A stretch of DNA of 64,000 bases from an uncultured Desulfohalobiaceae bacterium. GTDB lineage: Bacteria; Desulfobacterota; Desulfovibrionia; Desulfovibrionales; CAZUBS01. Positions 1-64,000 of the stretch are shown here, one piece after another (within the stretch, counting starts at the first letter, position 1; each line of letters opens with the position of its first letter). The position numbers and the translations under genes were made by a program. The DNA lies in assembly GCA_964594925.1 (NCBI GenBank), contig CAZQOG010000002.1, positions 389 to 64,388 on the forward strand, written 5' to 3'. A model generated the notes under the pieces. The model was not told where the DNA came from. It searched no databases and was given only the letters and a program-made list of their open reading frames with translations.

Positions 1-376
1 GGTTGATATACTTGGAAGTGTATTCGGACACCGACTTGCCCTGGTTGCGCATGGAGACCACCAGGGCGCCGAAGTCGTGCACCGCGCCCATGACGATCGA
101 GCCGACAAAGATCCAGAGCATGGCCGGCACCCATCCCCAGATGACGGCGATGGCCGGTCCCACAATGGGGCCTGTTCCGGCGATGGAGGTGAAGTGGTGG
201 CCGAAGATGACCTCCTTCTTGGTGGGCACGAAGTCCATGCCGTCCTCGAACTCCACCGAGGGAGAGATGTTCTTGTTGGTCAGGGAGAAGATTTTGCGGC
301 CGATGAAGCGCCCGTAAAGCCTGTACATGACGATGTAGCCGGCAAATGCGGCCAGCATCATAAACATGGCATCCAT
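1..376 (-). CDS. cstA: carbon starvation protein CstA, N-terminal 125 codons; gene continues past the window start
   Basis: Absent from the ORF track because it runs off the window. My translation of the minus strand from ATG 376 gives MDAMFMMLAAFAGYIVMYRLYGRFIGRKIFSLTNKNISPSVEFEDGMDFVPTKKEVIFGHHFTSIAGTGPIVGPAIAVIWGWVPA. This carries the CstA N-terminal signature HHFxSIAGxGPIxGP. Confidence 0.85.
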   Translation of the reverse strand, partial: MDAMFMMLAAFAGYIVMYRLYGRFIGRKIFSLTNKNISPSVEFEDGMDFVPTKKEVIFGHHFTSIAGTGPIVGPAIAVIWGWVPAMLWIFVGSIVMGAVHDFGALVVSMRNQGKSVSEYTSKYIN

Positions 377-824
377 AGAACCCCCCTTTGGTTGTGGATT
401 GTGAAAAAGAGGACCGGCCCCTTTTTCAGTCCATGATCAAATATCCAAATGCCGGCCATGGAGACCGGCGTGGCGCCAGAAGGGGAAAGACAGGGAGACA
501 GCAGAGCGGACCGGGGGCACGCCTGCCCACGCAGATCCCTGCACGGGACATGCCCTCAAGACGCACCACGTGTACCCGGAAGAATGTATGCATCCTTTCC
601 TGTTGCTGCAGGATCGGGCCACATCTTTCATGAGCCTTTCATGCAGGCCATCAGAGAGAGGTTTTTATGGCCTCATGCCATTGAAAAAAGATTCTGTCTA
701 CCACCGGGCGCAAGAAACACTATTCCCTCGTAAAATAGTCCGCAATGGCAGTGCGTCTGGAAAAGTGAAAATAGGGGGTCTCAAAACCCGGGGTATGGGG
801 TGCGCCCAAGTGCGGGCCTGAAGA

Positions 825-2126
825 TCAACCAGGTTGACAGGTCTGGTCAATCAAACGCCCCAGGCTCAGAAGCGCCGCGTCGTGCATGAAGCGTCCGGCG
901 AGTTGCAGGCCAATGGGAAGCCCTTCCCGGGAGTGCAGAAGGGGCAGGGAGAGGACCGGGAGCCCGGCGTGGGTCCAGGGCAGGTTCATGACCGGGTCCC
1001 CTGTTGATTGAAGACCTGCTGGCGCGGGACCCACAGCGGCAGGGCTGATCCAGGCGGAGAGGGAGTGACGGTCCATGAGGTCGTGCAGCACGCGGCGCAG
1101 CTCCAGGCAGCTCTGCCGCAGCCGGGGGAGATCGCTGGGATCAACCGAAGACCCGCGCTCCAGCAGCCGGGTTGTTGCCTCACTGTAGAGTGCGTGGTGC
1201 TCCTTGAACCAGGAGTCGTGGACCTGGGCGGCCTCTGCAGCGATCAGGGTCTCGTGCCGCTCTCTGATTTCCGGAAAGTCTGGCATGGCAGGGATTTGCA
1301 GCACCTTGACCCCTTTGTCCTGCAGCTTTCGCAGGGCCCGGTTGAACTCGGCCAGGGTAGCTGGGTCCGCCATGTCCAGGAAGTCCCCGCTGGGAACCCC
1401 AAGGATCGGGAACGACGGGGCCGGCCTGTCCTGTATGTCAGAAAGCAATATGCCGGCGGCAAGGGCCGCGTCCGCAAGGCTGCCACAGAAAAACCCCACC
1501 TGGTCCACGGTGGGGGAAAAGGGGATGACCCCTTCCGTGGGAATCCTGCCCAGGGAGGGTTTGAAGCCGACCACCCCGCAGAAGGAGGCCGGCCTGATGA
1601 CCGAGCCCACGGTCTGGGTGCCCAGGGACAGAGGGCACAGGCCCGCGGCTACTGCCGCGGCGGAGCCGCTGCTGGAACCGCCTGGTGTCCGGGAAGGGTC
1701 GTGCGGGTTCCGGGTCGGCCCGGGGGAGAAGTAGGCGAACTCCGTGGTCCGGGTCTTGCCCAGCACCAGGGCACCTGCCCGGGTGAGCCGCGTGACCACC
1801 GGGGCCTGCGCACCGCTGAGGATGTCCGGGGGCAGACGGCTGCCCGCCCTGGTGGGCAGCCCCGTGACATGGATGATGTCCTTGACCCCGAGAAGCACAC
1901 CGAACAGGGGAGGGCGTGCCAAGGGGTCGGGGAAGGCGTCCTCAAGCGCCCGCCCCTCCCGGGCCAGCCGCTCAAAACGGCCTTCCTCGGGCACCAGGGT
2001 CTGCAGGGCGGGCTCCACAGCCTGCAGACGGGCATAGGTTGCCTTCAGGTAGTCATCAAGGGGCAGGGCCCCGCTGGCGAGTGAGCGGGCCAGGGCGGCC
2101 AGGCTGCCGGGTCTGTCGGGCTGCAT
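825..2126 (-). CDS. amidase-signature family amidase (GatA-like)
   Basis: ORF track 825..2198. Amidase signature GGSSSGSAAAVAAGLCPLSLGTQTVGSVIRPASFCG. Start trimmed to ATG 2126 (GGGAG about 7 nt upstream); 2150 and 2198 remain possible. Confidence 0.85.
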   Translation of the reverse strand: MQPDRPGSLAALARSLASGALPLDDYLKATYARLQAVEPALQTLVPEEGRFERLAREGRALEDAFPDPLARPPLFGVLLGVKDIIHVTGLPTRAGSRLPPDILSGAQAPVVTRLTRAGALVLGKTRTTEFAYFSPGPTRNPHDPSRTPGGSSSGSAAAVAAGLCPLSLGTQTVGSVIRPASFCGVVGFKPSLGRIPTEGVIPFSPTVDQVGFFCGSLADAALAAGILLSDIQDRPAPSFPILGVPSGDFLDMADPATLAEFNRALRKLQDKGVKVLQIPAMPDFPEIRERHETLIAAEAAQVHDSWFKEHHALYSEATTRLLERGSSVDPSDLPRLRQSCLELRRVLHDLMDRHSLSAWISPAAVGPAPAGLQSTGDPVMNLPWTHAGLPVLSLPLLHSREGLPIGLQLAGRFMHDAALLSLGRLIDQTCQPG

Positions 2127-2312
2127 GGCAGTGCTCCCGTTGTGGTGCATGCGACCGCTTTGACACGTGGCACCGGGTACCTTGCTGTGCGTTTCCAAGA
2201 CGGTTCTGTTTTGCTAGGTTTGCAAAAAAGAAGTGTACGACGGCTGCCTTGTTCCGGCAAACTCAAAATTCCGGACAGGCGTGCAGACCAATCTGAGCAA
2301 GGAGACAGGATC

Positions 2313-3326
2313 ATGGAAGAGATCCGCGCCAGGGCCAGGGAGTTGATGCAGGGGTACTGCCGCGTCTGCCCGGTGTGCAACGGCAGGGCCTGCGCCGGGG
2401 AGGTGCCCGGCATGGGGGGTGTGGGAACGGGTGCGGCATTCACGGCCAACCTGGACTCCCTGTCCCGGTTCAAGCTGAACATGCGTCTGGTGCACGGGGT
2501 TGTGGAGCCGGATACAAGCACCGAGTTCCTGGGAAGGAGCCTTGCCCTGCCGGTGCTGGCCGCCCCGATCGGCGGGGTGTCCTTCAACATGGGGGGAAAA
2601 ATCCCTGAGGAGGAGTACATCGAGGCGGTGCTGGGGGGCTGCGTGGACAGCGGCACCCTGGGCTGCAGCGGCGACGGTGTGCCGGACTTCATTCACCAGG
2701 CCGCCTTTGCGGCCATCGAAAAGCTCGGCGGCCGGGGCATCCCCTTTATCAAGCCCTGGGAGGACGAGGAGCTCTTTGCCAAGCTGGACAAGGCCGTGGC
2801 CACGGGCGCGGGCATCGTGGGCATGGACGTGGACGCGGCCGGTCTGGTGACCTTGAAAAAGATGGGGCGGCCGGTGTCGCCAAAGTCTCAGGACAAGCTG
2901 GCGCAAATTATCGAGCGGACCGGGGCGAAGTTCATCGTCAAGGGGCTCATGACCGTGGAGGACGCCTGGCGCGCCGTGGAAGCCGGGGCGGACGCCATCG
3001 TGGTTTCCAACCACGGGGGCAGGGTCCTCGACCACACCCCGGGCACGGCCGCTGTGCTGCCGGACATTGCACAGGCCGTTGCCGGCCGGGCCGCAGTGCT
3101 TGTCGACGGGGGGGTGCGCAGCGGCGTGGACGTACTCAAGATGCTGGCATTGGGGGCGGATACGGTGCTGGTGGGGCGTCCGGTTTCCATAGCGGCCATG
3201 GGCGGCGGCAGGCAGGGGGTGGCAACGTATCTAGGACAGCTGCGCACCGAGCTGGTCCAGGCCATGGTCCTGACCGGATGCCGGGACATAGCCTCGGTGG
3301 ACGGCCAGGTGCTGCAAAAAACCTGA
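2313..3326 (+). CDS. FMN-dependent alpha-hydroxy-acid dehydrogenase/oxidase family protein with an N-terminal 4-Cys motif
   Basis: ORF track 2142..3326, trimmed to ATG 2313 behind GGAGACAGGA. Family-typical blocks VVSNHGGRVLD and VDGGVRSGVDVLKMLALGAD. N-terminus carries CRVCPVCNGRAC. Confidence 0.8.
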   Translation: MEEIRARARELMQGYCRVCPVCNGRACAGEVPGMGGVGTGAAFTANLDSLSRFKLNMRLVHGVVEPDTSTEFLGRSLALPVLAAPIGGVSFNMGGKIPEEEYIEAVLGGCVDSGTLGCSGDGVPDFIHQAAFAAIEKLGGRGIPFIKPWEDEELFAKLDKAVATGAGIVGMDVDAAGLVTLKKMGRPVSPKSQDKLAQIIERTGAKFIVKGLMTVEDAWRAVEAGADAIVVSNHGGRVLDHTPGTAAVLPDIAQAVAGRAAVLVDGGVRSGVDVLKMLALGADTVLVGRPVSIAAMGGGRQGVATYLGQLRTELVQAMVLTGCRDIASVDGQVLQKT

Positions 3327-3331
3327 CGGGG

Positions 3332-4006
3332 TCAGACCGGCCGGGCCAGCCAGACCGTGTAATGGGTCCCGCCACGGGCGCCCCGTCCCCGGGCCGTTAT
3401 CTCCTGCACCGTGAACCCTGAGGCGCGCAGGCGCTTGACAAAGGCCTGGTCAGGTCCGGCCGACCACACGGCCAGGACCCCGTCCGGCTTCAAGGCTCTG
3501 CGGGCACTGCGCAGCCCGGCTGTTGCGTAGAGCCGGTCATTGGCCACACGGGTCAGCCCCTCGGGGCCGTTGTCCACATCAAGCAGCACGGCGTCGAAAG
3601 CGGCAGGGGGACCTTTGAAGAGCTCCCCCACATCCCCCTCGAACACGGTGACCCGGGGGTCGAAGAGGGGACGATTGGCCAGTTCGGCCAACACCCCGCG
3701 GTTCCAGGCCACCACCGCGGGCACCAGCTCGGCAACAACCACAGAAGCGTCCGGGCCGAGGCAGCGCAGTGCCGCGGCCAGGGTGTAGCCCATGCCGAGG
3801 CCTCCGATCAGGACCCTGGGGCGGTGCCTGCTGCTGATCCCCGGGCAGGCCTGCTCGGCCAGGGCGTCTTCAGCCCCGTAAGCCTGGTTGTTCATGAGCT
3901 CACGACCATCCACCCGGATGGAGTACTCGTGGCCCCGTCTGTAGAGGCTGAGCTCGCTCGAGGAGCCGGGTACGGGGGCGCTGTCGAGAAGCTCCCAGGG
4001 GATCAT
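3332..4006 (-). CDS. class-I SAM-dependent methyltransferase fold, spermidine-synthase-like
   Basis: ORF track 3332..4237. Start trimmed to ATG 4006 (AAGGAA 5 nt upstream); 4084 is an alternative. Glycine-rich loop VLIGGLGMGYT and DAVLLDVDNGP, typical of spermine/spermidine-synthase-like MTases. Confidence 0.7.
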   Translation of the reverse strand: MIPWELLDSAPVPGSSSELSLYRRGHEYSIRVDGRELMNNQAYGAEDALAEQACPGISSRHRPRVLIGGLGMGYTLAAALRCLGPDASVVVAELVPAVVAWNRGVLAELANRPLFDPRVTVFEGDVGELFKGPPAAFDAVLLDVDNGPEGLTRVANDRLYATAGLRSARRALKPDGVLAVWSAGPDQAFVKRLRASGFTVQEITARGRGARGGTHYTVWLARPV

Positions 4007-4235
4007 GGGCGTTCCTTGGTAGAAAGGTTGCGCGCTGCAGGCATGGAGTTTCCCGCCAATCGCTTGAAGTGACTGAACAGTCATCCTACCAGACAAAGGC
4101 GGTGGCGATAAGAGGAAACCGGCCTGCCCCGCGGCTCGGGATCCTGGACAACCTGTCGCGGATATGGTGGTATAAAACGTTGAATCCGCCCTGTCCGGTC
4201 TGAGCCGGCAACCTTCAAGTCCGCGGGGTCCCGAC

Positions 4236-5759
4236 ATGAACGTGCTCCTGGTCTATCCCAGCTATCCCGACACCTTCTGGAGCTTCAAGACCGTCCTCAA
4301 GTACATCTCCAAAAAGGCGGCCTTCCCGCCTCTGGGCCTGCTCACGGTGGCGGCCATGCTGCCTCGGGAGTGGAACCTGCGGCTGGTGGATGTCAACGTG
4401 CGGGAGTTGACGGACCAGGACCTGGGCTGGGCGGACCTGGTCATGATCAGCGCCATGATCGTGCAGAAGGACTCTGTTCACGCGATCATCGATCGCTGCG
4501 GTGAGCTGGGCAGGAAGGTCGTGGCCGGAGGGCCGCTGTTCAACACCCGCTGGGAAAGCTTCCCGCAGGTGGACCACTTCGTGCTCGACGAGGCCGAGGT
4601 CACCCTGCCCCTGTTCCTGGAGGATATGGCCCGGGGCGCAGGCAAGCGGATCTACCGTTCGAGCCGGCGTCCGGACATCAACACGACCCCGATCCCGGCC
4701 TGGCACCTCATCGACATGGAGGACTACGCCACCATGTGCGTGCAGTACTCCAGGGGGTGCCCCTTCAACTGCGAGTTCTGCGACATCATCATCATGAACG
4801 GCCGGGTACCCCGCACCAAAAAACCGGAGCGCCTTCTGGCCGAGCTTGAGTCCCTGTACAGCGCGGGATGGCGTCGTGGCGTTTTCATCGTGGACGACAA
4901 CTTCATCGGCAACACAAACAAGGTCAAGGCCATGCTGCCCCACCTCATCGCCTGGCAGCAGGCCCGCGGCCACCCCTTTCAGTTTCTGACCGAGGCCTCC
5001 ACCAACCTGGCCGACGACGAGGAACTGATGTGGCTCATGAGCGCGGCCAACTTCCACAAGGTCTTCCTGGGCATCGAGACCCCGGAGGTGGAAAGTCTGC
5101 GGGAGTGCGGCAAGCTCCAGAACGCCTCCCGCGACCTGGTCGCGGCGGTGCGGGTCATCCAGAGGCACGGGATGCAGGTCATGGGCGGGTTTATCGTGGG
5201 GTTTGACAGCGACACCGAGTCCACCTTCGAGGCCCAGGTCAGGTTCATCCAGCAGGTGGGCATTGTCACGGCCATGGTGGGGGTGCTCAACGCCCTGCCG
5301 CAGACAAAGCTCTGGCACCGGATGCGGGCCGAGAACAGGCTGCTGGAGGAGGTGCCCGGCGGGGAGAACACAGCCGCCGAGATCAACTTCATCCCCCGCA
5401 TGGGCCGGGACAGGCTCCTGCAGGGGTACCGCAGCGTCATCGGCAGCATCTACTCCAGGCGCATGTATTACAAGCGGATCAATGTCTTTCTCGCGGACTA
5501 CGTGCCCACGGTCAGGGGCCGCTTCACCCGCCGGGACCTGCGGCCCCTGTTCCTGAGCATGGTGCGTATCGGGATCTTCTCACTGAGCAGCGCCTTCTAC
5601 TGGAAGCTGCTCGTCAAGACCCTGTTCACCAAGGCCCGGGCCCTGCCCGAGGTCATCGAGATGACCATAGTGGGGGAGCATTACCGCCGGATGCGCAAGC
5701 GCGTGCTGGCTGCAGGGAGGGACGGGCTGGAGGTGCCGTTGAAAGGCAGTGAGTCCTGA
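4236..5759 (+). CDS. B12-binding-domain radical SAM protein (DUF4070-type C-terminus)
   Basis: 507-aa ORF with an N-terminal B12-binding-like region (LGLLTVAAML...DLVMISAM). Radical-SAM cluster motif YSRGCPFNCEFCD (CxxxCxxC). Long C-terminal extension as in DUF4070 proteins. Confidence 0.85.
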   Translation: MNVLLVYPSYPDTFWSFKTVLKYISKKAAFPPLGLLTVAAMLPREWNLRLVDVNVRELTDQDLGWADLVMISAMIVQKDSVHAIIDRCGELGRKVVAGGPLFNTRWESFPQVDHFVLDEAEVTLPLFLEDMARGAGKRIYRSSRRPDINTTPIPAWHLIDMEDYATMCVQYSRGCPFNCEFCDIIIMNGRVPRTKKPERLLAELESLYSAGWRRGVFIVDDNFIGNTNKVKAMLPHLIAWQQARGHPFQFLTEASTNLADDEELMWLMSAANFHKVFLGIETPEVESLRECGKLQNASRDLVAAVRVIQRHGMQVMGGFIVGFDSDTESTFEAQVRFIQQVGIVTAMVGVLNALPQTKLWHRMRAENRLLEEVPGGENTAAEINFIPRMGRDRLLQGYRSVIGSIYSRRMYYKRINVFLADYVPTVRGRFTRRDLRPLFLSMVRIGIFSLSSAFYWKLLVKTLFTKARALPEVIEMTIVGEHYRRMRKRVLAAGRDGLEVPLKGSES

Positions 5760-5789
5760 GCCGGAACGAGGCACGGTCTTCACTGAAAG

Positions 5790-5814
5790 CCCTGCTGCAG
5801 CTGAAGCAGCGGGG
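5790..5814. terminator. hairpin between convergent genes (possible bidirectional terminator)
   Basis: 9-bp stem ccctgctgc / gcagcgggg (one G-U pair) with a 7-nt loop. It lies between the stop of the radical SAM gene (5759) and the stop of the DUF2064 gene (5817). No clean U-tract. Confidence 0.35.
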
Positions 5815-5816
5815 TG

Positions 5817-6491
5817 TTACTCTCCTTTGTGGCCGGCTGCTTGGGGTGCCAGGTCATCCAGCACCCTCCGGGTGCGCGAATCCGGATTGAGGTTGCGTTT
5901 CCTGAGGGCTGCAAGGTCCTTAACCGTGTCCACGTCCATCCAGGACGGAAGGCACTTGGCGGTCAGGCCGGCCTCGACCATGCGGGCCATGGTGGCCGCA
6001 AACACCTCCGGACCGCTCCAGACGATCCCGGAAAAGATATCCGGGGTGAAGGCCTCGGCCCAGAAGCCGATGCACCAGTAGCCGCCGTCCGCGGCAGGCC
6101 CGAGCACCGCGTCGTTGGTCTCCAGGGCGGCAAGGGCCTGGGTAACGTGGTCGCGGGGCAGGTCGGGCAGGTCGCTCCCGATGCACAGGGCCCTGTCATA
6201 CCCCTGGGCAAAGGCATCGGCAAAGGCACAGGCCATGCGCTCTCCGAGGTCCTCCCCCCGCTGGGGCAGGTAGAGGAGATCCGGCCCGAGCCAGGCGCGC
6301 AGCTCGGCCAGCCCGTGGGCCGGTGTGCCCACGACCAGGACCTGAACCTCGAGATCCTCAAACATGGCCAGCTGGTCCCGGACAAAGGCGCGGTAGAGGC
6401 GCAGGGCGGCCTGTGCTCCCAGCGCGGCTGCCAGGCGGGTCTTGACCTTGCCGATCTCGGGAAGACGGACGAAGAATAGGATGCAGGTCAT
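5817..6491 (-). CDS. DUF2064 / TIGR04282-like nucleotidyl- or glycosyl-transferase-like protein
   Basis: 224-aa ORF. ILFFVRLPEIGKVKTRLA...GEDLGERMACAF...CIGSDLPDLP...GPAADGGYWCIGF matches my recollection of the DUF2064 (CofC-like) family. Confidence 0.75.
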   Translation of the reverse strand: MTCILFFVRLPEIGKVKTRLAAALGAQAALRLYRAFVRDQLAMFEDLEVQVLVVGTPAHGLAELRAWLGPDLLYLPQRGEDLGERMACAFADAFAQGYDRALCIGSDLPDLPRDHVTQALAALETNDAVLGPAADGGYWCIGFWAEAFTPDIFSGIVWSGPEVFAATMARMVEAGLTAKCLPSWMDVDTVKDLAALRKRNLNPDSRTRRVLDDLAPQAAGHKGE

Positions 6492-6497
6492 GATTTC

Positions 6498-6525
6498 AAG
6501 GATGAAGGATAAAGGATGAAGGATG
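6498..6525. repeat. tandem heptad array (AAGGATG)x4, one variant unit AAGGATA
   Basis: Read directly: aaggatg aaggata aaggatg aaggatg. It fills the 40-nt spacer between the GT2 stop (6532) and the DUF2064 start (6491). Confidence 0.9.
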
Positions 6526-6531
6526 AGTTTT

Positions 6532-7227
6532 TCATCTGTACCATTTCGCCAGCCGGTCTGGCGAGACGCCCAGGTGGTAGAGCAGGCGCAGGGCCCAGTT
6601 GCGCAGGGTGCCCCGGACCATGCCGTCGTGTTCCCAGCGTCGGGGCGAGGTCAGGGCCGGGGCGTCCAGGATGACGATGGGATGCCCCTGCTTCCTGATG
6701 CGGCGCATGAGATCCAGGTCCTCCATGATCGGGATCGGCCGGTACCCGCCGAGCTGGAGAAAGAACCGCCGTTGCACGAAGATGGCCTGATCCCCGTAAG
6801 GCACCCGGGTCAGCCTGGAACGCAGGGAGCCCACCCGTGAGATCAGGCGCAGGCCGGGGTGTTGCGAGTCGATCTTCAGGTCGAAGGATCCCGCCTTTAT
6901 ATCGGGAGGGCGCAGCCCCTGAAAGATCAGCCGGAAGGCACGCTCCGGGAGCCGGGTGTCGGCGTGCAGAAAGAGCAGCACGTCGCCGCCGGCCCTGTGG
7001 GCGGCGGTGTTCATCTGCCGGCCCCTGCCGGGAGATGAGCGCAGGCCGATCACCCCCGGCCGGTTCAGCGATTTCAGCGTGGAGCCGTCAGGGTCGCCGT
7101 CCACGACCAGGATCTCCACCCCCGCACCCTGCTCCAGGGAACGCAGGTGGTCGATCAGGGAGTTGATCCCCGGCCCTTCGTGGAGCACGGGGATGATGAC
7201 GGAGATGGCCGGGTGCACGGTGTTCAC
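6532..7227 (-). CDS. family-2 glycosyltransferase (TIGR04283-like partner of DUF2064)
   Basis: ORF track 6532..7257 (first codon TTG). Start trimmed to GTG 7227 behind GGGAAGGAG. GT-A motifs [10 protein letters not shown]...[13 protein letters not shown]. Confidence 0.8.
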
Positions 7228-7344
7228 GGAGCTCCTTCCCGCACAGTGTAAGGGCAAACAGGAAAAGCGTCGAGACTCCGCGCCCGGGCCCAGGACAACT
7301 GCGTCTCAGACTGCCCAGTGGCCATTTCTTCTCCCCGTTTTCCT

Positions 7345-7378
7345 GCTTCGAGCTTCCAGCTTCCAGCTTCGAGCTTCC
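7345..7378. repeat. GAAG-family heptad array, 5 units (gcttcga gcttcca gcttcca gcttcga gcttcc)
   Basis: Read directly. Solo array in the divergent region between the GT2 gene (7227, minus) and the cytidylyltransferase gene (7431, plus). Confidence 0.9.
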
Positions 7379-7430
7379 CCCCCTTGCACCCCGTTTGGAA
7401 AAGGGGCAGTTTCAGGCAAAGAACACCACC

Positions 7431-7961
7431 ATGGGGAGAATCATGAGCCCATCCAGAGATCCGGCCGGAAAGATCCTCACGGTAGCGGCATTCAGGCAGC
7501 TGCGGGGCGCTCTGCCGGCAGAGTCCAGGGTCGTCTTCACAAACGGCTGCTTCGACCTGCTGCATCCCGGGCACGTGGAGTACCTGCACAAGGCCAGGGT
7601 TCTTGGCACCCTCCTGGTCGTGGGCCTGAACTCGGACGCCTCGGTTCGCAGGATCAAGGGGGGGCACAGGCCGGTCAACCCGGAGGGAGAACGGGCCTAT
7701 GTGCTGGCCGGGCTGGAGAGCGTTGACCACGTGCTGCTCTTCGAGCAGGACACCCCGCTGGAGCTGATCAGGGAGGTTCGGCCCCACGTGCTGGTCAAAG
7801 GGGGGGACTGGCCCGTGGCTTCCATTGTCGGGCGTGAAGAGGTCGAGTCCCGGGGCGGTCGGGTGCTGAGCATTCCGCTTCGCCCTGGCTTCTCCACCAC
7901 CGGACTGATCAGCCGCATCCGCGGTTCGCTCACTGCAGAGGGGGCGGCCGGAAAGAGGTGA
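7431..7961 (+). CDS. cytidylyltransferase-like protein, RfaE domain II type (D-glycero-beta-D-manno-heptose-1-phosphate adenylyltransferase-like)
   Basis: ORF track 7395..7961. [19 protein letters not shown]...[10 protein letters not shown]...LVKGGDW is the HxGH nucleotidyltransferase pattern of RfaE-II/HldC. Start uncertain (7395, 7431 or 7443). Confidence 0.8.
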
Positions 7962-8055
7962 GCACTTTGTTTCGGGCCTTCAGGGCAGCACATGTTCTGC
8001 CTCCCGGCCCTCTTTTCAGATTTCGGGCTTCGAGCTTTACCAGAACGGGGGGGGC

Positions 8056-8874
8056 ATGAAGGCCAGGATACTGCACATCTTCCGGAACACGCCCTTTGGC
8101 AGGGAGACGCTGATGCAGTCCGCGCTGTTCGCCGGACGGCTCGGCCTGGACCTGGTGGTCTACGTTCCAAGGGAAAAAAAGTTCCTCATGTACTTCGAGC
8201 ACGACGCGGTGCAGGTGGACCTGGACGATTCCTACCTGCGCATGCCGGAGAGCGCTGACAGGCACGTCAGGGAAATTCTCAAGTCTTTCGAGATCGAGCC
8301 GCACTTTGTTTCACCAGGCTCCTACACTGCTTCGACGCTGCCCGACGTGCCAACGGATTTCGAGTTCATGTGCTGTCCCCGGGCCATCAGCGATCTTTCC
8401 GCCAAAATCGGCCTGGGCTACATCGGCTCCAAGGTGCGGCAGATCCTCAAAAGCGCCCCGTTTCCCGTGCTCATCCCCAGCCCGGTTTTCAAGCCCTGGG
8501 CAAGTGTGAGCGTGCTCTTCGGCGGCTCGGAACCGTCACTTCGGGCTTTGCGGCTCGGGCTCAGGATCAGCCGGGAAACCGGGCTGCCCCTGGATCTGTT
8601 CACACAGGCCGAGGGACGGGAGCGGGGCATGTTCGAGGCGGCCGTGGAGGGGGCCGGGCTCAGCGACCTGCTGGAGCAGCACCTCCGGAGATGGAAGATC
8701 TTCTTCAGCGGCAGCCTGGAGGACAACCTCTATACTGTGGGCCACGACAGCCTGGTGGTGCTGGGGGCGTACGGCCACGGCACCATCAAGACCCTCATGT
8801 TTGGTTCCACCACCGAGACGGTGCAGTCGGTCCTGCCCAACAGCCTGCTCATCGTAGGGCCCGCGGGGCATTGA
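8056..8874 (+). CDS. tandem universal stress protein (UspA-family) domain protein
   Basis: 272-aa ORF. The C-terminal block VVLGAYGHGTIKTLMFGSTTETVQSVLPNSLLIVGP is the USP ATP-binding-type motif. The N-terminal half is a more divergent second copy. Confidence 0.65.
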   Translation: MKARILHIFRNTPFGRETLMQSALFAGRLGLDLVVYVPREKKFLMYFEHDAVQVDLDDSYLRMPESADRHVREILKSFEIEPHFVSPGSYTASTLPDVPTDFEFMCCPRAISDLSAKIGLGYIGSKVRQILKSAPFPVLIPSPVFKPWASVSVLFGGSEPSLRALRLGLRISRETGLPLDLFTQAEGRERGMFEAAVEGAGLSDLLEQHLRRWKIFFSGSLEDNLYTVGHDSLVVLGAYGHGTIKTLMFGSTTETVQSVLPNSLLIVGPAGH

Positions 8875-8887
8875 GAGTTCCCGCGCC

Positions 8888-10636
8888 CTAAGCTTCCCAC
8901 CCACGCTCCTGATAGTACTCGCTGAGCATGGTCTCCATCTCCTGCTCCGTAATGGTGTGCCCGGAGGGGAGCACCTCGCTGGTCAGGCGGCGGGGCAGGC
9001 GGTCCATGTCCGGGGTCAGCCCCTCGCGCAGATTGAAGCGCCTGGTTGCGTCCACTGTGCGTGCGGCTGTTTTTCGCAGCCCGGACGTGTCCAGGTCCTG
9101 CCCGGTGAGGAGTCGGACAAGTGAGGCCAGCTCCTCCCAGGGATAGAGGTCGCGGTAGAAACGGCACAGGATCAGGGAGTCGAACAGGCAGAGCCGGTCT
9201 TCGAAGTCCACGAGCATCGCGGCCTTGCCTTCGACCTGTTGCGGGGAGATCATTCCGGACAGCTCTGGCTTGTAGAAGGTGGTGCGCAGGTGGCAGGCGC
9301 CCCGGGGGCTGGTTCCGTAGGTCAGCCCCATGCCCTTGAGCACCCGCGGGTCGTACCCGGCAGGCTCCATGCCCTTGACGTGCACGGCCTGGTCGGACAT
9401 GCCCCACGAGGCAGCAGCCTGGACAATGCCCCCGGCCAGTACCGCACCCAATCCCTTGCGTCCGGCCATGTCCTTGATCAGGGCGGCGCACCCGTCAGGG
9501 TCATTGTACCCGGCAACAGGTTCGATCTTCCCCTGCAGCCCGGCTTCGATGGCCAGAGCGCACAGGTTGCCCGCGCTGATGGTGTCCAGCCCCAGCCGGT
9601 CGCACAGGTCGTTGAGCCAGGCGATCTCGGCCAGGTCGTCGATCATGCACAACCCGCCAAAGGCATAGATGGTTTCATACTCCGGGCCCTCTATGACCAG
9701 GCCCTTGTGCCGCCCGTGGCTGATCTCGGCCATGCGCCCGCAGGCCATGAAGCACTTCAGGCAGGCGTGGGGGCGCACCCGGTGCTCGGCGTGGTAGGTT
9801 TCCCCGGTCAGACGTTCCCAGTGGTCGCAGGTGCCCTGCTGCCAGTAGCGGGCCGGAAAGGCCTGGGCCGTGTTCATCAGGGCCACCATCATGGTGGTGC
9901 CAAAGCCTTTGTAGGCCTTGACTCCCGGGTTGTCCCGTCCCCGGGACGAAAACTCACGGGCGTACTCCTTGAGCCCGGCGGGGTCGGCAACGCTGCGCTT
10001 GCTGTCGCCGGCAAAGACCAGGGCCTTGAGCTGTTTTGCGCCCATGACGGCGCCGGTCCCGCCCCGGCCGGCACTGCGCCAGCGGTCGTTCTCGATGCAG
10101 GCGAAGACGACCCTGTTCTCCCCGGCCGGCCCGATGACCACCGCACCGGGCCGGCCAAAGCCGGGCCCGGAGGGTGCGAACCTGCGCACGGCCTCTGTTT
10201 CGGCTTCATAGGTCTCCATGCCCCACAGCGCAGTTGCGTCGTGAAAGTCGCACCCGTCGGGATGCACGGCCAGCACCGTGGGCCGCTCGGCAGATCCTGA
10301 GATGACCAGGGCATCGAACCCGGCAGCGTCCATGGCCTCGGGTGTTTTGCCCCCGGCATAGGACTCGGCATAGAGCCCGGTCTGGGGGGACTTGGTGTAG
10401 ACCCCGTAGCGGCTGCCGCCCCAGGCGGGCCCGTTGCAGGCGGGGCCGGTGGCGAAGATGAGCCGGTTCTCCGGGGCCAGCGGCTCCACCCCGGCGGGGT
10501 TGTGCTCGAGCAGCAGGTGCGTGGCCAGCCCCCTGCCTCCCAGCGTGGCCGACAGCAGCTCGTCGGACAGGGGCAGGATTTCGCAGCAGCGGCGGGTCAG
10601 GTCGACCGAGAGGTAGCGTCCGTAGAATCCGTGCAT
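8888..10636 (-). CDS. aor: aldehyde:ferredoxin oxidoreductase family (tungstopterin AOR-type)
   Basis: 582-aa ORF. AOR N-terminus MHGFYGRYLSVDLT...TLGGRGLATHLL...NRLIFATGP, plus later GLDTISAGN and CHLR blocks typical of the AOR family. Confidence 0.9.
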   Translation of the reverse strand: MHGFYGRYLSVDLTRRCCEILPLSDELLSATLGGRGLATHLLLEHNPAGVEPLAPENRLIFATGPACNGPAWGGSRYGVYTKSPQTGLYAESYAGGKTPEAMDAAGFDALVISGSAERPTVLAVHPDGCDFHDATALWGMETYEAETEAVRRFAPSGPGFGRPGAVVIGPAGENRVVFACIENDRWRSAGRGGTGAVMGAKQLKALVFAGDSKRSVADPAGLKEYAREFSSRGRDNPGVKAYKGFGTTMMVALMNTAQAFPARYWQQGTCDHWERLTGETYHAEHRVRPHACLKCFMACGRMAEISHGRHKGLVIEGPEYETIYAFGGLCMIDDLAEIAWLNDLCDRLGLDTISAGNLCALAIEAGLQGKIEPVAGYNDPDGCAALIKDMAGRKGLGAVLAGGIVQAAASWGMSDQAVHVKGMEPAGYDPRVLKGMGLTYGTSPRGACHLRTTFYKPELSGMISPQQVEGKAAMLVDFEDRLCLFDSLILCRFYRDLYPWEELASLVRLLTGQDLDTSGLRKTAARTVDATRRFNLREGLTPDMDRLPRRLTSEVLPSGHTITEQEMETMLSEYYQERGWEA

Positions 10637-10652
10637 GGGGAAACCTTGTTCA

Positions 10653-10885
10653 GTTCGAAGTTCGAAGTCGGAAGTTGGAAGGGAAGACCTCTAACACAAT
10701 GCCGCAACGTTGAGGAGATACTGTTGATTCAGTCCTTTCTTGTTCATCCTTTTCAACGGTTGTTTAAAAACCAAGTTTCAGGCCGAAAGTTCGAAGAAAT
10801 GAGAAAGTGCGTGCATTTTTCTTCATTGCTTAAAATGTCGTTTTGTCTTTCCCTTCCAGCTTCGAACTTCCGACTTCGAACTTTT
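10653..10885. repeat. inverted pair of GAAG-heptad arrays bracketing a 162-nt AT-rich spacer
   Basis: Left arm 10653-10686: gttcgaa gttcgaa gtcggaa gttggaa gggaag. Right arm 10849-10885 is the reverse-complement type (ttccagc ttcgaac ttccgac ttcgaac) and abuts the gabT stop (10888). Arms match at roughly 29 of 34 positions by unit-wise comparison. Confidence 0.85.
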
Positions 10886-10887
10886 AT

Positions 10888-12186
10888 CTAGCGCAAAGCG
10901 CTCAATCCGTCGCGCAGGATGGACAGGCCGCGTTCCAGCTCCTGATCGGTGATGACCAGGGGCATGAGGGTGCGGATGACGTTGCCGTAGGTGCCGCAGG
11001 ACAGGACGATCAGGCCGTGCTCGTGGCACCAGGCCACCAGCTGCTTGGCCGTGTCCGTGGCCGGCTTCTTTGTCTCGCGGTCCTGGACCAGCTCCAGGGC
11101 CAGCATGGGCCCCTTGCCGCGCACGTCTCCGATGACCTCGAACTCCTGCTGCAGAGCGGTGAAGCTTTGCAGCAGCCGTTCTCCAAGGTCCCGGGCCCGC
11201 TCCAGGAGACCGTCCCCCAGGAGAATATCCAGCACGGCCAGGGCGGCCCGGCAGGCCAGGGGGTTCCCGCCGTATGTTCCGCCCAGCCCCCCCACGTGGG
11301 GGGTGTCCATCATTGCGGCCCGCCCGATGACTCCGGACAGGGGAAGGCCCGCAGCCATGGACTTGGCCACGGTGACAAGGTCCGGGGCCACGTTCCAGTG
11401 CTCGATGGCAAAGAGGCTTCCGGTGCGTCCGAAACCGGTCTGGACCTCGTCGATGATCAGGGCGATGGCGTACTTGTCGCAGATGGCCTTGAGCCTGGCA
11501 AAGTACTCCGGCGGCGGGGTCGCAAACCCGCCTTCCCCCTGGATGGGCTCGGCCACCAGGGCCGCGGTCTGCTCGGCGGCCACGTGGGAGATGAAGAACT
11601 CCTCCAGGTAGTCGGCGCAGGCCACGTCGCACCCCGGGTAGGTCAGCCCGAAGGGGCAGCGGTAGCAGTAGGCGTAGGGCATGCGGTAGACCTCGGGCGC
11701 AAAGGGCCCGAACCCGAACTTGTAGGGCTTGACCTTGCTGGTCAGGCTCATGGTCAGCAGGGTCCTGCCGTGGAAACCGTTCTCGAAGCAGATCACGGCC
11801 GGCCTGCCGCTGACGTACCGGGCAACCTTGACCGCGTTCTCCACGGCCTCGGCACCCGAGTTCAAGAGCAGGGTCTGCTTGGGAAAGTCCCCGGGAGCCA
11901 GGCTGTTCAACCGCTCGGCCAGCTCCAGGTAGGGCTCGTACATCATGATGTGGAAGCAGGTATGCAGGAACTTGTCGGCCTGGTCCTTGACCGCCTCCAC
12001 GACCTTGGGGTGGCAGTGACCCACGTTGACCACCCCGATGCCTCCGGCGAAGTCGATGTACTCCTTGCCCTCGGTGTCGGTAATCACGGCCCCGCGGGCC
12101 TTGGCCGCAAAGGCTGGGACCACGTTGAACGGCCCTTTGGGGATATTGTCGGCACGTCGCCCGAGAAGGCTTTTGGTGTCGGACAT
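10888..12186 (-). CDS. gabT: 4-aminobutyrate aminotransferase-type class-III PLP aminotransferase
   Basis: 432-aa ORF with GAGGAG upstream. GFHGRT, DEVQTGFGRTGSLFAIEHWNVAPDLVTVAKSMAAG (Schiff-base Lys) and overall GabT-like length. Confidence 0.85.
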   Translation of the reverse strand: MSDTKSLLGRRADNIPKGPFNVVPAFAAKARGAVITDTEGKEYIDFAGGIGVVNVGHCHPKVVEAVKDQADKFLHTCFHIMMYEPYLELAERLNSLAPGDFPKQTLLLNSGAEAVENAVKVARYVSGRPAVICFENGFHGRTLLTMSLTSKVKPYKFGFGPFAPEVYRMPYAYCYRCPFGLTYPGCDVACADYLEEFFISHVAAEQTAALVAEPIQGEGGFATPPPEYFARLKAICDKYAIALIIDEVQTGFGRTGSLFAIEHWNVAPDLVTVAKSMAAGLPLSGVIGRAAMMDTPHVGGLGGTYGGNPLACRAALAVLDILLGDGLLERARDLGERLLQSFTALQQEFEVIGDVRGKGPMLALELVQDRETKKPATDTAKQLVAWCHEHGLIVLSCGTYGNVIRTLMPLVITDQELERGLSILRDGLSALR

Positions 12187-12207
12187 TATTTCAACTCCTC
12201 ACGTTTT

Positions 12208-12350
12208 CAAGTTCGAAGCAGCCGGCTGCGCCGGAGTTCGAAAGGGGAAGTTCGAAGTCGGAAGGAAAAGGCAGAACGGCGAGAACGCAAAATTCTTATA
12301 CTTTTTCTCCCTTCGAACTTCCGACTTCGAACTTCGAACTTCGAACTTTT
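12208..12350. repeat. inverted GAAG-heptad arrays between the thiolase and gabT genes
   Basis: Right arm 12309-12350 (ccttcgaac ttccgac ttcgaac ttcgaac ttcgaac tttt) includes the thiolase stop codon (12349-12351). Left arm 12245-12265 (ggggaag ttcgaag tcggaag g) contains an 18-nt perfect complement (gaagttcgaagtcggaag). There is also a small palindrome gcagccggctgc at 12218-12229. Confidence 0.85.
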
Positions 12351-13551
12351 ATACTCTTTCTATCACCGTGGCCACGCCCTGGCCGCCGCCGATGCAGGAG
12401 GCGGCGCAGCCGATGCTGCCGTTCTCGCTGTGCAGGATCCTGGCCAGGGTGCCCACCAGGCGGATGCCGGTGGCGCCCATGGCATGGCCCAGGGCCAGCC
12501 CCCCGCCCTTGACGTTGACCCGGTCCATGGGGATGCCGAGATCCGTGACCGCATTGAGCACCACCACGGCAAAGGCCTCGTTGATTTCCCAGAAATCAAT
12601 ATCCGAGGGCTTCAAACCGATTGCTTCCAAGGCCCTGCGGGCCGCGGGGACCGGAGCCAGCCCCATCAGGGTGGGGTCCACCCCGGCAAACCCGATGGAA
12701 CGGACCGTGGCCAGGGGGGAGATTCCCTTTTTCTCGGCGCTTTCACGGTCCATGAGCACCATGGCTGCGGCCCCCGAGTTGAGGGGGGAGGCATTGCCCG
12801 CGGTGATCCCGCCGTGGTCGGGGTCGAAAATGGTCTTCAGCCCGGCCATGCCCTCCAGGGTGGCGTTGTCTCGTACCGCCTGGTCGCGGTCCACGGTCAT
12901 CACGCTGCCGTCGGCCTGGGGCGCGTCCACCGGAATGATCTCCCCGTCAAAGTAGCCCTGCTCCCTGGCCCGGACAGCCAGCTGGTGGGAACGCACCCCC
13001 AGCTCGTCCATTTCCCGGCGGGTGAAGCCGGTCTGCTTCCAGAGCTTCTCCGCGGTTCTGCCCATGACCATGGTGGTGTCCATGTCCCAGTGGGCGTAGC
13101 GCTCCTCGGTGGACAGGGCGGGGTTCATGCTGATGCTGCCTTCCTTGAACAGCTTGGGTCCCATGGGGACCCTCGTCATCTGCTCCATGCCGCAGGCCAG
13201 CACGGTGTCGGCGAACCCGCCGGCAATCTCCAGGAAGGCGGTGTGCAGGGCGGCCATGCCCGAGCCGCACTGCATGTCCAGAAACTTGGCCGGGATGGAG
13301 GCGGGCAGGTTGGCCTGGAAGATGGGGGTGCGCCCGCCAAAGGTCCAGTTCTCGGTCACCCCCAGGGCGCAGCCCACCAGGAAGTCGTCCAATGACTCGG
13401 GGGCGACCCCGGCGCGGGCGAGCACCTCGGGGATGACGGCGGTCAGCAGCTCGTCAGCCCGCAGGGCGTGGAACCAGTCCCTTTCGGGCTCCTGGGGTCT
13501 GGCCCTGGACTGGGCCGTGCGGCCGTAACCGACAATGACAACGTCGCGCAT
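12349..13551 (-). CDS. acetyl-CoA C-acetyltransferase (thiolase II)
   Basis: ORF track 12349..13614, trimmed to ATG 13551 (AAGGAG 9 nt upstream; MRDVVIVGYGRT). C-terminal thiolase signature GLALGHAMGATG...CIGGGQGVATVIE. Confidence 0.9.
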   Translation of the reverse strand: MRDVVIVGYGRTAQSRARPQEPERDWFHALRADELLTAVIPEVLARAGVAPESLDDFLVGCALGVTENWTFGGRTPIFQANLPASIPAKFLDMQCGSGMAALHTAFLEIAGGFADTVLACGMEQMTRVPMGPKLFKEGSISMNPALSTEERYAHWDMDTTMVMGRTAEKLWKQTGFTRREMDELGVRSHQLAVRAREQGYFDGEIIPVDAPQADGSVMTVDRDQAVRDNATLEGMAGLKTIFDPDHGGITAGNASPLNSGAAAMVLMDRESAEKKGISPLATVRSIGFAGVDPTLMGLAPVPAARRALEAIGLKPSDIDFWEINEAFAVVVLNAVTDLGIPMDRVNVKGGGLALGHAMGATGIRLVGTLARILHSENGSIGCAASCIGGGQGVATVIERV

Positions 13552-13650
13552 GTCTAAAAAGCTCCTTGTTGCAGTGACTATGGGAAGATTTGTCTTTGTA
13601 GGGGCACGTTGCACGTGCCCTCTCCCAGTCCCGGCTTCACCACGACACCC

Positions 13651-14919
13651 TTACTCCACCACCCCGCACCAGCGAACAGCGAACAGGGCGTAGGCCCTGG
13701 CCGTGTGCAGGACCGAGTCAAGGCGGACCCGCTCGTCCGCCCCGTGGATGTTTTCGGCCACCGGCCCGTAGCAGCACCCCCGCGCCCGGCCAAAGGAGTA
13801 GAAGGCGCGCAGGTCGGTTGTGCAGGTGGAGACATAGCTGTCCGGTTCGTTGCCGGTCAGCTCGCGGTGACAGCCGGAGAGCACAACCAGTGGGGGGGCA
13901 TCCGGCTGTTCGACATGACCGTCGGAGCGGAACCCGTAGAACTCTACCTGCGGGGGGTTCTCCCGCAGCCACGGGTCCTGTTCGGCCGCCCGGGACACTG
14001 TCTCTGTTATGCGCGTGCGCATGGCGGCAAACGTGGTTCCGGGAAAATAGGAGAGCCGGCAGTGGAACTCTGCGTCGGCCGGGACAGTGGAAGGCCAGTC
14101 CCCTCCGTTGAGCATGCCCACATTGAGGTTGAGGGGGTGGTCAAAGCCCTCGTAGGGCGGGGGCAGGGGGGGCTGGTTCAACTCTTCTTCCAGCTCCCGG
14201 AGGGCCGTGATCAGGGGAAAGCACTTTTCCAGGGCGTTGGCGCCGGCCCCCGCTTCCAGCACGTGCACCGGCCGCCCCCCCACCCGGACCCTGAACCAGA
14301 GCACCCCCACCTGGGCGGTGTACAGCCGGGGGCCGAAGGGTTCGGGGATGAGCACGGCCCGGGCATCGACCCCGGCAGCCCGGCAGGCCAGGGCCCCGTT
14401 GCCCGAGCACTCCTCCTGGACGACCGCCTCCAGGGTCAGGGGGGCGGCCAGGCCGAAACCGGCCCTGCGGATGGCCGCGGCCGCATAGGTCATGGCCGCC
14501 ACACCCGACTTCATGTCGCCGGAGCCGCGTCCGTGCATCCAGCCGTCGCGCACCAGGGGGTCGAAGGGGTCACTGGACCACAGACGGGAAGGCTCGGGGC
14601 TGACCACGTCCAGGTGGCCGTTGAACAGGGCGCTGCGGCCGGTTGTCGCCCCTGGCTGGATCTCCGAGACCAGGCAGTGGGACGTGTGGGAGGCCAAAGG
14701 CATGGGCCCGTAGCCCGGATGAGCGTTCAAGGCGGCGTGGTCCACGGGGATGCGCCTGACCGGCAGGCCCAGCCGTTCGAGCTCCTCCTCCATGACCTGG
14801 AGGGTACCAGCCTCGTTGCCCACGGTGCTGGGCTCGGCCACCAGCCGGGCGGTGAAGTCGAAGATGTCCTCGGACAGGGCTTCAACAGCGGTGATGACGG
14901 CTTGCTCTCGTCGGTCCAT
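13651..14919 (-). CDS. M20-family ArgE/DapE-type deacylase (metallopeptidase)
   Basis: ORF track 13651..14949; start at ATG 14919 or 14949. LFNGHLDVVSP...WSSDPFDPLVRDGWMHGRGSGDMKSGVAA is the M20 ArgE/DapE metal-site pattern. Confidence 0.8.
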   Translation of the reverse strand: MDRREQAVITAVEALSEDIFDFTARLVAEPSTVGNEAGTLQVMEEELERLGLPVRRIPVDHAALNAHPGYGPMPLASHTSHCLVSEIQPGATTGRSALFNGHLDVVSPEPSRLWSSDPFDPLVRDGWMHGRGSGDMKSGVAAMTYAAAAIRRAGFGLAAPLTLEAVVQEECSGNGALACRAAGVDARAVLIPEPFGPRLYTAQVGVLWFRVRVGGRPVHVLEAGAGANALEKCFPLITALRELEEELNQPPLPPPYEGFDHPLNLNVGMLNGGDWPSTVPADAEFHCRLSYFPGTTFAAMRTRITETVSRAAEQDPWLRENPPQVEFYGFRSDGHVEQPDAPPLVVLSGCHRELTGNEPDSYVSTCTTDLRAFYSFGRARGCCYGPVAENIHGADERVRLDSVLHTARAYALFAVRWCGVVE

Positions 14920-14929
14920 GGTGCCTCTG

Positions 14930-15580
14930 TCAGAAGCGCGGGATCTCACCCGTGGGAACGGTCACCTCGGCCTCGGTCCTGCTGAGCATGTCCGCAAGGT
15001 CGGCTTCTTTGGCCAGCTCGCGCAGCACCAGGCCCTGTGGGGTCACGTCCAGCACTGCCAGCTCGGTGACAATGGTGGTCACGCATTTTTTAGCGGTGAC
15101 CGGCAGGGAGCAGCGTTTCAGGATCTTGGGACGCCCTTTGCCCGTGGTGTGGGTGGTGGTCACGATGACCTTGCGGGCCTTCTGGGCCAGCTCCATGCCC
15201 CCGCCGATGCCGGGCGCGAACCTGCCGGGGATGACCCAGTTGGCCAGGTCACCCCCCCCGCTGACCTCCAGGGTGCCCAGGATGGCCACGTCGAGCCGGC
15301 CGCCCCGGACCAGGGCAAAGGACAGGGCGGAGTCGAAAAAGGCGGCCCCGGGGCGCAGCTGCACGTAGTCACCCCCGGAGTCGATCAGGCATGGGTCCTC
15401 GGTCCCCCTCGGGCAGCGCGGCCCCATGCCCAGGATGCCGTTCTCGGAGTGGACAAAGATGTCCACCCCCGGGGGCAGATGCTGCAGGACGCGGGTGGGC
15501 AGGCCGATACCCAGGTTGACCACCTGGCCGGAGACAAGCTCGGCAGCGGTGCGCTGTGCGATCCTGGTCTTAGGCGACAT
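14930..15580 (-). CDS. 3-oxoacid CoA-transferase, subunit B
   Basis: MSPKTRIAQRTAAELVSGQVVNLGIGLPT is the subunit-B N-terminus. ATG 15580 overlaps the end of subunit A by 11 nt; TTG 15589 is an alternative start. Confidence 0.88.
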   Translation of the reverse strand: MSPKTRIAQRTAAELVSGQVVNLGIGLPTRVLQHLPPGVDIFVHSENGILGMGPRCPRGTEDPCLIDSGGDYVQLRPGAAFFDSALSFALVRGGRLDVAILGTLEVSGGGDLANWVIPGRFAPGIGGGMELAQKARKVIVTTTHTTGKGRPKILKRCSLPVTAKKCVTTIVTELAVLDVTPQGLVLRELAKEADLADMLSRTEAEVTVPTGEIPRF

Positions 15581-16265
15581 GGTTCTCAAGCACCTCGTAC
15601 TCTTTCATGCCGGTGGCCACGGGCACGACATGGTCCACAAAAGCGCCGGGGGTGTGGATGTGGTCAGGGTCGAGCTCGCCGATGTCCACGATCTCCCGCG
15701 CTTCAGCCACCACGAGGTCCGCGGCCGTGGCCATGAGGGGGTTGAAGTTGCGGGCTGTCTTTTCGAAGATCAGGTTGCCCCAGCGGTCGGCCCTGGCCGC
15801 ATGCACAAGGGCCACCTCGGCCCGCAGAGCCGGCTCCACTATGTAGCGGCGCCCCCTGAAGGAGGTTGTTTCCCGCTGCTCGGCCAGGATCGTCTCCAGC
15901 CCGATGTCCGTGAGAAAGGCGGCCAGGCCCGCCCCACCGGCTCTGATCTTTTCGGCCAGGATGCCCTGGGGGTGCATTTCCACCTCCAGCCGGCCCTGGT
16001 TCATCATCTCGATGGCCAGGGCGTTGAGGCCCATGTGCGAGACGATGAACCGCTTGGCGCGGCCGGCCTCGAACAAGGTGGATATGCCCATGCCCTGCTC
16101 GTTGGCGTCGTTCTTGATCAGGGTCAGCCCTGCTGCACCCTGCTCCAGCAGGGCGGCAATGAGCGTGAAGGGGGTGCCTGGGGCGCCGAACCCCCCGATC
16201 ATGACGCGTGAGCAGTGGGCCACGGTGCGCAGTGCCCCGGCAGGGGTGGTGGTCTTGTCGATCAT
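15570..16265 (-). CDS. 3-oxoacid CoA-transferase, subunit A
   Basis: 231-aa ORF. VMIGGFGAPGTPFTLIAALLEQGAAGLTLIKNDAN is typical of family-I CoA-transferase subunit A. ATGA overlap with the upstream fusion gene. Confidence 0.88.
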   Translation of the reverse strand: MIDKTTTPAGALRTVAHCSRVMIGGFGAPGTPFTLIAALLEQGAAGLTLIKNDANEQGMGISTLFEAGRAKRFIVSHMGLNALAIEMMNQGRLEVEMHPQGILAEKIRAGGAGLAAFLTDIGLETILAEQRETTSFRGRRYIVEPALRAEVALVHAARADRWGNLIFEKTARNFNPLMATAADLVVAEAREIVDIGELDPDHIHTPGAFVDHVVPVATGMKEYEVLENHVA

Positions 16266-18601
16266 CCGTGCCTCTTCATGGTGCCCGGGGTGCGCAGCCC
16301 CGGGGTGGGGAAGGCCGGATCCAGGGCCTCCACGCCGGCATCGGCCAGGTAGCGGCTGGTTCTCTTCAAGGCCCGCTCCAGCTTGTCCAGCAGCTCGCCG
16401 ATCTGCTTCTCATTGATAATCAGCGGCGGGGCCACCAGCACGTGGTCGCCGAACAGGCCATTGATCGAGCGGCGGGGGTAGATGATCAACCCCTCCTCAA
16501 AGGCGTTGTCTGTGAGCACCATGGCCGCGTTCCACTCCGGTGGGAAGGGGTCGCGGGTCGCTGTGTCGCGCACCAGCTCAATCGCGGTCAAAAGCCCCAG
16601 GCCGCGGACGTTGCCGATGATGCTGTACCGGTCTTGCAGCTGCTCCAGGCCGTGCAGCAGGACCTTGCCCATGGCTGCGGCGTTCTCCGGCAGCTGCTCC
16701 TCCAGGATGATGTTCAGCACCTCCAGACCTACGGTGCAGGCCATGGGGTTGCCCGCGTAGGTGTGTCCGTGGGCGAATCCTCCACGGGAGACCACGGCAT
16801 TGACGATCTCCTGGGAGGTCAGAACCGCCCCCAGGGGGTAGTAGCCCGAGGCAATGCCCTTGGACAGGGCGATGATGTCCGCCTCCACCCCCCAGTGCTC
16901 GTAGGCGAACAGCCTGCCGGTGCGCCCGAACCCGGTCATGACCTCGTCCAGGATGAGCAGCACGCCGTATTTGCGGCAGATGTGCTGGATGACCGCGAAG
17001 TACTCCTTGGGGGGCACCAGGGCGCCGGTGCTGGCCCCGCCCACCGGCTCGGTCACGAAAGCGGCCACGTTGTCCGGACCTTGCTCCAGGATGACCCGCT
17101 CCAGGGCCCAGGCGCACTCCAGGCCGCAGTCCGGGTAGGTCTGGTGGTAGACGCAGCGGTAGCAGTAGGGAGCGGGAATCTTGGGGTAGTCGCGCACCAG
17201 GGGTTTGAAGGCCACCTCCAGGGGGGCGTAGGATGTCAGGGCCAGGGCGCCGAGGGTGGCTCCGTGGTAGGAGGGGACCCGGCTGATGAACTTGTAGCGT
17301 GAGCCCTCCCCCAGGTTGAAAAAGTACTGGCGGCAGACCTTCATGGCCGACTCCACCGCCTCAGAGCCTCCAGAGACGTAGAAGACCTTGTTCAGGTGCG
17401 GGGAGGTATGCTGGACCAGCTTCTTTGCCAGACGCTTGGAAGGCTCGTTCTCGAACTGGGTGCGGTAGGCGAAGAAGGTCCGCTGGGCCTGCTGCTCCAT
17501 GGCCGCAATGACCCGCTTGTCGCCGTGCCCGATGTTGTTGACCACCGCCCCTGAAGAGCCGTCCAGGTACCGTTTCCCCACGGTGTCCCACATGTAGATG
17601 CCCTTGGACTTGGCAATGGTGGGCTGGCGTTTCTTGGTCTGGTAGAAAAGAAACTGCTCCTGGTCGGGGTAGGCGGCCAGCTCTGCGGGGTGGACCTTGA
17701 ACAGCTCGGGGTTTGAGGCGTGGAAGCGGTTGAGCTTTTCCACGGGTGTGAGGCGGCCCAGGCTGCGCAGGGGGATGTGGGTGTTGTACACGTAGCAGTA
17801 GGAGAGCAGCTTCTTTTCCAGCTCCTCGCTGGAGGCGAAGGGGGAGTAGGCCAGCTCAGAGAGCCCTGACAGGAGCTGGGACTCACCGGGCGCGGGGTCC
17901 GGGTAGACGTGCTGCTCTATGGAAAGCTCCCGGCAGGCAGCGGCAAAAAAATGGTCGTGGTCGGATCCTTCCGAAGTGAAGGCTGGGCGGTCGGCAGTGA
18001 GCACGCGCCAGATGCAAAAAGGGGCGGCCTGGCTCAGGTTGCGCAGAAACCCGGCGGCCGAGTCCGGTGAGCCATCCGGCCGGGTTTCCATGAAGATCCA
18101 GCTGGTGGCCCGGTCAACCGACAGAAAAAGGTGCTTGCGGAAGGTCTCGTCCTGCATGCGGGGCAGGGAGCGTTCGTAGAGGCGCATGTGTCCCGGCAGG
18201 TACCGCTGGTGTTTGCGGACAACCGCCTTGTGCTCCTCGATGTCCGGGACCAGCTCGCCCACGCGGCACACCCCGTGGCGGCGCAGCAGCCTGTCCAGTG
18301 AGGACCGTGAGCAGGAGGGCATGAGAAAGGTCCGGACCACGGTGAGCAGGTCGTCAAGGGACAAGAGCAGGATGCGGCGGATCTCGACGATGAGCAGCTC
18401 CTGCTCCAGCGTGAACAGCACGCTGGAGTGGGCAGTGCAGTCCCGGGTCTGGACCTTTCCGGCCCGGCTGCGCCATTTGCGGACGGTTGCGATGCTCAGC
18501 CCCAGCTCGTTGGCCAGCTCGGCCACGGAGTCAGTGGACTCCTGAATATATCTGCCGATCTCGGGAGTGACAGTGATCTTCCAGTTCTTTCTCAGCCCCA
18601 T
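16262..18601 (-). CDS. fusion protein: degenerate IS481-type transposase (HTH + rve-like, DDE lost) N-domain + complete class-III aminotransferase C-domain
   Basis: Single 779-codon ORF. Residues 1 to about 301 (nt 17699-18601) are transposase-like; residues about 315-779 are aminotransferase (GSEAVESAMK, YHGATLGALALT, DEVMTGFGRTGRLFAYEHWGVEADIIALSKGIASG). See the finding at 16262-18601. Confidence 0.8.
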   Translation of the reverse strand: MGLRKNWKITVTPEIGRYIQESTDSVAELANELGLSIATVRKWRSRAGKVQTRDCTAHSSVLFTLEQELLIVEIRRILLLSLDDLLTVVRTFLMPSCSRSSLDRLLRRHGVCRVGELVPDIEEHKAVVRKHQRYLPGHMRLYERSLPRMQDETFRKHLFLSVDRATSWIFMETRPDGSPDSAAGFLRNLSQAAPFCIWRVLTADRPAFTSEGSDHDHFFAAACRELSIEQHVYPDPAPGESQLLSGLSELAYSPFASSEELEKKLLSYCYVYNTHIPLRSLGRLTPVEKLNRFHASNPELFKVHPAELAAYPDQEQFLFYQTKKRQPTIAKSKGIYMWDTVGKRYLDGSSGAVVNNIGHGDKRVIAAMEQQAQRTFFAYRTQFENEPSKRLAKKLVQHTSPHLNKVFYVSGGSEAVESAMKVCRQYFFNLGEGSRYKFISRVPSYHGATLGALALTSYAPLEVAFKPLVRDYPKIPAPYCYRCVYHQTYPDCGLECAWALERVILEQGPDNVAAFVTEPVGGASTGALVPPKEYFAVIQHICRKYGVLLILDEVMTGFGRTGRLFAYEHWGVEADIIALSKGIASGYYPLGAVLTSQEIVNAVVSRGGFAHGHTYAGNPMACTVGLEVLNIILEEQLPENAAAMGKVLLHGLEQLQDRYSIIGNVRGLGLLTAIELVRDTATRDPFPPEWNAAMVLTDNAFEEGLIIYPRRSINGLFGDHVLVAPPLIINEKQIGELLDKLERALKRTSRYLADAGVEALDPAFPTPGLRTPGTMKRHG

Positions 18602-18938
18602 GTCAGTGCTCCGGTCTGAATCGAGGATACATCACGCGCACCCAGGCCGGTTTTTTGCGGCCGGGTCTGGCGTGCCGGCCTTTGACCTCTTCCCCCCTGG
18701 CGGGATGATGCCTCACACCCAGGCCCGGGGAGGTGCACGGGCAAACCATTTCAGTATAAAGGGAACAGGCGCAAAAAGAAAGACACACCCGGTCTTTGAT
18801 GCATGGCCGGGTTCGTATCACACCCGGTATGCCCCGGCATGCATAGGATGTTTTACACACTGTTGCAACGTGCATCTGGCCGGTACCATTCCTTGAGTAA
18901 GGATGTATTGGGAGGCAGTGGTGCACACTGCCAACGGC

Positions 18939-18967
18939 TTGACAAATGAAAACCCGCCCCATACCAT
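18939..18967 (+). promoter_or_regulatory. candidate sigma70-type promoter for the ABC-transporter operon
   Basis: TTGACA (18939-18944), 17-nt spacer, TACCAT (18962-18967), about 100 nt upstream of ATG 19068. A 7-bp inverted repeat ggcagtg-N5-cactgcc sits just upstream at 18914-18932. Consensus match only. Confidence 0.35.
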
Positions 18968-19067
18968 CCGCGAATCTGAGTAAAGATGCGCAGTAATCGG
19001 GTTTTGAGAACAGTTGTCAAATGATTGAAGTGCTGTGCCCTGATACACACAAAGCCCCACGCAAGCC

Positions 19068-19931
19068 ATGTCTGAAAAATCGGGCTGGAAACCCTGGGCA
19101 CTGTTGGCCCCCTCCCTGAGCGCGGTCTTCTTCCTGCTGGTCGTCCCGGTCTGCTTTATCATAGTCTACAGTTTCTGGCTCCGCGCTCCAAGCGGTGCGG
19201 ACATCCCGGCCTTCCAGTTCGGAAACTACGCCAAGTTCTTCCAGGACTTCTTCTACTCCTCCATTTTGCTGCGCACCATCAGGGTCAGCCTGGAGTGCGT
19301 GGCCCTGTGCCTGGTCATGGGGTACATCCCCGCATATTTCTTCTACCGCACCCGGACCCGTTTCCGGGGGGTGCTCATGCTGCTGATCATGCTCCCGTTC
19401 TGGATCAGCTTCATCATCCGCACCCTGTCCTGGATCAACATTTTGGGGGACACCGGCCTGATCAACTACGTGCTGACCAGCACCGGAATCCTCTCCGAAC
19501 CGCTGGGCATGCTCTACAACGAGGGCGCGGTGCTCATGGGGCTGATCCAGTACCTGCTGCCCTTCATGATTTTGAACATCTACGTCAGCCTGGAAGGCAT
19601 CGACAAAAGCCTGCTCGAGGCGGCCCGGTCCATGGGCTGCACCGAGTGGCAGGCCTTCAAGGAGGTCACCCTGCCCCTGTCCCTGCCCGGGGTCAGCGCC
19701 GGCAGCCTGCTGGTCTTCGTGCTCACCGCGGGCACCTACCTGCCGCCCATGATCCTCGGCGGGCCGGGCAACGAGATGATCGCCAACCTGATCTTCAAGC
19801 GGGTCATCGGAACCCTGGACTGGCCGTTCGGGTCTGCCATCAGCGTTGTGCTGCTGCTGCTCGTGGGGACCATCGTCTGGACCTACAACCGTTACCTGGG
19901 CATCAACCAGGTCTTCAAGGCCATGCAATAG
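19068..19931 (+). CDS. ABC transporter permease, PotB/spermidine-putrescine type
   Basis: 287-aa ORF with 6 predicted hydrophobic segments. EAA-loop-like LEAARSMGCTEWQAFKEVTLPLSLPG. Confidence 0.85.
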   Translation: MSEKSGWKPWALLAPSLSAVFFLLVVPVCFIIVYSFWLRAPSGADIPAFQFGNYAKFFQDFFYSSILLRTIRVSLECVALCLVMGYIPAYFFYRTRTRFRGVLMLLIMLPFWISFIIRTLSWINILGDTGLINYVLTSTGILSEPLGMLYNEGAVLMGLIQYLLPFMILNIYVSLEGIDKSLLEAARSMGCTEWQAFKEVTLPLSLPGVSAGSLLVFVLTAGTYLPPMILGGPGNEMIANLIFKRVIGTLDWPFGSAISVVLLLLVGTIVWTYNRYLGINQVFKAMQ

Positions 19932-19938
19932 GGAAAGA

Positions 19939-20730
19939 ATGGTGCGGATTTCCGGCTGGTCACTCATCAAGCTCTACACCATCCTGGTGTACGTGTTCAT
20001 GTTCGCCCCCATCGTGGTGGTGATCATCCTGGCCTTCAACCCGCAGCAGTTCGGCTCTTTTCCCATGGACGGATTCAGCCTGCGCTGGTTCGTCAAGCTG
20101 GCCCAGAACGAGGTCATCCTCATGGCCTTCAAGAACTCCCTGGTCCTGGGCAGCCTGACCGCTGTCTGCACCACCCTTGTGGCCATACCCGCGGCCATGG
20201 CCTTTGTGCGCTACGAGTTCCCGGGAAAAAACAGCCTGAACACCCTGCTGCTGGCCCCGATCATGGTGCCCGAAGTCATCCTGGGCGTGGCCCTGCTGCT
20301 GTTCATCCGCTGGCTGCAGCAACCCAAAAGCTTTGCCCTCTTGCTCGTCGGCCACGTGGTCATCACCCTGCCGTATGTCCTTCTCGTGGTGCAGGCCAGG
20401 CTGGTGGGCATCAGGACCGACTATGAGGAAGCTGCCAAATCCCTGGGCGCCAACGCCTTTCAGACCTTTCGGGAGATCACCCTGCCCCTGCTTCTCCCAG
20501 CCATCTTCGCCGGCATGCTCTTCTCCTTCACCATCTCCTTTGACGACATCACGGCCACGTTGTTCTGGGCAACGGCCCAGAACCAGACGGTGCCGGTCAA
20601 GATATTCGGCATGCTGCGCAACTCCATCAGCCCGGAGATCAACGCCCTGGGCGCGGTCATGATCGTGCTCACGGTGTCAACGCCCCTTCTGGCCGGTTAT
20701 CTGGCCAGGCGTTTCGCCAGGGGAAAGTGA
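19939..20730 (+). CDS. ABC transporter permease, PotC type
   Basis: ORF track 19846..20730, trimmed to ATG 19939 (MVRISGWSLIKLYTILVYVFMFAPIVVVIILAFN). EAAKSLGANAFQTFREITLPLLLPA. Confidence 0.85.
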   Translation: MVRISGWSLIKLYTILVYVFMFAPIVVVIILAFNPQQFGSFPMDGFSLRWFVKLAQNEVILMAFKNSLVLGSLTAVCTTLVAIPAAMAFVRYEFPGKNSLNTLLLAPIMVPEVILGVALLLFIRWLQQPKSFALLLVGHVVITLPYVLLVVQARLVGIRTDYEEAAKSLGANAFQTFREITLPLLLPAIFAGMLFSFTISFDDITATLFWATAQNQTVPVKIFGMLRNSISPEINALGAVMIVLTVSTPLLAGYLARRFARGK

Positions 20731-20799
20731 AACCCGGCCGAAAGACCCGGCCATTTTTCAGGGCGGGGGGATCCCTGCTCAAAACTCAAGGAGGACGAG

Positions 20800-21957
20800 A
20801 TGTCTGATGTTTGGAAGAAACGTGTGGAAGATGTGCACGCCCGGTATGAAGCTGGTGAGCTCTCCCGCCGCGATTTTTTGCGGTTCATGGTCATAGCGGG
20901 CACGGCAGCGGGACTGGCAGGCGGCCCCTTCGGCCTGCTTGGTTCGGCCCAGGCAGCCGACTCCATCCGTTTCGACGGCTGGGGCGGGACAACATCCGAG
21001 GCCTTTCGCAAGTATGCCTTCGATCCCTTCACCAAGGCCACGGGCATCGAGGTCATCGACGGGGAGTTCGGGGACATGGACTCCTATCTGACCCGGGTCA
21101 AGGCCTCCTTTCCCCCGGGGGGCGAGTACAACCTGGCCCACCTGTCCGGGGTGTTCGACTACGCCCGCTACGTGGGTCTGGGCTTCAACTCCGCCCTGGA
21201 CGAGAGCGAGATACCCAACCTGTCCCTGGTCATGCAGGCCATGGTCAAGCCCTACTACGCCATTACTCCGGGATCCCTGTCCGCTGTGCCCTACGACCTC
21301 GGGCAGACCGGCATTGCCTACAACACCAAGCATATCTCAAAGGAAAAGGCTGAAAAACTTGGGGCCGGGATCCTGTTCGAGGAGACCCTGAAGGACAAGA
21401 TCGGCTCCTGGACGGACTGGCGCACCAACATCTGGTACGCAGCCCTGTACACCGGCCAGAACCCCAACGACATCAGCGATTTGGACAAGGTCTGGAAGGC
21501 CCTGCGCAAGCAGCGCGACCTGATCAAGAAGTACTGGGGATCGGGCGCCGAGCTGATGAGCCTGCTGGCCAATGAGGAGATCTACGCCACACCGGCCTGG
21601 TCCGGGCGGGTCTACCATCTGCAGGAGCAGGGACACCCCATCGGGTACCTGGCGCCGGAAGGCACCTACTCCTGGCAGGAGTGCATCTTCGTCATCAAGG
21701 GCACCGACCTGGACACGGCCCACAAGCTGCTCAACTTCATGCTCGAGCCAGAGGCGGCCATTGCCGTGGCCGATGCCCAGAAGTATCCGCCCAGCCTGGA
21801 CCCGTCCAAGGTGGACATGCCTGAATCGGTCTCCAAGCTGCCGGCCTTCGATCCCACCGGGCAGCTCAAGGGGTACCTGTTCGGCGTGCCGGACTACTGG
21901 AACGGGCACCAGCTGGAGTGGGCGGAGCAGTGGGACCGCATCATGGCCGGCGCTTAG
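20800..21957 (+). CDS. periplasmic substrate-binding protein, PotD/PotF family, with twin-arginine signal
   Basis: 385-aa ORF behind AAGGAGGA. SRRDFLRFMVIAGTAAGLAGGPFGLLGSAQA is a Tat-type signal. Mature part is SBP_bac_1/PotD-like in length. Confidence 0.8.
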   Translation: MSDVWKKRVEDVHARYEAGELSRRDFLRFMVIAGTAAGLAGGPFGLLGSAQAADSIRFDGWGGTTSEAFRKYAFDPFTKATGIEVIDGEFGDMDSYLTRVKASFPPGGEYNLAHLSGVFDYARYVGLGFNSALDESEIPNLSLVMQAMVKPYYAITPGSLSAVPYDLGQTGIAYNTKHISKEKAEKLGAGILFEETLKDKIGSWTDWRTNIWYAALYTGQNPNDISDLDKVWKALRKQRDLIKKYWGSGAELMSLLANEEIYATPAWSGRVYHLQEQGHPIGYLAPEGTYSWQECIFVIKGTDLDTAHKLLNFMLEPEAAIAVADAQKYPPSLDPSKVDMPESVSKLPAFDPTGQLKGYLFGVPDYWNGHQLEWAEQWDRIMAGA

Positions 21958-22081
21958 CAATCAGTTGAAAAATCCCGGCTGGCTTCGTTGCTGCGGCCAG
22001 GTCAAACCCTCACGTATATGGTATACGCTTCGGACTTGACCAGGCCTTGCGCCTCGCCAGCCAGGTTTTTGAACTGATTGC
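21957..22081. repeat. 125-nt near-perfect long palindrome (extended hairpin) starting in the stop codon of the binding-protein gene
   Basis: Nested complementary blocks: gcaatcagttgaaaaa/tttttgaactgattgc (15 of 16), cccggctggc/gccagccagg (9 of 10), ggccaggtcaa/ttgaccaggcc (10 of 11). Apical stem cgtata-tgg-tatacg (6 of 6). Confidence 0.85.
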
Positions 22082-22099
22082 AATCCGCCCTGCGGGCGA

Positions 22100-22220
22100 G
22101 TTCGAAGTTCGAAGCTCGAAGCTGAGAGCAAGGGAAAGAAAAGAAGCTGAAGCAAGGCTTCAGCAGTATTGCCTCCGGCCGGCCGGTCCTATCGGTCCTA
22201 CAGTGACGGCCGGCCGGAGG
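22100..22220. repeat. GAAG heptads followed by two further hairpins in the same intergenic region
   Basis: Heptads gttcgaa gttcgaa gctcgaa gctgaga (22100-22127). 8-bp stem gctgaagc/gcttcagc (22146-22164). 14-bp GC stem cctccggccggccg/cggccggccggagg (22172-22220) whose loop holds two nonamer-type units, gtcctatcg gtcctacag. Confidence 0.85.
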
Positions 22221-22273
22221 CTTCACCACAGCGCTGTCCGGCAGCACAGCATGTAACGCGAAGAGGAACACCA

Positions 22274-23392
22274 GTGGCTACCGGTACCAACCAACCCGTT
22301 GTCCAGCTCAAAGGGCTCATGAAGCGCTTCGGCAGGACCCTGGCCGTCGAGAAGATGGACCTGTCCATTGCACAGGGGGAGCTGGTGACGCTGCTCGGCC
22401 CCTCGGGGTGTGGGAAGACGACAATCCTGCGCATGATCGCCGGGTTGGAGAAACCCACCGAAGGCGATATCTACATCAAGGGAAAGTGGGTCAACGACAC
22501 CCCCATCCACAAGCGGAACCTGGGCATGATCTTCCAGAACTACGCCCTGTTCCCGCACAAGACCATCTTCGACAACGTGGCCTTCGGGCTCAAGTACCGC
22601 GATGTCCCAAAAAGTCAGATGAAAGAGAAGGTCTCCAATGCCCTGGAGATGGTCCGGCTGCCCGGCGTGGAGAAACGCTACTCGGCCCAGCTTTCCGGAG
22701 GGCAGCAGCAGCGCATCGCACTGGCCCGGGCCATTGTCATCGAGCCCGACGTGCTGCTCATGGACGAACCCTTGTCCGCCCTGGACGAGAAGCTGCGGGA
22801 GGAGATGCGCATGGAGATCGACAACCTGCAGCAGAAGCTGGGGCTGACCACCATCTTCGTCACCCATGACCAGCGGGAGGCCCTGTCCATGTCCACCAGG
22901 ATCGTGGTCATGAAGGACGGACGCAAGCAGCAGGAAGGCGAGCCCGAGGACGTCTACGACTACCCCTCCAACCGTTTTGTGGCCGACTTCCTGGGCCACT
23001 CCAACTTCTACGAGGCCAGGGTGACCGGCCACACCTCGGACGGGTACACCAAGGTGGTGACCAGGGACGGCCTGGAGTTCGTGACCGAGCACCCGGGGGA
23101 GTGGGTCGAGGGACAGGAGGTGACCCTGGTCATCAGGGCCCAGAAGCTGAACCTGACCAGCCCCGGCCAGGAGGAGGAGCTCGAGTCCACAGCAGTGAAC
23201 CTCTACAACGGCACCATTTACGACCGCAGCTACATGGGGGGCGAGACCAGCTATTTCGTCGAGCTGGAAGGAGGGGTCAGGCTGCACGCCATCAGCATGG
23301 TCAGGCGCCGGCCCCACCGGATCGGCGACCCGGTGGTCCTGCACGTCCCGCCCCGGCACTGCGGGCTCCTGGCCCGGGAGGAAGCCCCGTAG
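22274..23392 (+). CDS. ABC transporter ATP-binding protein, PotA type
   Basis: ORF track 22169..23392, trimmed to GTG 22274 (AGAGGA upstream). Walker A GPSGCGKTT, signature LSGGQQQRIALARA, Walker B LLMDEPLSALD. Confidence 0.88.
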   Translation: MATGTNQPVVQLKGLMKRFGRTLAVEKMDLSIAQGELVTLLGPSGCGKTTILRMIAGLEKPTEGDIYIKGKWVNDTPIHKRNLGMIFQNYALFPHKTIFDNVAFGLKYRDVPKSQMKEKVSNALEMVRLPGVEKRYSAQLSGGQQQRIALARAIVIEPDVLLMDEPLSALDEKLREEMRMEIDNLQQKLGLTTIFVTHDQREALSMSTRIVVMKDGRKQQEGEPEDVYDYPSNRFVADFLGHSNFYEARVTGHTSDGYTKVVTRDGLEFVTEHPGEWVEGQEVTLVIRAQKLNLTSPGQEEELESTAVNLYNGTIYDRSYMGGETSYFVELEGGVRLHAISMVRRRPHRIGDPVVLHVPPRHCGLLAREEAP

Positions 23393-23435
23393 CAGCCGGC
23401 TCTCAAACAGGCTTTGCCCCGGAACACCCCCTTCA

Positions 23436-24464
23436 ATGGACCTCGCACACCTGAGCGCTTTTTTTGCGGGCCGCCATGACCAGGCCCTGGTCACGGTTGA
23501 CTCCCACACGGCCGGTGAGCCCACCCGTCTTGTCGTGGGGGGGCTCCCGCCGCTTCCCGGGGCCACCATGGCCGAGAAACGCGCCTACTTCATGGAGCAC
23601 CTGGACCATGTGCGACTGCTCCTGACCCGGGAGCCGCGCGGCCACCGGGACATGCTGGCCGCAGCCGTGACCGAGCCGTGCACACCGGGCGCCGACTTCG
23701 GCCTGATCTACATGGACGCCAGGCGCTACCCTTTTCTGTGCGGCCACGCCACCATCGGGGCAGTGACCACCTTGGTGGAGTGCGGGGTCATCAAGGCAAA
23801 GGGGTCCAGGGTCAGGGTCACGGTGGACACCCCGTCCGGCCCCATGCCCGCCCTGGCATCCCTTGATGGGGGGCGGGTCGTGAGCGTGTCCTACCATTCG
23901 GTCCCCTCGTTCGTTGCGGCCCGGGACAAGCCCTTGGAGGTGGAAGGGCTGGGCCGAATACCGGTGGACCTGGTCTGCGTGGGCGGCTACTTCGCCATGG
24001 TCGATGCCGTTAATACCGGCTTGGAACTGGTGCCGGAAAACGGACCCGAGCTTGTCAGGCTGGGCATGCGCATCGTTTCCTCGGCCAATCGCCAGTTTCA
24101 GGTCAGCCATCCCCTGCGGCCGGAGGTGGGCAGCATCGATGTGGCCGAAATCCATGCAAGCAGGGGAAGCGAAGGGATCAACGCCGTGGTCTATGGTGAG
24201 TCCCATCTGGACCGGTCCCCCTGCGGCACGGGGACCACGGCCAAGCTGGCGCTGCTGCATGCCCGGGGGCAGCTGGAGCGGGAGGAGCTTTTCGTGAACA
24301 GGAGCATGCTGGGCCAGGCCTTCACCGGGAGGATCGTGGCCGTGACCACTGTGGGCGACTACCCGGCCGTGGTGGCCGAAATCAGCGGGTCGGCCCACAT
24401 GACCGGGCTGCACAGGTTCTTTTGTGATCCTGACGACCCCTACCCCCGGGGGTTTCTGCTGTGA
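23436..24464 (+). CDS. proline racemase / 4-hydroxyproline epimerase family protein (Cys/Cys catalytic pair)
   Basis: 342-aa ORF. VDSHTAGEPTRLV, FLCGHATIG (first Cys) and DRSPCGTGTTA (second Cys) are the family motifs. Confidence 0.85.
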   Translation: MDLAHLSAFFAGRHDQALVTVDSHTAGEPTRLVVGGLPPLPGATMAEKRAYFMEHLDHVRLLLTREPRGHRDMLAAAVTEPCTPGADFGLIYMDARRYPFLCGHATIGAVTTLVECGVIKAKGSRVRVTVDTPSGPMPALASLDGGRVVSVSYHSVPSFVAARDKPLEVEGLGRIPVDLVCVGGYFAMVDAVNTGLELVPENGPELVRLGMRIVSSANRQFQVSHPLRPEVGSIDVAEIHASRGSEGINAVVYGESHLDRSPCGTGTTAKLALLHARGQLEREELFVNRSMLGQAFTGRIVAVTTVGDYPAVVAEISGSAHMTGLHRFFCDPDDPYPRGFLL

Positions 24465-26089
24465 GCCCCACGCCAGAGCTCATTCTCTGCAATGCAAAGG
24501 TGCGGACCCAGGACCCCGGACAGCCGTCTGCCCAGGCCCTGGCCATAGCCGGCGGCCGCATCACCGCCGTGGGGGACGATGGGACGATCCTGGGGCTCGC
24601 CGGCAGGGGGACGCGTCGCCTCGATCTGGAGGGGCGTCTGGTCCTGCCCGGCTTCATGGACTCCCACTTTCATTTCTACGACTGGAGCCTCTACCAGGAC
24701 CTGGCCGGGGTGAGCAGCTTCCAGGGGCTGGAAACCGCCCTGGCCGGCGCTGCTGCCCGGGAGGTGCCGGGGAGCTGGGTCCTGGGGCAGGGCTTCAACG
24801 AGACCGACTGGCCCGACGGACGCATCCCCGAGCGGGAGGATCTGGACCGGGTCACAGGGGACGTCCCCACCGTGATCTGGCGCTGCGACCTGCACCTGGC
24901 AGTGGCCAACACGGCCGCACTTGTCCGGGCGGGCATTGACGGGGCGGCCATCCCCGATCCCCCGGGAGGGGTCATCGCCCGGGACCGGACGGGCCGCCCC
25001 ACAGGGGTCCTCAGGGAGACGGCCATCAACCTGGTCAAGGACTGCATTCCGCAGGTCAGCGACGGGGAGCGGCTGCGGGCCATGGAGCAGGCCCAGGAGC
25101 GGCTGCATGCCTGCGGCATCACCGCGCTGCACGACCTGCGGCTCAAGGGGGAGCGGGACGCACCCAGGGCCATGCGGCTCTTCCAGCGCCTGGACCGCGA
25201 GGGGAGGCTGGCTATGCGCACCTGGGTCAGCCTGCCCGGGGAGCGCCTGGACGAGGCCGTGGCCCTTGGCCTGGCCGCAGGATTCGGCAGCGAAAGGCTG
25301 CGGCTGGGGCACGTCAAGTACTTTGCCGACGGGGGCATGGGGGCACGCACGGCCAGCGTGCTTGAGCCCTACCTGGACGCGGGGTGCGGCCTGAGCCAGA
25401 TGGGGGTCGGGGAGAGTGCGGCGGTTTTGCGCACAGCCGAGCAGGCCGGTCTGGCGGTCATGATCCACGCTGTGGGCGACCGTGCCGTTTCCGAGGTCAT
25501 CAGCGCCTTTGAGGCGCTCGAAGAGTGGCGGTCCTCACCCGAGGCACGGGACGTGCCCCGCCCGCCCCTGATGCACCGCATCGACCACTTGCAGATGGTC
25601 AGACCAAAGGACCTGGCGCGCCTGGCCCGCCTGAAGGTCGCCGTGGGCATGCAGCCCAGCAACATGGTCCTGGACTTCAACCTCATCGACCGCTGCCTGG
25701 GCGACAAGGGCAGGTACGCCTACACCTTTCGCAGCGTGCTCGAATCGGGCATACCCACCCTGTTCAACTCGGACTGCCCGGTCAGCGACCCCAGGCCGCT
25801 CATGGGCATCCACGCCCTGGTGACCCGGCAGCGCCCGGACTCCACCCCTGAAGGGGGTTGGTACCCTAAGCAGCGCATCAGCGTGGACCAGGCCGTGGCC
25901 GGGTACACCAGCACCCCCGCCCTGGCCTATGGGGCAACGCAGCAGGGCAGGATAGGGCGGGGGATGCTGGCGGACCTGGCCGTGCTGGACAGAAATATCT
26001 TCGCCATAGAGCCCCATGAGATCCAGGCCGCCCGGGTGGACCTGACCCTGTTCAACGGCCGGATCGTGTACGAGCGACCCGGAGCCTGA
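24461..26089 (+). CDS. amidohydrolase-3 (YtcJ-like) metal-dependent hydrolase
   Basis: 542-aa ORF. GTG start overlaps the upstream stop (GTGA). VLPGFMDSHFHF metal-binding start motif, HAVGDRA, and C-terminal GSLEPGKxAD-like GMLADLAVLD. Confidence 0.8.
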   Translation: MSPTPELILCNAKVRTQDPGQPSAQALAIAGGRITAVGDDGTILGLAGRGTRRLDLEGRLVLPGFMDSHFHFYDWSLYQDLAGVSSFQGLETALAGAAAREVPGSWVLGQGFNETDWPDGRIPEREDLDRVTGDVPTVIWRCDLHLAVANTAALVRAGIDGAAIPDPPGGVIARDRTGRPTGVLRETAINLVKDCIPQVSDGERLRAMEQAQERLHACGITALHDLRLKGERDAPRAMRLFQRLDREGRLAMRTWVSLPGERLDEAVALGLAAGFGSERLRLGHVKYFADGGMGARTASVLEPYLDAGCGLSQMGVGESAAVLRTAEQAGLAVMIHAVGDRAVSEVISAFEALEEWRSSPEARDVPRPPLMHRIDHLQMVRPKDLARLARLKVAVGMQPSNMVLDFNLIDRCLGDKGRYAYTFRSVLESGIPTLFNSDCPVSDPRPLMGIHALVTRQRPDSTPEGGWYPKQRISVDQAVAGYTSTPALAYGATQQGRIGRGMLADLAVLDRNIFAIEPHEIQAARVDLTLFNGRIVYERPGA

Positions 26090-26119
26090 AGGCCCCGGCA
26101 GAACCACGAGGTGTCCGTC

Positions 26120-27217
26120 ATGACCTTTTCCCTGCCCGCCTACCTCCCCCCCGTCTTTGATGCCGAGCCCCTGCGCAGTGCGCCCACGGCTGTGTTTAAG
26201 CCGGCCCCTGCAGACGGTGTGGCCCCGGACAACTACCACGGCACGTCCATCTTCCCCGAGTATGTCCACCTGCAGCCGGGCCGCTGGGAGCTGATCCGCA
26301 ACTCGCGCATGGACTGCGTCGTGGTGCTGCGGCCGGGGGGCGCTGTGGAGACGGTTGAGTTCAGGAGGCTGCAGAAGGGCGACCAGGTGGCCGTGGGCCG
26401 CACCGAAAGCGGTCAGGACGGAATCCTGGTTCACGACACCGGGTTTGCGGCCCAGGCAGGGGAGGTGGAGAAGTTCGCCTTCCGGACCCGCATCACCCGC
26501 GAGTCCTCATTCTCCATCGACTACGACACCATGTACGATTTGCTGCGCTTCGAGCGGGACAAGGGGCACATCGTCTGGGTGGCGGGGCCGGCCGTGGTCT
26601 TTGACTCTGACGCGCGCAAGGCCTTTGTCCGGCTCATCGAGCAGGGGTTCGTGCACGGCCTGCTGGCGGGCAACGCCCTGGCCGCCCACGACATCGAAGC
26701 GGCCATGTTCCAGACCGCTCTGGGCCAGGGCATCTACCACAAGGTCCCGGCCCGGTTGGGACACTACCACCACCTGGACGCCATCAATGCGGTGCGCCGG
26801 GCCGGCTCCATCCGGGGAGCCGTGGAGCAGGGGCTGATACCGGACGGGGTCATGCGCGCCCTGGAAGAAAAAGGCGTCCCCTCTGTGCTGGCCGGGTCCA
26901 TCCGGGACGACGGCCCCCTGCCGGACGTGATCGGCGATGTGTACCAGGGGCAGGACGCCATGCGCCGGGTGGCCTCACGGGCCACGACCGTCATCACCCT
27001 GGCCACCCAGCTCCACTCCATTGCCACCGGCAACATGACGCCCTCCTACCAGGTCGACGCCGCGGGCCGGGTCAGGCCGGTCTACTTCTTCTGCGTGGAC
27101 ATCTCCGAGTTTGCCGCGGACAAGCTGGCCAACCGCGGCTCCCTGACCGTGCACGCCATCTTGACCAATGTGCAGGATTTCATAGTTACCTGCGCGAGAA
27201 ACCTGACAAACGGCTGA
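26120..27217 (+). CDS. conserved protein with a TIGR00300 (LOR/SDH-associated, archaeal ornithine-cyclodeaminase-like) C-terminal domain; function uncertain
   Basis: ORF track 26111..27217 (GTG); ATG 26120 is likelier. The C-terminal two thirds (LLAGNALAAHDIE...GHYHHLDAINAVRRAGSI...LAGSIRDDGPLPDVI) match my recollection of TIGR00300 proteins. The N-terminal roughly 130 aa do not look like the usual LOR/SDH N-domain. Confidence 0.5.
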   Translation: MTFSLPAYLPPVFDAEPLRSAPTAVFKPAPADGVAPDNYHGTSIFPEYVHLQPGRWELIRNSRMDCVVVLRPGGAVETVEFRRLQKGDQVAVGRTESGQDGILVHDTGFAAQAGEVEKFAFRTRITRESSFSIDYDTMYDLLRFERDKGHIVWVAGPAVVFDSDARKAFVRLIEQGFVHGLLAGNALAAHDIEAAMFQTALGQGIYHKVPARLGHYHHLDAINAVRRAGSIRGAVEQGLIPDGVMRALEEKGVPSVLAGSIRDDGPLPDVIGDVYQGQDAMRRVASRATTVITLATQLHSIATGNMTPSYQVDAAGRVRPVYFFCVDISEFAADKLANRGSLTVHAILTNVQDFIVTCARNLTNG

Positions 27218-27243
27218 GAATCGATTCTCAGCCGTTTGTCAGG
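27202..27243. terminator. 42-bp perfect palindrome overlapping the stop codon (hairpin/terminator candidate)
   Basis: cctgacaaacggctgagaatc|gattctcagccgtttgtcagg has 21+21 nt with no mismatch and centre ATCGAT. The TGA of the upstream gene (27215-27217) lies in the left arm. No U-tract. Confidence 0.5.
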
Positions 27244-27320
27244 AGGTATTGCGGGGCTTGGGAATTGACTCGGGGGGACCCTGATCACGCGTCCAGCGTG
27301 ATGGCGGTTTGTCGGGGGGG

Positions 27321-27416
27321 CTTTTCTTGCTTCGAGCTTTAAGCCTCGAGCCCTATTCTTCTTGCTTCGAGCTTCCAGCTTCCAGCTTCGAGCTTTATTC
27401 TTCTTGTTTCGAGCCA
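27321..27416. repeat. composite GAAG-family heptad region with a higher-order ttcttcttgYttcgagc repeat
   Basis: Read directly: ...ttcttgcttcgagcttt aagcctcgagccct attcttcttgcttcgagcttccagcttccagcttcgagcttt attcttcttgtttcgagcc. Confidence 0.85.
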
Positions 27417-27443
27417 GAGGCGCAGCCGATTCTATTCTTTTTT

Positions 27444-27478
27444 CATCCTTCCGCCCTCATCCTTCATCCTTTTCTTCC
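27444..27478. repeat. CATCCTT heptad array (reverse complement of the AAGGATG family)
   Basis: catcctt ccgccct catcctt catcctt ttcttcc. Overlaps the last codons and stop of the MerR-like gene (…EEKDEG*). Confidence 0.85.
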
Positions 27479-27780
27479 CGCAGCCTCTCCCTGATCTCGG
27501 TCAGCTCGCGCTCCACCAGGGTCAGGATTTCGCCGTACTCCTGCTTCTGGTCCAGGAGGCGGCGGGCCCCTTCGATGGTCATGCCGCGCTCGTGCAGCAG
27601 GTGCTTGATGCGCCTGAGCAGGAGCATGTCGGCCTCGGAGTAGAGGCGCTGGCCTCGGAAGGTGCGCTCGGGCCTGAGCTGGTGGAACTCGCTTTCCCAG
27701 AAGCGAAGCACATAGGGCTCCAGGCCGAGCTGCTCCGCGGCCTCCCCTATCTTGTGCTTCTTGCCGGGCGATTTGCTCAC
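27457..27780 (-). CDS. MerR-family transcriptional regulator
   Basis: 107-aa ORF. HTH IGEAAEQLGLEPYVLRFWESEF and RTFRGQRLYSEADMLLLRRIKHLL are MerR-type. Sits directly downstream of pheT. Confidence 0.85.
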   Translation of the reverse strand: MSKSPGKKHKIGEAAEQLGLEPYVLRFWESEFHQLRPERTFRGQRLYSEADMLLLRRIKHLLHERGMTIEGARRLLDQKQEYGEILTLVERELTEIRERLREEKDEG

Positions 27781-27792
27781 GGCCTCCTCCGG

Positions 27793-30186
27793 TCAGGATC
27801 TCTGAACAGGCAGCGCCTTGGTGAGCCCCTCGGCCAGGGTGTTGTGCACCGTGTCCACTTCCTTGTCCTTGAGCGTGCGCTGCGGGTGACGGTAGGTCAT
27901 GCGCAGGGTCAGGTTGTGCACCCCGGGATCCTCGGGCTGGTAGACATCCACCAGGGTGAACTCCTCCAGCAAGGCCGGGCGCAGTGACGCAACGACCTCC
28001 ATCAGGGACTGCACCCGGACCTCCTTGGGCGTGGCCAGGGTGAGGTCGCGCCGCACCGGTGGAAACTTGGGAAGGGCCTGGAAACAGACCCTGGACCGGG
28101 AGGAGAGTTCCCGCAGACGGTCGAGGTCCAGCTCGGCCAGCCACAGGTCGTGGCGCGGGTTGAACTCCTCGGCGATCCCGGGCTTGATCCGACCCATGAA
28201 GCCGATGGAGCCGCCCTCCAGGGACAGGGACACCCCGGGATCCAGGAAGGGGTGGTCGTCCATGGCCTCGAATGTGGCCGCAGGCAGCGTGAAGGTTTCC
28301 AGGAGGTGCTCCACCAGGCCCTTGAGGTCGGAGTAGTCACTGATCTGGCCCGGCCAGGGCCACCTTCCGGGGTGACGCCGGCCATGCAGCAGGATGCCCA
28401 GCCTGGACTCTTCCCGGGCGGTGGTGTCCGAATCCGGGTCGGCAAAGAAAACGTGGGCCACCTCGAAGAGGCGCAGGTTGGTGTTGCCCTGCCCGGTGTT
28501 CTGCCGGACGTTGTGCAGCAGCCCCGGCGCAAGCACCGTGCGCAGGGTGTCCTGGTCGCTGCTCAGGGGGTTGCAGATGGTGATCCTGTTCCCCGCCGCC
28601 AGGTTCAGGGCATCGAGGTCGCTCGCCCCCACGAAGCTGTAGTTGATCGCTTCCAGCAGCCCCTGACCAACGGCCCAGGTCTTGACGTCCCGGATGAAGT
28701 CGAAGGGGTGGCGCTCCCCGGAGGGGGCCTCCAGGGGCTTGCTGACGCGCGGCAGGTGCGTGGGGATGCGGTCCACGCCGAAGACCCGGGCAGTCTCCTC
28801 GAACAGGTCGACCTCCCGCTCCAGGTCCAGGCGGTAGCTCGGCGGGGTCACTGCCCATTCGCCGTTGCCGGGGGACACCTCGCAGCCCAGGGAGGTCAGG
28901 GTTTCGCGGCAGAAGTCCTCGCTCAGCTCCATGCCCAGGAGCTGGTTGCCGCGCTCCGGTCGAAAGCGCAGCCTGGTGGGAGCCCACGGCCTGGGCTCGT
29001 TTGTGGCGATGCCGGGGCGCACCGTGCCGCTGGAAAGCCGGGCCATGAGTGCGGCGGCCCGGTCCAGGGCCCGGGTCGAGCCGGGCTGGTCAACCCCACG
29101 CTCGAAGCGGAAGGAGGCTTCGCTGGACAGGGCCAGGCGCCTGGCTGTCTTGCGCACGGTGCCGGGGTGGAACACGGCGCACTCCAGGAGCACCTCGCGG
29201 CTGTGGGGCTGGACTTCGCTGTTGGCCCCGCCCATGACCCCGGCCAGGGCCACGGGCTTTTCCCCGTCCCAGATGAGCAGGTCCGTGTCCTCGAGCACCC
29301 GTGTCTGCCCGTCCAGGGTGCGCAGGGTCTGCCCTTTTGCGGCCGGGCCGACCCGGATGGTGTCCCCGGCGATGAGGTCACGGTCGAAGGCGTGCAGGGG
29401 CTGCCCTGTTTCCAGCAGGACGTAGTTGGTCACGTCCACGATGTTGTTGATGGGCCGCATGCCCGAGGCAGTGAGCCGGTAACGCATCCAGGCCGGGCTC
29501 GGGCCCACGGTTATGTCGCTGATGAGCCTGGCCTGGTACAGGGGGCAGAGGTCCGGGTCGTCGATATGGATGGTGACCTGGGACGGGCATCCGGGTCCGG
29601 ACTCGTGCAGCGTAATCTCGGGGAGGCGCAGGGGGAGCTTGAAGGCGGTGGCCACCTCCCGGGCCAGGCCGGTGATGCTCAGGCAGTCGGAGCGGTTGGG
29701 GGTGACCCCGATGTCCAGGACCACGGTGTCCAGGTCAAGTGCCTCCACCAGGGGGGTGCCGGCGAGCGCGTCCTGCTCGAGCACCATGATGCCGCTTGCA
29801 TCCTCACCCAGTGCGAGCTCTTTCTCCGAGCAGATCATGCCCAGGGACGCCTGGCCGCGGATCTTGGTCTTCCGGATCACCCCGCCGGGGAGCTCGGTGC
29901 CGATGGTGGCCAGGGCCACGTTCTGTCCCGCGGCCGCATTGGGCGCACCGCAGACAATGGGCAGAGGCTCGTTGTTTCCAGGGTCGACCAGGCACAGGGA
30001 GAGACGGTCGGCCTGGGGGTGCGGGCCGCACTGCACCACCCGCCCGACCACCACCCCGGACAGGTGGGCAAAGGGATTTTTTATCTCCTCCACTTCCAGT
30101 CCGAGCATGGTCAGCCGGTCGGCCAGGGTGTCGATCGGGACCTCAAAGGGGGTGAACTCGCGGAGCCATTTGGTGCTGCAGAGCAT
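27793..30186 (-). CDS. pheT: phenylalanine--tRNA ligase beta subunit
   Basis: 797-aa ORF. MLCSTKWLREF..., tRNA-binding, B3/4 and B5 domain order, and position after pheS. Confidence 0.95.
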   Translation of the reverse strand: MLCSTKWLREFTPFEVPIDTLADRLTMLGLEVEEIKNPFAHLSGVVVGRVVQCGPHPQADRLSLCLVDPGNNEPLPIVCGAPNAAAGQNVALATIGTELPGGVIRKTKIRGQASLGMICSEKELALGEDASGIMVLEQDALAGTPLVEALDLDTVVLDIGVTPNRSDCLSITGLAREVATAFKLPLRLPEITLHESGPGCPSQVTIHIDDPDLCPLYQARLISDITVGPSPAWMRYRLTASGMRPINNIVDVTNYVLLETGQPLHAFDRDLIAGDTIRVGPAAKGQTLRTLDGQTRVLEDTDLLIWDGEKPVALAGVMGGANSEVQPHSREVLLECAVFHPGTVRKTARRLALSSEASFRFERGVDQPGSTRALDRAAALMARLSSGTVRPGIATNEPRPWAPTRLRFRPERGNQLLGMELSEDFCRETLTSLGCEVSPGNGEWAVTPPSYRLDLEREVDLFEETARVFGVDRIPTHLPRVSKPLEAPSGERHPFDFIRDVKTWAVGQGLLEAINYSFVGASDLDALNLAAGNRITICNPLSSDQDTLRTVLAPGLLHNVRQNTGQGNTNLRLFEVAHVFFADPDSDTTAREESRLGILLHGRRHPGRWPWPGQISDYSDLKGLVEHLLETFTLPAATFEAMDDHPFLDPGVSLSLEGGSIGFMGRIKPGIAEEFNPRHDLWLAELDLDRLRELSSRSRVCFQALPKFPPVRRDLTLATPKEVRVQSLMEVVASLRPALLEEFTLVDVYQPEDPGVHNLTLRMTYRHPQRTLKDKEVDTVHNTLAEGLTKALPVQRS

Positions 30187-30294
30187 GGGTCTAACGTTCC
30201 TTACGTTGATCTGGAATGTACTGCGGACATGGCGTGGGCCAGGTGCGGCCTTTCTTGCAGCAAGGCGGCCGGCACGAAAACCAGGACCATCGGA

Positions 30295-31350
30295 TCAGGC
30301 GAACTGACGCAGAAAGCGGATGTCGTTTTCAAAAAACATCCGCAGATCGCCGATGCCGTATTTGAGCATGGCCACGCGCTCAACGCCCAGGCCGAATGCA
30401 AAGCCGGTGTACTGCTCGGGGTCGTAGCCCACAGCCTGGAACACGGCCGGGTCGATCATGCCGCAGCCCAGGATCTCCACCCAACCGGTCTCCTTGCAGA
30501 CCCGGCAGACCTGCCCCTGGCAGGAACCCTCTCCAGCGCACATCACGCAGCTGATATCCACCTCGGCGCTGGGCTCGGTGAAGGGGAAGAAGCTGGGGCG
30601 GAAGCGCACCTTTGTCTCGGGGGTGAAAATCTGCTGCACGAACGAGGTCAGGGTTCCGCGCAGATCAGCCATGCTCACCCGTTCGTCGACCAGAAAGCCT
30701 TCGATCTGGTGGAACATCGGGGTGTGGGTCAGGTCGGCATCCCTGCGGTAGACCTTGCCGGGGGCGATGGCTGCCAGGGGCGGCTTGCGCTCGAGCATGG
30801 TCCTGATCTGAAGGGGGGAGGTGTGGGTCCGAAGGACGATGGAGTCGTCAACGTACAGGGTGTCCTGCATATCCCTGGCCGGGTGGTCCCGGGGGATGTT
30901 CAGGGCCTCGAAGTTGTAGAAGTCGTTCTCCACCTCGGGGCCGGTGACGATGTCGAACCCCAGCCCGGTGAAGACGTCGCATATCTCCCGGGTGACCAGG
31001 GTCACCGGGTGCAGGCCGCCAAGCCAGGGGAGCCGCCCGGGAAGCGTGGGGTCGAAATGGGAGCGCCCGGTGCTCCGCTCCCGGCGTTCCAGCTCTCGTC
31101 GCTTGGCTTCGAGCAGCTCCTGCAGACGCTCTTTGACCTCATTGGCCGTGCGTCCGGCCTGGGGGCGTTCCTCCGGGGGCAGCCCGGGCAAGGCGGCAAG
31201 AACCCCGGCCAGCTCGCCCTTGCGCCCCAGGAAGCGGACCCGCTGCTCCTCCACCTCGGCCGGAGACGCGGCTTCGGACAGAGCGGACTCGAAGGCGGGA
31301 ACGAGGGACTGGAGCCGTTCGACGACTTCCCGGCCGGAACCGGACATCAA
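30295..31350 (-). CDS. pheS: phenylalanine--tRNA ligase alpha subunit
   Basis: 351-aa ORF with class-II aaRS motifs (…[16 protein letters not shown]…, [14 protein letters not shown]). Confidence 0.95.
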
Positions 31351-31700
31351 TGCACCCGGGACTTGGCCAACTCCGTCAGCTTGGCGAAACCGGCCTTGTC
31401 ATTCACGGCCAGGTCGGCCAGGACCTTTCGGTTCAGCTCCACCCCGGAAGTCTGCAGCCCGTTGATGAAGCGGCTGTAAGACATGCCGTGCTCACGTGCC
31501 GCGGCATTGATGCGCACGATCCACAGACGACGGAAGTCACGCTTGCGGGCCTTGCGGTCGCGGTAGGCGTAGCTCAGCGATTTCTCGACCGCCTCCCGGG
31601 CCGTGCGGAAGAGCTTGCTCCGCCCGCCACGGAAGCCTTTGGCCATCTTCAGGTATTTCTTGTGCCGCTGGTGGGCGGTCTTTCCTCTTTTGACACGCAT
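31347..31700 (-). CDS. rplT: 50S ribosomal protein L20
   Basis: 117-aa [41 protein letters not shown] overlap with pheS. Confidence 0.97.
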
Positions 31701-31716
31701 GACACTCTCCTTAAAA

Positions 31717-31820
31717 AAGTTCGAAGTCAGAAGCTCGAAGTCGGAAGGACGATGGGTTGCCTCAGGCTTGCAAGGCCTTGTAACAGTGCCTTTCCTTCGA
31801 AATTCGAACTTCCGACTTCC
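31717..31820. repeat. inverted GAAG-heptad arrays between rpmI and rplT
   Basis: Arm 31717-31748: aagttcgaag tcagaag ctcgaag tcggaag g. Arm 31794-31820: ccttcgaaattcgaacttccgacttcc. On the mRNA (minus) strand the second arm is followed by CTTTTTT and then the AAGGAGA SD of rplT. A CGCGCG-agcag-CGCGCG hairpin sits at 31825-31841. Confidence 0.85.
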
Positions 31821-31841
31821 ACCTCGCGCGAGCAGCGCGCG

Positions 31842-32042
31842 TTATACGTGGTAGGGCATCAGCCGCCGGATGGCCTTCTCGTTGGCCGAGGCCACAGGGG
31901 CGTCCTGCCGCAGGTTGCGCTTCCGCTTGGGCGACTTCTTGGTCAGGATGTGCCGGTGGAAGGCCTTGCGGCGTCTGATCTTTCCGGAGCCGGTCACCTT
32001 GAATCGCTTGGCCGTGCTCCTGTTGGTCTTGATCTTGGGCAT
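31842..32042 (-). CDS. rpmI: 50S ribosomal protein L35
   Basis: 66 codons [37 protein letters not shown]..., embedded in the longer track ORF 31842..32333. Confidence 0.95.
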
Positions 32043-32170
32043 ATCTGGTCCTCCTGGTCCCCCGGACAGGCTGTGCCCGGTCCGGGTCTCTCTGTCTGTA
32101 GTAAAACATACCAGCCGCCAACGCTGAAAAGCGCGGCGGCATCCCCCCTGGTCCAGGGCGGCGCCCGCTC

Positions 32171-32683
32171 CTATTTCGGCGAAACGACCATGCTCATGGT
32201 CCGGCCCTCGAACTTGGGGACCTGATCCACCTTGGCTATCTCCTCCAGCTCCTGGCGAACCCGGGTCAGGATCTCCATGCCCTTGTCCTTGTGCACGATC
32301 TCCCGTCCCCGGAAAAAAACAGTCACCTTGCAACGGTCGCCGCCTTCGAGAAACCGCCGGATATGCCTGACCTTGGTCTGAAAATCGTGCTCGTCGGTCT
32401 TGGGCCTGAACTTGACCTCCTTGAGCTGGATCTGGACCTGCTTCTTGCGGGCTTCCTGCTGCTTCTTCTTCTGCTGGTACTGGTACTTGCCGTAGTCCAT
32501 GATCCGACAGACCGGTGGCTCGGCCTTGGGGGCCACCTCCACGAGGTCCAGCCCCTGCTCCCCGGCCAAGGCCACGGCCTCCCGCGTCGGCATGATGCCG
32601 AGCTGGTCGCCGTCCTCGCCCACGACGCGGACCTGGCTTGCCCTGATCTGAAGGTTCCGACGGGCACTAGTAGGTGAAGCTAT
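32171..32683 (-). CDS. infC: translation initiation factor IF-3
   Basis: [19 protein letters not shown]...[15 protein letters not shown] is IF-3. The track starts at GTG 32698. I favour ATA 32683, which lies 7 nt after GGAGGAA (see finding). Confidence 0.9.
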
Positions 32684-34604
32684 AACGCATTCCTCCACGT
32701 TTGAAAGGTTCCTGACAGTCCTGCTGGATCAGTTCCACCACCTCGTCGAGGCTCCGCGACCCCAGGTTTTTTCCATCCCGGAGCCGGACGTTCACCGTCG
32801 CAGCCTCGACCTCCTTCTCACCGACCACAAGCATGTAGGGGACCTTCTCAAGCTGGGCCTCGCGAACCTTGTAGCCCAGCTTCTCGTTGCGCAGGTCGGC
32901 CTCCGCCCGGATGCCGGCATTTTTGAGCACGCCAAGACACTTCTCGGCGTACTTGTTGTGGGCATCGGTGATGGTCAGCACCCTGACCTGCTCCGGAGCC
33001 AGCCACGTGGGAAAGGCCCCGGCGTAGTGCTCGATCAGGATGCCCAGGAAACGCTCCAGAGAGCCGAAGATGACCCGGTGGAGCATTGCAGGGCGGTGGC
33101 GTTCGCCGTCCTGGCCCACGTATACCAAATCAAAACGCTCTGGCAAGGTGAAATCACACTGGATCGTGGAACATTGCCAGCGGCGGTGGAGCGCATCCTT
33201 GAGGATGACGTCGATCTTGGGCCCGTAAAAGGCGCCGTCGCCCTGATTGATCTCATAGGGCAGCCCCTCGCCCTCCAGGGCGCTGGTCAGGGCTGCGGTG
33301 GCCCGTTCCCAGTCCTGATCGGAACCAATGGCCTTTTCCGGACGGGTGGAGATCTCCAGCTCGTACTCGAAGCCGAACAGCCGGGTCATGTCGGCGACGA
33401 AGCGCAGGATGCCGACGATCTCCTCCTGGAGCTGGTCCGGGCGGCAGATGAGGTGGGCATCGTCCTGGGTGAACTGGCGTACCCGCAAAAGCCCGTGCAG
33501 CACGCCCGACTTTTCGTGCCGGTGCACCGTTCCCAGCTCGAAGTACCTGACAGGCAGGTCGCGGTAGCTGCGGACCCGGGACTTGTAGATGATCATGTGG
33601 GCCAGGCAGTTCATGGGTTTGATGCCGTAGGCCTGGTCATCGATCTCGGTGAAGTACATGTTCTCGCGGTAGTTCTCGTAGTGGCCGGAGCGCTCCCACA
33701 GCTCGCGCTTGAGCATCTGCGGCCCCTGGACGATCTGGTAGCCGCGCCTGAGATGCTCCTTCTTTTCGAAGTCCTCCAGGATGGTGCGCACCAGGGCGCC
33801 TTTTGGGTGGTAGAAGACCATGCCCGGGCCGGCTTCCTCGGAGAAGCTGAACAGGTCGAGCTGGGGGCCCAGCCTGCGGTGGTCACGGCGCTTGGCCTCC
33901 TCCAGCCGCTCCAGGTACTGCTTGAGGTCCTTGGGGGAGGGCCAGGCCGTGCCGTAGATGCGCTGCAGCATGGGATTTTCTTCGTCCCCCCGCCAGTAGG
34001 CCCCGGCCACCGAGGTCAGCTTGAAGGCCTTGATGAAGCGGGTGCTGGGCACATGGGGCCCCCGGCACAGGTCCACGAAGTCGCCGTGGGAGTAAAGCGA
34101 GACCGTGTCGTCCTCCACCTGGTCCAGGAGCTCGAGCTTGTAATCTTCCCCCATGTCCTGAAAAATTCTGCGGGCCTCTTCCTTGGGGACCTCGCGCCTG
34201 ACAAAGGTCTCGTCCCGGCCCACAGACCTGGCCATCTCCTTTTCAATGGCCTCCAGGTCCTCGGGTGTGAAGGGGCGCTCGTAGTCGAAGTCGTAGTAGA
34301 AGCCGTTCTCGATGTCCGGTCCGATGGTGACCTTGGCCGAAGGGAAGAGGTGTTTGACCGCCTCGGCCATGAGGTGTGCCGCGCTGTGGCGCAGGATGGA
34401 CAGGCCTTCCGGGGAGTCCTCGGTCACGGGCTCCAGGTTCAGGCAGGTGGCGGGCACGGGGCTGTCCAGGTCATAGACCCGGCCGTTGCACCGGCAGGCC
34501 ACGGTCTGCTTGCGCTTCTTGCCGCTGAGGACCTTGGACAGCACCTCCCCGAAGGACTCTTCGGGCCCAGCATCGACTTGTGTGTCGTCAACCATAACCT
34601 GCAA
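32667..34604 (-). CDS. thrS: threonine--tRNA ligase
   Basis: ORF track 32667..34718, but codons upstream of about 34604 overlap the tRNA-Val gene and its terminator. TTG 34604 lies 6 nt after GGAGGGA and gives M-Q-VMVDD, parallel to E. coli MP-VITLPD. ATG 34595 is an alternative. Class-II motifs and the HxxxH/CxxxH editing region are present. Confidence 0.93.
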
Positions 34605-34621
34605 AAGCGTTCCCTCCCCAA

Positions 34622-34659
34622 ACCAAACACAACAAAAGAAGGGAGGCCATGGCCTCCCC
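34622..34659 (-). terminator. intrinsic terminator after tRNA-Val
   Basis: Minus strand reads GGGGAGGCCATGGCCTCCC followed by TTCTTTTGTTGTGTTTGGTTT, starting 15 nt after the tRNA 3' end. Confidence 0.7.
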
Positions 34660-34673
34660 GAAAGATCCCAAGA

Positions 34674-34748
34674 TGGTAGGCGCGAGGAGATTTGAACTCC
34701 TGACCCCTTGCGCGTCAAGCAAGTGCTCTCCCCCTGAGCTACGCGCCT
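34674..34748 (-). tRNA. tRNA-Val (anticodon GAC), CCA encoded
   Basis: Hand-folded cloverleaf: AGGCGCG-TA-GCTC-AGGGGGA-GAGC-A-CTTGC-TTGACGC-GCAAG-GGGTC-AGGAG-TTCAAAT-CTCCT-CGCGCCT-A-CCA, 75 nt. Confidence 0.93.
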
Positions 34749-34763
34749 ACAATAAGGCTCGGA

Positions 34764-34792
34764 TACCTAGCACCGAGGCCACGGCCTGTCAA
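34764..34792 (-). promoter_or_regulatory. candidate sigma70 promoter of tRNA-Val
   Basis: Minus strand reads TTGACA (34792-34787), 17-nt spacer, TAGGTA (34769-34764). This puts a start a few nt before the mature tRNA 5' end (34748). Confidence 0.5.
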
Positions 34793-35109
34793 CATGCTGC
34801 CAGACAGAATGCACAGCTTCACGAGGCAGGTCAATGGGGGCTGGAAGATGGAGAGGCGTGGGTGTTGCCTGCTGTAATGAAGAGGAGATCGTGGGGATTG
34901 GGCCGGATCGGTGCGGGTTGAGTCCGTCGACATCCGGGGGCATGGGTCACGTTTGCATGTTTGAAAAGCTGGGCTTGAGGACATCGGGTCCGTGCTCCTT
35001 GGCCGGGGAGCCGGTGAATGTGCCTGGACCAGGAACTTTATAAGGACCAAAGCGTTTTCGGCTCCGGCCAGGGGAGAAAAAGGGATTGCGGGAAAAGTTA
35101 GTCAACCCT

Positions 35110-35127
35110 AATAAATTTTTATTGACA
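35110..35127 (+). promoter_or_regulatory. AT-rich palindrome overlapping a TTGACA -35-like hexamer upstream of feoA (candidate Fur-type operator/promoter)
   Basis: AATAAA-TT-TTTATT (35110-35123) is immediately followed by, and overlaps, TTGACA (35122-35127). Flanked by GTCAA...TTGAC (35101-35126). No good -10 was found; assignment is by position next to iron-transport genes only. Confidence 0.3.
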
Positions 35128-35178
35128 GGGAAAGGGGGAGAGGGGTATCGGGTGGAACATTCTCGTGGTGGAAAGGTT

Positions 35179-35208
35179 ATTCTCTCCGACAGGGGGAGAA
35201 TTTTTTTT
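35179..35208 (+). terminator. canonical intrinsic terminator with no upstream plus-strand gene (leader attenuator or sRNA terminator)
   Basis: 9-bp stem attctctcc/ggggagaat (one G-U), 5-nt loop gacag, then a run of 8 T (35201-35208). Lies 41 nt upstream of the feoA ATG. Confidence 0.65.
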
Positions 35209-35248
35209 CAAATTGAAGTTAGGAAAAGCTAACTATTGGGGTGTGATC

Positions 35249-35500
35249 ATGACCAGAGCAATCGGATTGCGGCAACTGCCGGCGGGACAAAAGGCTGTGA
35301 TACGAACCGTGGCCGCAGGCGGGGAGCTGGGGCGTCGCATTCGGGACATGGGGCTGGTGCCCGGCACGGAGCTGACAGTGGTGGGCAGGGCACCGCTCAG
35401 GGATCCCGTAGCTCTGCGGCTCAGGGACTTTACCTTGACCCTGCGCAACAACGAGGCCGACCACATCAGCGTCGACACGGCGGGAGGAGAAAACGGATGA
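35249..35500 (+). CDS. feoA: ferrous iron transport protein A
   Basis: 83 codons from ATG 35249 (track ORF starts at GTG 35165). LRQLPAGQKAVIRTV...GRRIRDMGLVPGTELTVVGRAPLRDPVAL is the FeoA SH3-like domain. Confidence 0.9.
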   Translation: MTRAIGLRQLPAGQKAVIRTVAAGGELGRRIRDMGLVPGTELTVVGRAPLRDPVALRLRDFTLTLRNNEADHISVDTAGGENG

Positions 35501-37680
35501 GTGGAATATACACCATCGCACTGGCCGGAAACCCCAACTCGGGCAAGACAACAATGTTCAACGGGCTGACAGGGGCCCGCCAGCGGGTGGGCAACTACCC
35601 GGGTGTGACCGTGGAGAAGAAGATCGGCACTGCCACGTTGGAGGGAGCTTCGCTGCACATTGTGGACCTGCCCGGGACCTACTCGCTGACAGCCTACTCC
35701 CAGGAAGAGCTGGTGGCCCGGAACTTCCTGGTGGAAGAGCGGCCCCAGGTGGTGGTGGACATCCTGGATGCAACCTCTCTGGAGCGCAACCTTTATCTGG
35801 CCGTGCAGTTCCTGGAGCTGGGCGTTCCTCTGGTCCTGGCCCTGAACATGATGGACGAAGTGGCCAAACAGGGCAAGCGCATCGATTCGGCCAGGCTGTC
35901 CGAGCTGATGCAGGTCCCTGTGGTGGAGACCGTGGCCAGGCAGGGCAAGGGCAAGCAGGAGCTGCTCAAGGCGGCCGTTGCGTATGCATCGGCCAGGAGC
36001 GGGGACTGGACGCCTCTTGCCATTTCCTACGGTCCGGATCTGGACCCTGTGCTCCAGGACATGGCGGACCGCATCACCATGGAGCGGTTTCTCGCAGACC
36101 ACTATCCTGCCAGATGGGTGGCCCTGAAGTACCTGGAACGGGATGCGGAGGTCATGCGGCTGGGTGAGGCCCGGCACGAGGCTCTGCATCTGGAGCTGCA
36201 GGCCAGGGCCGACGAGGTGGCCGCGCATTGCCGCAAGACCCTGGACACCCACCCCGAGGCCGTCATCGCCGACTACCGGTACGGCTACATCGCCTCCGTG
36301 CTCAAGCAGGGCGTGATAACCGGAGGCGCCGTCACCGACCGGATCAGGCTCTCGGACCGCATCGACCAGGTGGTGACCCACCAGTTGCTGGGGCCAGCGA
36401 TCATGCTGCTGGTGGTCTACGCCATGTTCAAGGCCACCTTCACCATCGGCGAGATCCCCATGGGCTGGCTGGAGGGACTGTTCGGCTGGATGGGGGGGGC
36501 GGCCACGGCACTGATCCCGGCGGGACTGATCCAATCACTGGTGGTCTCCGGCATTATCGACGGCGTGGGAGGAGTGCTCGGGTTCGTCCCGCTCATCTTT
36601 GTCATGTTCCTGTTTCTCTCCTTTCTGGAGGACTCCGGGTATACGGCGCGCATGGCCTACATGCTGGACCGGGTGCTTAGGCTCTTCGGGCTGCACGGTT
36701 GCTCGGTCATGCCCTTCATCGTCTCCGGCGGCATCCCGGGCGGCTGCGCCGTGCCCGGGATAATGGCCACCAGGACGCTGCGCAGTCCCAAAGAGAAGCT
36801 GGCCACCCTGCTCACCGCCCCCTTTCTGACCTGCGGGGCCAAGGTGCCGGTATTTTTGCTTCTGGCCGCGGCCTTTTTTCCGGGTTCGGCCGCCTCGGTC
36901 ATGTTCTGGATCACCCTGGGCGGCTGGGCCATGGTCCTGCTGGTGGCCAGGCTGCTCAGGTCCACCGTGATCAAAGGGGAGTCCACGCCGTTCGTCATGG
37001 AGCTGCCGCCTTACCGGCTGCCCACCCTGCGCGGCGTGTTGACCCACACCTGGGAGCGTTCCTGGCAGTACATAAGAAAAGCGGGAACCGTGATCCTGGC
37101 CATCGCCATCCTGCTCTGGGCGGCCATGACTTTTCCCGGACTGCCCGAAGAGCAGGCTGCACGGTTCGACGCGCAGCGGGCCCAAGTGAAAGCCGCTGTT
37201 GGCACCGGTTTGAGTGATGCGGAGCAGGCGGTACTTGAAGAGCGTCTGGAAGCCATCGACAATGCCGAAGGCCAGGCCGCACTCAAACACTCCGTGGCCG
37301 GACGAGTCGGCACCGGGCTGGAAGGGGTGACCCAATGGGCCGGATTCGACTGGAGGACCAACATCGCCCTGGTGGGCGGGTTCGCGGCCAAGGAGGTCAT
37401 CGTGGCCAGCCTGGGCACGGCCTACTCCTTGGGAGAGGTGGACCCGGAGGAACCGGCATCCCTGTCCCAGCGTCTGGCCAGCGACCCGCAGTGGACCGCG
37501 GTCACCGCCCTGAGCCTGATCGTGTTCGTCATGCTCTATGCCCCCTGCTTCGTGACCGTGGTGGCCATGGCCAGGGAGTCTTCCTGGCGCTGGGCTTTGT
37601 TCTCCACCTGCTTCAACACGGTGCTGGCCTTTGTGCTGGCCGTGGCGGTCTATCAGGTGGGAACCCGTTTGATCACCTAG
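35497..37680 (+). CDS. feoB: ferrous iron transport protein B
   Basis: ATG 35497 overlaps the feoA stop (ATGA). G-domain IALAGNPNSGKTTMFNGLTG...VDLPGTYSL, followed by the polytopic membrane domain. Confidence 0.95.
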   Translation: MSGIYTIALAGNPNSGKTTMFNGLTGARQRVGNYPGVTVEKKIGTATLEGASLHIVDLPGTYSLTAYSQEELVARNFLVEERPQVVVDILDATSLERNLYLAVQFLELGVPLVLALNMMDEVAKQGKRIDSARLSELMQVPVVETVARQGKGKQELLKAAVAYASARSGDWTPLAISYGPDLDPVLQDMADRITMERFLADHYPARWVALKYLERDAEVMRLGEARHEALHLELQARADEVAAHCRKTLDTHPEAVIADYRYGYIASVLKQGVITGGAVTDRIRLSDRIDQVVTHQLLGPAIMLLVVYAMFKATFTIGEIPMGWLEGLFGWMGGAATALIPAGLIQSLVVSGIIDGVGGVLGFVPLIFVMFLFLSFLEDSGYTARMAYMLDRVLRLFGLHGCSVMPFIVSGGIPGGCAVPGIMATRTLRSPKEKLATLLTAPFLTCGAKVPVFLLLAAAFFPGSAASVMFWITLGGWAMVLLVARLLRSTVIKGESTPFVMELPPYRLPTLRGVLTHTWERSWQYIRKAGTVILAIAILLWAAMTFPGLPEEQAARFDAQRAQVKAAVGTGLSDAEQAVLEERLEAIDNAEGQAALKHSVAGRVGTGLEGVTQWAGFDWRTNIALVGGFAAKEVIVASLGTAYSLGEVDPEEPASLSQRLASDPQWTAVTALSLIVFVMLYAPCFVTVVAMARESSWRWALFSTCFNTVLAFVLAVAVYQVGTRLIT

Positions 37681-37704
37681 TGTGGGTGTTCCCCGGAGAT
37701 GATT

Positions 37705-37884
37705 ATGCGTGCACAAAAGAAGACCGTGGTTCAGACCGATCGGCCCATGATCACAGGAGCGGTGAATATACCCTCCAGGAAAAAGTTTTTCAGAAGTATC
37801 AGGATTTCGATTCTCGGATCCTTAGCAGATGGAGATGGGCAGTCAGAACTCCAAGGCTCCGATGACGTGCCGGCCCTCGAATAG
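37705..37884 (+). CDS. hypothetical small protein downstream of feoB (weak call)
   Basis: ORF track 37699..37884. GGAG lies 6 nt before ATG 37705. Basic N-half and acidic C-tail, visibly lower GC than neighbours, no recognisable family. Confidence 0.3.
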   Translation: MRAQKKTVVQTDRPMITGAVNIPSRKKFFRSIRISILGSLADGDGQSELQGSDDVPALE

Positions 37885-37889
37885 AGCGG

Positions 37890-38834
37890 TCAGAGGCTGG
37901 TCCAGAAAAGAAGCGCACCCAGTCCGAAGATGGCCACAGAGCCCAGCAGGGCCAGGGTGAAGTGGACCATGGTCAGGGCCTGCTCGTGTCCGGCCAGGCT
38001 GCGGTAGAGGCCCTTGCGGGCCTGGATGGTGGCCAGGGCGAACAAGGAGGTGGTCAGGCCCATGCCCAGACCGATTGCGGCCATGGCCAGCAGGCCGGTG
38101 GCCATGATGCCCAGGCTGACGGCCGCGACCAGGATGATTCCCGCCCCGGGGCAGGGGACCAGCCCGATGCTGCAGGCGGTCAGGATCAGTCCCCGATTGT
38201 CCTCAGGTCCGGAATGCCTCTCGGTGCCGTCGTGGCTTGCCCTGTCCTGCAGCCGGCCCCGCAGCCCGAGGAAGGATTTGACCAGCAGGAACAGGCCGAT
38301 CAGGGCCAGCAGCCCGTAGCTGGCCGTCTCCAGGCGGGGGCCCATGTCGTCCAGGGTCAAAGCCCCGGAGGTGCGAAGCACGAAGTACCCCAGGCAGACC
38401 AGCACCGTTGCGGACAGGACGTGGGAGAACATGGTCAGGAAACCGAATGCCACCCCCTTGGAGAGGCTGCCGGGCCGGTTCAAAAAGTAGGAGCAGACAA
38501 AGAGCTTGCCGTGGCCCGGTCCCAGGGCGTGGACCACGCCGTAGGCAAAGGCGCTGAGCATGAACAGCCAGAAAGAGCGCCCCAGGGGGTGCTCCCGGAT
38601 GTCCCGGCCCAGGCTGACAAGGCTCTGCCTGAGCTGAAGCTGGACCCTGGCTGTGGTGTCCATGAGCGGCCGGAAGACCTTGGGATAGCCGACCACGCTT
38701 CTTGGCGCGGTTGCGTTGGATGAGTCCCCTGCCCCCAAAAAAGGGTTTTTGGCAGCAAGAGACGGCATGGGGCCACCTGTCCAGAGCATCAGGGCCAGAC
38801 CTGTCAGCCACAAAAGAAACTGGAAGCGGGTCAT
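37890..38834 (-). CDS. nickel/cobalt transporter, NicO/RcnA-like permease
   Basis: ORF track 37890..38966, trimmed to ATG 38834 (ATGA overlap with the DUF1007 gene). Signature VVHALGPGHGK and a second half-repeat with CPGAG. Confidence 0.75.
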   Translation of the reverse strand: MTRFQFLLWLTGLALMLWTGGPMPSLAAKNPFLGAGDSSNATAPRSVVGYPKVFRPLMDTTARVQLQLRQSLVSLGRDIREHPLGRSFWLFMLSAFAYGVVHALGPGHGKLFVCSYFLNRPGSLSKGVAFGFLTMFSHVLSATVLVCLGYFVLRTSGALTLDDMGPRLETASYGLLALIGLFLLVKSFLGLRGRLQDRASHDGTERHSGPEDNRGLILTACSIGLVPCPGAGIILVAAVSLGIMATGLLAMAAIGLGMGLTTSLFALATIQARKGLYRSLAGHEQALTMVHFTLALLGSVAIFGLGALLFWTSL

Positions 38835-39595
38835 TTGATGCGAAACTTGAGAACAAAGGCCTCGGGTGTGATCTGCTCGAAAAAGTAGGCCATTTCCGGT
38901 GCTCTCTTCACCCGGGTGGCAATTTCGAAGCCGTCTGCCGCCCCCTCGACCCTGACTTCCCCACAAAAGTCCTGCAACCCCACGGCATCGGAGAACCTGG
39001 CAAAGTCATCCGGAGAGGGGCCGGCTGCAGGGTCGCCGTACAGCGGGTCCGAAGAGGGGTCGAGCGATTCGCCGTATTCCTGGGCGTAGGCCACAAAGGT
39101 GTAAAAGGTCTCGTCATAGACTGCGGCCTTGATTTCCTTTGACTGGGTGTCCGCAGTGACGTGGCAGGGAACAAAGAATTGGTAGACCAATACCCCCTCT
39201 TCCAGTGCGGCGGAAAAGTCAGTGATCCACCGGGCCTTGAACGGGTCACCGTTGATGTGCGCGTGGGTGTAGTAGTGAAACTCCCGGAAGCCTTCCTTGA
39301 AGAGGGTCTCGATCTCGGCGGCCTCCTGCTTCCTCAAGGCGGCGTTGCGGTCCTTGTCCACCACGTCCAGGATGGACAGGGTGGTCATTTCGTCCAGGGT
39401 CCACTGCTGGCGGAACCCCGCCAGGCCCTGGTCGTCGAAGACAAAGGAGAATGTGCACTCCACAAAGGCGTGGGGATGGGGTCGGCCGGCCTGTGGGGCG
39501 AGGAAAACAAAGAGCACCACGGTTGCTGCAACTTCCAAGAGCAGGAAGGCCGTGCTCTGGTGCACCTTGAACCGGCGGGGCTGGAAAAAAGCCAT
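38831..39595 (-). CDS. DUF1007-family periplasmic protein (usual partner of NicO-type permeases)
   Basis: 254-aa ORF behind AGGAG. Signal-like N-terminus, then HPHAFVECTFSFVFDDQGLAGFRQQWTLDEMTT, typical of DUF1007. Confidence 0.7.
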   Translation of the reverse strand: MAFFQPRRFKVHQSTAFLLLEVAATVVLFVFLAPQAGRPHPHAFVECTFSFVFDDQGLAGFRQQWTLDEMTTLSILDVVDKDRNAALRKQEAAEIETLFKEGFREFHYYTHAHINGDPFKARWITDFSAALEEGVLVYQFFVPCHVTADTQSKEIKAAVYDETFYTFVAYAQEYGESLDPSSDPLYGDPAAGPSPDDFARFSDAVGLQDFCGEVRVEGAADGFEIATRVKRAPEMAYFFEQITPEAFVLKFRIK

Positions 39596-39604
39596 GGGGT
39601 CTCC

Positions 39605-39853
39605 TCAGGCAAAAAAGTCCCGCACCGTCTTCTCCACCAACGACCAGGGGATGAGCAGGGGCTTTTTGATGATCTCGATGTTCACCTCACCATCCCCGAT
39701 GGTGTAGGATCCAACCACGCCCATGGCGGTGAACCGGCCCTGGCTGGCGTCGCCATTGAAAGAGGCGTTCTTTTCCCCGGCCTTCTGTCTGGCCTGGGCC
39801 ACCAACTCCACAGGGTCCTTGTTCAGGGGGGCGGTGATGGTCTTTTTGCTCAT
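39605..39853 (-). CDS. small conserved hypothetical protein (pattern reminiscent of PHA_gran_rgn/TIGR02610 proteins)
   Basis: 82-aa ORF, co-directional and 9 nt upstream of the DUF1007 gene. ...GRFTAMGVVGSYTIGDGEVNIEIIKKPLLIPWSLVEKTVRDFF. Family guess is from memory only. Confidence 0.4.
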   Translation of the reverse strand: MSKKTITAPLNKDPVELVAQARQKAGEKNASFNGDASQGRFTAMGVVGSYTIGDGEVNIEIIKKPLLIPWSLVEKTVRDFFA

Positions 39854-40012
39854 AAGGTGGGGGGATGCATGGTTGTGTTCCCTGGAGATCCCTGTCTATC
39901 ATGGTCGGGTGCCCGGGAAAAGTGGAAGCTGCAGCCAGGAAAGCTCAGTCTTCTGTTGAAAAAACCATGCAGCAGGTCGTTCAATTTTTTCCGGCCTGTC
40001 AAGGAGTCGGTC

Positions 40013-40216
40013 ATGAAAACTGTCAAAGTCAAGGGCATGTCCTGCATGCACTGCGTCAACTCCGTGGTGGAGGCCTTGAGCGCCCTGGAGGGCGTGGGGG
40101 ACGTGAAGGTCGATCTCAGCAGCGGGGAAGCCCAACTGGAGGAGATCAGGCCGGTGGACCAGGAGGAGATCAGAAAAGCCGTCGAGCAGATCGGCTTCGA
40201 GGTGGAGGAGGAGTAG
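40013..40216 (+). CDS. copZ: heavy-metal-associated copper chaperone
   Basis: 67 codons behind AAGGAG, embedded in track ORF 39161..40216. MKTVKVKGMSCMHCVNSVVEAL carries the GMxCxxC HMA motif. Confidence 0.9.
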   Translation: MKTVKVKGMSCMHCVNSVVEALSALEGVGDVKVDLSSGEAQLEEIRPVDQEEIRKAVEQIGFEVEEE

Positions 40217-40219
40217 GGT

Positions 40220-40364
40220 GAAGAAGCTGAAAGATGAAGAAGCTGAAAGCTGAAAGCAAGAGTTCGAAAGGCGAAAAGACGGGAAAAGCGGCAGATGAAA
40301 ATATGCTTTGGCTCTTCTCTTTGCCTTTACTTTGAGCTTTGAGCTTTGAGCTTCGAGCTTCTTG
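40220..40364. repeat. inverted heptad arrays between convergent copZ and copA
   Basis: Left 40220-40270: gaagaagctgaaa gat gaagaagctgaaa gctgaaa gcaagag ttcgaaa gg. Right 40324-40364: cctttac tttgagc tttgagc tttgagc ttcgagc ttcttg. Arms pair at about 6 of 7 per unit. The right arm lies inside the 3' end of copA. Confidence 0.85.
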
Positions 40365-42906
40365 TCCCCTTGGGCTTGAAATAGCGCAGCCTGAGCGCGT
40401 TGGAGACCACGGTCACCGAAGACAAGGCCATGGCCGTGCCCGCGAACATGGGGTTGAGGGTCGGCCCGCCGAAGGCGTGCAGCAGACCTGCGGCCACGGG
40501 GATGCCCAGGGTGTTGAAGGCAAAGGCCCAGAAGAGGTTCTGCTTGACGTTGGCCATGGTGGCCCGGGAGAGCTCGATGGCCGTGAGCACGCTCTGGGGC
40601 TCCCCCTTCATGAGCACCACGTCGCCGCTTTCCACCGCGATGTCGATTCCCGAGCCCATGGCCATGCCCAGGTCGGCCCTGGCCAGGGCCGGGGCGTCGT
40701 TGATGCCGTCCCCCACCATGGCCACGGTCAGCCCTTGGTCCTGGAGCCGCTTGATCTCGTCGGCCTTCTTGTCCGGGAGCACCTCGGCCAGGACCCGGTC
40801 CACCCCGAGATCCCTGGCAACGGCCTCGGCCGTGACCCGGTTGTCACCGGTCAGCATGGCCACGGAGAGCCCCCGGGCCTCCAGCGCGGCCACGGCTTCG
40901 CGTGCGCCCTGCTTGGGCCGGTCCGCCACGGCCAGGACCGCCCACGGGCGGCTGTCCACGGTCAGGTAGAGAGCGGTCTTGCCCTCCCGGGCGAAACCGA
41001 GGGCCGCTTCCGCGGCAGGGCCGGCATCACACCCGGGAATGCCCTCCTCCTGCATGAAGGAGAGGTTGCCGATGCGCACGTCCCGGCCGTCCACCCTGGC
41101 CCGGACCCCGCGCCCGGAAACAGCCTCCAGGGCCTCGGCCCGGGCCGGGGCGACGCCCCGCTTCCTGACCGATTCCACCAGGGCCCGGGCCAGGGGATGC
41201 TCGGAGAGCGACTCGGCGCCGGCTGCCAGGGCCAGGGCTTGGTCCTCTCCTCCCCCGGCTTCCCCGAGCAGGACCACGTCGGTCAGCTCCGGCCTGCCCC
41301 TGGTCAGGGTCCCGGTCTTGTCAAAGACCACCACGTCCAGGTCCCCGGCCCGCTGCAGGGCGGAGCCGGTCTTGACCAGCACCCCGAGCAGGGCCCCCCG
41401 CCCGGTGCCGACCATGATGGACATGGGGGTGGCCAGGCCCATGGCGCAGGGGCAGGCGATGACCAGCACGGCAATGGCGATACGCAGGGAAAAGGTGAAG
41501 GTCTCCCCGGCCCACAGATACCAGGCCAGGCCCGAGGTGACGGAGACGACCATGACCAGGGGCACGAAGTAATAGCTGACCCGGTCGGCCAGATTGGCGA
41601 TGGGGGCCTTGGAGCCCTGGGCCTCCTGGACCATGCGGATGATGCGGGCCAGCATGGTGTCGCCGCCCACCTGCTCGACCCGGATGGTCAGGGCGCCCTG
41701 ACCGTTGACCGTGCCCCCGGCCACCCGGTCGCCCCGCCCCTTGTCCACGGGAAGGGGCTCCCCCGTGAGCATGGACTCGTCCACGGCCGAAGAGCCCTCC
41801 TCGACCACGCCGTCAACCGGGATGCGCTCCCCCGGCTTGACCAGCACCATGTCCCCCCGGGCCACCTCCTCCACGGGCACCACCTTCTGCCCCCCGTCCT
41901 CGAGCAGGGTGGCCGTCTCCGGCCTCAGCTTGAGCAGGGCCCGGACGGCGTCGCCCGTCTTGAGCTTGGAGCGGGCCTCGAAGTACTTGCCCAGGGAGAT
42001 GAGGGCGATGAGCACGGCCGTGGACTCGAAGTAGAGGTCCATGGCATGCTCCACCGGCCGGATCCCCAGGGCGATGAGCACCAGGTTCCAGGTGGAGTAG
42101 ACAAAGGCGGCGCCCGTTCCCAGTGCCACCAGGGTGTCCATGTTGGGGCCGCCGCGCAGCAGGGCGGGGATGCCGCGGGTGTAGAAGAAGCGACCCAGCC
42201 AGACCACAGGTGCGGTCAGAAGGAACTGGGCCAGGGCAAAGGCCAGGGGGGACTGCATGGGGTCGAGCCAGCCGGGCAGGGGCATGCCGAACATGTGCCC
42301 CATGGACAGCACCAGCAAAGGGCCGGCAAAGGCGAACTGCCACACCAGGCGTCGCTGCATGGACTGCAGCTCCTTTCTGGCCTCCTGGCGGCGCTCCTCG
42401 AATCGTCTGGCAGCCGCGGACTGGACGGTTGCCGTGAACCCGGCCTCCCGGATGGCCTCGGTGATGTCGGACAAGCGGACCCGGGTCGGGTCGAAGCGGA
42501 AGGCTCCGCTGTTGTCGGCCAGGTTGACCGAGGCCTCCTCCACGCCGTCAAGGGCGGAGGTGACCCGCTCGATGCGCGAGGAGCAGGCCGCGCAGTGCAT
42601 GCCGCCCAGCTCGAGGCGGACGGTGCGCACCCCTTCTTCGGTGGGAGGCAGGGCAGGACCCTCCAGGGAGAGATCGGTGGAAAACCCCAGCTCCTTGACC
42701 CGGGCCTCGATCTCCTCGGGGGCCAGCTTGTGGCGGTCCCAGGACAGGTCCATGGTCTCGGCGGCCAGGTTGACGCTGACCTCTTCCACCCCGTCCAGCT
42801 TGGACAGGGTGCGCTCGATGCGCGTGGCGCAGGCCGCGCAGTGCATGCCCGAAACAGGCGCCTGGAGCCTGCGGGTGGTGTGGTCGGATGAGTGATCGTG
42901 GCTCAT
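40327..42906 (-). CDS. copA: copper-translocating P1B-type ATPase with two N-terminal HMA domains
   Basis: ORF track 40327..42939; ATG 42906 or 42939. Two GMHCAAC motifs, CPC transmembrane motif ([12 protein letters not shown]), DKTGTLT phosphorylation site, GDGINDAP. Confidence 0.95.
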
Positions 42907-42941
42907 GAACCGCCCTGGGTAAGAGGTGGTGTGGTGCACAG

Positions 42942-42969
42942 AGAATAGCTATCGGGGTGGGGAGGTCAA
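42942..42969 (-). promoter_or_regulatory. candidate sigma70 promoter of copA
   Basis: Minus strand reads TTGACC (42969-42964), 16-nt spacer, TATTCT (42947-42942), about 35 nt upstream of ATG 42906. Consensus match only. Confidence 0.3.
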
Positions 42970-43112
42970 GCGGGGTTGGCCGGAAGGGGAAGGGGTAACG
43001 GACCGGCTGGAAGGATTGGAGTGATCGGACATCAGAGGGCTTTGCTTGACTCCGTGCACCAGAAACAGGCTACACTTGAAGCCTGGACACCACCCCAACC
43101 TGCGGAGGAGAC

Positions 43113-43763
43113 ATGAACGCAACCCAACAGCTCACACGGTCCGTGCTCCTGGTCATCGACATGGAGAACGACTTCCTTCCGGGCGGGGCGCTGGCGGTGC
43201 CTGACGGGGACGCAGTCATCCCGGTCATCAACAGGGTCATGCCCCTGTTCCCTCTGGTCGTGGCCACCCGTGACTGGCACCCCCCGGGGCACATCTCCTT
43301 TGCTTCCCGGCACGAGGGCAAGGAGCCGGGCCAGACAGCCGAGGTTGCCTACGGGGAGCAGGTCATGTGGCCGGAGCACTGCGTCCAGGCCACGCACGGG
43401 GCCATGTTCCCGGAGGAGCTGGATCAGCGGCCCTTCAACCTCATCCTGCACAAGGGCACCAGGAAGGACCTGGACTCCTACTCCGCCTTTTTCGAGAACG
43501 ACAGAACCACCTCCACGGGCCTCGAACCCTACCTGGCCGGGATGGGCGTGGAAAAGGTCTTTGTGTGCGGTCTGGCCGAGGACGTGTGCGTGTCCTTCAC
43601 CGCCCAGGACGCCCGGAGGCTCGGCTTCGAAACCTTTGTCATCGGGGACGCCACCCGGGGCGTGGATATCCCCGAGGGCAACCTGGAAGAGGCGCGGCAG
43701 ACCATGCGGGAGAAGGGGGTGAAGCGGATCAGCTCGCAAGAAGTGGAGGAGATGGCAGGGTAA
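43113..43763 (+). CDS. pncA: nicotinamidase/pyrazinamidase (isochorismatase family)
   Basis: 216-aa ORF behind GGAGGAG. LLVIDMENDFLPGGALAVPDGD...VATRDWHPPGHISF...VCGLAEDVCV (catalytic Cys context). Confidence 0.88.
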   Translation: MNATQQLTRSVLLVIDMENDFLPGGALAVPDGDAVIPVINRVMPLFPLVVATRDWHPPGHISFASRHEGKEPGQTAEVAYGEQVMWPEHCVQATHGAMFPEELDQRPFNLILHKGTRKDLDSYSAFFENDRTTSTGLEPYLAGMGVEKVFVCGLAEDVCVSFTAQDARRLGFETFVIGDATRGVDIPEGNLEEARQTMREKGVKRISSQEVEEMAG

Positions 43764-43766
43764 GAC

Positions 43767-43990
43767 AAAGCTCGAAGTTGGAAGTTCGAAGGGAAGACAG
43801 AAGAAAAAAGGAAACCTTCAGTTTGAGGCGTAGCTGGATCATGTGCCTTGCTTCCAGCTTCGAACTTCGAATTATTCTTCCAACCGCAACCTCTCAAACT
43901 TGCTCTGCCAATCAACCAATCAACCACGCAACAAATAAACCTGCCTTTCCCTTCGAGCTTCCGACTTCCAGCTTCCAGCTTCCAGCTTTC
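43767..43990. repeat. three GAAG-heptad arrays plus a CCAATCAA tandem between pncA and malQ
   Basis: 43767-43796: aaagctcgaag ttggaag ttcgaag ggaag. 43846-43881 and 43944-43990 are the opposite-orientation type (…ttccgac ttccagc ttccagc ttccagc tttc). The last array ends in the malQ stop codon (43989-43991). ccaatcaa ccaatcaa at 43908-43923. Confidence 0.85.
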
Positions 43991-45479
43991 AATCCCGCTC
44001 GTAGACCCGCACCATCTCCCCGAGCCGCTTGGCCAGGTCATCGGTCAGCAGCTCGGGCCGGCAGCGCCAGGTCCAGTTGCCGTTTGACTGGGCCGGGGTG
44101 TTCATGCGCGACTCCGGGCCCAGCCCGAGGACATCCTGCAGGGGGATGATGGCCGTGTCGGCCACCGAGGACAGGGCCATCCGGATCAGCTCCCAGTGCA
44201 GCTCTTCGAGCCCGACCTTCCTGCCCAGGTAGGCAAAGAGGCGTTTTCTGACCTCGTGGTCGGCCTCCTGCTCGAACCAGCCGTGCACCGTGTTGGTGTC
44301 GTGGGTGCCGGTGTAGACCAGGCAGTTCCTCTCGTAGCGGTGGGGCTGGTAGTCGGTGCCGCCGCCAAAGGCGAAGAGCAGGACCTTCATGCCCGGGAAG
44401 GGGTAGCGGCAGAGCACCTCCTTGACGTCGGGGGTGATCAGCCCCAGGTCCTCGGCGATCAGGGGCAGGGTGCCGAAGCGCCGCAGCAGGGCCTGGAAAA
44501 ACGCGTCCACGGGCACCTCCACCCAGCTCCCGTTGACAGCGGTCTCCTCCCCGGCCGGGACCTCCCAGTAGGCCACAAGCCCCCGGAAGTGATCGATGCG
44601 GGTCAGGTCGTAGAGGGTGAAGCAGTGCTCCAGCCGGCGGATCCACCAGTCAAACCCCGTGGCCTGGAGGCGGTCCCAGTCATAGACCGGGTTGCCCCAC
44701 AGCTGTCCGGTGGCGCTGAAGTAGTCCGGGGGGACACCGGCCACCACCTGGGGGCACCGGTCACTGCCAAGCTTGAACATCTCGGGGTTGGACCAGACGT
44801 CGGCGCTGTCCAGGCTGACGTAGATGGGGATGTCGCCCACGATCTGGATGGAGCGCCTGTTGCAGTACCCCTTGAGCTCCTGCCACTGGGAGAAAAACAG
44901 GTACTGCACGAACATGTGGCGCAGCATCTGCTCGGCCAGCTCGGTCCTGGCCCGCTCCAGGGCATGGGGTCGCCGGTCCCGGAACTCTGCGGGCCACTCC
45001 AGCCAGGAGCTTCCGTGGAAGCGGTCCTTGAGGGCCGTGAACAGGGAGAAGTCCTCCAGCCAGGGTTGGTGCTCGCGCTTGAAGCGCGCGAACAAGGCGT
45101 CCCGACCGGCCCGGGGGAGAAAGCGCGCAAAGGCGCGGCGCAGCAGGTCGTCCCTGTGGCGGGCCACGGCCCCGAAGTCCACCCGGTCGGTGGGGAAGCA
45201 AGGCGTGCCGTCGAGGTCGGAGGGCTCCAGAAAGCCGTCCCGGACAAGCATCTCCGGGCTGATGAGCAAAAAGTTGCCGGCAAAGGCCGAGGGGCTGCTG
45301 TATGGGGAGTTGCCCAGCCCCGGGTTGGTCGCGGTCAGGGGCAGGATCTGCCAGCATGTCTGGCCCGAGGCCGACAGGAAGTCGACAAAGTCCCGGGACC
45401 CCTGTCCCATGTCGCCGATGCCGTAAGGAGAGGGCAGGCAGGTGATGTGGCACAGAATGCCGCTGCCGCGTTTTCTCAT
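43989..45479 (-). CDS. malQ: 4-alpha-glucanotransferase (amylomaltase)
   Basis: ORF track 43989..45500, trimmed to ATG 45479 (ATGA overlap with the treY stop). GILCHITCLPSPYGIGDMG, GDIPIYV and DVWSNPE are GH77 motifs. Confidence 0.92.
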   Translation of the reverse strand: MRKRGSGILCHITCLPSPYGIGDMGQGSRDFVDFLSASGQTCWQILPLTATNPGLGNSPYSSPSAFAGNFLLISPEMLVRDGFLEPSDLDGTPCFPTDRVDFGAVARHRDDLLRRAFARFLPRAGRDALFARFKREHQPWLEDFSLFTALKDRFHGSSWLEWPAEFRDRRPHALERARTELAEQMLRHMFVQYLFFSQWQELKGYCNRRSIQIVGDIPIYVSLDSADVWSNPEMFKLGSDRCPQVVAGVPPDYFSATGQLWGNPVYDWDRLQATGFDWWIRRLEHCFTLYDLTRIDHFRGLVAYWEVPAGEETAVNGSWVEVPVDAFFQALLRRFGTLPLIAEDLGLITPDVKEVLCRYPFPGMKVLLFAFGGGTDYQPHRYERNCLVYTGTHDTNTVHGWFEQEADHEVRKRLFAYLGRKVGLEELHWELIRMALSSVADTAIIPLQDVLGLGPESRMNTPAQSNGNWTWRCRPELLTDDLAKRLGEMVRVYERD

Positions 45480-48277
45480 CGCTGTGTTCTCCCGATGCAC
45501 AGAGCCGCGGGAAAGCGGTCCATGAGGGTGTTGAGGTGCAGGGAGCGGCCCTGCGGAGCGTGGGTCTGGCCGGTCAGCACATTTTGGAAACGCCGCGGCC
45601 CGGCCGCGGGAAGAATCACCCAGGTGTCCTGCCAGAAGTCTCCCAGGGGGTCGCGGCCGTCCTTGAGGACCTTGGCCAGGAAGCGGGGCACCACCACCAC
45701 GGCCGTCCTGGCGCCGTGTTGCCTGGCAAAGGCCAGCACATGCCTGCGCATGTTCCCGCGCACCCGGAGGGGCAGGTAGGCGCCTTTCTCGAAGAGCCGG
45801 GGGCTTGCGGTGCGCACGGTCAAAGCGCGGTGCACCAGGAAGAGCTTGATCCGCCCGTCCCGTCTGGAGTCGAGCAACTCCTGCAGCAGAGAGTCCCGGT
45901 CCCGGGCAAACCGGTCCCTGAGGTCGCTGAGCAGCTTCCTGCGCAGCGTGAAGTCCACGGGGCGGCGGTTGTCCGGGTCCACCAGGGAGAGGTCCCAGAG
46001 TTCGCTGCCCTGGTAGAAGTCGGGCACCCCGGGGGCGGCGGTCTTGATCAGGGTCTGGGCCAGGGAGTTGTAGATCCCAAGCCGGGCCACCCTTTCCTGG
46101 AAGGGCAGGAAGGACTCCAGGAAAAAGCCCCCGGACTCCGGGTCGAGGATGGAGGCGGCAAAGTCGAGCAGGGCCTGCTCATATTCGGGGTTGGGGTTGA
46201 CCCAGGAGGAGTGGACCTTGGCCTCGCGCACCGCCTTGGTCAGGTACCCCTGGACCCTGTCTCGCAGGTCGGAGCCGTTTTCGGGCTCAAAGGGCCACAC
46301 CCCCACCAGGGTCTGGTAGAGCAGGAGCTCGTCGTTGCCGTCAGGGGCGCGGAGCCCGTCAACCCAGCTTTTGGCCTTGGCATTGCCCCGGCGCCAGGAG
46401 CGGACCAGCCTGCCCCACTCCTCGGGAAGCTCGGACAGGACGTTCAGGCGGGCCCGCACGTCCTCGCCCCGCTTGTTGTCGTGGGTTGCGCTGGCATTCA
46501 TGGACAGGGGCCAGTGCTCAGCCCGGCGGCGCACCCAATCGTGGAAGGTACCGGGGGCGCACCCGAACCGCTCAGGGTTCCCCCCCACCTCGTTCAGGGA
46601 CAGGAGGCGGTTGTAGACATACAGGAGCGTGTCCTCGAAGCCTTTGGCCATCAGGGGGCCGGTGAGCTGCTGGAAACGGTGCACAAAGGCCAGCCACAGC
46701 CGGCGCTCCTCAGGGCTGCTGTCCTGCAGCCCGTTGAGCAGGAGGTAGCGCCTGATGAACAAAAACTCCTTTTCCAGGGCGGGGAGGCTGCGCTGGGCCT
46801 CGTCCAGGGCCGAGGTCACGATGTGCCGGTCCTGCTCGGAGATCCCCCGCTCGTCGATGTAGGTGCGGTAGATGGGGAAACGGGCCAGGAGCTCGACCAG
46901 GGCGCGCTTGAGCCCGAACAGGGTGATGTCCCGGCCGTAGCGGTCCCTGGCCGAGACCTGTTTCAGCAGCTGGGCCAGGTTGTCCACGTCCCCGGCCATC
47001 TCCTTGCCGATGATGAGCCGCTTCTTGTCCGCCTCCAGCTCCTGGTAGGGCTGCCGGCTGCCCGAGACCGAAACATAGAGGCGGTCCAGGGCACGGCGTC
47101 CTCCAGGGTCGCAGAAGAGCTGGGTGACCCGGTTCATGAACTCGTAGCCGGTGGTTCCCTGGACCGGCCACTGTCGGGGCAGATCCTCGTCCCACTCCAG
47201 TATCTTCTCCACCACCAGGTAGGCCGCGGGGCAGCGCTTCCGGAGCTGACGAAGGTATGCCCCGGGGTCGTACAGCCCGTCCACGTGGTCCACGCGCAGC
47301 CCGGTGAACCACCCGCTGCGCACCCCGCGCAGGATCAGCTCGTGGGTGCGCTCGAAGACTTCCCGGCGCTGCATGTTCAGGGAGATGAGCTCGTTGATGT
47401 TGAAAAAACGGCGGTAGTTGATCTCCTCGGTGGCCACCTTCCAGAAGGAGAGGCGGAAGTGCTGTTCAAAGAGCAGGTTCTCCAGGTCGTCGAAGCTGCC
47501 GGGTTGGTCCGTGCTCCCGTTGAAGCCGGTCACGGCCCGCTGGATGTGCTTGCTGATGACCGGGTTGGTCTGGTGCAGCTCCCTGAGCATGCGCTTGGCA
47601 AAGCGGACCTGGGTGTCGCGTTCCTCCGAGCTCTCCGGGGGAAGCGATTTGAGCAGGTAGAGCACGCCCAGCAGCTTGAGCGCGTCCTCGTCCTTGTCGT
47701 CGAGCTCCTCCAGGATGTCCGGGACCACTGGCTGCACCACCCGGGGGTAGGAGGCCACGTCCAGGGGGAAGCTGTGCTCGTAGTAGCCGATGCAGAAGCC
47801 CTGGTCGTCCTGATAGCGCAGCCGGATCTCCCCATCCTCCAGGCACTCGGCAAAGGAGCGGCCCAGAAACGGGGCCAGCAGGCGGCCCTTGAGAGCGGGG
47901 GAGAAGTGGTCCCAGTCCACGTCGAAGAAATCGTGGTAGGAGGATGCCGTGCCGTTTTCCAGCACGTCCATGAGCATGGCGTTGCCCGGGGCATAGGCCA
48001 TGTGGTTGGGCACGATGTCCTGGATCCAGCCAAGGCCGCTTGATTTCACCGCCTGCATGAGGTTTTCGAAGTCCTGTTCCGTGCCCAGCTCCGGGTTGAG
48101 CCGGGCAGGCTCGACCACGTCGTAGCCGTGCCCGCTTCCGGGCCTGGCCTGGAACACGGGCGAGGCATAGACGTGGGAGATCCCGAGCGCGGCCAGGTAG
48201 TCCATGATCGCGGCGGCCGCGGTGAAATCCAGGTCGGAACCGAACTGGAGCCGGTAGCTGGTCTGGGGGGCACGCAT
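45476..48277 (-). CDS. treY: malto-oligosyltrehalose synthase
   Basis: ORF track 45476..48424, trimmed to ATG 48277 (overlaps the upstream stop). SYRLQF...ISHVYASPVFQARPGSGHGYDV is the TreY N-terminus. Confidence 0.9.
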   Translation of the reverse strand: MRAPQTSYRLQFGSDLDFTAAAAIMDYLAALGISHVYASPVFQARPGSGHGYDVVEPARLNPELGTEQDFENLMQAVKSSGLGWIQDIVPNHMAYAPGNAMLMDVLENGTASSYHDFFDVDWDHFSPALKGRLLAPFLGRSFAECLEDGEIRLRYQDDQGFCIGYYEHSFPLDVASYPRVVQPVVPDILEELDDKDEDALKLLGVLYLLKSLPPESSEERDTQVRFAKRMLRELHQTNPVISKHIQRAVTGFNGSTDQPGSFDDLENLLFEQHFRLSFWKVATEEINYRRFFNINELISLNMQRREVFERTHELILRGVRSGWFTGLRVDHVDGLYDPGAYLRQLRKRCPAAYLVVEKILEWDEDLPRQWPVQGTTGYEFMNRVTQLFCDPGGRRALDRLYVSVSGSRQPYQELEADKKRLIIGKEMAGDVDNLAQLLKQVSARDRYGRDITLFGLKRALVELLARFPIYRTYIDERGISEQDRHIVTSALDEAQRSLPALEKEFLFIRRYLLLNGLQDSSPEERRLWLAFVHRFQQLTGPLMAKGFEDTLLYVYNRLLSLNEVGGNPERFGCAPGTFHDWVRRRAEHWPLSMNASATHDNKRGEDVRARLNVLSELPEEWGRLVRSWRRGNAKAKSWVDGLRAPDGNDELLLYQTLVGVWPFEPENGSDLRDRVQGYLTKAVREAKVHSSWVNPNPEYEQALLDFAASILDPESGGFFLESFLPFQERVARLGIYNSLAQTLIKTAAPGVPDFYQGSELWDLSLVDPDNRRPVDFTLRRKLLSDLRDRFARDRDSLLQELLDSRRDGRIKLFLVHRALTVRTASPRLFEKGAYLPLRVRGNMRRHVLAFARQHGARTAVVVVPRFLAKVLKDGRDPLGDFWQDTWVILPAAGPRRFQNVLTGQTHAPQGRSLHLNTLMDRFPAALCIGRTQR

Positions 48278-50700
48278 CAGTCCACCTTGATGCTCAGGTG
48301 TTCGGCGAAGCGCTTGAAGGTCTCCACCCAGCGTGCTGCGTCCTGGTCGCCCTTGTTCGAACGGTGGAGCATGTCGGGGTAAACCTCCCGGCTGAGGGAC
48401 AGGAGGATGTTCTGGATCTTCCACAGCTCGATGTCGATCTTCAGGGAGGTGATGAGCCGGTACAGGGTGTCGGCCCGTTCCAGGAGCTCCAGGTCCTGGG
48501 GGTCGTCAGCAAGGCGGCTGAGGTGGTCCTCAAGGCAGTCCGCGGCCAAAAAGCTAAAATCTTCGGTCTTGACCGTGACCGACCAGCGCTTGATCTCGTC
48601 CACGATGCGGGCCAGCTCGTCCATGTCCGGGTCGACCTGCTCCAGCTGGCGGGAGAGGTCCAGGTTGAGGATGAACTCCGCGGTCACGTCCAGGGGGGTG
48701 GGAATGGTGCGGTGCAGATCGAACAGGAAGTTGAGCAGGGCGTGGTTGTGCCCCAGGATCTGGCGGAAGGAGAACTCGATGTCCTCCAGGGTGGAGCTCA
48801 TGATCTCCTCAAGAACCTGCTGCTGCTTGTCCTTGAACAGGTGCCACAAGGTCATGCGGGTGGGGAAATGCTTGTCCAGGATGCGCACGAACTCGGGCAC
48901 GTCTCCGCGGGTGTAGGCCTTCTCCACGTCGGTTGCCATGGCCTGGAAGGCATCCCTGTCCATGGCTTTTCTGATTCCGCTGAGCACGTTGTGGTCCCCG
49001 AAGTGCACCGCGGCAAACCCCAGGGAGGTCTGCTCCCAGGTGATGGTGGAGACAACGCGCACCTGCCCGTAGGCCAGGTTCAGGGCGCCCGCCTTCTTGC
49101 GCTCGAACCTCCCCGGCTCGGCCTGGTAGCAGTAGATACCGATGTCCTCGAGATTGTCCTCGAACAGGGAGGAGATGGCGAAGTGGCCGCCGACCCGGGT
49201 CAGGTCGAGGCGGGCCGGCAGGACCAGCTCCTCGAACACGGTGCGGCCGTTGCCGTACTTCTCGATGTTGCTGGGGGCCTGGGCCAGGATGTCCATGAAC
49301 GGCTGCTGCAGGGGGGTGTCCATCAGCTCCTCCCCGAGCTGGATGGCCCGGGCGGCGTACTGCAGGACCTGGGTGGTCTCGATGCCCGAGATCTCGTCGA
49401 AGAACCAGCCGCAGCTGGTGAAGGAGAGCATGGCAAAACGCTGCATCTCCAGAAGCTTGAGCACCTGCACCGAGTCCTCCGGGGAGAGCTGGCGCTTGGT
49501 GTGGTGGTTCAGAAAGCTTCGCACCGTGTCCTCGGAACGGTCCCGGATGACCTTCAGGTAGTCGTTCCTGGCCTGCCAGGGCTCGTGCAGCAGCTCCCTG
49601 CCCTGCTCCTCGAAGATTGCCGTCAGCTGCTCCTGCAGCCAGTTCACGGCCTGGCGCAAGGGGGCCCGCCAGGCCTGTGTCCAGCCGGGGTGGCCGCCGG
49701 AGTTGCAGCCGCAGTCTCCCTGCCAGCGCTCCACGCCGTGGGCGCAGCTCCAGGAGGAGTCCTCGAAGATCTCAACCTCGTGGGTGGGCGGGTGCTTTTC
49801 CAGGAACTCCCCATAAATGGTGAGCCGCACGTCCTGCTCGGACTGGATGTGGTGCAGGCAGTAGGACAGGGCCATGTCCCCCAGGCGGTGGTGGTGGCCG
49901 TAGGACTCCCCGTCGGTGGCGATGTGCACCATCTGGGGCCGGTCGCGTTCCCCGGACAAGGCGCCGGTGAGACGCTCGGCAAAGCTCTGGCCGTTGTGCA
50001 GCAGCCCGCCAAAGGCGATGTCCTGGGAGATGGGGCCGTCATAGAAGAACAGGCTGATGGATCGTCCCGAGGGCAGCTTGCACAGGTAGGCCCGGGTGGG
50101 ATCGATGGAGGCCTCCTCCACCGAGGTCCACCCCTTCCCGTCAGGTGGCCTGATCCGCCAGGCCTGGTGGGGGGCCAGGATGGTGAAGGTGATGCCCAGC
50201 TCGGCCAGGACGTCCAGCGACTCCAGGTCGACGGCGGTTTCGGGCAGCCACATGCCCTCGGGGAAACGCCCGAAGCGTGACTCGAAGTCGCGGATGCCCC
50301 ACAGGACCTGGGTGTACTTGTCCCTCCTGGTGGCCAGGGGCATGATCATGTGGTTGTAGACCTGGGCCAGGGCGGCCCCGTGGCCGGAGAAGCGCTCCCG
50401 GCTCTGGCGGTCGGCCTCGATGATGGAGGCGTAGGCATCGGGCTGGTTGCGCTCCATCCAGGAGAGCAGGGTGGGCCCGAAGTTGTAGCTGATGTGGGCG
50501 TAGTTGTTGATGATGTCCAGGATCCGGTTCTCGTTGTCCAGGATACGCGAGGCCGCGTTGGGGGCGTAGCACTCCGCGGTGATGCGCTCGTTCCAGTCGT
50601 GGAAGGGGTGGGCCGAGTCCTGGAGCTCGACCTCCTCCAGCCAGGGGTTCTCCCGGGGCGGCTGGTAGAAATGACCGTGGATGCAGATGTATTGTTTCAT
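48277..50700 (-). CDS. glycoside hydrolase family 57 protein with long C-terminal DUF3536-type extension
   Basis: ORF track 48277..50802, trimmed to ATG 50700 (AAGGAAA upstream). MKQYICIHGHFYQPPRENPW and GMWLPETAV are GH57 motifs. About 800 aa total. Confidence 0.85.
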   Translation of the reverse strand: MKQYICIHGHFYQPPRENPWLEEVELQDSAHPFHDWNERITAECYAPNAASRILDNENRILDIINNYAHISYNFGPTLLSWMERNQPDAYASIIEADRQSRERFSGHGAALAQVYNHMIMPLATRRDKYTQVLWGIRDFESRFGRFPEGMWLPETAVDLESLDVLAELGITFTILAPHQAWRIRPPDGKGWTSVEEASIDPTRAYLCKLPSGRSISLFFYDGPISQDIAFGGLLHNGQSFAERLTGALSGERDRPQMVHIATDGESYGHHHRLGDMALSYCLHHIQSEQDVRLTIYGEFLEKHPPTHEVEIFEDSSWSCAHGVERWQGDCGCNSGGHPGWTQAWRAPLRQAVNWLQEQLTAIFEEQGRELLHEPWQARNDYLKVIRDRSEDTVRSFLNHHTKRQLSPEDSVQVLKLLEMQRFAMLSFTSCGWFFDEISGIETTQVLQYAARAIQLGEELMDTPLQQPFMDILAQAPSNIEKYGNGRTVFEELVLPARLDLTRVGGHFAISSLFEDNLEDIGIYCYQAEPGRFERKKAGALNLAYGQVRVVSTITWEQTSLGFAAVHFGDHNVLSGIRKAMDRDAFQAMATDVEKAYTRGDVPEFVRILDKHFPTRMTLWHLFKDKQQQVLEEIMSSTLEDIEFSFRQILGHNHALLNFLFDLHRTIPTPLDVTAEFILNLDLSRQLEQVDPDMDELARIVDEIKRWSVTVKTEDFSFLAADCLEDHLSRLADDPQDLELLERADTLYRLITSLKIDIELWKIQNILLSLSREVYPDMLHRSNKGDQDAARWVETFKRFAEHLSIKVD

Positions 50701-52532
50701 TGGTTTTCCTTGGCTGTGTAGAGCGTGCAGCTGAGCGGGGGCAGTGTGAGGGAGCCGGGACCGTCCAGGATCCCGGGCAGGGAGGGGGCCGTCCCTCCCC
50801 ATCTTTCGTCTTCGGAGTCGAGCCGCTTGACCCAGTGACCGGTTGGCGGATCGAAGTCAAGCTGTCCGGGGGTTCGGCTGAAGTGCATCAGGGCCAGGAA
50901 GCGCCGGCTGCCCCGGCCCCGGGTTACAATCAGGATGTTCCTGTGGTCCATGGTCCTGGCCTGGACAGGGTGTTCCTGGACCTGGGAAAGGGGGTACAGC
51001 TCCCGGCGAAGCCGGAGCAGCTCGCGGTTCCACCCCAGCAGCGCGGCGTGGCGCCCCTGGTTTCGCAGGGACCAGTTCAGCCGGCTGCGCTGAAAGGTGG
51101 CCTCGCTCTGGGGATCGGGGGGTTCGCCCTGCCAGTCGAAGGAGCTGAACTCGGCAGCGCGGCCCCGGCGCACCGCCGCGACCAGGTCCGGGTCTGTGTG
51201 GCTGACGAAGTAGAGAAAAGGGGCCTCTTCCCCATACTCCTCCCCCATGAAGAGCATGGGCACGAAGGGGGAGAGCAGGACGCAGGCGGTGGACAGCTTC
51301 AGCCCGGCAAAGGGGATCAGCCCGGACAGGCGCTCCCCGAGCATGCGGTTGCCGACCTGGTCGTGGTTCTGGGCACAGACCACGAAACAGTGCCCGGGCA
51401 GGTCCGAGGCGTCGTTGCCGTGCCGGCGCTGCCGGAAGGGGGAGTAGCCGCCGTGGTAGACATAGCGCTCCTCGTGGGCCGCGGCCAGGTGGCTGATGTG
51501 CCCGAAGTCCTGGTAGTAGCCCTGGCTCTCCCTGGTGAGCAGGGTGTGCAGGGCGTGGTGGAAATCGTCGGACCACTGGGCGTCCAGGCCGTACCCTCCT
51601 GTGGCGGACGGTCGGATGAGCCTGGAGTCGTTGCGGTCGCTCTCCGCGATGAGCAGGCAGCCGCGGCCGAGCCGCTTTTCCAGCAGGGAGGTCTCCCGGG
51701 CCAGCTGGTGCAGAAAGTGGTCGGCGCTGTGGTCGAAGATGGCGTGCACCGCGTCCAGGCGCAGCCCGTCCAGGCGGTAGTGCTCGAACCAGTGCAGGGC
51801 GTTGCCGATGAAGAACTCCCGCACGCCGTCGCTGTGGGGTCCGTCGAAGTTGACGGCCTGGCCCCAGGGGGTGCGGTAGCGGTCGGTGAAGTAGGGGCCG
51901 AAGTCGTGCAGGTAGTTTCCCTCGGGTCCGAGGTGGTTGTAGACCACGTCGAGCACCACGTTCATGGTGCGCTGGTGGCAGGCGTCCACCAGGGCCTTGA
52001 GTCCCGCGGGCCCCCCGTAGGAGTTCTGCACGGCATAGGGGTGGACCCCGTCGTAGCCCCAGTTGCGGGATCCGGGGAACTGGGCCACCGGCATCAGGCT
52101 CAGGGTGTTCACTCCCAGGTCGCGCAGTTCGTCCAGGCGGGGGATGACGGCACGGAAGGTCCCTTCCGGGGTGAAGGCCCCCACGTGCAGCTCGTAGAGC
52201 ACCATCTCCTGCAGGGGGATCCGGCGCCAGTGGGGGCAGGCCCAATCATAGGAAAGGTGGTCCACCACTTGTGAAGGCTGGTGTACGCCGTCCGGCTGGA
52301 AGTGCGAGGCGGGATCGGGACGTTGGGTCTCCCCGTCCAGGACCAGGAGGTAACGCGCCTCCGGGTCCTGGCCTCCACAGGTGAGGCGCCAGTATCCTCG
52401 AGGGCCGCGTTCCAGGGGAAGAGTGAGCTCTTCTGGAGTCAGTATCTTGAGGGAAACCTTCTTGCGCAGGGGCGCCCAGACAGTGAAGGTGCAGGAACCG
52501 TCGTCGTGAAATGTCGGTCCAAGTCGGGGCAT
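50697..52532 (-). CDS. treZ: malto-oligosyltrehalose trehalohydrolase
   Basis: ORF track 50697..52589, trimmed to ATG 52532. GH13 blocks VVLDVVYNHLGPEGNYL, GLRLDAVHAI, FVVCAQNHDQVGNR. Confidence 0.9.
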   Translation of the reverse strand: MPRLGPTFHDDGSCTFTVWAPLRKKVSLKILTPEELTLPLERGPRGYWRLTCGGQDPEARYLLVLDGETQRPDPASHFQPDGVHQPSQVVDHLSYDWACPHWRRIPLQEMVLYELHVGAFTPEGTFRAVIPRLDELRDLGVNTLSLMPVAQFPGSRNWGYDGVHPYAVQNSYGGPAGLKALVDACHQRTMNVVLDVVYNHLGPEGNYLHDFGPYFTDRYRTPWGQAVNFDGPHSDGVREFFIGNALHWFEHYRLDGLRLDAVHAIFDHSADHFLHQLARETSLLEKRLGRGCLLIAESDRNDSRLIRPSATGGYGLDAQWSDDFHHALHTLLTRESQGYYQDFGHISHLAAAHEERYVYHGGYSPFRQRRHGNDASDLPGHCFVVCAQNHDQVGNRMLGERLSGLIPFAGLKLSTACVLLSPFVPMLFMGEEYGEEAPFLYFVSHTDPDLVAAVRRGRAAEFSSFDWQGEPPDPQSEATFQRSRLNWSLRNQGRHAALLGWNRELLRLRRELYPLSQVQEHPVQARTMDHRNILIVTRGRGSRRFLALMHFSRTPGQLDFDPPTGHWVKRLDSEDERWGGTAPSLPGILDGPGSLTLPPLSCTLYTAKENQ

Positions 52533-52738
52533 GAGAAACCTTTTGCTGCGGGGTTGCCGAACAACGGGGCCGGGGTTTACAAACGACACAAAAGATACCC
52601 ATCAAAATGATACTGTGCAACAGAATGGTGCAAAGGACAAATGACAAAATGAGGCAGGCACGGGTCTGATCGGTCCGATTCCTCAGGCCCCCCGATGCCC
52701 TTCCTCTGTCCCCTCCACCAACCTCAGAGACAACCGCC

Positions 52739-53881
52739 ATGCCAAGCCACCGCTTTCTCCGTCTGCCTGTCCTTTTTCTGCTCCTCGCCCTGCTGTCCTG
52801 CGGGGGGCGGCAGGAGCCGGTCTGGTGGGACAGTGCCCTGGACCAGGAGCTGGACAGGGAGATCGGCCAGATGCTCCTGGTCGGTTTCAGGGGGCAGACC
52901 CTGGACCGCGGCTCGAGCCTGGCGCGGGACCTGGAGCGGCTGCACATCGGGGGGGTGATCCTGTTCGACTACGATGTGGAGCTCAAGAAGCCGGGCCGGA
53001 ACATTCACAGCCCCGAGCAGGTGCGCCGGTTGACGCGCCGGCTCCAGTCCCTGGCCCGGACGCCCCTGTTCGTCGCCGTGGACCAGGAGGGGGGGCGGGT
53101 CACCCGTCTCAAGCCCGAGTATGGATTTGCGCCCCTGCCCTCTGCCGCGGAAATGGGCAAGGGCCGGTCCCAGAGGACGGAGCAGCTGGCTGCGGCAATG
53201 GCCCGGACCATGGCCGAGCTGGGAATCAACCTGGACTTTGCTCCGGTCCTGGATCTGAACGTCAACCCGGACAGCCCGGTCATCGGCAAGCTGGGGCGCA
53301 GCTTCGGCCGCGACCCGGAACGGGTCGCGGCCCACGGGCAGGCCTTTGTGCAGGGGCTCCACCGGGGCGGGGTCCTGGCCTGCGTCAAGCATTTCCCGGG
53401 CCACGGCAGCAGCCTGGCCGACTCCCACCAGGGCTTCACCGATGTCAGCGCCACCTGGTCGCGGGAGGAGCTGGAGCCCTTTGCCGCCCTGATCCGCTCC
53501 GGAGAGTGCGACATGGTCATGACCGGCCACCTCTTCAACAGCCGTCTGGACCCCCGGCATCCCGCCACCCTGTCGCGCAAGACCATCACAGGCCTGCTGC
53601 GCGGGGCCCTGGGCTTCGACGGGGTGGTGGTCACCGACGACCTGCAGATGGGGGCCATCAGCCGCCACTACGGCATGGAGCAGGCCATGGAGCTGGCCGT
53701 GAACGCCGGGGCGGACATCCTGCTCCTGGGCAACAACCTGGAGTACGACCCCAACATGGCCCGCAGGGCCCACTCCATCGTGAAGAAGCTGGTGCGGGAG
53801 GAAAAGATTTCCCGGTCCCGTATCAAGGAATCCTACGAGCGCATAATGCGACTGAAGTCACGGTTGGGGGCAGCGGGCTGA
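52739..53881 (+). CDS. glycoside hydrolase family 3 lipoprotein (NagZ-like beta-N-acetylhexosaminidase)
   Basis: 380-aa ORF with lipobox LLLALLSCGG. GH3 motifs FVAVDQEGGRV and VKHFPGHGSSLADSH. Confidence 0.85.
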   Translation: MPSHRFLRLPVLFLLLALLSCGGRQEPVWWDSALDQELDREIGQMLLVGFRGQTLDRGSSLARDLERLHIGGVILFDYDVELKKPGRNIHSPEQVRRLTRRLQSLARTPLFVAVDQEGGRVTRLKPEYGFAPLPSAAEMGKGRSQRTEQLAAAMARTMAELGINLDFAPVLDLNVNPDSPVIGKLGRSFGRDPERVAAHGQAFVQGLHRGGVLACVKHFPGHGSSLADSHQGFTDVSATWSREELEPFAALIRSGECDMVMTGHLFNSRLDPRHPATLSRKTITGLLRGALGFDGVVVTDDLQMGAISRHYGMEQAMELAVNAGADILLLGNNLEYDPNMARRAHSIVKKLVREEKISRSRIKESYERIMRLKSRLGAAG

Positions 53882-53916
53882 TCCGTCCGATCCGACGGAT
53901 CGGTGCGGTGCAGGCG

Positions 53917-54342
53917 TCATCCCCCCCGGCACTCCTCGCACACGCCGTCCAGGCGGATCTCCACGCTGTGAACCTCGAGCGCTCCCTCTTGCTTGAGCCT
54001 GGCGACCTCCGCCGGGACCCGGGAGGTGGGTAAGCAGCGCATCTCCCGGCAGGAGGTGCAGTAGAAGTGGCAGCGCACGCCATGGGAACGGTCGGCCAGG
54101 CAGTAGCGGAAGACCCGGTCCCCGCCGCTGTGACGCCAGACCAGCCCTTCTTCCACCAACAGGTCCAGGATGCGGTACAGGGTGACCTTGTTCATGGCCG
54201 CCTCGGGGGGGATGCCGGCCAGGATCTCCTGGGCCTGCAACGGGGAGTGGCTGGCGGCGATGACCGTCAGTACCCGCACCCGGCAGGGGGTGGGCTCCAC
54301 CCCGCTTTGGTGCAGAAGATCCCTGAGGCGCTTCTCCCCCAT
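53917..54342 (-). CDS. zur: Fur-family zinc uptake regulator
   Basis: 141 codons within track ORF 53917..54771. RVRVLTVIAAS...KVTLYRILDLLVEEGLV (winged helix), HFYCTSC...CEEC metal sites. Last gene of the znu operon. Confidence 0.85.
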   Translation of the reverse strand: MGEKRLRDLLHQSGVEPTPCRVRVLTVIAASHSPLQAQEILAGIPPEAAMNKVTLYRILDLLVEEGLVWRHSGGDRVFRYCLADRSHGVRCHFYCTSCREMRCLPTSRVPAEVARLKQEGALEVHSVEIRLDGVCEECRGG

Positions 54343-54347
54343 CCTGC

Positions 54348-55175
54348 TCAGGCCCCCAGGGGACGTTTTCCCCGCACACCCAGGCCCAGGACAACGAGAA
54401 ACACCGCCGTGGCTACGGCAATGATCGCGGCCCCCGAGGTCAGGTCGAGGAGGTAGGCCAGGGTCAGCCCGCCCAGGCAGAACAGGGCGCTCAACCCCGA
54501 AGCCATGAGCATCATGGCGGCCAGGGAGGTGGTCAGGCGTTCGGCCAGGTGTGCCGGGATGGTCAGCAGGGCGATGACCAGGATCAACCCGACCACCCGG
54601 ATGATCATGACCACGGAAACGGCCACCAGGGACAGCAGGAGGAAATGGAGCAGGGTCACGGGAACCCCCCGGGTGGCGGCGAACTCCCTGTCGAAGGAAA
54701 AGGCCTGCAGGTCGCGGTAGAACCAGCCCACCGCGGCCAGGACCACCAGGACCAGCCCGGCCATGAGCCACAGGTCGCTTGCGGGCACCGCCAGGAGGCT
54801 CCCGAACAGGTAGCTCATCAGGTCCACGTTGTAGCCGGGGGTGAGGTCGAGCAGGATGATCCCCAGGGCCATGCCAGCGGCCCAGATCGTGCCGATCAAG
54901 GTGTCGGTGCGATCCTGGCGTTTGAGGGTCAGGCCGCCCATAATCAGGGACGCCCCCAGGGTGAAGCCCACGGTGCTGGGCAGGACAGGCAGGCCAAAGT
55001 AAAAGGCCAGGCCCACGCCACCGTAGGCGGCGTGGGCAATGCCTCCGGACATGAACACCAGCCTGTTGACCACCACCAGGGAGCCGATCATGCCGCAGGC
55101 CAGGCTGGCCAGCAGGGAGGCAACCAGGGCGTGCTGCATGAACGGAAGGGAAAAGGCCTGGATCAGCTCAGCCAT
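54348..55175 (-). CDS. znuB: zinc/manganese ABC transporter permease (ABC-3 family)
   Basis: 275-aa polytopic ORF MAELIQAFSLPFMQHALVASLL..., typical of ZnuB/TroCD. Confidence 0.88.
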   Translation of the reverse strand: MAELIQAFSLPFMQHALVASLLASLACGMIGSLVVVNRLVFMSGGIAHAAYGGVGLAFYFGLPVLPSTVGFTLGASLIMGGLTLKRQDRTDTLIGTIWAAGMALGIILLDLTPGYNVDLMSYLFGSLLAVPASDLWLMAGLVLVVLAAVGWFYRDLQAFSFDREFAATRGVPVTLLHFLLLSLVAVSVVMIIRVVGLILVIALLTIPAHLAERLTTSLAAMMLMASGLSALFCLGGLTLAYLLDLTSGAAIIAVATAVFLVVLGLGVRGKRPLGA

Positions 55176-55954
55176 GCGCCGATCTCCGGGAGCTTCCCGG
55201 CCCGGTCCTGAAAGTAGGCCCCGGCCGGACAGGAATGGGGGTCGTGGGAGCCGTACAGCAGGGTGACCATCTCCTCGGTGAGCTCGGGTTTGTCGCTGAA
55301 GGCCAGCCGCCGGTTGACACAGGCCAGGCTGGTCAGCCTGGAGGCCAGGACGCTCATGTCGTGGCTGACGATGAGGATGGTGATGTCCCGGCGCAGCTCC
55401 TGCAGGAATTGAAAGAAGCAGAACCTGCCCCGGGGGTCGATGTTTGAGGTGGGTTCGTCCAGGATGAGCAGGTCGGGGTCCGCGACCAGGGAGCGGGCGA
55501 TGAGCACCCGCTGGCGCTGGCCTCCGGAGAGCTCGTTGATGTGGAGGCGGCCGGCCTGCTCCATTCCGACCCGTGCAAGGGCCTCCTGGGCGCGTTCCCG
55601 GTCTTTGGAGGAATAGCGCCAGCGACGTCTGCCAAGGTTCACCCGTCCCATGAGCACGATCTCCTCGACCGCTATGGGGAAGTCGGGACGAATGTGCTGG
55701 TGCTGGGGGACATAGCCGATGCGGTGGGCGGCTTTCCCGGGCCGGCCGCCAAAAACCCGCACGGTTCCGCTGTCCGGCTTGAGCAGCCCCAGCAGGATCT
55801 TGACCAGGGTGGTCTTGCCCCCGCCGTTGGGTCCGATCAGGCCCATGAACTCCCCGGATGCGACCCGGAGATCGACGTCTTCCAGAACCTGCTCCCCATT
55901 GTAGGAAAAGTTCAGTTTCCGGACCTCGACGGCAGGTGTGCCGGTGCTGCCCAT
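55163..55954 (-). CDS. znuC: zinc ABC transporter ATP-binding protein
   Basis: Walker A GPNGGGKTT, signature LSGGQRQRVLIARS, Walker B LILDEPTSNID. Confidence 0.9.
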   Translation of the reverse strand: MGSTGTPAVEVRKLNFSYNGEQVLEDVDLRVASGEFMGLIGPNGGGKTTLVKILLGLLKPDSGTVRVFGGRPGKAAHRIGYVPQHQHIRPDFPIAVEEIVLMGRVNLGRRRWRYSSKDRERAQEALARVGMEQAGRLHINELSGGQRQRVLIARSLVADPDLLILDEPTSNIDPRGRFCFFQFLQELRRDITILIVSHDMSVLASRLTSLACVNRRLAFSDKPELTEEMVTLLYGSHDPHSCPAGAYFQDRAGKLPEIGAWLS

Positions 55955-55955
55955 G

Positions 55956-56837
55956 TCAGTCCAGGGCCTTGCGCAGAGCCCGGGCCACGCTCAGCAGGTT
56001 GTCGTTCCAGTCCCGGGCCAGAGGGTCGGCGACCACCACCTCGGCTCCAATGGCCCCGGCAATGGTTTCGGCACTCTTGCGGGAGAACTGCGGCTGCACG
56101 AAAATGGTGCTCACGGCGTGCTCGCGGGCTTGCTCCATGAGCTGGGACAACTCTCTGGGGCTGGGTTCCCCTCCCTGGATTTCGATGGCCATCTGCTCGA
56201 GACCGTAGGTCCGGGCGAAGTATCCCCAGGAGGGGTGGAAGACCATGAATGCCCCGCCTGTGACCGGGGTCAGGATCTCGCGGATCAGGCGGTCCAGGGT
56301 GTCCAGCTCTCCGCGGAACAGCTCGAACTGGGCGGAGTAGTGGCCGGAGTTGGCCGGGTCCAGCCGGGACAAGGCCTCCATGATGACCCGGGCCTGGGTC
56401 TTGACCAGGGGCGGGGCGAGCCAGATGTGCGGATCCGGGATGCCGTGGTCCCCTGCGTGGCGGTGCTTTTCCTTCCCCTGCTCATGATGACCGTGGGCCT
56501 GCATGGGCATGCGCTCGACCGCGTCCTCGGTGTGCACGATGCGCATGGTCGGATTGGCCGCGGCGATCCGGTCCAGCCAGACCCGCTCGAACGGGACCCC
56601 AACGGCAAAGTAGAGCGAGGCTTCAGCCAGGGCGGTCATCTGCCGGGGCCGCGGCTCATAGGTGGCCGGGCTGGCCCCGGGCGGCACCAGGAACTCCACG
56701 TCCACGTACTCCCCCCCGATGCGTTCGACAAAGGTCTTCTGGGGGGGGATGCTGACAAAGACCTTGAGGGGAGCGGCCCAAAGGCTCGAGGCAGAGAGCA
56801 GGATCAGGGCGCAGGCCAGGAGTATGCAACGGGGCAC
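55956..56837 (-). CDS. znuA: periplasmic zinc-binding protein (cluster-9/TroA family) with His-rich loop
   Basis: GTG start behind GGAGAA and a signal peptide. His-rich insert HGHHEQGKEKHRHAGDHGIPDPHIW is characteristic of ZnuA. Confidence 0.88.
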   Translation of the reverse strand: MPRCILLACALILLSASSLWAAPLKVFVSIPPQKTFVERIGGEYVDVEFLVPPGASPATYEPRPRQMTALAEASLYFAVGVPFERVWLDRIAAANPTMRIVHTEDAVERMPMQAHGHHEQGKEKHRHAGDHGIPDPHIWLAPPLVKTQARVIMEALSRLDPANSGHYSAQFELFRGELDTLDRLIREILTPVTGGAFMVFHPSWGYFARTYGLEQMAIEIQGGEPSPRELSQLMEQAREHAVSTIFVQPQFSRKSAETIAGAIGAEVVVADPLARDWNDNLLSVARALRKALD

Positions 56838-56874
56838 GGGAGTTCTCCGGTTGGTGTTGGTGTGTCACTGTCTC

Positions 56875-56907
56875 ACAGCCCAATGCAACAGAGTTGCATT
56901 GGGCTGT
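56875..56907. promoter_or_regulatory. Zur operator candidate: perfect 15+15 palindrome around ATGCAAC-aga-GTTGCAT
   Basis: acagcccaatgcaac aga gttgcattgggctgt, 38-70 nt upstream of the znuA start. The core matches the ATGCAAC-N3-GTTGCAT Zur motif I recall for Desulfovibrio znu operons. Confidence 0.7.
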
Positions 56908-56933
56908 CAAGAAGGAGTCGCCGGCTGAAAGGC

Positions 56934-57068
56934 AATAGGACTGATAGGACCGATAGGACGGATAGGACCGATAGGACCGGCGAAAATCACTTTCGTCCTA
57001 TCGTCCCATAGTCCTATGGGGGGGGTCCTATCCGTCCTATCCGTCCTATCGGTCCTATCCGTCCTACC
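56934..57068. repeat. inverted arrays of a 9-nt tandem repeat (GATAGGACC)
   Basis: 56934-56978: aataggact gataggacc gataggacg gataggacc gataggacc. A 14-nt spacer follows, then 56995-57068: gtcctatcg ... gtcctatcc gtcctatcc gtcctatcg gtcctatcc gtcctacc, interrupted by cccatag-tc-ctatggg. Confidence 0.9.
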
Positions 57069-57082
57069 ACAGCCCCCCCCCC

Positions 57083-58501
57083 TCACAAATACGGCGTAAA
57101 CAACCAGCACAGCGCATCCCGCACCCGCACCGGCAGGGGCCTTGAGTCCACCTCCTCCAGGGTGACCTCCCTGGACCTGGCGCGCACGCTCTCGAAGTGG
57201 TCGGCGAGTTCCCCGGCCAGCCCGCGGTGGAAGACCTCGACCCCGAACTCGAAGTTGAGGCGCATGCTGCGGTTGTCGATGTTGGCCGATCCCACCAGGG
57301 TGTAGAGGTCGTCCACCAGGAAGATCTTGGAGTGGGCAAAAGGGGGGGGCTGCTCATAGACGCGCACCCCCCGTTCCAAAAGCTCCCAGAGCAGGTTGCG
57401 CGAGGCCCACTTCACAAAGGGCAGGTTGTTCTTCTCCGGCAGGATCACGGCCACGTCCACCCCGCGCAGGGAGGCCGCGTTGAGGCTGGCGATGAGGTCG
57501 CGGGAGGGCAAAAAGTACGGGGTCATGATCGAGATGCGCGACCGGGCCGCGGACACGGCCCCTTCGATGATCAGGGCCAATCGGTTGATCTCGTGGTTGG
57601 GTCCGTCCATGACCGCCCGGCACTGAGCCTCCCCGGCAGGCGCAACCGGCCGCCCCGGTTCGTCGCTCCCCCCGTTGCAGAAGTTCCAGTCGTTGAGGAA
57701 GGCCGCCTCCAACTGAGCGGCCACCGGACCCTGGAAGCGGAAGTGCACGTCCACGACCCTGGAGGGGTTGGCGCTGTGAGCTGCCAGGTGGCGATCCCCT
57801 ATGTTCATGCCGCCCGTGAAGGCCACGGAGGTGTCGGCCACCAGTATCTTGCGGTGGTTGCGCAGGTTGAGGGCCAGGGTCAGGGGGTTGCGCCAGGGCG
57901 GGAGGAACCTGGCCATGCGCAGCCCCCGCTTGGCGAGCAGGCGCCCGGCCAGGGGCAGGGAGTAGAGCTCCCCGATGCCGTCCAGGATGACCCGCACGTC
58001 CACCCCTCTGTCCGCGGCTGCAGCCAGGGCGTCGATGAACCGTCGCCCGGTCCGGTTGGACTCGAAGATGTAGGTGGAGAGAAAGACACGCCTGCGTGCG
58101 GACTCGATGGCCTGAAGCATGGCCGGATAGGCCTGCTCGCCGTTGTGCAGCACGTCCACCTGGTTGCCCCGGACCAGGGGCAGCCCGGTCACGGCGTCGG
58201 AAATGCGCTGCAGGCCCTGGTAGGCATCGGAGACCAGGGGCTGGGGGTCAGCTTTGTCCTCTGCCAGGCGCACGGCCTCCAGGGCCCCGTCCCTGAGTGT
58301 CTCAAGCTTCCTGGCCTTGGTCCTGACCCGGTTGATGCCGAACAGGAGGTAGAGCAGCGGGCCGAAGACCGGGAACACCAGGCAGACGGCGATCCAGCCC
58401 AGTGAGGCCCGGGGGTCGCGCTTGTAGAGCAGGGCGTGCAGCGCTGTCCCGGCGGAAAAGAGCAGGGACAGAGCCACCAGCACCCAGTTGATGTAGGGCA
58501 T
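57083..58501 (-). CDS. cls: cardiolipin synthase (PLD superfamily)
   Basis: 472-aa ORF with two N-terminal TM helices. Two HKD motifs (NHRKILVAD and AHSKIFLVDD). Confidence 0.92.
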   Translation of the reverse strand: MPYINWVLVALSLLFSAGTALHALLYKRDPRASLGWIAVCLVFPVFGPLLYLLFGINRVRTKARKLETLRDGALEAVRLAEDKADPQPLVSDAYQGLQRISDAVTGLPLVRGNQVDVLHNGEQAYPAMLQAIESARRRVFLSTYIFESNRTGRRFIDALAAAADRGVDVRVILDGIGELYSLPLAGRLLAKRGLRMARFLPPWRNPLTLALNLRNHRKILVADTSVAFTGGMNIGDRHLAAHSANPSRVVDVHFRFQGPVAAQLEAAFLNDWNFCNGGSDEPGRPVAPAGEAQCRAVMDGPNHEINRLALIIEGAVSAARSRISIMTPYFLPSRDLIASLNAASLRGVDVAVILPEKNNLPFVKWASRNLLWELLERGVRVYEQPPPFAHSKIFLVDDLYTLVGSANIDNRSMRLNFEFGVEVFHRGLAGELADHFESVRARSREVTLEEVDSRPLPVRVRDALCWLFTPYL

Positions 58502-58522
58502 GTTCTCAGCGAATTGTCAGGT

Positions 58523-61500
58523 TCAGTCCACGGTGTCCAGCGAAAAGCTCACCTCGGGTGTGCCGTCCTCACCCAGGACCTCGGGAGGGCGCATGGTGAT
58601 CCTCTCCTGGTCCAGCCCTCCCTGCTCGGTGAGCACATGGGCCACGGTCCGGGCTCGTTGCAGGCCCAGGGCTTCCAAGGCCCCCTCGGACAGCTCCTGG
58701 GCCTCCCTGAGACGCTCGAAGAGCTCCCGGGCCAGTCGCTCGTTGCCCCTGCCCTCGGCAAACTCCGTGGCATTCTGGTCCGCTTCGGCCGTAAGTGACC
58801 GGACCAGCTCGTTCATGGTGCCGAAGCCGAAACGCTCCCCGTACAGGGCCTTGAGCGTGTCCAGAACGGTGCGGCTCTCCAGGTTCACAGGCCCGGGGTC
58901 CTCTCCCGCCTCCAGCTGACGGCCCACCTTCCCGGCCATCTGGCGGCGCAGCATCAGGTCACGGAGCGCCCTGGCGTCTGCCTCGGGCTCCCAGCGTCCC
59001 TGCACTGTGAGGGCGAGCTCGGGGCGCTCGGCCAGGGCCTGGGCCAGCTGGACGGCCTTTTCCTGCTCGGGGGGCGGCAGGTCGGAGCGGCCCGGCTCGA
59101 AGGAGACTGAGTCGATGTCGTCCGAGCCCAGGTCGGGCAGCAGGGCCCCCAGGATGCGAAAGGGCGAGGTCACGATCTTGGTCAGCAGGTTGAAGATGGC
59201 CCGTCCGATGAGGTGGCCGAAGCCGAACTCCGGGTCGTTCAGGTCTCCCTTGACGGGCAGCCCGATGTCGATGGTGCCGCTGCTGTCCTTGAGCAGTGCC
59301 ACGGCCAGCTTGAGGGGCAGGTTCACGGCCTGTTCGCTCTGCACCTCCTCCCCCAGGGTGAGCTCCTCGACCACGATTTCGTTCTCCCCCTGCAGGGTGG
59401 CGTTTAGGATGTTGTACTCCAGATCCAGGTAGAGCTTGCCCGAGGCGATCTTGCGGCCGGCAAAGGTTGCCGTATAGGGGTTCAGGGTGGTCATGGATAC
59501 GTTTTCAAAGACCACGGTGACATCGGTGAAGCGCTTGGGGTCGAAGAAGTCCATGCTGCCCTTGATGGTGGACACGCCGTACTGGTCGACCTGCCCGTCG
59601 AGATCGATGCTTGCTTCTGCCCCGGATGTGGAGGTGATCTCGCTGACCATTCCCTTGAGGTCGTGGATGGTGCTCGAGAATGGGAGAACCAGGCTCCGGT
59701 CGGTGAAGTCCAGGGTTCCATCGGAGATCCGCAGGGAACCAACACTGACTGGAAAGGGGTCTGCACCGGACGGTTCGGTGGGAGGCGGCTCTGCCGGAGC
59801 TGTGGCATTGCCCTCCCTGGTCTTGAAGACTTCGACCACATTGACCCTTTTTTCCTCGTCGATGATCAGCCGTCCCCGGGGCTCGGTGAGCTGGACCTCG
59901 CCGATTGTCAGCCCGTGTGGCTGCAGGGCCAGGCGAAAAGAATCGGTGTGCAGACGTTTCCACCCCAGCAGGGTGGCGTTGGCCTCCCGTTCCACGATGT
60001 TCAGGTCGTCCACCCCGAGCTCGGCGTCAAGCTCCAGAGGAAAGCCTTCCCCCTCCCCCCCGGCATTCAGGCCGGCGTCAAGGGTCAGGGTGCCGGAGCG
60101 CAGGTCCACCAGGGCCACCGAGTCGATGTAGGGCTGGGCCGGCAGCAGGGACAGATCCTTCAGGCTGACCCCGGCCTGCACCTGCCCCGAATCGGGGTCG
60201 ACCGTACCGTTGGCGCTGAAGGAGCCGCCCTGCTCCACAGTGAAGGACATGGAGAGGGGAAAAGTGTCGGTGGTGGTGACCTGCAGGGCTTCTGCAGAGA
60301 GGTCGGCAAGGGAAAGGATCGGTGCGTCGGCCTGCACGGTCCTGTCCGCATAGTCGATGGAAAAACCCGAAACCCCGGCCCGCTCCAGGGAGGCCTGCCA
60401 CTTTTCGGCTGCTTCGGTGCCCTCGGAGGAGGGCTCTTCTGTCCTGGTGGCATTGGCAGCTGTGAGCAGGGCCGCCCAGTTGATCCCCTCGCTGCTTCGC
60501 AGGACCTGGAGTGATCCGTCGGTGACGAGCAGCTGTCCGGCCGTGAGGGAGCGCTTTGCGAGATCGAAGTTCCCTCCGTCCAGGCCGAGGCTGGATATGG
60601 TCAGCTCGGGTCGGCTGCCCAGCGGACCCGCCTCGATGCCCTGCAGGTCCACCCGGGCAGAGCTGACCAGGGCCTGGAGCTGGGAGCCGGTGCGCAGGGA
60701 AGCTGCAAAGGACGCGGACGAGTCAGCCAGCCGCACCTGCAGGGGCAGGGTGCGGCTCTGATCTTCGACCTTCAGGCCCAGGTGATCGAGGGTCACCTCT
60801 TCAAAGACGATCTCCCACGGGGCGGCTTCGGCCGTTTCGTCGGGGCCGGCTTGGTCCTCACCGGGGCGTGTTGCGGGCTGCCAGGCCCGGGACAGGTTGA
60901 GGGTCCCGTCCCTGGACAGCAGGACGTCCAGGGTTGCGTTGGCAAAGCCAAGTGCGGGGATGTCCAGGCGCCTGGCCGCCAGGTCGAAGGAACCGTTGTC
61001 CAGCATGACCCGGCCCAGCTCGAGAAAGGGCTGCCCGGCTTGGGGCAGGCTCAGGGCCAGGTTGTTCAGTGCCGCGCTGATGTCCCGGCATTGGAAGGTG
61101 ACATCCGCCCCCTTGGTATCCAGGACATACTCGGTCTCCAGGTCCAGGGTTCCCTGGGGAGGCGCGGTGTTCAGGCTGGAGAGCAGAAACTCCTGCAGGG
61201 TTTCGGTCCGGATATTTTCAAAGGACAGCGTGCCGTTGGAGGAGAACGGGGTCAGGAGAAGGACCCCTGTCCAGGTCAGGGACTCCTCCCGGCCCGTTGT
61301 GGCCTGCAGCGTGTATGGGCCTTCCCGATCGGGCAGGGTGGACAGGTTGGCCAGCTCCAGGTCGATGGGGTCGAAGGCGATCGCCGCAGGCGGTGACTGG
61401 CGCAGATTGTCAAACTCCAGGGTGCCGTTGCTCACTTCGATGTGGTGCAGCAGCAACCGGAGGGGGTCGCCGTTTGCGTCTTCAGTGCGCCCGGCGTCCT

Positions 61501-61906
61501 GGGTGGCGTTGTCCGCCCGGCTCAGCCGGGACAGGTTGAGGTTGCCGTTCTCCATCAGGACCAGGCCCAGGTAGGGCTTGTCCAGGCTGACCTGCTTGAA
61601 GGTCAGGGCCCAGCGGAAGAGGCTGGAGAGCTGGAAGTTGAGGTACAGTCGATGAAACCCGGCAAATGGAGTCTTATCCGGAAAGCCGATGCGGAAGTCC
61701 CTGGCCTCGATGGAAAGGACAAAGGGGTTGATGTTCACCTCCCCCAGCTCCACTTGGCAGTTGTAGCGCTCCTCCAGGGCCTCGGGCGCCTGGTTGGCCA
61801 CCAGTGCAGGGGCGATGAAGAAGCCGAAGACGGTGTACAAAGCCAGCAGGCCGGCTGCAGCGGGCAGCATCCATTTCCAGGGGGGGCGGGTCAGAAAATT
61901 CTTCAT
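58523..61906 (-). CDS. DUF748 domain-containing large envelope protein (AsmA-like)
   Basis: ORF track 58523..61936, trimmed to ATG 61906 (MKNFLTRPPWKWMLPAAAGLLALYTVFGFFIAPALV). N-terminal anchor plus long beta-rich repeats, as I recall for DUF748 proteins. Confidence 0.75.
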   Translation of the reverse strand: MKNFLTRPPWKWMLPAAAGLLALYTVFGFFIAPALVANQAPEALEERYNCQVELGEVNINPFVLSIEARDFRIGFPDKTPFAGFHRLYLNFQLSSLFRWALTFKQVSLDKPYLGLVLMENGNLNLSRLSRADNATQDAGRTEDANGDPLRLLLHHIEVSNGTLEFDNLRQSPPAAIAFDPIDLELANLSTLPDREGPYTLQATTGREESLTWTGVLLLTPFSSNGTLSFENIRTETLQEFLLSSLNTAPPQGTLDLETEYVLDTKGADVTFQCRDISAALNNLALSLPQAGQPFLELGRVMLDNGSFDLAARRLDIPALGFANATLDVLLSRDGTLNLSRAWQPATRPGEDQAGPDETAEAAPWEIVFEEVTLDHLGLKVEDQSRTLPLQVRLADSSASFAASLRTGSQLQALVSSARVDLQGIEAGPLGSRPELTISSLGLDGGNFDLAKRSLTAGQLLVTDGSLQVLRSSEGINWAALLTAANATRTEEPSSEGTEAAEKWQASLERAGVSGFSIDYADRTVQADAPILSLADLSAEALQVTTTDTFPLSMSFTVEQGGSFSANGTVDPDSGQVQAGVSLKDLSLLPAQPYIDSVALVDLRSGTLTLDAGLNAGGEGEGFPLELDAELGVDDLNIVEREANATLLGWKRLHTDSFRLALQPHGLTIGEVQLTEPRGRLIIDEEKRVNVVEVFKTREGNATAPAEPPPTEPSGADPFPVSVGSLRISDGTLDFTDRSLVLPFSSTIHDLKGMVSEITSTSGAEASIDLDGQVDQYGVSTIKGSMDFFDPKRFTDVTVVFENVSMTTLNPYTATFAGRKIASGKLYLDLEYNILNATLQGENEIVVEELTLGEEVQSEQAVNLPLKLAVALLKDSSGTIDIGLPVKGDLNDPEFGFGHLIGRAIFNLLTKIVTSPFRILGALLPDLGSDDIDSVSFEPGRSDLPPPEQEKAVQLAQALAERPELALTVQGRWEPEADARALRDLMLRRQMAGKVGRQLEAGEDPGPVNLESRTVLDTLKALYGERFGFGTMNELVRSLTAEADQNATEFAEGRGNERLARELFERLREAQELSEGALEALGLQRARTVAHVLTEQGGLDQERITMRPPEVLGEDGTPEVSFSLDTVD

Positions 61907-61946
61907 GGCCGGTTGCTCCTCTTCTCCATACCACACCGTATGCTTT

Positions 61947-61996
61947 ACCAGGGCTGAGATAAAGAGCCGGTGCCCCGCCGTGGAAGCAGCCCTGGT
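61947..61996. other. 10-bp perfect inverted repeat between the USP and DUF748 genes
   Basis: accagggctg (61947-61956) and cagccctggt (61987-61996), with a 30-nt loop. Confidence 0.5.
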
Positions 61997-62018
61997 TCGG
62001 GAAAACCGCCGCCGCGGA

Positions 62019-62900
62019 TCAGGGGGCCGGGGGCGGGACCACCAGCACGGAGCAGGGGGCCAGCTCCAGGAGCCGCTCGGTCACGCTGCCCATGAGCAGG
62101 CGGGTCAGGCCGGTGCGGCCGTGGGAGCCGACCACCACCAGCCCGGCCCGCAGCTCCTGGGCCACCTCGGCGATCTGCTCGGCGGGACGACCGCGCCGGA
62201 TGATGGGCTGCTTCAGGCTCACCCCGACGGCCTCGGCCGTGCTGCGGACCTGGTCCAGAACCTGCTCCGCCGCCTGGTCCATGGAGGCCGCGGCCCGGCT
62301 GGGAAGGGGGGCCACGTCGAGCCGGGAGGGGCCGGCTGTGACGCTCAGGGCCAGGAGCCGGGAGTCCCGGGAGCTGCACAGGGTCACGGCCCTGTCCACG
62401 GCCCGGTCCGCGTACTCGGAGCCGTCCGTGGCCACCAGCACGGGGTCAAGGACCAGGGGGACGCCTTCCGGGATCATGAGCACGTCGCGGTGGGCAAAGC
62501 CGATGACCCGGGAGGTGGTGCTGCCGAGGAACCGGCGCCGGACCGCACCCTCGTGCTTGGCCCCGAGCACGATCACCGAGGCCCTGGTCTGGGCGGCCAG
62601 GTCCACGATGCGCTCGTGGGGGTGGCCGTGCTGCAGGGAGACCTCAGCCTCGATGCCCGCCTCCCGCGCCGTGTCCCGGTAGTCCTGCAGCACCCGCATC
62701 AGGGCCTGGGCCATGTTCTGCTCGTCCTCCACCAGCTGGTCCGTGACGGTCGCCCCCTGGTAGTCCACGGACAATGGGGGCACCACCCCCGCCAGGGTCA
62801 GGCGCATGTCCTTCCCGCCATGGTCGATGAGTTGGCTGAGGGCATGCAGGCTGGCGGGCGAGCCGTCGATGCAGCACAGAGGCGAGGCAAGCAGGGGCAT
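62019..62900 (-). CDS. tandem universal stress protein
   Basis: 293-aa ORF behind GAAGGAGGA. Two USP halves each ending in a G-x2-G-x9-G(S/T)-type block (VLGAKHEGAVRRRFLGSTTSRV; VVGSHGRTGLTRLLMGSVTERL). Confidence 0.8.
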   Translation of the reverse strand: MPLLASPLCCIDGSPASLHALSQLIDHGGKDMRLTLAGVVPPLSVDYQGATVTDQLVEDEQNMAQALMRVLQDYRDTAREAGIEAEVSLQHGHPHERIVDLAAQTRASVIVLGAKHEGAVRRRFLGSTTSRVIGFAHRDVLMIPEGVPLVLDPVLVATDGSEYADRAVDRAVTLCSSRDSRLLALSVTAGPSRLDVAPLPSRAAASMDQAAEQVLDQVRSTAEAVGVSLKQPIIRRGRPAEQIAEVAQELRAGLVVVGSHGRTGLTRLLMGSVTERLLELAPCSVLVVPPPAP

Positions 62901-63009
62901 GGGAGTCCTCCTTCACGGTTTGAGGTAGACGGCAAAATACAGCATACCCGCTTTTGAGAAGGGAAGTCACCCCCCCCTGAGAAAAGCAGAGAACAAGCAA
63001 CCACCCCCC

Positions 63010-64000
63010 TTAAGCAAAAACGATCAAGGGCTTGATAATCCCGTCCTCCTTGGTCTTCATCATCTCGAAGGGGCGCTCGATCTCCTCGAAGGGGAAGGTG
63101 TGGGTGGTCATGCGTGTGGGGTCGACCCGCCCGTTCTCCAGCAGCCGCAACAGCCGTACCAGCCGAACCCTGCCGCCGGGGCACAGCCCGGTGCGGATGG
63201 TCTTGTCGGACATGCCCACGCCCCAGGCCAGGCGGGGGATCTTCACATACTCGCCCTCCCCGAAGTAGCCGGCCACGGAGATGGTGCCCCCGGGCCTGGT
63301 GACCTTGACGCAGTTCTCAAAGGTCACCTGGGCCCCCAGGGCCTCGATGGCGGCGTCCACTCCCTGGCCGCCCGTGAGGCGCAGGATCTCCTCCACAGGG
63401 TCGGTCTCTTTGTAGTTGACCACCAGGTCGGCGCCGTAGTGGCGGGAAAGCTCCACCCGGTCGGGGTCACTACCCACGGTGATGATCAGGCCGGCCCCCA
63501 GATACTTGGCGCCCACCGTGCCCATCAGCCCCACCGGCCCTTGGGCGAAGACCGCCACCGTGCCCCCCATGGGGATGGCGGCGTTTTCCGCGCTCATGAA
63601 CCCTGTGGACATCATGTCGGCCACGTAGACCGCGGCCTCGTCCGGAACGCTGTCCGGGATGCGGGCCAGGTTGGCCTGGGCGTCGTTGACGTGGAAGTAG
63701 GGGGCGAAGACCCCGTCCTTGAGATTGGCGAACTTCCACCCCCCGAGCATGTCCGTGCACTGGGAGGTGTGGCCGCGCAGGCAGTTGCCGCACTTGAAGC
63801 AGGGCGTGATGGCGCTGACCGCCACCCTGTCCCCCGCCTCGAATCCCTGCACCTCGCTGCCCACGGCGTGCACCACCCCCACGGCCTCGTGGCCCAGGGT
63901 CAGGTCGGTACGTTCGCCGATGGCCCCGCCCACAGTGTGGGTGTCCGAGGTGCAGACCAGGGCCCGGGTGGTCTTGACCACGGCGTCGTTGGGTCCGGGT
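63010..64000 (-). CDS. adh: NADP-dependent secondary (isopropanol-type) zinc alcohol dehydrogenase; N-terminal roughly 20 codons beyond the window
   Basis: The frame stays open to the window end (…PGPNDAVVKTTRALVCTSDTHTV…GHEAVGVV…). It is nearly collinear with my recollection of Thermoanaerobacter brockii/C. beijerinckii secondary ADH, ending …IKPLIVFA. Confidence 0.9.
   Translation of the reverse strand, partial: PGPNDAVVKTTRALVCTSDTHTVGGAIGERTDLTLGHEAVGVVHAVGSEVQGFEAGDRVAVSAITPCFKCGNCLRGHTSQCTDMLGGWKFANLKDGVFAPYFHVNDAQANLARIPDSVPDEAAVYVADMMSTGFMSAENAAIPMGGTVAVFAQGPVGLMGTVGAKYLGAGLIITVGSDPDRVELSRHYGADLVVNYKETDPVEEILRLTGGQGVDAAIEALGAQVTFENCVKVTRPGGTISVAGYFGEGEYVKIPRLAWGVGMSDKTIRTGLCPGGRVRLVRLLRLLENGRVDPTRMTTHTFPFEEIERPFEMMKTKEDGIIKPLIVFA

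Follow-up and report, generated by a model that had tools for sequence, protein, structure and literature searches.

The window analyzed here, a stretch of 64,000 nt from an uncultured member of the Desulfohalobiaceae, contains a cardiolipin synthase gene (cls) that is separated from the genes znuA-znuC-znuB-zur by a spacer of 245 nt (Table 1). All genes in this region are encoded on the minus strand, including znuC, znuB, and the Fur-family gene, which follow znuA. The first half of the spacer is occupied by two facing arrays of a 9-nt repeat, whose first TAGGAC core begins 17 nt after the cls stop codon (TCA on the plus strand, positions 57083–57085). The order of cls, foldback, Zur operator, and znuA-znuC-znuB-zur had been proposed in an initial inspection without database searches (the sequence-only reading) and proved correct, as did the placement of the foldback between the cls stop, with its C10 run, and the operator. 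The (TDR)n ORF that runs over the array is spurious, as had been assumed.

The foldback extends from position 56935 to 57069 and consists of head-to-head units of the form A-TAGGAC-N-R, whose arrangement in inverted 9-nt arrays, already recognized in the sequence-only reading, is evident from the sequence itself, from Tandem Repeats Finder, and from the complementarity of the arms. It comprises five units per array and three inner units, together with a G8 run and a flanking C10 run. The linkers of the znuA-proximal arm are, in order, TG, CG, GG, CG, and CG, and the arm is complementary to its cls-proximal counterpart, with which it pairs. The mini-palindrome CCCATAG-TC-CTATGGG (57005–57020) and the G8 run had been described accurately; the central spacer is present as well but measures 15 nt instead of the 14 nt originally given.

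Table 1. Features of the cls-znuA region and of a second nonamer site in the window.
Feature	Position	Strand	Description or basis
DUF748 protein gene	58523–61936	−	
cls, cardiolipin synthase, 472 aa	57083–58501	−	PLDc domains and similarity to proteins named cardiolipin synthase
C10 run (G10 in cls sense)	57073–57082		Abuts cls stop
cls-proximal arm, five reverse units GTCCTATCN	57025–57069	−	TAGGAC-NGA in cls sense
G8 run (C8 in cls sense)	57018–57025		Between inner units and outer arm
Inner units GTCCTATC, GTCCCATA, GTCCTATG	56995–57018	−	cls-side orientation, with mini-palindrome CCCATAG-TC-CTATGGG
Central spacer GCGAAAATCACTTTC, 15 nt	56980–56994	none	
znuA-proximal arm, five tandem ATAGGAC-NG nonamers	56935–56979	+	Sequence, Tandem Repeats Finder
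TTGACA, −35-like hexamer	56905–56910	−	Homology among all five orthologous spacers resumes here
Predicted Zur_D-type operator ATGCAAC-AGA-GTTGCAT	56883–56899		Match to Zur box
znuA, first gene of znuA-znuC-znuB-zur	55956–56837	−	PF01297
Two units GGTCCTATCGGTCCTAC, the only convincing site in the window besides the main element	22186–22201	−	One mismatch to two units

The nonamer foldback between cls and znuA is real and far above chance. Period-9 arrays were detected at positions 56935–56979 (5.0 copies) and 57025–57066 (4.7 copies), and the arms at 56936–56978 and 57024–57066 (43 nt each) are 95% complementary. The 8-mer GATAGGAC occurs 10 times in the window, with an expectation of 0.62 and a maximum of 3 in shuffled sequences; nine of the ten copies fall inside the foldback. 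The RNA of the foldback in cls sense (148 nt) folds at −98.7 kcal/mol (z = −12.45 relative to shuffles), and a longer version (236 nt) reaches −142.6 kcal/mol (z = −12.75).

The TTGACA hexamer is located approximately 25 nt beyond the end of the foldback and upstream of the predicted Zur box. It probably belongs to a promoter; a promoter/terminator scan found no full sigma-70 match in this region. Just downstream of the hexamer, the predicted operator is identical to the Zur box ATGCAACnnnGTTGCAT predicted for the znuABC-zur operons of Desulfovibrio (PMC545781), and it is this site, not the nonamer arrays, that matches the Zur box. Its core is kept in all relatives examined, and a perfect palindrome of 15 + 15 nt that surrounds it (ACAGCCC...GGGCTGT, 56875–56907) is peculiar to the window.

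The Cls of the window is 100% identical to P0124, which assigns the window to an NCBI metagenome-assembled contig of 64,625 nt. Its relatives are labeled as Desulfohalobiaceae or Desulfovibrionales. Three of them also contain the TAGGAC foldback: L002, which is 86.9% identical over 6.7 kb and whose contig ends inside the array; L255, which covers the entire cls-znuA spacer; and the Logan contig L247, whose ZnuA is identical to that of the window and which breaks off within the outermost unit. The znuA-side arm has five units in the window and in L255 versus three in L002, a clean difference of 18 nt (two units). Further differences among the orthologs concern the linkers, some of the cores, the loop, and the homopolymer flanks. 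The inner units, including the mini-palindrome, are conserved in L002 and L255, and the central spacer is not; the orthologs have a G7 with 5 extra nt in place of the G8 run, and L255 has T7G7 at the position of the C10 run. A palindrome in the loop (CGAAAAT-C-ACTTTCG) was considered as a second Zur box of the actinobacterial type and discarded, since neither L002 nor L255 conserves it.

In L248 and L249, two further relatives, another nonamer foldback takes the place of the TAGGAC element (4419–4560 in each). It is based on GTGGAC, with (AGTGGACCA)n facing (nnnGTCCAC)n, and is followed by an A7 run, a small GC hairpin, and CTTCATC-type heptamers, after which homology resumes at TTGACA. The GTCCACA of this allele resembles TTGTCCACA, which we take to be a high-GC DnaA box. 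The 3′ end of cls in L248 and L249 is 92–95% identical to that of the window. Its last 523 nt are 98.5% identical in L248 and L255, yet the adjacent spacers hold GTGGAC and TAGGAC alleles, respectively, so that the spacer must be subject either to very rapid turnover or to recombinational exchange. L002 and L248 are contigs CAZUBS010000103.1 and CAZUBS010000079.1 of one MAG, which contains both alleles on separate contigs, with slightly different Zur-box regions, reflecting either the joint binning of two strains or a fork in the assembly graph at the repeat.

In each of the five orthologous spacers, the cls stop is directly followed by an inverted array of nonamers, which in two cases consists of the different unit. 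An empty site was not found among the close relatives, and sister strains hold a different foldback in the spacer. The RNA of the GTGGAC-type allele of L249 folds no better than shuffles (z = −1.6). The foldback may be a functionless by-product, that is, a slippage-prone and possibly selfish element that is tolerated after stop codons and away from promoters but plays no role in expression. The gain or loss of whole units between close relatives, the replacement of the entire element between strains that are 98.5% identical in the flanking cls, and the weak hairpin of L249 are all consistent with such an origin, whereas the retention of an inverted nonamer array in all five relatives is not.

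The sequence-only reading had considered the nonamer a second dispersed family, based on degenerate copies at four other sites. In the window, one of these is convincing; its two units sit in the loop of a GC-rich hairpin (~22167–22222), so that the dispersal within the window amounts to one extra two-unit copy, whereas the dispersal across genomes and phyla is real (see below). The hairpin in this region (22160–22225) is formed by GCCTCCGGCCGGCC and GGCCGGCCGGAGGC, with two GTCCTA units in its loop, and is preceded by TATTGCCT, which also flanks the main element. The other three sites did not hold up. The stretch at 52664–52679 has three mismatches to nonamer units, which is near chance, and no nonamer copy was found in the window around 30270. 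The stretch at 53880–53901 is a weak period-9 run (GATCCGACC, 2.4 copies) of a different unit, not of the TAGGAC family, and forms a small hairpin between a convergent gene that ends at 53881 and a Fur-family gene. An enrichment of G/C homopolymers (≥7) in the window was considered and rejected, with 27 runs observed versus ~53 expected.

Intergenic heptamer arrays are abundant in the window, with units such as AGTTCGA, GCTTCCA, AAGGATG, GAAGCTG, and similar. Many of them form inverted pairs, with the GAAG type first and the CTTC type second (10652–10681/10860–10883, 12235–12264/12311–12348, 40219–40257/40330–40360, and 43768–43791/43840–43865/43951–43988), and show the same purine-first polarity as the nonamer element; others are solo arrays (6498–6526, 7340–7378, 22099–22121, and 27329–27471). 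The heptamer arrays occupy spacers at the 3′ ends of genes. The array at 6498–6526, (AAGGATG)x4, takes up an entire 40-nt spacer between two co-directional genes on the minus strand; in gene sense, it reads (CATCCTT)n, which is anti-Shine-Dalgarno-like, at the place where a ribosome-binding site is expected.

The nonamer is not restricted to this locus. A scan of one genome per species (species representatives) with a query of 2.5 units detected the TAGGAC nonamer at at least 119 loci, which rules out that the cls-znuA foldback is merely a local oddity. The unit of the family is A-TAGGAC-N-[G/A/T], with a strongly conserved core of 7 nt and a free linker of 2 nt. Among the matches listed, 57 foldbacks consist of a TAGGAC array, a spacer, and a GTCCTA array, versus only 3 in the reversed arrangement; their spacers range from 0 to 140 nt (median 24) and their arms from 2 to 11 units. 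Of these 57 foldbacks, 51 belong to Acidobacteriota (40 to Thermoanaerobaculia); Hydrogenedentales, Planctomycetota, and the present lineage of Desulfovibrionales contribute two each among the matches listed. At least 37 arrays are solo, lacking a partner arm, and solo or degenerate arrays extend to further groups, including Verrucomicrobiota, Lentisphaeria, Chlorobaculum, and Streptomyces. The nonamer forms a family of fixed polarity that is present in at least four phyla. In the negative control, not a single array was found in 80 unrelated bacterial loci (406 kb), which came from a metagenome scan with Cls whose best match was 59% identical and which hence include no orthologs.

The family is apparently undescribed. 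A scan of the window and 18 array-rich loci against Rfam at the gathering thresholds returned only tRNAs, and an E-value scan yielded only generic, sub-threshold matches to miRNA hairpins. Literature searches with the unit sequence returned only primers, and keyword searches returned no description of the nonamer family. A recurrent neighboring protein was not found across the at least 119 loci. The largest cluster of neighboring proteins comprises 12 loci, one of its members being an ORF of the L002 znu region; it is taken to be a ubiquitous ABC-transporter family. The cluster member P0122 proved unrelated.

Several members of the family show additional features. A foldback is conserved between two species of Thermoanaerobaculia (L026, 1675–1765, and L094, 1381–1477; 82% identity), with homology on one side only, indicating that a synteny break coincides with the foldback; in L094, a GC hairpin of 45 nt is inserted beside one arm. 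In the MAG DASVEE01 (Thermoanaerobaculia), some of the foldback spacers (L006, ~6175–6255; L012, ~1370–1450; L077, ~1185–1240) enclose a second repeated palindrome, GGCCTGCGGACC ... GGTCCGCAGGCC, which suggests nested repeat families. In a MAG of Thermoanaerobaculia (L009, 6519–6608 and 6657–6730), a nonamer foldback is located ~50 nt downstream of a tRNA gene.

An identical nonamer also occurs, at very high copy, in IMG/VR contigs (L120–L166), where it forms a collagen-like (Gly-Pro-Ile)n coding repeat; some of these ORFs exceed 1000 aa and contain dozens of arrays. A viral origin was rejected because the 47 viral matches are collagen-like coding repeats, not foldbacks. It is extremely improbable that the chromosomal arrays are relics or fragments of such coding sequences or artifacts of assembly. 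Gly-Pro-Ile can be encoded by both strands of the unit, the nonamer abounds in the long ORFs of the 47 viral contigs as well as in some collagen-like genes of bacteria (L041, L112), and contigs assembled from short reads often end within the array (L002, L247, L250). However, the arrays at the cls-znuA locus are inverted, include TAG codons in frame, and occupy a spacer of 245 nt flanked by two well-supported genes, and the element is present in three independent assemblies that differ in sequence. The arrays of the window are intergenic, carry TAGs, and are crossed only by spurious ORFs, whereas the viral matches are genuinely of the collagen-like coding type.

The position of the arrays was taken from crude, GC3-based gene calls. 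Among the matches listed, foldbacks occupy 27 co-directional, 13 convergent, and 3 divergent spacers (n = 43), compared with a background of 58%, 26%, and 16% in the loci examined (divergent, 16–19%); divergent spacers are only marginally depleted (p = 0.07 by count and 0.03 by length). In co-directional spacers, the foldback is nearer to the upstream stop than to the downstream start in 22 of 26 cases (counted by hand; two-sided sign test, p ~0.0005), and in about one-third of the gene ends, according to the crude calls, the first TAG of the element is itself the stop codon of the adjacent gene. The possibility that the TAGs of the arrays serve as in-frame backup stops was rejected; after exclusion of the own-stop cases, a hand count gave 12 of 34 in frame, as expected by chance. 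Solo arrays near the 3′ end of a gene carry TAGGAC in the sense of that gene in 13 of 16 cases (13:3).

The conserved core and the orientation of the solo arrays raise the possibility that the units are binding sites of a conserved or horizontally spread sequence-specific protein and that the hairpin is incidental. Such a protein would bind double-stranded DNA or the purine-rich RNA after the stop, and head-to-head arrays would load two opposed filaments. This explanation would accommodate the conservation of the 7-nt core next to a free linker whose pairing is not maintained, the fixed polarity, the existence of solo arrays with TAGGAC in the sense of the upstream gene (13/16), and the recurrence of one core across phyla. 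It is nevertheless unlikely: a candidate protein is not known, no gene recurs beside the arrays at the at least 119 loci, the spacing of 9 bp is off the helical repeat of DNA, and sister strains have GTGGAC in place of the TAGGAC unit at this site. Moreover, the orientation test includes few solo arrays (n = 16).

Across the family, the two arms of a foldback behave independently. Linker bases show no covariation between the arms (0.747 vs. 0.733 ± 0.012 in shuffles), and arm lengths are uncorrelated (rho = 0.19, p = 0.16), so nothing shows selection for pairing. There is no asymmetry between gene-proximal and gene-distal arms, and complementarity of the flanks beyond the arrays is at the null level; the arrays start abruptly at unique flanks. 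A U-tract 3′ of the stem is absent across the family (T fraction of 0.21 vs. a background of 0.18), and the flanks are C-rich. The same is true for the window locus, where the stem is followed by UUGCCUUUCAGCC in cls sense, and the promoter/terminator scan of the window did not call the big hairpin a terminator. Flanking direct repeats that would indicate target-site duplications are no commoner than in shuffled pairings, a test that is weakened by the fuzzy edges of the arrays.

The independence of the arms is also a property expected of scars left by enzyme-made repeats. In this scenario, 9-nt repeats would have been added to the two 3′ ends of a broken chromosome by a reverse transcriptase resembling telomerase or DRT10, or by some comparable repeat-adding activity, and the subsequent joining would have placed (X)n opposite (X′)n. 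Both the architecture and the strict polarity are as predicted. The arms differ in linkers and lengths as if their ends had been extended separately, the arrays start abruptly at unique flanks that lack complementarity, and the variability is restricted to the unit junction. Bacterial reverse transcriptases that produce 9-nt tandem-repeat DNA exist, but the products of DRT10 are protein-primed single-stranded DNA, for which integration was not reported, and its unit, GAATCATTG, is unrelated to the TAGGAC nonamer (bioRxiv 10.1101/2025.10.16.682844). DRT10 is a precedent only for the chemistry. Scar formation predicts neither spacers as long as 140 nt nor inner units that are locally palindromic, the placement at gene 3′ ends would require an added selection step, and no reverse transcriptase is linked to the arrays, which makes this scenario highly improbable.

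In a broader formulation, the arrays would be the chromosomal footprint of a sequence-specific system that is shared or exchanged between distant phyla, and the hairpin would be secondary. The system could be an enzyme that adds ATAGGACNR to DNA 3′ ends, such as a break-healing telomerase-like or DRT10-like reverse transcriptase, or else a dedicated protein that recognizes the 7-nt core, either in DNA or in the part of the mRNA that directly follows the stop. Its signature would be fixed polarity, independent arms, a conserved core with a free junction, and rapid replacement of alleles. We consider it decidedly unlikely.

The interpretation that we put forward, with a probability of roughly 0.45, is that the element is a slippage-prone simple-sequence hairpin that acts as a transcript 3′-end barrier between cls and the Zur-controlled promoter. 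The arms in the cls transcript would zip into an interrupted hairpin of ~45 bp, which may cause RNA polymerase to pause or terminate, or protect against 3′ exonucleases; the resulting barrier would separate transcription of cls from the Zur-repressed promoter of znuABC-zur ~25 nt downstream. Since any unit of one arm can pair with any unit of the other, slippage would alter the length of the hairpin but leave it intact. With the fixed polarity, the 3′ arm would be pyrimidine-rich whichever strand is transcribed. A pyrimidine-rich 3′ arm makes for the weakest RNA:DNA hybrid, which would be reached upon completion of the hairpin and may stand in for a U-tract. The arrays themselves would arise and turn over through replication slippage and recombination.

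Several observations argue for such a barrier. Among the matches listed, the polarity of the foldbacks is 57:3, 22 of 26 are stop-proximal, and only 3 of 43 lie in divergent spacers. The heptamer foldbacks in the 3′-end spacers of the window share the purine-first polarity, the two-unit difference between L002 and the window or L255 has the form expected of slippage, one foldback directly follows a tRNA gene, and every one of the five orthologous spacers retains an inverted nonamer array. The lack of a U-tract, the non-covarying arms, the at least 37 solo arrays, and the weak hairpin of L249 count against it. The role of a terminator or insulator, which had been assigned to the foldback in the sequence-only reading, is plausible and partly supported, namely by the position and stability of the hairpin but not by a U-tract, by co-evolution of the arms, or by the folding of the L249 allele. 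A purely structural role does not account for the recurrence of the 7-nt core across phyla, and the termination of about one-third of the genes at the TAG of the element looks more like an invasion of gene ends than like a designed terminator.

Some of these properties also point to a functionless by-product: the independence of the arms in linker content and length, the lack of a U-tract, the synteny break at the foldback of two species of Thermoanaerobaculia, and the fact that about one-third of the neighboring ORFs end at the first TAG. Other properties argue against it. Random slippage should give rise to lineage-specific units, not to one 7-nt core in many phyla, and 406 kb of unrelated bacterial loci contain no array; likewise, the polarity of 57:3 among the matches listed and the sense orientation of the solo arrays (13:3) are unexpected under neutral slippage. 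A by-product without any function appears somewhat unlikely.

The comparison with known systems places the nonamer foldback among the intergenic palindromic and short-tandem repeats. Like REP/BIME elements, it is a dispersed, palindromic, intergenic repeat that follows the 3′ ends of genes in co-directional or convergent spacers, and REP/BIME elements are likewise often arranged as inverted pairs, transcribed as 3′-UTR hairpins, and variable among strains. By contrast, REPs are complex, species-specific units of 20–40 nt that are tied to a RAYT transposase, whereas the nonamer element consists of tandem 9-mers with a cross-phylum core and no linked gene was found; regarding copy number, the 64-kb window contains one full copy and one two-unit copy. 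Lacking a complex unit, the nonamer element is not a REP. Intrinsic (Rho-independent) terminators, including bidirectional ones, share with it a stable hairpin just after the stop, whose symmetry yields the same hairpin on either strand, but differ in their U-tract and in their stem of 5–12 bp, compared with a repeat-built stem of 43 bp with periodic mismatches. Because it lacks the U-tract, the foldback is not a classical intrinsic terminator.

Another group of similar repeats are the STRR heptamers of heterocystous cyanobacteria, which are short tandem intergenic units that occur at many loci and are shared by distant lineages. The TAACTGA heptamers of marine Beggiatoaceae are also intergenic, occur at many loci and in distant lineages, and are located upstream of start codons (PMC4679880). 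Both are 7-mers in mostly direct arrays, whereas the nonamer is a 9-mer in facing arrays of fixed polarity that abut stops. The heptamer arrays in the window look like members of the STRR/TAACTGA class; the nonamer element likewise consists of short tandem intergenic units at many loci, with a unit of 9 nt and inverted arrays. With the foldback (FB) transposons of Drosophila and with MITEs, it shares long inverted arms of tandem short repeats, a variable middle, and polymorphism among strains, but no target-site duplication was detected, the ends and the interior are unconserved, and the host is a bacterium. We know of no transposase for the nonamer foldback, and because a target-site duplication is lacking, it is not a typical MITE or foldback transposon. 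DRT10 (UG17) makes tandem DNA repeats with an exact 9-nt period in bacteria, but they are extrachromosomal, protein-linked, single-stranded DNA with another unit. Of the repeat and terminator classes compared here, all except the loosely defined STRR class have a defining feature that the element lacks. It would work most like REP/BIME elements or bidirectional terminators, and it looks most like STRRs, the TAACTGA repeats of Beggiatoaceae, and foldback transposons.

In practical terms, the arrays break short-read assemblies (L002, L247, L250) and generate spurious ORFs, and in about one-third of the cases, judged from the crude gene calls, the neighboring gene takes its stop codon from the array. 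The occurrence of a 7-nt core with strict polarity and sense orientation across phyla points to an activity that recognizes or generates it. At the window locus, the foldback is the only obvious barrier between the constitutive transcription of cls and a zinc-repressed promoter. Intrinsic terminators are poorly defined in high-GC lineages such as Acidobacteriota, Planctomycetota, and Desulfovibrionales. If the behavior proposed here is true, the nonamer foldbacks would be a simple-sequence counterpart of REP elements and would provide these lineages with 3′-end hairpins that require no U-tract and tolerate slippage.
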